A DNA stretch of 32,951 bases from Bacteroidales bacterium (lineage in GTDB: Bacteria > Bacteroidota > Bacteroidia > Bacteroidales > CAIWKO01). Positions within the stretch are counted from its first letter, which is position 1; each line of letters starts with the position of its first letter. The stretch lies in assembly GCA_035389045.1 (NCBI GenBank), contig DAOORA010000009.1, positions 62,001 through 94,951 of the forward strand, read 5' to 3'. The position numbers were made by a program, and so were the translations under genes. The notes under the pieces are model-generated. The model saw only the letters and a list, made by a program, of their open reading frames with translations. It was not told the origin of the DNA and ran no database searches. This document shows positions 1 through 32,951 of this stretch, piece after piece.

Positions 1-75
1 TACGTTTGTGATTCCGTTTGCTGGACTGAGCAGGAAGGCAATATAGATGTCCGGCTGAAAGGTCAGAAGGATTGA
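1..75 (+). CDS. 3' end of a gene entering from outside the window (partial)
   Basis: Frame 1 is open from base 1 (YVCDSVCWTEQEGNIDVRLKGQKD) to TGA at 73-75. Too short to assign, and it overlaps the tail of the minus-strand ORF. Confidence 0.3.
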   Translation, partial: YVCDSVCWTEQEGNIDVRLKGQKD

Positions 76-742
76 CCTGAGAAGTCTGTGCTTTTTTTCT
101 GAGGTGGTGGTTAATAATTATTTCAAATTTGGTGGTATCAAGAAAAGTGTCAAAACGCAGGTGGTCTTTACGCTCATTGTTTTTGCCCTTCATGATGTCA
201 TCACCATATTCGTTAAGTATTACTTTCCATAACAGCTCGGTACAATAAAATTCCGAACTGTCGTCGATATTGAAAGCATTATCAAACGGCACCTGCTGTG
301 CCAGGTAGTATTTTGCTTTGCGGCTGATAGCAGATAACGGTTTATTAATTCTGGATTTATACCTTATTACGATGACAGAATTATAATGACTGTCTCTAAT
401 AAAAGCTTTAAGATTCTGTGACTGGACACCATCAACATTCGAAAGGGAACTTGATACGGAATGTACTACCATGCATCCGGTATCGTCTTTACAAACAATG
501 GCGCAATGAGAAATATCATACTGTTCATCGAGCTGTTCAACGATCATATCGCTGACCAGCCCGTAACCATGCCTGAGTATAATATCCCCGTCCTGAATCA
601 TATCAACTTCTTTATCGGAAAGGGTATACCTATAAAAAGATTGTTCCTGCATGCTATGATGTTCATAAGCATACAGGAACAATCGGAGTGATGCTGCTAT
701 TGATAAGATGATAATAAAAAGTATTACAACTATTTTTTTCAT
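2..742 (-). CDS. YiiX/YebB-like permuted papain-like (NlpC/P60 superfamily) cysteine amidase, 3' end outside the window
   Basis: Translated by hand; it is absent from the ORF track because it has no stop in the window. ATG at 742 gives MKKIVVILFIIILSIAA (signal/anchor), then IQDGDIILRHG, DISHCAIV and VPFDNAFNIDDSSEFYCTELLWK. The His-before-Cys order (SH ... FYCTEL) is typical of this family. Confidence 0.8.
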   Translation of the reverse strand, partial: MKKIVVILFIIILSIAASLRLFLYAYEHHSMQEQSFYRYTLSDKEVDMIQDGDIILRHGYGLVSDMIVEQLDEQYDISHCAIVCKDDTGCMVVHSVSSSLSNVDGVQSQNLKAFIRDSHYNSVIVIRYKSRINKPLSAISRKAKYYLAQQVPFDNAFNIDDSSEFYCTELLWKVILNEYGDDIMKGKNNERKDHLRFDTFLDTTKFEIIINHHLRKKAQTSQVNPSDLSAGHLYCLPAQSSKRNHKR

Positions 743-771
743 CTATCGGATGAGCATGTCAAAGAAATTAA

Positions 772-1197
772 TTATTCAACAGCGGCGGTTGTGTCAACAG
801 CAGTAGTATCTTCAATAGGATTAGTTTCTTCGCCGGTTCCTTCTTTTTTCTGGTCAACAAGCCATTTGCCATCTTTTTTTACTAAGTCAATTGATTCTTC
901 TTTGCCATCAGCAGTATATTTACATACTGATTTGTCTTCCGTCGTTTCGCATTTCATGTTTTCAATTTTCTTTTCTTTCACTTCCTGAGTTCCGCCAACA
1001 CCTGAAAAACTTTTCATCATATCAAGCATCTGGCCGGTTTCTTCGGTAGCAATTTTTTTAGCGTCGTCAAATTCTTTTTTGTTTAAATGATTCAGATATT
1101 TTGTCGCTACTGCTTCAGGGGTGTTTGCTTTGTCTCCGCATGATGCAAATGCTATAACGACGATAGCTGCAATTACTAAACTAAATACTTTTTTCAT
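772..1197 (-). CDS. DUF4878-like lipoprotein
   Basis: MKKVFSLVIAAIVVIAFASC lipobox, then TPEAVATKYLNHL...FDDAKK and LVKKDGKWLVD. Start moved from 1236 to ATG 1197 because a TATCTTTG promoter box lies at 1241-1234. Confidence 0.75.
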   Translation of the reverse strand: MKKVFSLVIAAIVVIAFASCGDKANTPEAVATKYLNHLNKKEFDDAKKIATEETGQMLDMMKSFSGVGGTQEVKEKKIENMKCETTEDKSVCKYTADGKEESIDLVKKDGKWLVDQKKEGTGEETNPIEDTTAVDTTAAVE

Positions 1198-1337
1198 GTT
1201 TTCTTTTTTTTGGTTATTAATTTTTGAACGGGACAAAGATAATAAGATTTTTTTGATTTTAACATTTTTTAAGAAAATTTTACTAACAATCGTTTTTGTT
1301 AGTAACTAATATTTTCATTTTTTTTTGAAAAACTAAG

Positions 1338-1345
1338 TAACTTTG
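1338..1345 (+). promoter_or_regulatory. Bacteroidota sigma-A -7 box (TAACTTTG) for the NUDIX gene
   Basis: Matches the TAnnTTTG consensus 16 nt upstream of ATG 1362. A divergent box TATCTTTG is on the minus strand at 1234-1241. Confidence 0.6.
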
Positions 1346-1361
1346 GCATGAAAAGACCAGA

Positions 1362-2042
1362 ATGAAACACGAGATTATAAAACAACATCCTGATATTATT
1401 GATTTTACGGATTTTTTGAAAGTAAGGCTTTCAAAAGAGCTTCCGGGCAAGCAGGCTCATTTCAGGATGATACCATCAGTCCGCCTGTCTGAATTTGACC
1501 CTATTCCTGAAAACGCCAGAAAAAGCAGCGTGCTGCTACTCCTTTTTGAAAAAAACGGACACCTATTTACAATTCTCATCCAACGTCCCGAATACAACGG
1601 CGTTCACAGCGCCCAGATATCATTCCCGGGCGGAAGTTTCGAAGAACGGGATATCAGCCTTGAAAATACGGCACTGCGTGAAACTGAAGAAGAAATAGGC
1701 ATAGACCGGAAACGGGTAAGCATCATCGGAAGCCTTACCGACCTGTATATCCCACCAAGCAATTACAGGATAAAACCTTTTGTTGCCTTCGGCAGTAGCA
1801 TAGAAAAATTCACTCCTGACCAGCGTGAAGTCCAGGAAATCCATACTGTTGACATCAATGAATTCGCCGGAAATAAAAATATAAAATCAAAAAAAATACG
1901 TATCCGGAACGGCATGGAATATGACACTTTTTATTACGATATCAACGGACTGACCATATGGGGAGCAACCGCCATGATACTGAGCGAATTTGCCGAACTG
2001 TACGGGGAATTTTTGCACATAAATAACTATTCAACCGATTAA
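1362..2042 (+). CDS. NUDIX hydrolase, CoA pyrophosphatase family
   Basis: HSAQISFPGG...ENTALRETEEEIG Nudix box and C-terminal IWGATAMIL. Confidence 0.9.
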   Translation: MKHEIIKQHPDIIDFTDFLKVRLSKELPGKQAHFRMIPSVRLSEFDPIPENARKSSVLLLLFEKNGHLFTILIQRPEYNGVHSAQISFPGGSFEERDISLENTALRETEEEIGIDRKRVSIIGSLTDLYIPPSNYRIKPFVAFGSSIEKFTPDQREVQEIHTVDINEFAGNKNIKSKKIRIRNGMEYDTFYYDINGLTIWGATAMILSEFAELYGEFLHINNYSTD

Positions 2043-2099
2043 CCTAAATGATGCCTATTACCTATGTATTTGGTAAACGACAATGCTTAATTACGATCT

Positions 2100-4193
2100 A
2101 TGAAACAACGCTTTGTACAGAAATTCAGTCCGGTGATTTTTATAATATTTCTGGCGGGATTGTGTTTTTTATACCAATACGATAAAATTTTTACGTACCG
2201 CCCGGTTTCGGTGCATCAGCACAGGCAATGCGACTGCCTTTCGTTTGCATACAACTATTATAAATGCAACAATAATTTTTTCGAACCCGGGATCAATTAT
2301 TTGTCAGGGAAAAGTTTTGAAGGCAGGGCTGCTGCTGAATTTCCTGTATTACAGTACCTGGTCGCACAACTCTGGAACGTATTCGGGTATCATGAATGGA
2401 TTTACAGATTCCTGGTATTTTTTATCATGTTCTCAGGCCTGCTGGCATTGTTCTTTGTATTCCGATACATACTCAACGATACGTTCTGGCAGATACTTCT
2501 GCCCTTATGGCTTTTTTCTTCACCCATCCTGATATATTATGGTAATAATTTTTTGGCAGATGTGCCCGCCCTGAGCCTGACATTTATTGGGTGGTATTTT
2601 TTTATCCGATATCTGAAAAAACCGGCATCCATCAGCCTGGTGTTAGTATTTTTATTTTTCTGCCTGGCTATGCTGCTGAAGATTACAGCCGGCATAAGTT
2701 TTCTCGCCCTTACAGGATTGTTCGTATCGGAGCGGCTAAAATTTTTCAAAAATAATGAAAAGCCGCTGTTTCAGCGTCCGTGGATCGCTCTTTCATTGAT
2801 ATTGTCTGTTTGTGCTATTGTGTTTTCCTGGTATTTATATGCCGTACTCTATAATAAGGCCAATACCCGGCCCGACGAATACCAGATATTTCTCACCGGG
2901 ATATTACCTGTATGGGATTTATCCTATGAGGAAATAATAAGAATACTCAGAATTATTTTTGATTACCAGGCCGGAAATTATTTCAACAAATTGGGATTGT
3001 TTTCCGTGTTTACCTTTTTCATCATTGTTTTAGTAAATTATAAAAAAACTAACCGGAGGTTATTGCTGATAAACGTCATCATTTTTATTTCATGCATCGG
3101 CGGCATATTGTTATGGTTCAGGGTGTTTGACGATCATGATTATTACCTGGTCAACTATCTTATTTTTATTCCGGCAAGCTGTCTTACTTTTTTCGAATAC
3201 CTGCAGTCGAAACATCCGCAATGGCTCCAATCGCTGCGCATGAAGATACCTATATTGGGCATCGCCCTGATAAGTATTTACTGGGGATATGCAAAAATTG
3301 ACGGACGTTATGCCGCAGCAGACAAACAGGAATATCAGTATTCATCATTGTTATCCACGCATGAAGTAGAATATCTGAGGTATTCGCATTGGATATATCC
3401 CATGCAGCGAAAAGCATTTGAAACCATAACTCCCTACCTCCGTTCGATAGGAATCACTGAAAAAGACCTGGTATTTTCTTTTCCGGATCCTTCACCGAAT
3501 ATCACCCTGTACCTGATGGGTCAAAGAGGTATCTCCATCCAGCAGGACAATGGTACAGGTCTACTGAAAACCTTAGACTATTATAAAATTCTTGGCATTA
3601 AATATTTTATTCTTGGCGATACCAGTCTGCTGCATGATGAAACGATTAAAAAATTGCTGTCAAAAAAAATCGGAGCATACCAGACTGTCTCTGTTTACGA
3701 TATCAGCGGCATTGCGGTTTATAACGAATATGCCGCATGTGACGCAGAAGTTCCGGATGACAAAAGTGAATTTTTTGAAGGTAAGGCAGGTAGCAACATG
3801 CAATTTGGCAATGCATATTTAAGAACCGATAAAAAATCACACGGTGGGAAATATTCTGTCGGGCTGGATGCAACCAACCAATTCGGCTTTACGGCCAAGT
3901 TACCCGTTGTCACTGCCGGTGAGGTCATCAGAATTTCGGTTTGGCGTTATTCGGATTATGAAAATACCAATGCCGGTATTTGTGTATCTGCCGAAAATCC
4001 TGATGATTTTTATGCCTTTAATTCCAAACCGGGAAACAACGGCGCTGATGGCTGGCAGCAAATTTCCATCGAAATAAAGCCCCCCGACACAATGCAGGGT
4101 AAAGAATTGTCAGTATATGTTTTTAATCCTGATAAAAAGGGGAATGTATATTTTGATGATCTTGAGATATCAATGATGAAGGCATCCCGGTAA
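2100..4193 (+). CDS. GT-C (ArnT/PMT-like) membrane glycosyltransferase with C-terminal carbohydrate-binding-like beta-sandwich
   Basis: Multi-TM protein with HQHRQCD, EFPVLQYLVA and NNFLADVPAL motifs. The last ~150 aa (SHGGKYSV...WQQISIEI...VYFDDLEI) look CBM4/9-like. Confidence 0.7.
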   Translation: MKQRFVQKFSPVIFIIFLAGLCFLYQYDKIFTYRPVSVHQHRQCDCLSFAYNYYKCNNNFFEPGINYLSGKSFEGRAAAEFPVLQYLVAQLWNVFGYHEWIYRFLVFFIMFSGLLALFFVFRYILNDTFWQILLPLWLFSSPILIYYGNNFLADVPALSLTFIGWYFFIRYLKKPASISLVLVFLFFCLAMLLKITAGISFLALTGLFVSERLKFFKNNEKPLFQRPWIALSLILSVCAIVFSWYLYAVLYNKANTRPDEYQIFLTGILPVWDLSYEEIIRILRIIFDYQAGNYFNKLGLFSVFTFFIIVLVNYKKTNRRLLLINVIIFISCIGGILLWFRVFDDHDYYLVNYLIFIPASCLTFFEYLQSKHPQWLQSLRMKIPILGIALISIYWGYAKIDGRYAAADKQEYQYSSLLSTHEVEYLRYSHWIYPMQRKAFETITPYLRSIGITEKDLVFSFPDPSPNITLYLMGQRGISIQQDNGTGLLKTLDYYKILGIKYFILGDTSLLHDETIKKLLSKKIGAYQTVSVYDISGIAVYNEYAACDAEVPDDKSEFFEGKAGSNMQFGNAYLRTDKKSHGGKYSVGLDATNQFGFTAKLPVVTAGEVIRISVWRYSDYENTNAGICVSAENPDDFYAFNSKPGNNGADGWQQISIEIKPPDTMQGKELSVYVFNPDKKGNVYFDDLEISMMKASR

Positions 4194-4393
4194 TAACTGA
4201 CTTAAGTTTTGCATGATTTTTTTATGTCAAGCAGCCGGACCCAACGGGGCAATGAGGGTTGAGTCCGTGACTGACCGTAGTTTGTTCATTTTGACTATAT
4301 GTAAAAAGTTGTTTCCCATAGTGTTAATCTCTTTGCAATCCACAAATGATTGGTATTTTATCAATTTTATTTTTTATGCGAAACTTCAGTAAC

Positions 4394-4563
4394 TAGTGTC
4401 TGAGCGGAAACTCAGTGTCTGAATCGAAAAGTTCAGTTTCGAGGCCTGTCTGACTGGCCAGCCAGGCAGGCTTGCGAAGCGACAAAAAGCGGAGTTTACT
4501 GGGGTAAATGAGCATTTTTGGAGCAAGCGTAACGAAGAAAATGGAGTTTTCGTTCAGACACTA
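4394..4563. mobile_element. MITE-like non-autonomous element, copy 1
   Basis: 20-bp terminal inverted repeats match at 18/20: TAGTGTCTGAGCGGAAACTC (4394-4413) versus the reverse complement of 4544-4563, TAGTGTCTGAACGAAAACTC. No ORF; lies between convergent genes; related copy at 16333-16509. Confidence 0.7.
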
Positions 4564-4605
4564 ACTAAAAAGAATGAACCGGCAAACCATGTATGTCCGG
4601 TGGTA

Positions 4606-6087
4606 TTATGGTTCTTTTTTTAAGATAAACAAATCGTTTTCGTCATATTTCAAAACAAAATGATCTTTTTCGATACATTCGTTCATCTTTTTAAAAAAAT
4701 CTTCTTTGGTCAACGGGTAATAATCTCCCTGCACTAAAACAACGTAGGCAGCATCTTTGACCACGGGAAAATGATATAACTTTTCACGGCAAGCCAAATG
4801 GGGTGCAATAGTGGAAGTCACTGAAACAGGAACCTTATCTGGTATAGATCTAAGCGCCGAATTAATCTCTTTGATATTCAGATGGGTTTTGTAGTGTATT
4901 TTATCATAAAATGCTACATTCGTTTTATTATACCATGGTTTTTTGCATATTTCCATAGCGCTGTATGTGAACCACATTGTTGCAGCAGTTGTTAACAGGG
5001 CAATGATCCAGGCTGTCTTCTTAGATTTTATATTTCCCAGCAAATCTGTCAGACAAAGACTTATCAGCGGCACAAACTCAATGGAATATTGTCCCCCGAT
5101 ACCCCAGATACCGAAATCGTTTGTCAGAAACTTCTGAAAATATACCGGTATGAGCATCACCAGATAATAAGGTCTGCAAAATAAGGCATAGCCACCCGAA
5201 ACCAGCACCATGAAATGCAGTTCAGATTTCATTCCGAAAGTCATTTCATTATTTAAAGGGCTTTCAAATAAGTGTGAAAATATATACCTGGGGTCTTTAA
5301 ACACATTAATAAAAATCTCCGAAACAGAATTCCCTAATTGTGAATACCGGTTAACCGGATTGACTCCGTCAGGATCCAGCACCGGCATGACCATGCTCAC
5401 GATTACCACAAAATAAAAAAAAGACAGCAGCACCAGGGGTAATTCAAATTTCAGAATTCGTATAAATTCAGATTTTACACCTTTTTCCATAAACCGTTTT
5501 ATGATCAGCCCCAGCATAATAAATCCCAGCCACAGCGACATATTCTCTTTTGAAATAAGGATCAGCAGAAAAAAAAGCAGGAATAGTTTTTTGTTGTCCT
5601 TTTCATAAGAATAAAACAACCATGGAACTAACATGGCTGCAATCACATTGTTGTGATAATCGGAAGCCAGGGCAAAATAGATCCCCCAGATGCAGAAAAA
5701 CTGAAACAATAGAAGAACAGGCAACCGGGAGGAAGTATGCCTGATGCAGGCATATTTATAAATGCCAATACCCCCGGCCAGTATAAACACAATTTGTATG
5801 ATAAGCAGCGTATAGGAGCCGAACACATAGTACAATGGACTAAATAACAGAGTTATAGGCGAAAAATGGTCTCCAAAATAATTGACTTCATTTCCGTTTA
5901 CATCTAAAGTAAAATAATTTGCCCTGAAATGAGAGAAACAGTACAATGCCTGATTAAACATGCCAAGGTCAAGGGCATAGGTTCTGAACAGAAAATGGTT
6001 TACCAGGGAGATTGATCCGTAAATCAATGCAAAAACAATTACTATTACTGATACCAGATAATTTCTTCCTGAAAGTGATGAATTCAT
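4606..6087 (-). CDS. DUF2079 family membrane protein (GT-C-like)
   Basis: ALDLGMFNQAL, YFGDHFSP, DYHNNV and SKEN motifs with many TM segments. Confidence 0.8.
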   Translation of the reverse strand: MNSSLSGRNYLVSVIVIVFALIYGSISLVNHFLFRTYALDLGMFNQALYCFSHFRANYFTLDVNGNEVNYFGDHFSPITLLFSPLYYVFGSYTLLIIQIVFILAGGIGIYKYACIRHTSSRLPVLLLFQFFCIWGIYFALASDYHNNVIAAMLVPWLFYSYEKDNKKLFLLFFLLILISKENMSLWLGFIMLGLIIKRFMEKGVKSEFIRILKFELPLVLLSFFYFVVIVSMVMPVLDPDGVNPVNRYSQLGNSVSEIFINVFKDPRYIFSHLFESPLNNEMTFGMKSELHFMVLVSGGYALFCRPYYLVMLIPVYFQKFLTNDFGIWGIGGQYSIEFVPLISLCLTDLLGNIKSKKTAWIIALLTTAATMWFTYSAMEICKKPWYNKTNVAFYDKIHYKTHLNIKEINSALRSIPDKVPVSVTSTIAPHLACREKLYHFPVVKDAAYVVLVQGDYYPLTKEDFFKKMNECIEKDHFVLKYDENDLFILKKEP

Positions 6088-6097
6088 TTAAAAATAC

Positions 6098-7702
6098 TTA
6101 TTTCAAATTCCTTAAATCAAAGATACCGATATTGTGATACTGCCCTATTTTCTTTGTAGTAAAATATGCTATTTCGGGATTTTTATATAGTTCCGGATCA
6201 TTAATAAAAAGATATTTAGCACCACTGCTGATAAAAAGCCTTATCCGTTCCCCCTCCGGCATATCGTTGTAATAAAGCGAGGTAAACCCTTTCTGATCCA
6301 TAAGTGACAAGCTGACGTTCGGACTTATATCGGGAATGCTGACCACCAGGTCATCGCGGTTCATGCCCAGCGAGCGAATATATGGAGTGATGGTCTGGTA
6401 CGCTTTGAACCTGTTAAAATAATCCCATATACTGTAAGCCCGCCAATCAAATTCATCCTTCAAAATAATAACATGCGTTCCCGGCCATGTATGGGCATAA
6501 TCATATTTGATCCGCTCTTTCAGTGCACAACAATAAGTGCAAAAAATCAACACGGCCATCACAGCCATTTTAACTTTTTTTGAATTAAAGATAGTGGCTT
6601 TGCTGGATTTCAAAAACCACAAAAATGAAACAAATAACGGAGGAACAATAAGAAACAATTCAAGCAGATAATACTCATGTTCGGTGAGATTATTAAACCA
6701 TAAAACTAAATACAAGGATAACTCCAGCGCTACAATTACTGTAAATATCAACCCATACCTGTTTTGTTTTTTACCGGTGATGAACATAACCACCAGTATT
6801 AATGGCACCAATATCAACAGAGGCATGAAATGTAATTCGTGCAGAGCATTTTTATAAAACCCCGACCATATCTGCCTGATATCGTCTGCCTCCCATAACG
6901 GCCTGATCGTGGTCAGAAAATACCGCGACACATAGGTTTTATTATAATATCTTGCTAATATAACCCATGCTAATAGACAAATAACCGGCAACAGCAGCAT
7001 GAACAGGTGCAGTCCTTTTTTATGAAAAATACCTGATTTCAGAAAACCGACTAGTTCAAGAAACAAAATCAAAATCAGCGGTAAAACGCCAATGATCATG
7101 GTAGCCCTGAGCAAAACAGATAGTATCATTAAAAAAACCGACAGACAAAAATACCGGGATTTTTTTTCAGCAGAGAAGACGATTATCAAATACCATGCAA
7201 TAAAAATCAAGCCAAGTGCTGCTGCATTGATCATGAAATTATTAGCATAAAATGCATAAAGCGGAGAGCTCAGAACAAACAAAGCAATGGCACAGGCCCA
7301 GGTGAAATCCTTCAACACATAAAAAGCTGTTTTGAATAAAAAAAACAATCCTAAAAAGGTAATGATCAGGTTCAGCAGACGGAACGTTATAAAATTCGGA
7401 GTGGTGATTTTCCAGATAAGCGCATTTAAATAATACAGGCCCGGAAACTCCCCGACTCCCCTGCCATCGACAGAACCCTGATGATGGATCTTTGGCGCAC
7501 AGAAATTCATTCCTTCATGATAGTAATTCAATGCCATAGAATATCCATCTGCCTGCCGCCAGTAATGATTGGAAAACGGAGGATATCGTATAATATCGTG
7601 GAAATTATATAAGAAAGAAACGGCAACTAAAACAAGTAAGAAGCGGGCGCCGGGGAGCAGCTTCATTTTTTTCAGGACTATTTTCAGTTTGCGGGCTAGC
7701 AT
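6098..7702 (-). CDS. GT-C (ArnT/PMT-like) membrane glycosyltransferase, paralogue of 2100..4193
   Basis: HYWRQADGYSMALNYY, GEFPGLYYL, FLTTIRPLW, HEYYL and ITPYIRSLG...DLVVSIPDISPN correspond to motifs in the 2100..4193 protein. Confidence 0.75.
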   Translation of the reverse strand: MLARKLKIVLKKMKLLPGARFLLVLVAVSFLYNFHDIIRYPPFSNHYWRQADGYSMALNYYHEGMNFCAPKIHHQGSVDGRGVGEFPGLYYLNALIWKITTPNFITFRLLNLIITFLGLFFLFKTAFYVLKDFTWACAIALFVLSSPLYAFYANNFMINAAALGLIFIAWYLIIVFSAEKKSRYFCLSVFLMILSVLLRATMIIGVLPLILILFLELVGFLKSGIFHKKGLHLFMLLLPVICLLAWVILARYYNKTYVSRYFLTTIRPLWEADDIRQIWSGFYKNALHELHFMPLLILVPLILVVMFITGKKQNRYGLIFTVIVALELSLYLVLWFNNLTEHEYYLLELFLIVPPLFVSFLWFLKSSKATIFNSKKVKMAVMAVLIFCTYCCALKERIKYDYAHTWPGTHVIILKDEFDWRAYSIWDYFNRFKAYQTITPYIRSLGMNRDDLVVSIPDISPNVSLSLMDQKGFTSLYYNDMPEGERIRLFISSGAKYLFINDPELYKNPEIAYFTTKKIGQYHNIGIFDLRNLK

Positions 7703-7795
7703 TTGTTAAAATGCATTATAGGTTCAAATTTCTTCTGGTTATCTGTAGTATTTCACAAGCCGGACTTAACACAATTCAACTGCAGGTATCCTGCT

Positions 7796-8725
7796 TTAAT
7801 CATAATTGGATTCCTTTATGATGAACCGGGGCCTTTTCTTAACCTCCATATAGATCCGGCCAACATACTCTCCTATTATCCCGAGTAAGATCATAATGAT
7901 ACCGCCCACAAACAAAACGCTGATGATAACCGATGTCCAGCCACTGACGGTCTTGTCTGTGAGTATATTTATTAATAATGCATAAACGCCATAACAGAAT
8001 GACAGAAAAGACACAATAAGTCCCAGGTAAGTTGCTAATTTTAAGGGCTTTATAGAAAAAGAAAATATTCCGCTGGTGGCCAGAGAAATCATTTTTTTAA
8101 ATGTATACTTGGTGCTACCCGAAAAACGCTTATTGGGTTTATACATGATGCCATAACGGTCATATCCTACCCAGTTAAAAATACCTCTTAAAAAAAGAAA
8201 ACTTTCGTTAATATCGTTCTTCAGCACGGCTGCCACTTTTTTATCAATCAGGCGGAAGTCAGCTGCACCGGCATCGACAGTAACATCAGAAAAAATATTC
8301 AGGAGTTTATAATACATCGCGGAAGTTATATTTTTAAAAAACGAAAGCGAAGGATCCTTTTCCCTGATCGTATAAACAATATCAAAACCTTCTTTCCATT
8401 TACTGATCATGGCGGGAATCAACTCAGCAGGATGCTGCATATCCCCGTCCATCATAATCAGACAGTCTCCTTTGGCTTTGGACATACCGGCAAATAAGGC
8501 ATTCTGATGTCCGAAATTCCGCGATAGCGAAATATATTTGACCCTGCCGGGGTGTGCTTCGGACAAATGTTTGATCCTCAACAAAGTATCGTCGCTGCTC
8601 CCGTCATCAATAAACAATATTTCCAGTTGATCTCCGGCATAGTCGTTTTCGAATATTTTTCCATAAACCCGCTCCACATTCTCCCCTTCATTATAGCAGG
8701 GTATTATAATTGAAATCAGTGACAT
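7796..8725 (-). CDS. GT2 polyprenyl-phosphate glycosyltransferase (GtrB/ArnC-like)
   Basis: IIIPCYNE, FIDDGSSD, SRNFGHQNAL, MDGDMQHP, DFRLID, two C-terminal TM helices and GEYVGRIYMEVKKRP. TAACTTTG promoter box at 8762-8755. Confidence 0.9.
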   Translation of the reverse strand: MSLISIIIPCYNEGENVERVYGKIFENDYAGDQLEILFIDDGSSDDTLLRIKHLSEAHPGRVKYISLSRNFGHQNALFAGMSKAKGDCLIMMDGDMQHPAELIPAMISKWKEGFDIVYTIREKDPSLSFFKNITSAMYYKLLNIFSDVTVDAGAADFRLIDKKVAAVLKNDINESFLFLRGIFNWVGYDRYGIMYKPNKRFSGSTKYTFKKMISLATSGIFSFSIKPLKLATYLGLIVSFLSFCYGVYALLINILTDKTVSGWTSVIISVLFVGGIIMILLGIIGEYVGRIYMEVKKRPRFIIKESNYD

Positions 8726-8813
8726 AATCCTATTTTAATCATAAATCAGATTCACAAAGTTATTATTTTTAAATAATTTTCGGTAATAAATCCATGCTCA
8801 AGAAACAAAGTTA

Positions 8814-9227
8814 TTATTCTGAATTAATCTCATAAACGATCTCGGTACCCTTCCGGAGCAGCGCACTTACCCCGCAATATTTTTCCTGCGACAACTCAAT
8901 GGCTTTCCTAAGCTTGTCTTCAGGAAGGTTTTTACCTTTAAAATAATATGTGATAGTTATTTTTTTATAATATTTCGGATGTTCTTCAGTAAGCTCCCCT
9001 TCCACAGTGATGTGAAATTCCTCAGGGTATACCCTCATTTTTTTCAGTACCGAAATAACATCCATGCCGGTGCAACCTGACAAAGAAACCAATGTAAGGG
9101 CCTTGGGCTTGGGGCCACGGTTGCTGCCACCCGACATTTCATCGGTATCCATAATTATGATATGGTCATCAATCTGGGCTTCAAATGCCATATTGTCAAT
9201 CCAGCGACATTCTATTTTTGACTTCAT
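8814..9227 (-). CDS. OsmC/YhfA family protein
   Basis: GGSNRGPKP...LSGCTGMDV and LSQEKYCGVS with two conserved cysteines. Confidence 0.9.
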   Translation of the reverse strand: MKSKIECRWIDNMAFEAQIDDHIIIMDTDEMSGGSNRGPKPKALTLVSLSGCTGMDVISVLKKMRVYPEEFHITVEGELTEEHPKYYKKITITYYFKGKNLPEDKLRKAIELSQEKYCGVSALLRKGTEIVYEINSE

Positions 9228-9276
9228 TATATTGTATTTTTTATAAATTTGCAGATATCACAAACTTAGTAAAAAA

Positions 9277-9915
9277 ATGAAAACTCAATCCCGGTTTTAT
9301 TTATTTCTGCTTCTGTTCGGCTTTGTAATGGCTTTTGCCCAATGTAAGAAAGAAGAGAATGTAACTACGAAAACTGACGAACTGGCGTTTACCGAAGCTG
9401 AAAAAGCGCTTATTTACAGTGGAAGCAACGATTCTATTATGCGTATCATGAATTATTTCGTTCATGCCGATTCACTCATATTGCGGAAACAATCCATAGA
9501 TGTAAATTTCAATGATACGGCTACCTTAAACCATCTGATCAACCGGATGAAGGCCACGCTTTTTCATGAATCAAACGGCGTCGGGCTGGCCTCTCCGCAA
9601 GTTGGCATCAACAGAAACGTTATGTGGGTTCAGCGTCTGGATAAACCCGGGCAACCCTTTGAATGTTACCTCAATCCCAAAATCATCCTGTATTCGAACA
9701 AGGCTGTGATATTTCCATGGGATGGCTGCCTCTCTGTTCCGGACACTTCCGGGGCCTCGCACCGGTATTCCGCTGTGGTGGTCAATTATGATAAACCAGA
9801 CGGAAGCAACCATACCGAACTGATCGAAGGGTATATCAGCGCCAATTTCACCGCAGTGATCTTCCAGCACGAAATTGACCACCTCAATGGCATCATATTT
9901 CTCGACCGGCTTTAA
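9277..9915 (+). CDS. def: peptide deformylase with N-terminal lipoprotein-like signal
   Basis: Motifs GVGLASPQVG, DGCLS (canonical EGCLS) and QHEIDHLNG. N-terminus is MKTQSRFYLFLLLFGFVMAFAQC-KKEE. TAAATTTG promoter box at 9244-9251. Confidence 0.85.
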   Translation: MKTQSRFYLFLLLFGFVMAFAQCKKEENVTTKTDELAFTEAEKALIYSGSNDSIMRIMNYFVHADSLILRKQSIDVNFNDTATLNHLINRMKATLFHESNGVGLASPQVGINRNVMWVQRLDKPGQPFECYLNPKIILYSNKAVIFPWDGCLSVPDTSGASHRYSAVVVNYDKPDGSNHTELIEGYISANFTAVIFQHEIDHLNGIIFLDRL

Positions 9916-9939
9916 GAAATTGTTTCTAAGAATTTGTTT

Positions 9940-10980
9940 CTAAAAAAAATAAAAATCTGCCGGTATTATTCCTGTATTAATAGTGCCAAGCAAAGAACCG
10001 GCTGAAGAAAAATAATATACTCTTCCTTTCTGGACATAATCCACCGCATCTGCAACAAATATGTTGTTAGTCACAGGATTGACGGCTATTGCATGAAACA
10101 GGGCGGTTCCCTGGGGAATAAAAATATTTACGGGCAGTTCCTGAGCGGTCACCGCCATGCGAAATATACCATGACACATATAATAAATGCTGTCCTTTGT
10201 GCTATTCATCGCCATTTTATCCCAGATATCCAGCGGGGTGCTTAGCTGAAAAGTCTGTTCGACCTGCTTTATGGACAAATCGATTCTGTATAATGAAGCG
10301 TTAATATTATTACCGGCATCGCCGGCACACATCACCCACAACCTGCCGTTTTTATCCAGCTGAAGCGAATTGGAACCATAACCAACCTGTATGCTGTCGG
10401 TAATGACATCACTTACGGTGTTTATCAAGTAAATCTTGTCCGTCCTGGTATTGGTGACTATCATCATATCATCATACATCAGCATTTCTTCGGTACTTCC
10501 TTTACATGCAATGGTACCTGTAACAAGATTGCTGCTCAGATCAACGATGCTGATGTAATTGCTATACAGATCGCTGACATAGGCCTTGGAAGCACTCACG
10601 GGAATAAAATACCGGGGAGACATAAGCCCGCTGATCACGCCACAGGAAGTAAAATCACTCAGATTCACCACTTCTATTTTATTAGAGTTATTTACCACGA
10701 TATAGGCTTTGCCGTTATGAACACTGATGGACTGCGCCACATCACCCAGAGGCCGGGCATTTACATCCTTAAAAACATCCTCTTTATAATCGCCGTCAGT
10801 AAAATTATAATAAGTTACTGATGCATTACTCCATTGAAAATTACCTTCATTCACAATAAAGACGCCATGACTGCCGGTTGTTTCAATATCATGATCATCC
10901 GGTGGCGGATCTTTTTTACATGATACCAGAGAAATAACCGCGAAAACCCATAAACACAACAAGATATAAAGTTGTTTCAT
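9940..10980 (-). CDS. YncE-type beta-propeller lipoprotein, BtuG-like cobalamin-binding surface protein
   Basis: Lipobox LVSC-KKD; VFIVNEGNF, LGDVAQS, YIVVNNSNKIEVV, SPRY, DAVDY and GIIP. Last gene of the B12-riboswitch operon. Confidence 0.75.
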   Translation of the reverse strand: MKQLYILLCLWVFAVISLVSCKKDPPPDDHDIETTGSHGVFIVNEGNFQWSNASVTYYNFTDGDYKEDVFKDVNARPLGDVAQSISVHNGKAYIVVNNSNKIEVVNLSDFTSCGVISGLMSPRYFIPVSASKAYVSDLYSNYISIVDLSSNLVTGTIACKGSTEEMLMYDDMMIVTNTRTDKIYLINTVSDVITDSIQVGYGSNSLQLDKNGRLWVMCAGDAGNNINASLYRIDLSIKQVEQTFQLSTPLDIWDKMAMNSTKDSIYYMCHGIFRMAVTAQELPVNIFIPQGTALFHAIAVNPVTNNIFVADAVDYVQKGRVYYFSSAGSLLGTINTGIIPADFYFF

Positions 10981-10981
10981 A

Positions 10982-11965
10982 TTAATATTTGATTACTTTT
11001 TTTTGAAGGGTTGTAATTGTATTGCTGATCTTTAAAATGTAAATACCTGGGGGCAGGCCGGACAGGTTTATGGTTTCCAATGTACGATCACTCCTGATTT
11101 CATTAATTAATTCTCCTTTTATATTCCATAAGGAAATTTCAGATCGCTGATTCCCGGGATTCAATGAAATATACAGTAAGTCGTTAACGGGGTTGGGAAA
11201 TATGGTCAGGTCGCCTTTCCCGACATTCTCCGGAACAGCATTTAACGCCTGGTGTATCACGCCTACAGCGTCCAGGTCAAAACCGGATGTGGTAAACGGT
11301 GTCGGCCAGGGATCATTGACTTTATGGCCATAAGCGTCGTATGAAGCATATCCCGAATCAACAGAGCCGACAACATCTATGATTTTTATATGTGTAATAT
11401 TATTCAGGTCCAGGCCTGAAATTCCTTCAAGTTCCTGCAGGTCGAAGGGGGTTCCGTACATGGCCCGGTATTTACCGGCAAGGTTATTGATTTTTTCCGC
11501 ATCCAGGCTGTCATAGGGCCCTACCTGTAAAAGTGTGTCTGTAAGTGACACCGGAGGAAAACGGAAATAATGAATACCATCAGAACTCACCTCCACAAAA
11601 GCCAGTTCAAGAAAGTGATCGGAAAAAGAATTCTCGAAAACCGCAAAGTCCCATGATGCGCCATTCAGGACTGGTTTGTCAAAAGTCAATACCGCCACCC
11701 CGCCATCGCCCAGGCTCACCACACCGTTTGCTCCTGCCATGCCAACAGCCATAGAACTGTCCCCTGCGCCGGCCTTACCCAGCGAAGTATCTGCAATATG
11801 CTGCCATCCTCGAATGATATTACATCCGCTTGCCCAGGCAACAAAAACCGAACTGTCCTTGTAGATCGCTGTGCTGCCCGGTTGTCCGGCAGGAGGCGGA
11901 AACTGTCCCAAAACATCAAAAACCAGAAAAAAGCATAGTAAGATACTGACAACAAATAATTTCAT
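10982..11965 (-). CDS. secreted protein with T9SS type A C-terminal sorting domain (uncharacterised cell-surface domain)
   Basis: Signal peptide, then VSLGDGG...DFAVFENSF...ELAFVEVSSDG...GFDLDAVG, then CTD IFPNPVND...LPPGIYILKI...KKVIK. Confidence 0.75.
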   Translation of the reverse strand: MKLFVVSILLCFFLVFDVLGQFPPPAGQPGSTAIYKDSSVFVAWASGCNIIRGWQHIADTSLGKAGAGDSSMAVGMAGANGVVSLGDGGVAVLTFDKPVLNGASWDFAVFENSFSDHFLELAFVEVSSDGIHYFRFPPVSLTDTLLQVGPYDSLDAEKINNLAGKYRAMYGTPFDLQELEGISGLDLNNITHIKIIDVVGSVDSGYASYDAYGHKVNDPWPTPFTTSGFDLDAVGVIHQALNAVPENVGKGDLTIFPNPVNDLLYISLNPGNQRSEISLWNIKGELINEIRSDRTLETINLSGLPPGIYILKISNTITTLQKKVIKY

Positions 11966-11967
11966 CC

Positions 11968-12966
11968 TTATTTTTTTACAAACTTTGTATAATACACTGA
12001 ATTACCATTGTGAATCTGCAGAAAATATATGCCGCCCGCTAAATCTTTCACATGTATTTTTTGATCGGTTATCTGTAAACAGCGGACCTGTTTGCCCGTT
12101 ATATCAAAAATATGTAATACAGAGTTTTCATCCATGCCCCGTATGATGAGCCAATCCTCAGCAGGGCATGGATAGACGTCAATTTTCTCTGATGCTATCC
12201 CGGCAATCCCAGCCGCGCTATTGTTATCAGTAATCAAATTATCCATACAGAAATATGAAGGATTATTCATACCAAACGCACCTGTATCCGAAGAAAACAT
12301 GTTAAACTCAAGGCTGTCAACCATTCCCAGAACACTCAAATCGACCCATTGCCAGTCTTTCACGATATAGTCCTGGGCAGAGGCCGTAAACCTGTAATCC
12401 GCAAGATAAAACGTCACACTGTCGGACTTTCTGCTTCCGTCCTTATAACCGTATACCACCAGTGCGAACCAGTCGGGATCGGCACCTGTCGCACCACCGA
12501 ATTTCCTGGCCGGGCCGCCGCCATTTCTCATCGTCAGGTAGCCATAGGTTGAATTCGTGACAAAAAAACCGCTGAGTGTATCTCCCAGAGCAATGCCATT
12601 CATCCTGATCTTAGGCAGCGGCTCGAAAGCGCTTACATAACATACGGCATATTTATCCGATGCTCCGTATCCCAGGGCTGTAATGGCGCTGAATTCATTA
12701 GTATAGCTTTGTGACGTGGTATCGCGTTTATTTGAATATGCAAATCCGCTCCAGGAAGTGATTCCTCCGCCCCAGTCAGTAAACCTGTTGACGAAGGATG
12801 CATTGCCGCTTACAAAAGATCCGCTTAAATCGGAACCATTCCAGCAGCTGTCATCAGCCAAAACAAGGTTTTCAAAATCAGCAACAGTCTGAGCCGTAGT
12901 AGTTCCGGCCAGCATTAATGCGTCGATTGTCAGTAGGGCGCTTAAAAGAAGATAAAACTTTTTCAT
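11968..12966 (-). CDS. DUF4465 domain protein with T9SS sorting domain
   Basis: WSGFAYSN, VTNSTYGY, FYLADYRF, WQWVDLSVLG, SSDTGAFGMNNPSYFCMDN, and CTD VYPCPA...GIYFLQI...TKFVK. Confidence 0.85.
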   Translation of the reverse strand: MKKFYLLLSALLTIDALMLAGTTTAQTVADFENLVLADDSCWNGSDLSGSFVSGNASFVNRFTDWGGGITSWSGFAYSNKRDTTSQSYTNEFSAITALGYGASDKYAVCYVSAFEPLPKIRMNGIALGDTLSGFFVTNSTYGYLTMRNGGGPARKFGGATGADPDWFALVVYGYKDGSRKSDSVTFYLADYRFTASAQDYIVKDWQWVDLSVLGMVDSLEFNMFSSDTGAFGMNNPSYFCMDNLITDNNSAAGIAGIASEKIDVYPCPAEDWLIIRGMDENSVLHIFDITGKQVRCLQITDQKIHVKDLAGGIYFLQIHNGNSVYYTKFVKK

Positions 12967-14882
12967 GATTTTTTCTTTATAGAGTGTTTAAAATTTATCT
13001 GAATTCCTGTTTTAAAGTTTATTCCGGGCATCGCCTGCCAGGCAACGGACTGATAGCGCTGATCCCATATATTATTTACCGCAAGAAAAACGTTTACGGC
13101 AAATGCTTTATATTGAAAATCACGCGATATATACAAATTCCCCAGAACATATGCGTCCAGAAAATCCGAATTATCCGGTGAAGTATAACATCTGGAATTA
13201 TATACGGCATCAAAACCAAAATCGTATAATTTGTAACTGATATTTAAACCTGCATGGGCGACCCACTCAGGAGTATATATCAGTTGACGGCCAATAGCGC
13301 TTTGGTTATTGCTTCGCTGCACGGTAGCATTTACGTATGCAAGTTTTCCTGAAAAGCCAAATCTGATCTGTTTTACATGAGTATATAGTCTGAGATCGAT
13401 CTCTGCACCTTTGCTCCATACAGCCTGAATATTCTGAGGTGACCAGTAAGACGACACCGGCAGCCAGATGATCCAGTTTTTGGTATTGATATTATATCCG
13501 GAAACGGAATAGCTGAATGAAACATGCTCCCGATGCATCATGTGTTTTATTCCTAATTCCTCAGCAAAGCCGCTTTCAGGTTTCAGCCCGGGGTTGCCGC
13601 CCGGGTTCCAGTACAGGTCATTGAGTGTCGGAATCCGGTAATTTCTGCTTACATTGAAATACAGAAACATATCCTTATACAGACGGACATCCATAGCTAC
13701 GGAAGGCAATACCGGTACAAAACTATTATTGCTGTATTCCTCTCTCAGTCCGAGGTTCAGTTTCCATTTGTCACTCTTGTCTGTGGCTGTATAGGATACA
13801 AAAGCAGAAAGCTCCTGCTGTGATTGCCGGTGAAGGTAATAGTCGCAGTATCCCGATGTGTACTTATAATGGATACCCACATTCATGGTGTGGTACGGAA
13901 ACAATTTGAAATAAATTTCGCTTTCCGTCACCGAGGCTGTTGTTCCGCTCGCTGAATTGACTGAACGTTCGGGGTCCTTATAAGTGTATTTATCAATAAG
14001 CAGAGCTGTACGGACAAAAAGTTTATATGTTGCACCTTTATTGACCCATTCAACGGCAGGTCTGAAAAAATTATCCCCCTGCCGTGCATTGCTGTATTCC
14101 TGTGTCATCAGGGGCGGTATCTGCCGTTTGCTTTCCTGTATCCATAATCGGATGGTCAGTTGGTTTTTATTGTTAATTTTTATTGCTTTATCATGTATAA
14201 CCCCATAACTGACCGTTTCCGAATTGGTTTGCTTTTCCCTGGGAGCACCGTATTTTGCAGTATTTATAAACGAAAAATCATTTTTTCCGGCATGATAAAA
14301 TGCCTTCACCATTATAGTTGATTTTTTCCCGCTCAGGCCAAGCTTCAGGTTGACAGAATAGTTTCCGTAGCTTGCGTAATAACCACCTACCGACACATCC
14401 AGTCCTTTATTATATTCAGGTTCATTAGAAAGATGAATGGCGCCTCCCATAGCGCCGCCGCCATATAATGCAGCCATACCATTGTACTGAACTGAAATTT
14501 TATTCATAAAATCTACCGGTATCATCGATATATCCAATCCGCCGTTCATTGGATTCTGGATATTAAATCCGTTCCACAATACTGCGGTTTGCGAGGTTCC
14601 GCTGCCTCTGACAGAAACAGTACTCATACCGTTTATGCCATTGGATTTTATATACACGGAAGTGTTCTGCAGAAGAAGCCGGCCAAGGTCGCCGGCAGCA
14701 AAATGTTTCATGGCAACCGAATCAATCTGATCTTTCCGTACGCCGCATACCGCATTTGAAAAACGGTCGGTAGCCACTTCCACACCATTTATCACATAAA
14801 CGGAATCGGTCAGATTTTTCTGACCAGCAGCGCCGATGACCAGCAAAACAAGAAAAAGAAAACTACCACAACCTCTTTTCAC
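12963..14882 (-). CDS. btuB: TonB-dependent receptor, probable cobalamin transporter
   Basis: Plug motif SVRGSGTSQTAVLWNGFNI...ALYGGGAMGGAIHL; barrel motifs RIPTLNDLYW, GNPGLKPE, NNIWDQRY and MPGINF. GTG start, directly downstream of a cobalamin riboswitch. Confidence 0.8.
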   Translation of the reverse strand: MKRGCGSFLFLVLLVIGAAGQKNLTDSVYVINGVEVATDRFSNAVCGVRKDQIDSVAMKHFAAGDLGRLLLQNTSVYIKSNGINGMSTVSVRGSGTSQTAVLWNGFNIQNPMNGGLDISMIPVDFMNKISVQYNGMAALYGGGAMGGAIHLSNEPEYNKGLDVSVGGYYASYGNYSVNLKLGLSGKKSTIMVKAFYHAGKNDFSFINTAKYGAPREKQTNSETVSYGVIHDKAIKINNKNQLTIRLWIQESKRQIPPLMTQEYSNARQGDNFFRPAVEWVNKGATYKLFVRTALLIDKYTYKDPERSVNSASGTTASVTESEIYFKLFPYHTMNVGIHYKYTSGYCDYYLHRQSQQELSAFVSYTATDKSDKWKLNLGLREEYSNNSFVPVLPSVAMDVRLYKDMFLYFNVSRNYRIPTLNDLYWNPGGNPGLKPESGFAEELGIKHMMHREHVSFSYSVSGYNINTKNWIIWLPVSSYWSPQNIQAVWSKGAEIDLRLYTHVKQIRFGFSGKLAYVNATVQRSNNQSAIGRQLIYTPEWVAHAGLNISYKLYDFGFDAVYNSRCYTSPDNSDFLDAYVLGNLYISRDFQYKAFAVNVFLAVNNIWDQRYQSVAWQAMPGINFKTGIQINFKHSIKKKS

Positions 14883-14991
14883 AGTTCAGTTCTTTTTGTA
14901 TTATTGCCAGCAGTCTGAGAAAAAAACAGATAATGTCATACGGTTTATCCATTCAAGCTTTTTTCCCCGAAAGCCATAAATAACAGGTTCA

Positions 14992-15165
14992 TGAAACGGC
15001 AGGTTTTCTGACTTGTCCCCTTTTCAGGCGTCTTCCCATCCCGCCAGGGCGGGACAGTGACCAAGAGTGCCTAAAAGTTAAACAGAACTCACAGCAGCGG
15101 GTACTGTTCAGGTTTTTCACCTGATTCCCTTTACCACAAAAAAAATTTCTGCGGGCACCATTTCA
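14992..15165 (-). promoter_or_regulatory. cobalamin (B12) riboswitch
   Basis: Minus strand reads TGAAATGGTG...AAAGGGAATCAGGTGAAAAACCTGAACAGTACCCGCTGCTGTGA...GTCACTG...GGGAAGAC...AAGTCAGAAAACCTGCCGTTTCA, containing the B12 box and P1 pairing. TACTTTTG promoter box at 15177-15170. Confidence 0.92.
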
Positions 15166-15241
15166 CAGGCAAAAGTATAAATTTATTATCGGATAAAAAT
15201 AAACAGCTAAAAATAGTTATAAACAAGGATGTGTAGACCAA

Positions 15242-16159
15242 TCATCGGATACGTATTTTCTGCCCGATCTGCAGCAGACTTTTGGGTGTAAGCCGGTTTA
15301 ATTTGCACAGCGCCGATACGGACGTTCCATATTTTACCGCAATATGGCCCAGGGTGTCACCTTTTTTTACGTAGTGATAATTTCCCGTGCTCTTATATCC
15401 GCTTTTTGAAGCAGATGATTTTTTACTCGCATAGGTCTGGCTGCGCGTTTTATCAAATGTTTTACTGGTAATAAACAGGGTGTCATTTAACAGCTGGTAC
15501 TTATCAAAGTCGATGACTTTCTTGGGATTCATGGGTGTTCCCAGATAACGGACTTCAAAGTGAAGATGAGGCCCCGTGGAGCGTCCGGTGCTGCCCCCAT
15601 AACCCAGCAAGGTCCCGGCTTTTACCATCTGGTTTTCACGCACCCGGAAACCCGACATATGTCCGTAAACGGTTTCAAGCCCGTTAAAATGCCTGACAAC
15701 CACGACATTACCATAACCTCTATGGTATTTTGCTATACGGATCATTCCGTCGAAAGCACATTTCACACTGTCGCCTGTATTCAGGTCCACATCCGTACCA
15801 TAATGAAAACGCCTGTGGCGGTAACCATATTCTGAAGTGACTCTTCCTTTTATCGGATGCGAATAAAAGTTGGTACTGTTATCACATAACAAAAGTATTG
15901 TGGTGTCGGTTTTTTTCGAAAAATCAATATGAGGATAATAGATGCCGTTGTTATCCCAGGATTCATAGAGCTCACTGGCAGGAAAAAACTCAGAAAGAGA
16001 ATCCGTATCGTCATAAAAATTGGAACGCAGATCTATACTGTCATTAATGCTTTCAATAATTTCAAAAGGAGCGTCATTGTTCTGCGCATACAAGACTGAC
16101 GACGGTATCAGTATGCCCGCAAATCCCCAAAAAAGTAAACGTAATAATTTCCAAATCAT
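15242..16159 (-). CDS. M23 family metallopeptidase with C-terminal LysM domain
   Basis: HYGTD, YGHM and STGRSTGPHLHFE motifs; LysM YHYVKKGDTLGHIAVKYG...LQIGQKIR. Confidence 0.92.
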   Translation of the reverse strand: MIWKLLRLLFWGFAGILIPSSVLYAQNNDAPFEIIESINDSIDLRSNFYDDTDSLSEFFPASELYESWDNNGIYYPHIDFSKKTDTTILLLCDNSTNFYSHPIKGRVTSEYGYRHRRFHYGTDVDLNTGDSVKCAFDGMIRIAKYHRGYGNVVVVRHFNGLETVYGHMSGFRVRENQMVKAGTLLGYGGSTGRSTGPHLHFEVRYLGTPMNPKKVIDFDKYQLLNDTLFITSKTFDKTRSQTYASKKSSASKSGYKSTGNYHYVKKGDTLGHIAVKYGTSVSALCKLNRLTPKSLLQIGQKIRIR

Positions 16160-16332
16160 TTTAATCCAAACGTGAAAACAAGCTGTATCTCATTAGAGTT
16201 AATGATAACAACAAGCAAGGTTGTTTTACATTTACAAAAATACAATTTTCTGAATACTGACAAAGTTTTTTTTCAACAACTATAATGAACAGCACCATGT
16301 AACCGATTCTTTTTATCTCTGCAACAGGTAAA

Positions 16333-16509
16333 TAGTGTATGTTCGAAAACTCCATTTTATTCGGTATGCTAGTTCCCAAACTGCTTGTTATGGCACACTT
16401 ATCGCATCGCATTAGCATGAGAAAGTTTCGATTTTTCTGTTTCGCGTGCCCAAATGACATAGTCATCGCCGGGCATCCTCCGAAAATGAAATTATAAATT
16501 CAAACACTA
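16333..16509. mobile_element. MITE-like element, degenerate copy 2 (inverted relative to copy 1)
   Basis: The first 53 nt (TAGTGTATGTTCGAAAACTCCATTTTATTCGGTATGCTAGTTCCCAAACTGCT) match the reverse complement of the right end of 4394-4563 at 43/53 by hand alignment. It ends in ...ATTCAAACACTA, similar to ...ATTCAGACACT of copy 1. Confidence 0.65.
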
Positions 16510-16861
16510 TGTTTCCGGCCAGACAAAAATTGATAAGTACAATCCTGAATAAAACCCTTTCCCGCTCATTTATGATTCCGGCAAATCTCATCAGTATATA
16601 TTATTATTTCACATTAAGATAAATTTTGCCATTTTCTTATTTTTTTATGTATTTTTGATAAAATTTTCATTATTTTTTCAATGATTTCTGATTTTATTTA
16701 AAAAAAAGTTTTTCTTTTGTAACCAAATTGAAAAAAAACAGTATAAAACGTATTGATAAAAAATTCATATTTTTTTATTTGTTCATTTGAAAATTTTATT
16801 AGTTTTACTGTCGTTTATTAATTGTGTAGAAAAAGATACTGGAAAAAGATAATTAGAAGAT

Positions 16862-17113
16862 ATGAAGTACTTAAAAAAATGGTACGTGATATTGTTGGCG
16901 GTGTTTATTGCAGAGATCACCTTTGACTCATGCAACCGGCATTACCGTTACAAAAGAATGATCAAACGCAGACGAACTGCAATAGCAAAAAGGTATCATT
17001 CACCTTATCAGAAAAAATTAAAAAAGAATATCATCCCGATCAACAAAAATTATATCATCAAAAACAAACGCAATACATCGGGGGTGCCCGGCTATGGCAA
17101 CCGGAGGAAATAA
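16862..17113 (+). CDS. small, highly basic putative lipoprotein
   Basis: Hydrophobic N-terminus ending FDSC, K/R-rich mature part, followed immediately by a terminator. Confidence 0.55.
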   Translation: MKYLKKWYVILLAVFIAEITFDSCNRHYRYKRMIKRRRTAIAKRYHSPYQKKLKKNIIPINKNYIIKNKRNTSGVPGYGNRRK

Positions 17114-17146
17114 AAAAAAGAGGCTGGGAACAGCCTCTTTTTTTTG
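17113..17146. terminator. bidirectional intrinsic terminator
   Basis: AAAAAAAGAGGCTG-GGAA-CAGCCTCTTTTTTTT between convergent genes. Confidence 0.85.
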
Positions 17147-17161
17147 AAATTAAAAAAACTT

Positions 17162-18889
17162 TTATTGCAGTTTCATTATTTTCGAAGTTATGGTATTGGT
17201 TTCCGAAGCTACCTTTAGCATGTAATATCCTTTTGCCAGTTCATCAGCCAGGTTAATGATGATATTATTACATCCCGGATTCTTTGAAATATCGTTTTTT
17301 TCAAACACGATCTTTCCTGCCAGGTCGATAAGCTGAACATCGACGGCAGAAGTATCTCCCGAATAAAAAACGATCTGAAACATATCGGTGAACGGATTAG
17401 GGAAAACCGTCATGGCATTTTCAGTATCAAAATTATGGATGGCATCCCCTTTCAGAATGATATCGGCTGCGCTCATGTTCGGTATGCCATACCCGTAATC
17501 GTCATCAGGGTCGAGGAATCTGCTTGATGAGGCAATGACCGCTTCCATGATCTTCAGGTTTGTTTTGGCGAGGTTAGCCTGCCATAAACAGGCCACTGAC
17601 CCCGCCATAACAGGTGAAGAAAACGATGTGCCGTTGCCCGACATGATATTTCCGGAAACTGATGATACAAAGGTTCCCTGCCCGATGGCGCATACCGAAG
17701 GTTTGACACGGCCATCGGCTGTCGGGCCGCGGGAACTGAACGGAGCTATCTTTCCGTTTTTATCCACGGCTCCCACGGTAAGAACATTTTCAGCATCGGC
17801 AGGAGCGCCGATGTAATGCCAATCATTATTTCCGGAGTTTCCGGCGCTGTTACAAACCAGTATCCCTTTGCCGGCAGCAATTTCTGCACCCAGCGACGCC
17901 CTGGCGACCTTACCGTTCATTTCGGCATAGGTATGGTCCCAGACCGGATTAAAAAAATCAGTATACCCCAGGGAAGAGTTTATTATGTCAGCGCCAACAC
18001 TGTCGGCAAACTCGGCTGCAACCACCCAATTGTCTTCTTCAACAGGATATTCGCTGTCGGAATCTTCGGATCGTAACAGCCAGTATTCTGCTTCGGGAGC
18101 AGTGCCGATGAGGCCTCCGGGGACATTGCCGCCCATGATGGACAACACCATCATCCCATGGGTGCTGCGTGCAAAGACATTACCTCCGGGTTCCACAAAA
18201 TCTTTGGTGCCTAAAATGCGGTTGTTAGCCCATAGACTATCGAAAACAGAAATCGAATCGACCTTATAAAAACCGGCATCCAAAACGGCTATGACCATTC
18301 CCTGCCCGCAATAATTCTGTTTATGCAAATAATCTGTACCGATCATATGTATCTGATTGTAGGCATTTCCATATTCAAACCTTCCGGTACTCAGCACCGT
18401 CGGGTATTTTTCGAAATTATTCATGTACCGGCCATCAGCAGCAGTGATTAACCCGCCCAAACTCTTACTGCCGTCCATGGTATCTTTTCTTTTTTTCAAT
18501 TTCTCGCCTTTTTTTAAGGAAGTTTCGGCCAGCGAATCAATATCAGCAACAAAAGGTAAAGCGCTGATCTTTGAAAGTACGGCAGTATCAGTTGTCCCGA
18601 CCGTGATGCAGTTAAACCATTTCGAAACCGTGTAAACCTGCGCCCCCGTATTTCTAACGCTGTCAATATACCATGAATTCACCGGCAGATCCGCAGTGTT
18701 AATGGCGATATGCTGACGCTCCCGCCGTTCTATGGCTCTGGCCGATAAATACTGTGCAGGGTTCTCTATCGTATAGGGTGAATCATTCTTATCTGTAAAA
18801 CTGATCCGGTATTTCGAAACAACATATTGAGCTTCAGCAGCACTGAAAACAAAAATAAAGGCTATAAGAAAAAAACTTTTCTTCATCAT
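17162..18889 (-). CDS. S8 family serine peptidase with T9SS sorting domain
   Basis: Catalytic triad IAVLDAGF / HGMMVLS / GNGTSFSSP, plus NSAGN and CTD VFPNPF...GYYMLKV. Confidence 0.92.
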   Translation of the reverse strand: MMKKSFFLIAFIFVFSAAEAQYVVSKYRISFTDKNDSPYTIENPAQYLSARAIERRERQHIAINTADLPVNSWYIDSVRNTGAQVYTVSKWFNCITVGTTDTAVLSKISALPFVADIDSLAETSLKKGEKLKKRKDTMDGSKSLGGLITAADGRYMNNFEKYPTVLSTGRFEYGNAYNQIHMIGTDYLHKQNYCGQGMVIAVLDAGFYKVDSISVFDSLWANNRILGTKDFVEPGGNVFARSTHGMMVLSIMGGNVPGGLIGTAPEAEYWLLRSEDSDSEYPVEEDNWVVAAEFADSVGADIINSSLGYTDFFNPVWDHTYAEMNGKVARASLGAEIAAGKGILVCNSAGNSGNNDWHYIGAPADAENVLTVGAVDKNGKIAPFSSRGPTADGRVKPSVCAIGQGTFVSSVSGNIMSGNGTSFSSPVMAGSVACLWQANLAKTNLKIMEAVIASSSRFLDPDDDYGYGIPNMSAADIILKGDAIHNFDTENAMTVFPNPFTDMFQIVFYSGDTSAVDVQLIDLAGKIVFEKNDISKNPGCNNIIINLADELAKGYYMLKVASETNTITSKIMKLQ

Positions 18890-18896
18890 GATGTAA

Positions 18897-19571
18897 TTAA
18901 TTCCCGTAAGAGTGTAAAGTGTATGTATAGTCTGTCCCGCTTTTTATTGTGCCGACAGGTTCTTTTTCCAGTGAAACATATTTTTTATAGACCAGACCAA
19001 TGTGAGCGGCATAAATCTCCTCCTGAAAATCTTCACTGATCAGGGTTGAACCATTTTTCTGAACCACTGTTACCGTAGAATCCAGGATTGTATGATTAAT
19101 GGTGGCAACCTTATGAACATCCTGGTATTTATATACCTGCTCCCCGAGCATGTTATAATTGTTCCCGTTCCATTTAAGGGATTCCCTGACCGGAAATATG
19201 AGCTTGATGATGCGCAGATTTTCCTCAACCCGCTCGGCACAAGAGCTGGTAAGTGTTTCAAACCATACGTCTTTGATCTTCCATGCAGCGGTGTCGGAAT
19301 ACCTGATGTAACGTTCGAGTCTTTGACTTCGCCTCCCCGAATTATCAGTAAAAACCGATTCGACATATTCTTTAATCTGATAATGAAAACTGTCAACCGT
19401 ACCGGTAAAATCATTATAGCTGACCGAATCTACATTATACACCACCCAATGGCCGGTATTTACAGGGAAATATTTATATCCCATATCAACCGGTTCAGCG
19501 GTTTCTTTTTTGCAGGAAAAAAAAGTCACCGTAAGAAGAAAAGACACTAAAACATAGCCGAATTTCCTCAT
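18897..19571 (-). CDS. hypothetical lipoprotein
   Basis: Lipobox FFSC-KKE; YFPVNTGHWVVY and EIYAAHIGLVYK motifs typical of a Bacteroidota lipoprotein family. Confidence 0.75.
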   Translation of the reverse strand: MRKFGYVLVSFLLTVTFFSCKKETAEPVDMGYKYFPVNTGHWVVYNVDSVSYNDFTGTVDSFHYQIKEYVESVFTDNSGRRSQRLERYIRYSDTAAWKIKDVWFETLTSSCAERVEENLRIIKLIFPVRESLKWNGNNYNMLGEQVYKYQDVHKVATINHTILDSTVTVVQKNGSTLISEDFQEEIYAAHIGLVYKKYVSLEKEPVGTIKSGTDYTYTLHSYGN

Positions 19572-19685
19572 AAATAATCTTTATGCGAAGTTACTAAAAA
19601 TATTCATATTTCGTCAACATTTTTTATGGATACGACCAAACTTTTCCAGAAACTTTCTATTTTTCTCAAAGAGATTCAGTACTTC

Positions 19686-20780
19686 TTATTCAATGATACC
19701 GCCTCCTATCAGATCCGTACCTTCGTAAAAAACCGCTGATTGTCCGGGTGTAACAGCCATGACGGGCAACTGAAAAACCACATGCACCCGATTACCTTCT
19801 TTGGTCAGAACAGCTTCTGTTCCTTTGCTATTGTACCGTATTTTAACGATGATGTTTTCAAGGCATGTAAAATCATCATATTTATTAAGAGTCAAACCTG
19901 AAACGGTGAGCTGATCCCGGTATAGTTCTTCTTTTGTGCCAAGCGTCAGGGTATTCCGGTTTGCATCAATATTTATCACATACAGCGGATGTCCGGCAGC
20001 ATAGCCGATTCCTTTCCGCTGGCCTATGGTGTAATGTATATAACCTCTGTGCTTCCCGATGGTGTTACCCATAGTGTCGAGCAGCTCACCTTCGTTTATC
20101 TGAGACATTACCTGAGGGTACTCCTTCGTAATAAATCCGCAATAATTGTTATCCGGCACAAAACATATCTCCTGACTCTCACGTTTTGACGAAAGTTGCT
20201 TATATCCCGCCTCCAGCGCCATAGCTTTGATTTGATTTTTGGTGTAACGGCTCAGTGGAAAAAGTGTTTTGCTAAGTTGTTCCGAGGTCAGCTGCCATAA
20301 AAAATAGGTTTGGTCCTTTTCAAGGTCCCGTGCAGTTTTCAGGAAAAACCTTCCGTGTTGCATACCGATACCGGCATAATGTCCGGTAGCTATATGGCTG
20401 CAACCCAACTCTTTTGCCTTTTCGAGCAACAAGCCCCACTTAATTTTGGCATTGCATATAACGCATGGGTTGGGTGTGCGGCCCGCTTGGTATTCGTCAA
20501 CAAAATTATCAATAACCAGCTTACGGAAACTATCCCTGAAATCCAGCACATGGTGTTCAAATCGGTTATGTGCTGCAAATGCTGCCGCATCATGGATGGC
20601 TTCGATGCTGCAGCATCCGGTGTTTTTTGCCAAACAGCCTTCCGCTATGTAATCCCAGGTACGGAAAGTAGCGCCAATAATTGAATATCCCTGCTCCATA
20701 AGCATCAGGCAGGCGACACTGCTGTCAACCCCGCCGCTCATCGCTACCAGAACACTTCCCTTTTGCGGCATATCATTCAT
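19686..20780 (-). CDS. mnmA: tRNA 2-thiouridine(34) synthase
   Basis: AMSGGVDSS, GRTPNPCVICN, IATGHYA, KDQTYFL, ESQEICF, YTIGQRKG and TPGQSAVFY. Confidence 0.96.
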   Translation of the reverse strand: MNDMPQKGSVLVAMSGGVDSSVACLMLMEQGYSIIGATFRTWDYIAEGCLAKNTGCCSIEAIHDAAAFAAHNRFEHHVLDFRDSFRKLVIDNFVDEYQAGRTPNPCVICNAKIKWGLLLEKAKELGCSHIATGHYAGIGMQHGRFFLKTARDLEKDQTYFLWQLTSEQLSKTLFPLSRYTKNQIKAMALEAGYKQLSSKRESQEICFVPDNNYCGFITKEYPQVMSQINEGELLDTMGNTIGKHRGYIHYTIGQRKGIGYAAGHPLYVINIDANRNTLTLGTKEELYRDQLTVSGLTLNKYDDFTCLENIIVKIRYNSKGTEAVLTKEGNRVHVVFQLPVMAVTPGQSAVFYEGTDLIGGGIIE

Positions 20781-21804
20781 ATTTTAACAGGGAAGCCCAC
20801 GACATAAAGGAATCGATCTTATCGGGATGTACCATCACTGTTTTTCCGGGATCGGGATTGAGTATCAGAACAGGATTTTCTTTTACAAAATCTTTTCTGT
20901 TTTTAACACACCACCTCGAAATGATAAAATTCGGGCTGATCCTGAAAAAATTAAACTGGTCGAGTAATTTTTCCAGTTCACCCAGCGGGGCAGAAGTTAT
21001 TACTTCCACGCCTGAATTCATTTTTACGTGGACCTCATTCATGTCAGAAAAACAATAGGCTATATCAGCCATCACCACAAATGTATAGTTACCTTTGGAC
21101 ATCACCAGTATCTCTTCTTTGACCAGTGAACCATTCTTGTAGGTTAATTTTCTGTCGCCCAGCCCTTTTTCGTCAAAGAACATCCATTCGCCATCTTTCA
21201 GATCATTCTTGTATATACCGGTAAAAAGCAACTTGCCTGAATTATAAAAATACTGAAATTTTCCGTTTAGTTTGTTGTTAACGTATGTGGATTTCTGCTT
21301 AAGGATGCTGTCGGCATAAAAATCCATACACTCGCCATTGAGCAGGTTGTTTTTGTAATTCTCCATCCTGTTTATTTTTCCATCATCATAAAAATATTTC
21401 CAAATACCTTCTTTTACACCATTTTTATAATTTTCTTCAGAAATCTTCTTTTCATTGGTACCGTAATAAATCCATAGACCGTCCTTTTTCCGGTCTACAT
21501 AAACGCCTTCTGCATTTTTCTTACCATTGTTAAAATACATGACGGTCTGCGCCCTTCGTCCGCTGTCGGAATATATTGTAAGAGCCTTTGTCTTTCCATC
21601 GGGATAAAAATATATGAATTCGCCGGTGGGTTTATCGTTGATAAAATTTCCTTCGTACTTCAGGGTGTCGCCGGCATATTTCTTCCAGTATCCCTGCTTA
21701 CGCCCGAGAGAATCGGTCTTGTTGGCGGGCTGTGCTAAGGCTGTTTGTGTGAGAACAGACAGAGAAAAAATTAATATAAAAAATTTATTAAAAGTTGGTT
21801 TCAT
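20773..21804 (-). CDS. MORN-variant repeat (YwqK-like) protein with C-terminal LytTR-like domain
   Basis: Likely start at ATG 21804 (MKPTFNKFFILIFSLSVLTQTALAQ signal peptide). Repeated G.W..Y...G MORN_2 units, then DIAYCFS...LGELEKLLDQFNFFRISPNFIIS...VMVHPDKIDSFMSW. Confidence 0.75.
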   Translation of the reverse strand: MKPTFNKFFILIFSLSVLTQTALAQPANKTDSLGRKQGYWKKYAGDTLKYEGNFINDKPTGEFIYFYPDGKTKALTIYSDSGRRAQTVMYFNNGKKNAEGVYVDRKKDGLWIYYGTNEKKISEENYKNGVKEGIWKYFYDDGKINRMENYKNNLLNGECMDFYADSILKQKSTYVNNKLNGKFQYFYNSGKLLFTGIYKNDLKDGEWMFFDEKGLGDRKLTYKNGSLVKEEILVMSKGNYTFVVMADIAYCFSDMNEVHVKMNSGVEVITSAPLGELEKLLDQFNFFRISPNFIISRWCVKNRKDFVKENPVLILNPDPGKTVMVHPDKIDSFMSWASLLKYE

Positions 21805-22384
21805 ATAAAAAATCAGCAAATTCGTTGAGATCATTAAAAACGTAATCAATCCTGTATTTATTATTTACGGCTACATCGTCTGCACGGCCAATGTACACAG
21901 CAATCATGCCAAGGTTGCCGGCCAGTTCCATATCGCTCATGGCGTCGCCCACCATAACGGCATGATCGAAGGATATTTCGGAAAAATCGGCTTTTGCCTG
22001 CCATGCCATACCCGGGGCGGGTTTGCGGTCGAAACTTCCGGCGTCTGCCAGGTGCGGGCAAAAATAAATCTTATCAATAAGACCACCACTCGATGCTATT
22101 TCCCTGCACATTTTCCGGTGAATAATGTTCAGGTCGTTTTCGGTCATCAGGCCTTTACCAATACCCTGCTGATTGGAAATAATAATCATCTTTCCAAAAA
22201 ACATTCGCAACCTCGCCAGAGATTCCTTAACCAGGGGCAGAAATTCAAATTCATCCCAGGTCTTAACGTAATCGCCGGGAAGTTTTCTGTTGATAACACC
22301 ATCACGGTCGAGAAACAAAGTCCATAAGCGGGGCTCCTGAATTTTGGGAAACATTGGAAGATCACTATTTTTATTGCTGGTCAA
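21788..22384 (-). CDS. gmhB: D-glycero-D-manno-heptose 1,7-bisphosphate phosphatase (HAD IIIA)
   Basis: LFLDRDGVIN, SNQQGIG, CPH, RKPAPGM and MVGD motifs; adjacent to gmhA. Confidence 0.88.
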   Translation of the reverse strand: MTSNKNSDLPMFPKIQEPRLWTLFLDRDGVINRKLPGDYVKTWDEFEFLPLVKESLARLRMFFGKMIIISNQQGIGKGLMTENDLNIIHRKMCREIASSGGLIDKIYFCPHLADAGSFDRKPAPGMAWQAKADFSEISFDHAVMVGDAMSDMELAGNLGMIAVYIGRADDVAVNNKYRIDYVFNDLNEFADFLYETNF

Positions 22385-22403
22385 TGACGTAAGATTTGGA
22401 CTG

Positions 22404-22985
22404 TTAATCTGTTAGTGGTTTAAAAATCTGTTCTTCCACGAGCAGGCAGAAAATATGTCCTGTCAGAATATGTGCTTCCTGAACGCGCGGCGTTTCGTCC
22501 GAAGGAATATTGATAAGAAAGTCAACCATATCTTTCATTTTTCCGCCTCCCTGTCCCGTCATTCCGACAACGGTCATATTCATTTCTTTTGCCGCATGTA
22601 TCGCATTAATGATGTTCTGCGAATTGCCTGAAGTGGAAATAGCGATCAGCATGTCTCCAGCCCGTCCTTTGGCTTTCACCAGACGGGAATATACATCGTT
22701 GTACGAATAATCGTTTGCAATAGCCGTAAGATAAGAGGTATTCACATGAAGAGCCTCTGCATCAAGAGGTTCCCGCTCGAAAGAAAAACGTCCCGACAGC
22801 TCTGCCGCTATATGCTGGGCATCGGCTGCGCTTCCACCATTGCCGCAGAGCAATATGCGGCCTTTGTTTTTAAGTATTTCTGCTGCACGGCTGCTCATTT
22901 TATCAATGGTTTCGATAAGGCGGACATCGTCAAGCATACGTTTTTTTACCGCTATGGATTCCCTGATACAGTTTTCAATTTTCAT
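22404..22985 (-). CDS. gmhA: phosphoheptose isomerase
   Basis: CGNGGSAADAQHIAAEL, ANDY, ISTSGNS and RVQEAH. Confidence 0.94.
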   Translation of the reverse strand: MKIENCIRESIAVKKRMLDDVRLIETIDKMSSRAAEILKNKGRILLCGNGGSAADAQHIAAELSGRFSFEREPLDAEALHVNTSYLTAIANDYSYNDVYSRLVKAKGRAGDMLIAISTSGNSQNIINAIHAAKEMNMTVVGMTGQGGGKMKDMVDFLINIPSDETPRVQEAHILTGHIFCLLVEEQIFKPLTD

Positions 22986-23018
22986 AATGCGTAAATATGA
23001 AGCAAAAATAGGATTTTC

Positions 23019-25067
<2,049 letters not shown>

Positions 25068-25146
25068 TCAGTGTAACATATTTATGCAAAGTTAAAAAAA
25101 AGTGCTTTGGTAAAACTGCTTAGCCGATACAGTGAGCAAAACAGAT

Positions 25147-25179
25147 AAAAAAAATGCCCCCGTATGGTAAGACGAGGGC
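25147..25179 (-). terminator. intrinsic terminator downstream of tracrRNA (possibly the 3' remnant of a second tracrRNA)
   Basis: Minus strand GCCCTCGT-CTTACCAT-ACGGGGGC-ATTTTTTTT. Confidence 0.7.
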
Positions 25180-25230
25180 GGCTTAAATGTTTAAAAAAAA
25201 TTATTATTATATTTCTATTTTAAAAAAACG

Positions 25231-25238
25231 TATATTTG
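25231..25238 (+). promoter_or_regulatory. candidate cas9 promoter -7 box (TATATTTG)
   Basis: TAnnTTTG consensus about 120 nt upstream of the cas9 ATG. Confidence 0.5.
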
Positions 25239-25243
25239 AAAGC

Positions 25244-25315
25244 AAAAAAAGCCCCACAGAGTTTGCGGGGCTCAAGAGCAAATACTCTACGGCTTATAGC
25301 CTTGTTGTGATTTGC
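25244..25315 (-). ncRNA. tracrRNA
   Basis: Minus strand: anti-repeat GCAAATCACAAC (perfect complement of the first 12 nt of the repeat), nexus AAGGCT-ATA-AGCC, hairpin AGAGTA-TT-TGCTCT and terminator AGCCCCGCA-AACTC-TGTGGGGCT-TTTTTT. TATATTTG promoter box just upstream at 25327-25320. Confidence 0.88.
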
Positions 25316-25355
25316 GCAGCAAATATAATTAAAATAATTAGACAAAAATAATATT

Positions 25356-28300
25356 ATGGCAAAAAAATTAGGATTAGATCTCGGAACAAACTCAATTGGT
25401 TGGGCAATAAGAGAAAGTGATGTAGATTTAAGAAGGCAATTTCTCATGGATTATAAAAGCTACAATGAAGAGACTGACAAAGACAAAAAAACACTTAATA
25501 ATGAATTTGTCGATTATGGAGTTGTAATATTTAAAAAAGGGGTTGGTGACGGAAAGAATGGAGAATTTTCATTGGCTGCTGAAAGAAGAACAAACAGAAG
25601 CAAGCGCAGATTATATAATGCAAAACGATACAGAAAATGGGAATTGCTTAAAATCCTCATTGAAAATAACATGTGTCCTCTAACACTGGAGGAGCTTCGT
25701 TTGTGGAGCATTGGTAACTGGAAGCAACTGGAAGGAAAATACAAGAATTCTGGAAGGATTTACCCAATAAAAAATGAATTTTTCCAGCAATGGCTTGCTT
25801 TTGATCCTACATTTTTTGGACAAAAAGGGATTTCAAATAACAATAACCTTATAAGAAAAAATCCATACGACCTACGTTGTGAACTGTTAGAAAATGAGGA
25901 AGAAAATGACAATCTAAAAAAATTGAAAACAGGCAGGGCATTCTATCATTTAGTGCAAAGACGAGGTTTTAAATCTAGCAGAAAAAGCGGGCAATCTGCT
26001 TATGCAAAAAATGAAGATATTGAAAAATTAAAATCAGAAAAGCCCGATTTTCAAATTTCAATTTTGGCAAAAAACAAATTAGATAACGGGGAACGCTTTC
26101 GTTCAAGTGGTGTAATCCAAAGGAAATACTTTGAAGATGAATTTTATGCAATTTGCAGAAAACAAAATCTCAGTAATGATTTAACAGAAAAACTTCATAA
26201 TGCGATTTATTTTGTCAGGCCACTCCGGTCACAAAAAGGATTAGTTGGTAACTGCACATTAGAAAAAGGTAAGCCAAGAATACCCATAAGCCATCCAAAA
26301 TTTGAAGAGTTCAGAGCATTACAGTTTATAAATAATATTAAATGGCGAGAAAATGGTAAAAAAGAATTTATCGAAATACCCATGCTTCTAAAGAAAAAGA
26401 TATTTGAAGAATTATTTTTCAGAAAGTTAGAAAAAGGGCAAAACAAAGGAAAAATAAGCCTTGAAAACTATTTTAAATTTGAAGAAATAATTAAAGATTT
26501 TTCAGAAAATGGGCTTTATGAATTTAATTACAGAAATTTACCCAATGTATCTACTTGTCCAACGATTGCAGCATTAATGAACATATTTGATACAGATTGG
26601 AGTGAGAAATTCATACAAGACAAAAACAAAATCGGCATTAATTGGGACGGTCTGCAAATTAAGTACACTCCAAAATATGGCAAAATAAAGAGAAAGATAA
26701 AAGATGGTAAAAAATTGTATGTTAATAAGGACTTTTGGGAAAAAACATTAAGAATTGATGATATATGGCATTTACTGTTTGATTATATACAAACTAACGA
26801 TAATGCTGAAAAATTAGAAAAATTTTGCACTGAAGTATTAGGCTTTGACGAAAATAAAGCAAAAGCATTTTCATCTATTGATATACCACAAGGCTATGGT
26901 TCATTAAGTTACAAAGCTATTTCAAATATTCTCCCATTTCTGCGAGATGGTATCATCTATTCCGAAGCAGTATTATTTGCTAACTTAAAAAAAGCCTTAG
27001 GGCCTCAATTTGAAGAAAAAAAAGAACAAGCAAAAATAATAATTACTAAAACTATTAAAGAGACAGGAGAAAAAAAGGAATTACTGAATATCACAAATGG
27101 GCTTATACAAAACTTTTTCGCCGATACTGAAATGACTCACGCAAAAGGTTTTGATGACATCATCAAAGAGATGGCCTGGCATGACACCACTAACAAACTG
27201 AAAAAACACTTTGGCGAAAACGATTGGAATAAAAAAACTGAAACCGAGAAAAAAACAATTGAGAATGAAGTTTTAACTTTATATCTGCGCTTTTTAAACG
27301 GTGAACAAAGCAAAGACGAAAAAGCTTCTGCAAAAAATAATAAGGAACCAGATATAGATTATTACAAAATACCACGACTTGATGAAGCAATTAAACTCAA
27401 CCTGAAATCCGGTTTAAATCTGGATGATAAAAACTTGAAATATTTGTATCACCCTTCTGATATTGAAATGTACCCTGCATCAAAAACAGAAAAAGAATTT
27501 GAAATAAATGGGTATAATCATTTCATCAAATTATTGGAAAGCCCCCAGCCCCCGAGCAAAGGCTGGAAAAACCCAATGGCTATGCGAACCCTTCATGAAC
27601 TCAGGCATCTTTTAAATTATCTTTTAAAAATCGGAAAGATTGACAAGGATACCAAAATAATCGTGGAAATGGCGAGGGAATTAAATACTAAAAACTATCG
27701 AAAAGCATATTCAAATTGGACTAAAGATAAGGATAATGAAAATATTAATTGTAAAAAAAGCATACTTGAATTATATGGAATTACAGACCCATCTATAAAT
27801 GATTATAATAAATACCGAATAGCAGTTGAACAAATAATAAACCATGAATTATCTGAAAATAAAAATCCAATATTCTATCATAAGTATAATAATTTCATAG
27901 AAACCTATCTGAAAACAATAAGCATCTCTGATAAAAATAAAGATATTTTGATGAGCGATGAATTTTATGATTATTTAATGTATCTTATTTTAAATAGAGA
28001 CGAATTTAGAAAGATGCTTAATTTCAAAATACCTAATACAAGCAAATGGTATCATCAATTAATATCTACTTCATTTAATTTTGACAAAAAGCGAAAAGAA
28101 TTATTGGAAATGCTTTTAAAATACAGATTATGGAAAGAACAAAAATTTCAGTGTTTTTATACTGGACAATATATTTCACTTACGCAATTATTTTCAGCTA
28201 ACTATCAAATCGAACATACAATTCCGAGAAGCATTTCTTTTGATTCCGAACTAAAAAATGTTACAGTATGTGATTCTATTTATAATAGTCAGGTTAAAAA

Positions 28301-30146
28301 AAACTGTTTCCCAACCGATTGTCTTAATTATTATGAAATGAGAGAATGTAAAACGGTTAATGGTGTCATGAAATGCTCACCAATAAAAGAAAGAGTTGAC
28401 AAAAATATCCTACCAAAAGTTAAAGAATTATACACAAGAATTAAAAATCTTGAGGTTATCAACATTGGATTAATTGATGAAGAAAAGAGAAATGCAAATA
28501 TTCAATTAAGGCATTATTTACAATTTGAATTGGAATATTGGGAAAAAAAACTTATAACTTTTACAATAACTAAAGATAAGTGGAAAGATAAATGGAAAAA
28601 CAGCCAATTAACAGACACTCAAATAATTTCAAAATATGCACGAGCTTATCTAAAAACAGTTTTCGAAAAAGTTGATGTTCAAAAAGGAACCGTTACCAAT
28701 GTTTTTAAAAAAATATATCAAATAAAAGGTGATGAACAAAAAGACCGCAGTAAACACAGCCATCATGCAGTTGATGCTGCCGTGCTAACTTTAATACCCG
28801 GGTCTGCCATACGGGAAGCCATTCTGAAAGAATACTACAAAGCTGAAGAAAACATGCAGAAATACCACACAATACCATACGAAAAATACATTTCATCGCA
28901 TGTTCACGATATTGAAAATAACATCCTCATCAACCACATTGTGCATAATAAAACTCTAACTGCAACACTCAAAAACATAAGAAAACGTGGCAATAAAACC
29001 GGCAAAACAGCTAATGGAGATAGTATCAAGGGGCAGCTTCATGAGGAAACTTATTTAGGGGCAATTAAACCAAATATATTTAATGTAAAAGGTAAAGCAA
29101 TTAAAGATTCTGAAACCGGCAAATATCTAAATAAACAGATAAATGGAGATGATGTTATTTGGGTTGTTCAAAGAAAAAATATTAATGATGTAGATATAGA
29201 TGCCATTGTTGATGAAGCCTTAAAAAATCATATTAAATCACAGTTGGCAAATAAAATCGAAATTAAGGATGTTAAAGACTTTGCAGACAAGCAGATTCGA
29301 CATATTCGATTCAAGAAATTTTCGCCTTCTTATGACAAAACTTTAAAAGTAAAATCACACACATACAGCTCAAAATACAAACATAAATTGCTATATCTGA
29401 CGAATAACGATTCTAATTATCTATGCTTATTTTATAAAGGAGTAGATAATAGAAATCGAGAAATCAAAGCATTTAAATTCATAAACCTATTTGAATTCTC
29501 AAATTTGGAGAATAAAAAAATATCTTCACTGTCTAGTAATCCAAAATATAATGTTTTTATTAAAATCAATAGGAACAACGAATTTCATTTGTATTTAACA
29601 AATATTATTAATGTTGGGCAAAAAGTAATTATGTATAAAGATTCAATTGATGAAATTGCCAGGCAAAACTTAGTAGATTTATCTAATAAAATATATCGTG
29701 TTTATAAATTTAACAATTCAGGTACTGATTATATCTTTTTACAAAATATAATCGAAGCTAGAAATGATGATGATTTAAAAAAAGCAGGGTATAAAACTGA
29801 AGGTGAAACTGAATATAATCCTTCAAAATACCAACCCAGGCTTAAATTAAGTGCCGATAACTTAAATTGTCTTTTTGAAAATATTGATTTTGAAATAAAA
29901 CCAGATGGTACAATTAATTGGAAATCAGATAATAATAATTCTACTGAAGAACCTTCTGCCCAATATACTTCACCAAAAAAAATCACAGTATCTCAATCAC
30001 CAGAAGATGCCGAAAATTCCCAACTCGATTACTGGGCAAAACTCACGCCCGAACAACGATTTGAAAAGTTTCTGGAATTAATGAACCGCTTCTACAAATT
30101 TGTTAAACCCGATTGGTCAACAAAAAAAATAATCCTTGATTTATGA
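25356..30146 (+). CDS. cas9: type II-C CRISPR nuclease Cas9 (1596 aa) with C-terminal extension
   Basis: RuvC-I LGLDLGTNSIGWA, Arg-rich bridge helix, RuvC-II IVEMAREL, HNH CFYTG...IEHTIPRS...N...YNSQVK and RuvC-III HSHHAVDA. Catalytic residues appear intact. Confidence 0.97.
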   Translation: MAKKLGLDLGTNSIGWAIRESDVDLRRQFLMDYKSYNEETDKDKKTLNNEFVDYGVVIFKKGVGDGKNGEFSLAAERRTNRSKRRLYNAKRYRKWELLKILIENNMCPLTLEELRLWSIGNWKQLEGKYKNSGRIYPIKNEFFQQWLAFDPTFFGQKGISNNNNLIRKNPYDLRCELLENEEENDNLKKLKTGRAFYHLVQRRGFKSSRKSGQSAYAKNEDIEKLKSEKPDFQISILAKNKLDNGERFRSSGVIQRKYFEDEFYAICRKQNLSNDLTEKLHNAIYFVRPLRSQKGLVGNCTLEKGKPRIPISHPKFEEFRALQFINNIKWRENGKKEFIEIPMLLKKKIFEELFFRKLEKGQNKGKISLENYFKFEEIIKDFSENGLYEFNYRNLPNVSTCPTIAALMNIFDTDWSEKFIQDKNKIGINWDGLQIKYTPKYGKIKRKIKDGKKLYVNKDFWEKTLRIDDIWHLLFDYIQTNDNAEKLEKFCTEVLGFDENKAKAFSSIDIPQGYGSLSYKAISNILPFLRDGIIYSEAVLFANLKKALGPQFEEKKEQAKIIITKTIKETGEKKELLNITNGLIQNFFADTEMTHAKGFDDIIKEMAWHDTTNKLKKHFGENDWNKKTETEKKTIENEVLTLYLRFLNGEQSKDEKASAKNNKEPDIDYYKIPRLDEAIKLNLKSGLNLDDKNLKYLYHPSDIEMYPASKTEKEFEINGYNHFIKLLESPQPPSKGWKNPMAMRTLHELRHLLNYLLKIGKIDKDTKIIVEMARELNTKNYRKAYSNWTKDKDNENINCKKSILELYGITDPSINDYNKYRIAVEQIINHELSENKNPIFYHKYNNFIETYLKTISISDKNKDILMSDEFYDYLMYLILNRDEFRKMLNFKIPNTSKWYHQLISTSFNFDKKRKELLEMLLKYRLWKEQKFQCFYTGQYISLTQLFSANYQIEHTIPRSISFDSELKNVTVCDSIYNSQVKKNCFPTDCLNYYEMRECKTVNGVMKCSPIKERVDKNILPKVKELYTRIKNLEVINIGLIDEEKRNANIQLRHYLQFELEYWEKKLITFTITKDKWKDKWKNSQLTDTQIISKYARAYLKTVFEKVDVQKGTVTNVFKKIYQIKGDEQKDRSKHSHHAVDAAVLTLIPGSAIREAILKEYYKAEENMQKYHTIPYEKYISSHVHDIENNILINHIVHNKTLTATLKNIRKRGNKTGKTANGDSIKGQLHEETYLGAIKPNIFNVKGKAIKDSETGKYLNKQINGDDVIWVVQRKNINDVDIDAIVDEALKNHIKSQLANKIEIKDVKDFADKQIRHIRFKKFSPSYDKTLKVKSHTYSSKYKHKLLYLTNNDSNYLCLFYKGVDNRNREIKAFKFINLFEFSNLENKKISSLSSNPKYNVFIKINRNNEFHLYLTNIINVGQKVIMYKDSIDEIARQNLVDLSNKIYRVYKFNNSGTDYIFLQNIIEARNDDDLKKAGYKTEGETEYNPSKYQPRLKLSADNLNCLFENIDFEIKPDGTINWKSDNNNSTEEPSAQYTSPKKITVSQSPEDAENSQLDYWAKLTPEQRFEKFLELMNRFYKFVKPDWSTKKIILDL

Positions 30147-30613
30147 ATATAACACACCCGGCACATCAGGAAATGCTCGCTGCTTTACTCGAAAACAAGG
30201 TGGATTTTATCCTTGTCGGCGGATATGCCGTGATATACCACGGCTATATCAGAACTACAGGAGATATGGACGTATGGCTGCGCCCCACCGAAAACAACAA
30301 AACAAAACTGATAGAAGTATTTACACGATTGAAATTCAATCCTGACGACATCAACCTTATTGAAAAATTAGACTTCAGCGGCGTTGTAATTTTCCATATA
30401 GGTGCAGAACCTGACCGTATTGATTTTTTAACCCGTGTTGATGGATTAAATTTCGAAGAAGCCTTTAACACCAGGGTTTTTCTTAAAATAGGTGATTATG
30501 AAATTCCCATCCTGAAATTTGAGGATTTGATAACAAACAAAATAATCACCGGCCGCCTCAAAGACAAAGCTGATATAGAACAACTCAATATGATCAGGAA
30601 AAGAAAGAAATAG
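30143..30613 (+). CDS. minimal nucleotidyltransferase (DUF6036/AbiEii-like, Pol-beta superfamily)
   Basis: LVGGYAVIYHGYIRTTGDMDVW (GG...DxD), RIDFL and DLITNKIITGRLKDKADIEQL. The start overlaps the cas9 stop (ATGA). Confidence 0.85.
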   Translation: MNITHPAHQEMLAALLENKVDFILVGGYAVIYHGYIRTTGDMDVWLRPTENNKTKLIEVFTRLKFNPDDINLIEKLDFSGVVIFHIGAEPDRIDFLTRVDGLNFEEAFNTRVFLKIGDYEIPILKFEDLITNKIITGRLKDKADIEQLNMIRKRKK

Positions 30614-30700
30614 ATGTCACCTCAGAGCAATAACAAAGTGAGTTTTTAAGTGCTGGTGAAAGACGTAGGCCATAAGTGATACCATAAAGAATACTGCGAC

Positions 30701-31354
30701 ATGCATTTTGAACCGGAACACTGCTACCATATCTTCAACCAAGGCAATAATAGAGAGTTGATATTCTTTAACAGAGAGAATTATTTTTTCTTTCTGAAAA
30801 AAATTGAAACGCATATTTTACCTTTTGCAGATGTGCTGGCCTATTGCCTGATGCCAAATCATTTTCATCTGATGGTGTATACTAGTCATCAGATGACTTC
30901 CCAACAGATTGTTCCACATCAGGAGAAATTAAGTCATCAGATGACTTCCCAGCTTACTCATCAGATGACTTCAAGCCATCAGATGAGTAAGGGTAAACAA
31001 ACTTTCGTACAATCCATCGCCATCATGCTGCGGTCCTACACCCGTGCTGTCAATATTCAGGAAAACCGAAGCGGCTCTTTATTCAAGCCACATACAAAAG
31101 CCTTATGTCTTACAAATAATTCAACGATTACACCATCCTTTTCCGACACCATCCATGGCGCATTGATTAATATACCATACCCGGATAAAGAATATCCGAA
31201 GCTTTGTTTCAATTATATTCACAACAATCCTGTGAAGGCAGGTCTGGTTAAAAATGCCAATGAATGGGAGTTCTCCTCCTACTGCGATTATTATGAAAAC
31301 CGGCAAAGTAACATCATAAATCATATGAGGGCAAAAGAATGTGGATTGATTTAA
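30701..31354 (+). mobile_element. REP-associated tyrosine transposase (RAYT, Y1 HUH family)
   Basis: YHIFNQGNNRELIF, AYCLMPNHFHL (HUH), RSGSLF, YIHNNPVKAGL (catalytic Tyr) and WEFSSY. Confidence 0.85.
30884..30988. repeat. four 15-bp palindromic repeats inside the RAYT gene
   Basis: AGTCATCAGATGACT (30884, 30932), ACTCATCAGATGACT (30956) and AGCCATCAGATGAGT (30974). All are in frame and encode SHQMT-like units. Confidence 0.85.
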
Positions 31355-31521
31355 TAATATTTTGTTAAAGCCTATCTGTGGTGAAAAAATGAAAACTTAA
31401 AAGAAAAAATCGTAAGATACCGGTAACATAATTACGAATTTATTCGTTACGAAATTTTTCGTGATCCCATTTAATTAATATTCAAGCATATAAAGTACTA
31501 TTTATTTTAATAAATGATCAA

Positions 31522-32792
<1,271 letters not shown>

Positions 32793-32800
32793 CAGAAATG

Positions 32801-32851
32801 AAAAAATCCTGCCGGTTATATAAAAACCAGCAGGATTTCCTCATTTTTTTT
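32801..32851. terminator. hairpin/bidirectional terminator between cas2 and the array
   Basis: Stem AAATCCTGCCGGTT (32804-32817) / AACCAGCAGGATTT (32825-32838), with an A-run upstream and a T-run shortly downstream. Confidence 0.7.
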
Positions 32852-32903
32852 AATTTGAAAACAGCTTGTTTTACTTGATTTCATTGATATTGCAACGTGG
32901 TAT

Positions 32904-32950
32904 GCTGTTATCAATACGTCAAAGATAAGAATTAGAGAGCAAATCACAAC
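32904..32950 (-). CRISPR. first repeat of a type II-C CRISPR array (array presumably continues beyond the window)
   Basis: 47-nt GTTGTGATTTGCTCTCTAATTCTTATCTTTGACGTATTGATAACAGC on the minus strand, a typical Bacteroidota II-C repeat shape, and it matches the tracrRNA anti-repeat. Only one copy is visible. Confidence 0.85.
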
Positions 32951-32951
32951 T

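Follow-up and report, generated by a model that had tools for sequence, protein, structure and literature searches.

Two questions are raised by the cas9 gene of this Bacteroidales type II-C locus: why its frame continues beyond the point at which Cas9 proteins usually end, and what relation the added segment has to the small nucleotidyltransferase (NTase) gene into which it runs. We analyzed the locus within a 32,951-nt stretch of contig DAOORA010000009.1 (the window). The long open reading frame encodes a Cas9, as indicated by NCBIfam TIGR01865 (318.4 bits against a cut-off of 100) and by the Pfam domains HNH_4, Cas9_a and RuvC_III. The operon contains cas1 and cas2, both recognized by Pfam, and lacks csn2 and cas4, which is the gene set of a type II-C system; besides cas1 and cas2, only the NTase and RAYT-like open reading frames lie between cas9 and the array.

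Features of the locus in window coordinates. The full cas9 open reading frame in the ORF list is 25356..30146 (+), 1596 aa.
Feature	Coordinates	Strand	Remarks
Candidate tracrRNA	25240..25320	-	Anti-repeat, small hairpin, GC-rich hairpin then U run; transcribed away from cas9
Cas9 body, aa 1-1522, type II-C-like	25356..29921	+	Ends with PAM-interacting domain (...DFEIKPDGTINW)
Low-complexity linker, aa 1523-1537	29922..29966	+	Corresponds to N-terminal stretch of free-standing small protein
Partner (antitoxin-like) domain fused to Cas9, aa 1538-1596	29967..30143	+	Unnamed small-protein family
DUF6036 minimal nucleotidyltransferase (NTase), 156 aa	30143..30613	+	Pfam; start overlaps cas9 stop (ATGA)
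RAYT/IS200-like Y1 (HUH) transposase-like gene	30701..31354	+	Inserted between NTase and cas1
cas1	31522..32454	+	Pfam Cas_Cas1 1.3e-30
cas2	32406..32792	+	Pfam CRISPR_Cas2 8.7e-16
First CRISPR repeat, 47 nt	32904..32950	.	Contig and window end at repeat

A search with residues 1380-1596 yielded 23 proteins, the window's own left out. Eighteen of them end at or within ~4 residues of the equivalent of W1522 (motif ...DFEIKPDG...), and the remaining five have the same tail as the window. The preliminary description of this DNA had proposed that the frame outruns the usual Cas9 end by 74 residues, and these homologues bear it out. Its observations at the 3' end of the gene also hold: the cas9 stop and the NTase start share the ATGA at 30143-30146, and no in-frame ATG, GTG or TTG precedes the late Met of ELMNRF in the tail. 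No Pfam or NCBIfam model matched the tail at E<=1. When the C-terminal sequences were compared by hand, K1523 occupied the position of Met1 of the free-standing small protein P0002; the alignment A1 begins downstream of K1523, at 29955. The 89-aa sequence P0001, which has no Met, was considered as a free-standing gene; it matches the C-terminus of the L012 and L133 Cas9 proteins and is probably a Cas9 fragment.

A stop near 29925, which the same description had named as the sign of an accidental fusion, was sought in reads and relatives and was found in none for this lineage. Logan contigs from two runs of other studies cross the junction at 29922 with 0 differences (X2, 29728-30059; X3, 29777-30008), and an RNA-library contig (X6, 29968-30145) is also identical to the window; run X1, a possible source sample, was counted as non-independent. 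The dN/dS of the Cas9 frame over its last 60 codons was 0.12-0.30, from small counts. With the junction bridged in other studies, purifying selection on the frame and the same architecture in other metagenomes and in genomes of other species, the fusion can be regarded as genuine; it is almost certainly not due to an error in sequencing or assembly, nor to a single event of read-through at a stop near 29925, even though the window belongs to a metagenome-assembled genome and L007 probably represents the same data as run X1.

The tail is homologous to stand-alone small proteins encoded directly upstream of DUF6036-type NTases, a kinship that the preliminary description had suggested and that emerged both from a search with the tail alone and from a profile search. 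The tail-only search found free-standing homologues of 64-68 aa in four other genomes, and in all of them (4/4) the gene runs into the start of an NTase homologue. By profile, the partner family comprises 1034 cluster representatives at E<=0.001, the best 150 of which are all 40-131 aa long; its typical size is 60-90 aa and its core motif SFEEA...YW..(L/S)TPEER. Examination of 80 NTase loci with an iterated profile placed the partner next to the NTase in 78 (77 upstream, 1 downstream; one per locus). As to the two misses, in L044 the partner is recognizable by eye, and the L068 sequence breaks off 56 nt upstream. The 80 loci are spread over Bacteroidota, Planctomycetota, Acidobacteriota, Thermodesulfobacteriota and further phyla, and in one of them (L089) partner and NTase form a single 222-aa frame. 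Across phyla, the two genes are obligate neighbors. An alignment of 103 partner sequences gave no consistent Pfam model and no HEPN match, and the profile built from them detected no antitoxin chain in the PDB at E<=10. Read by eye, the sequence pattern of the partner hints at a ribbon-helix-helix protein, a reading without Pfam support. Long partner "fusions" in L057, L067, L069 and L079 turned out to be stop-free frames in GC-rich DNA and not proteins.

The NTase passes the Pfam thresholds of DUF6036 (PF19502; 31.1 bits against 23.6) and DUF2204 (24.1 against 20.3), and its database homologues are annotated PF19502. It missed the threshold of AbiEii (DUF1814, PF08843; 15.4 bits against 22.5, E=0.019), and its sequence resembles AbiEii at the superfamily level only. 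The GG...DxD motif noted previously is intact and, in alignments, invariant across the family; G26 G27, T39, D41, D43, K133 and D144 are all in place. When the family profile was compared with the PDB, the sole match was MenT1 (8an4, E=0.0037), with T39, D41, D43, K133 and D144 aligned to T39, D41, D43, K137 and D152 of MenT1. To judge from this alignment, the NTase retains the complete MenT-type catalytic set (Thr/Ser, Asp(-x-Asp), Lys, Asp). The catalytic residues are kept in 19/19 CRISPR-embedded copies, and the dN/dS of the NTase was 0.07-0.23. A full-text literature search found no paper on DUF6036 and nothing relevant on DUF2204. As to a phage origin of the module, no phage record matched, and PHROGs returned two weak families of unknown function only; distant homologues occur on ten plasmid records.

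The in-frame graft of the partner onto Cas9 recurs across lineages in the homologue survey and is no one-off read-through, in line with what the preliminary description had surmised. A tail followed by a tightly coupled NTase is present after Cas9 in all six close metagenomic relatives (L008-L013), in 7/11 cas9-linked genome loci with an intact junction and in two further species of the same genus. The fused Cas9 bodies fall into 8 clusters at 50% identity, and the fused state requires at least five changes on the NTase tree. In close Cas9 relatives that lack the tail, cas9 runs directly into cas1.

Comparison of the loci revealed where the exchange of cas9 took place. Tail, NTase, cas1, cas2 and repeat are 83-98% identical among loci, with cas1 at 82-87%, whereas the Cas9 bodies share 23-35% at the protein level; DNA homology to L008-L013 begins at 29924-29933 and continues, at ~83-90%, through NTase, cas1, cas2 and repeat. 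The divergence of Cas9 bodies against conserved cas1 matches the shuffling of cas9 versus cas1 in situ that has been described for type II-C loci of Flavobacteriales (Makarova et al. 2025). Here, the breakpoint maps to the Cas9/partner junction, partner and NTase staying on the adaptation side. The chromosomal flank also differs in the relative G410, which shares none of it with the window, so that an exchange "in situ" is not supported by this comparison. The sharply mapped junction is a concrete case of cas9 exchange against a conserved adaptation module.

By analogy with MenAT1, we favor, at a probability of roughly 0.55, the reading that a MenAT1-like toxin-antitoxin pair was captured inside the type II-C locus and that Cas9 carries the antitoxin. 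A two-gene module, consisting of a ~65-aa partner and an overlapping ~155-aa DUF6036 NTase related to the tRNA-modifying MenT/AbiEii toxins, would have been captured between cas9 and cas1, and its partner would have become an in-frame extension of cas9 at the 3' end; the tail, we infer, may still bind and neutralize the NTase, as the 68-aa MenA1 does MenT1. Given the overlap of the cas9 stop with the NTase start, ribosomes that reach the end of the 1596-codon cas9 frame probably go on to translate the NTase, and with such coupling the antidote would exist only within full-length Cas9. Consistent with a sole antidote, the genome (96.3% complete) contains one tail copy and one NTase copy, and the tail is without an internal start codon; on the + strand no TAnnTTTG box was found between 28084 and 32371, which is weak evidence. 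Truncation of cas9 or a frame break at the junction would leave existing NTase unneutralized, and the unneutralized enzyme would stabilize cas9 by an addiction effect. Such an effect would account for the finding that all exchanged cas9 bodies share one in-frame joining point. The same coupling implies that a premature cas9 stop should also lower NTase synthesis, which weakens the simple addiction model. The toxin-antitoxin part of the preliminary description is favored by analogy only (obligate pairing, gene overlap, remote match to MenT1). Counting against our reading are the remoteness of the MenT1 match, an AbiEii score below the Pfam threshold and a partner without similarity to solved antitoxins or to Pfam. 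So do the rarity of the arrangement, the loci in which the partner is a separate gene or the pair and the cas genes have parted, and the CRISPR-linked subclade whose partner lacks its conserved Tyr (all described below).

MenT1 is described as a tRNA-modifying toxin, with MenAT1 structures 8AN4 and 8AN5 (PMC10435456; PMC11375011); PMC10435456 reports its catalytic residues with mutant phenotypes and MenA1 as a 68-aa protein whose gene lies upstream of menT1. As far as these sources describe the pair, the likeness consists of a ~65-aa protein without a recognizable DNA-binding domain directly upstream of a short NTase. The two pairs differ in that MenT1 has 196 aa and belongs to DUF1814/AbiEii, whereas the window NTase has 156 aa and belongs to Pfam DUF6036/DUF2204; MenA1 and the partner family have no detectable sequence similarity (profile against solved chains), and the partner is here part of Cas9, whereas MenA1 is a separate protein. 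AbiEii proteins have ~250-300 aa, and the regulator AbiEi is a large winged-helix protein. This type IV toxin-antitoxin and abortive-infection system has the NTase superfamily in common with the module, with weak matches in Pfam (E=0.019) and PADLOC (E=0.00085), but the window NTase stays under the Pfam threshold and its partner has ~65 aa. The module likewise differs from HepT/MntA (type VII), as the partner is no HEPN-domain toxin by comparison of the 103-sequence alignment with Pfam.

We tentatively consider, as less likely than not, a further step, in which Cas9 itself would be the antitoxin and the pair a protein-level checkpoint of cas9 integrity. Cells usually escape self-targeting or blocked plasmid uptake through frameshifts, nonsense mutations, insertions or deletions in cas9. 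Only ribosomes that complete an intact cas9 would make the antidote, which is encoded by the last 60 of 1596 codons, and such mutants would be penalized; the checkpoint could also fire upon destruction or sequestration of Cas9 by a phage factor. Under its constraint, every cas9 body acquired by horizontal exchange would have to connect in frame at a single exact position, which is the pattern seen among the loci.

Links between toxin-antitoxin and CRISPR-Cas systems are known, via RNA (CreTA) and via shared ancestry; the literature searched yielded no natural Cas9 in which the partner of a toxin forms a covalent domain. CreTA is reported as an RNA toxin-antitoxin that addicts cells to Cascade and safeguards cas genes (PMC9458426; PMC12737573). 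If the tail neutralizes the NTase, the two would be alike in that neutralization of a toxin depends on a CRISPR effector. CreTA, as portrayed in these sources, is RNA-based and relies on guide-directed repression by a type I effector, whereas the antidote here would be a protein domain covalently on Cas9 and the toxin an enzyme. Neutralization by the tail would make the cell dependent on intact cas9 at the protein level, would provide a portable pair of ~60-aa tag and toxin for the stabilization of Cas9 constructs or for kill switches, and would give a first functional handle on DUF6036 and on the partner family of ~1000 representatives, both of which are uncharacterized.

The best-surviving alternative, which we nevertheless regard as unlikely, has the same molecular mechanism as the MenAT1-like reading and differs only on selection of the Cas9 link. 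According to it, a mobile toxin-antitoxin cassette landed between cas9 and cas1 as a selfish passenger; the disordered N-terminus of the partner would tolerate read-through from cas9, and the fusion would be neutral, drifting back and forth with CRISPR function unaffected. Such a passenger would account for the Bacteroidota clade to which all CRISPR-linked copies belong, in which 22/41 NTases are free-standing among unrelated housekeeping genes, and for the plasmid-borne distant homologues. Close relatives vary between the fused and the unfused state: the partner is a separate gene between cas9 and NTase in L038, L040, L045 and L046 as well as in L014, and L038 sits in a Cas9 cluster that also has fused members, so that the fusion is dispensable and could be neutral. 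In addition, L049 has the partner-NTase pair beside a cas1 remnant only and the NTase of L014 is frameshifted; pair and cas genes can therefore part, and they decay independently. Against a neutral fusion stand its frequency in the cas9-linked genome loci (7/11) and close metagenomic relatives (6/6), a joint that always lies at the partner N-terminus and survives exchanges of the cas9 body, and the finding that the partner is fused to no other long protein in the 80 NTase loci or in 71 phylum-sample matches (60 other genomes).

It is improbable that the module is an accessory enzyme of the CRISPR system, the partner being an adaptor that recruits the NTase to Cas9 and the NTase adding nucleotides to the 3' ends of crRNA, tracrRNA, tRNA or cleaved targets and so modulating interference or adaptation. 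The Rosetta-stone logic of a Cas9-partner fusion suggests such a role, as does the position of the module inside the cas operon, where it stays with cas1-cas2 upon cas9 exchange. Moreover, RNA 3' ends are described as the site of action of MenT-type enzymes (PMC10435456), and II-C accessory proteins are known: PcrIIC1, a PIN-domain nuclease of some II-C loci, is reported to work with Cas9 (PMC12669027). PcrIIC1 resembles the module as an extra gene inside a II-C operon; as presented there, it differs in having another fold and in being a separate, unfused gene outside any toxin-antitoxin-type pair, and the word "nucleotidyltransferase" is absent from the text of PMC12669027. Against a CRISPR accessory, most family members are unrelated to CRISPR: 67/80 NTase loci have no cas match, and none of the 60 other partner-bearing genomes in an even phylum sample has the partner on its cas1 contig. 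The 68 other genomes of that sample with a related Cas1 also gave 0/68 for a partner on that contig. To judge from this sample, the module is rare and no general feature of type II-C systems. Obligate pairing and overlapping genes are instead the signature of a self-contained toxin-antitoxin pair, and close Cas9 relatives work without the module.

In type VII systems, MntA nucleotidylates HepT. A reversal of roles along these lines, with the NTase as modifier or antitoxin that nucleotidylates the partner, and thereby Cas9, and so regulates Cas9, is very improbable. The minimal size of the enzyme would suit it, and so would a Tyr that hardly varies within the partner family (Y26 in the aligned segment, >=90% of 103 sequences). 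One CRISPR-linked subclade (L039, L043, L047, L048) has Met or Leu in place of this Tyr, and such Tyr-less tails weaken its candidacy as a nucleotidylation site; no toxin signature, HEPN or other, is present in the partner, and both the gene order, with the small protein first, and MenT1 as the best structural relative fit a toxin NTase.

Some minor observations concern the remaining parts of the locus. The cas2 frame is listed with 128 aa, and in relatives the start is the Met equivalent to ~32457, giving 111 aa. The RAYT-like gene scored 45.9 bits with NCBIfam REP_Tyr_transpos, under the cut-off of 80, and E=0.0054 with Pfam Y1_Tnp; it was not found in distant cas loci, is also present in L008, L012, L013 and L132, and is replaced by a different gene in L009. 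A single repeat of the CRISPR array falls inside the window, and full arrays are known from L009 and L137. This 47-nt repeat reached 34.2 bits with Rfam CRISPR-DR49, under the gathering score of 41, and shares 45 of its 47 positions with the repeats of L009 (a 30-copy array), L013 and L137. The tracrRNA candidate contains a 12-nt exact complement of the repeat at 25304-25315 and is predicted to fold with a terminator-like hairpin. On the - strand, candidate TAnnTTTG boxes lie at 25320-25327 and 25343-25350, and the tracrRNA-candidate segment is also located just upstream of cas9 in L040 and L045.

A search with residues 1380-1596 of the window Cas9 against 5.8 billion proteins returned 23 other Cas9 proteins. 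Eighteen of these stop at the equivalent of W1522 or a few residues beyond it and five bear the same C-terminal extension, confirming the preliminary description, in which the window frame runs on past the normal end of Cas9. The long ORF is confidently called as Cas9 from its match to TIGR01865; its extension (aa 1523-1596, denoted the tail) matched none of the Pfam or NCBIfam models and contains no internal start codon. The cas9 stop had been described as overlapping the start of the 156-aa nucleotidyltransferase (NTase), and an ATGA is indeed common to the frames at 25356-30146 and 30143-30613. Two sequencing runs from other studies yielded Logan contigs that read across the junction without any difference from the window (run X2, 29728-30059; run X3, 29777-30008), which argues for a true fusion and against a stop codon near 29925; a contig from a metatranscriptome library spans 29968-30145. 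In a second X3 contig, derived from a relative, cas9 ends just past the PAM-interacting domain and leads straight into the start of cas1; tail-less, NTase-less relatives therefore coexist with the fused form. The source genome (96.3% complete) carries one copy of the NTase and one of the partner, the small-protein family homologous to the tail.

Features of the type II-C locus in the window
Feature	Position	Strand	Remarks
candidate tracrRNA	25240-25350	-	divergent, upstream of cas9; 12-nt exact anti-repeat and fold
cas9	25356-30146	+	1596 aa; TIGR01865 318 bits (cut-off 100)
NTase ORF	30143-30613	+	156 aa; ATG within the ATGA common with the cas9 stop
RAYT/IS200-like gene	30701-31354	+	
cas1	31522-32454	+	
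cas2	32406-32792	+	
first 47-nt CRISPR repeat	32904-32950		contig end

Searches with the tail by itself identified two proteins that begin with Met (71 and 74 aa; 63-67% identity) and, in a 400-genome phylum sample, four ORFs of 64-68 aa in non-CRISPR surroundings. These are stand-alone ORFs, each running into the start of a window NTase homologue of 147-156 aa (4/4 genomes). A ten-sequence partner profile retrieved 1034 proteins at E ≤ 0.001 from 1.84 billion cluster representatives, the best 150 of which are all 40-131 aa long. The NTase alignment was next run against a single genome of each species, the best 80 loci were retained and the partner profile was iterated over all their six-frame segments. 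Exactly one partner segment was found in each of 78 loci, always abutting the NTase (77 upstream, 1 downstream); of the two missed by the profile, L044 shows a partner on visual inspection and L068 is truncated 56 nt upstream. The pairing is obligate, and the two-gene module of small protein and NTase given in the preliminary description proved correct. No consistent Pfam family emerged among 103 partner members, and public annotation lists the gene as 'hypothetical protein'; the small partner thus belongs to a family without a name. Ahead of the first predicted strand, its N-terminal stretch (window 29940-29966) bears a short, conserved EPxxxY-like motif, which occurs in fused and free forms of the Bacteroidota clade, including the CRISPR-linked copies (L025-L049), and is lacking in remote stand-alone proteins such as L003. 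At one Lewinellaceae locus (L089, 5776-6426) a frame of 217-222 aa holds both partner and NTase and would amount to a direct fusion of the two, a single case from a metagenome-assembled genome.

The 156-aa protein exceeds the Pfam thresholds for DUF6036 and DUF2204 but falls under that for AbiEii, and in the strict sense it lies outside Pfam AbiEii/DUF1814. Against PDB sequences, a 121-sequence NTase profile gave a single meaningful match, the MenT1 toxin (8an4, 8an5, 8rr5; E = 0.0037). The alignment places T39, D41, D43, K133 and D144 of the window NTase on T39, D41, D43, K137 and D152 of MenT1, which are reported as its conserved catalytic residues; toxicity is lost in D41A, K137A and D152A (PMC10435456). 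The MenA1 antitoxin is described as having 68 aa and no DNA-binding domain, as being encoded upstream of menT1 and as contacting two toxin protomers (PMC10435456), and it is reported to trigger auto-phosphorylation of MenT1 at T39 (PMC11375011). The window pair matches MenAT1 in gene layout and catalytic set, with aligned residues and a small partner upstream; in sequence, the partner resembles no solved chain in the PDB. The catalytic set is intact, all 19 of 19 CRISPR-linked NTases keeping G26, G27, R37, T39, D41, D43, W45, K133, R138, D141 and D144. A far larger member of the NTase family, 635 aa in length and annotated as a DUF6036 family nucleotidyltransferase, is encoded on a Fibrella plasmid (L129; CP155474.1, 39608-41755). 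A gene for a hypothetical protein of 75 aa precedes it, and it adjoins an annotated AbiEi/AbiEii pair.

The in-frame fusion recurs. In metagenome contigs L008-L013 the tail ends Cas9 proteins of 1325, 1525 and 1970 aa and two 5'-cut fragments; in each, a 156-aa NTase with the ATGA overlap comes next, and cas1 and cas2 come after it if the contig extends that far. Thirteen of the best 80 NTase loci have cas matches, all in Bacteroidota except L046 (Balneolota), and no cas match was found in the other 67. The partner is fused to Cas9 in seven of the cas-linked loci (L025, L027, L039, L043, L044, L047, L048) and stands as a gene of its own between cas9 and NTase in four (L038, L040, L045, L046); of the remainder, L028 is cut and L049 has a cas1 remnant only. 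In a set of 40 relatives, the fused tail and NTase are found on other Cas9 bodies in another two species of the window genus, and three relatives have a tail-less cas9 followed by cas1 within ~10 bases. The fused Cas9 bodies form eight clusters at 50% identity, and one Cas9 cluster at this level mixes fused and unfused members. All CRISPR-linked NTases fall within a single 41-row Bacteroidota clade (support 99/95) of a 90-row tree, interleaved with 22 free copies that lie among unrelated housekeeping genes; on this tree the fused state requires at least five changes. As first proposed, the small partner has been grafted onto Cas9, and the comparisons support a recurrent, evolutionarily mobile architecture. 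The arrangement is rare in the phylum: in an even sample a deeper partner profile detected the family in 60 of 400 other genomes, all 71 matches lying in frames of 47-169 aa with the long frame only in the window, and related Cas1 is present in 68 other genomes; none of the 13 genomes with both has Cas1 and partner on one contig.

Comparison of the window with L008-L013 at the protein level revealed a mosaic. The Cas9 bodies are 23-35% identical between lineages, as against 83-97% for the last 60 residues of the tail, 91-98% for the NTase (73-76% for L012), 82-87% for Cas1 and 90-95% for Cas2. DNA homology of all six loci to the window starts at 29924-29933 and continues at ~83-90% to the window end, with no alignment upstream of these positions; among the six loci themselves it starts slightly earlier, at the codons for ...LGNISL, a motif of the Cas9 C-terminus. 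By hand comparison, window K1523 occupies the Met1 position of P0002, a free-standing small protein, which makes the joint the former start of the partner gene. The Cas9 proteins of L010 and L044 are 58% identical and their NTases belong to different subclades, the L010 tail and NTase start having ~91% DNA identity to the window and the L044 NTase 41% protein identity. Exchange of cas9 against cas1 is reported for Flavobacteriales II-C loci (PMC12669027), whereas here partner and NTase remain with the adaptation side. The relative genome G410 and the window have no flank in common, and we therefore do not claim an exchange in place.

Both tail (dN/dS 0.12-0.30, few changes) and NTase (dN/dS 0.07-0.23) are under purifying selection. 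In L014, a 1612-base metagenome contig, cas9 ends in ...LGNIKPA and a stop; next come a partner gene of 80 aa that is not fused, a frameshifted NTase and then directly CRISPR repeats, without cas1/cas2. The contig may represent a variant in decay or an error due to low coverage. At L049 (6522-6638) partner and NTase have only a 39-aa cas1 remnant downstream and a DUF2130 gene upstream, and the pair seems to have outlived its CRISPR locus. Pair and cas genes can thus decay separately.

We favor, with a probability of roughly 0.55, a MenAT1-like toxin-antitoxin pair whose antitoxin would now be the C-terminal domain of Cas9. The tail would bind and neutralise the NTase, the latter acting as a toxin and being translated by ribosomes that terminate cas9, and the pair would stabilise cas9 by an addiction effect. 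Such a function is a well-motivated hypothesis with several weak points: in some sister loci the partner is not fused, coupled translation should soften the impact of premature cas9 stops, and the pair is separable from the cas genes, as in L049 and L014. A neutral passenger cassette is a rather unlikely second reading. Recruitment of the NTase as a Cas9 accessory enzyme is distinctly improbable, and reversed, type VII-like roles are hardly to be expected. An artefact is excluded by the other-study contigs across the junction and by the relatives with the same fusion.

Open-access main texts contained no mention of DUF6036 and nothing relevant on DUF2204. Literature listings yielded no Cas9 fused to an NTase or toxin-antitoxin system and no II-C accessory of this kind, and no CRISPRicity survey naming a nucleotidyltransferase was found in the full-text literature. 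The available text of the 2025 CRISPR classification names PcrIIC1 as a II-C accessory and nowhere uses 'nucleotidyltransferase' (PMC12669027); nucleotidyltransferase, type II-C and MenT are all absent from that of a review from December 2025 on the coupling of toxin-antitoxin systems with CRISPR (PMC12737573).

The genes 5' of the locus are ordinary chromosomal ones, among them ligA, mnmA and those for a TonB-dependent receptor and for type IX secretion substrates. In the candidate tracrRNA, the exact anti-repeat lies at 25304-25315 and is accompanied by a short hairpin and a second, GC-rich one followed by a U run; two TAnnTTTG boxes are located just 5' of this RNA. The anti-repeat/hairpin segment is also found directly upstream of cas9 in L040 and L045, and was not found next to other Cas9 bodies. 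The listed cas2 ORF (128 aa) overlaps cas1 by 49 bases; the 111-aa form is probably the real one because cas2 of relatives begins at the Met equivalent to ~32457. The RAYT/IS200-like gene, HUH-Tyr transposase-like, lies between NTase and cas1 in the window subclade only (window, L008, L012, L013, L132), scores below NCBIfam and Pfam thresholds and contains a low-complexity run of SHQMTS-like repeats; this interval holds other genes in L009 and none in distant cas loci. The 47-nt repeat of the window (32904-32950) is identical at 45 of 47 positions to those of L009 (7741-10031), L013 and a further locus, L137. Cas9 proteins only 27-35% identical are here paired with nearly the same repeat and with 82-87% identical Cas1, which raises the question of whether such divergent Cas9s may use the same crRNA repeat.
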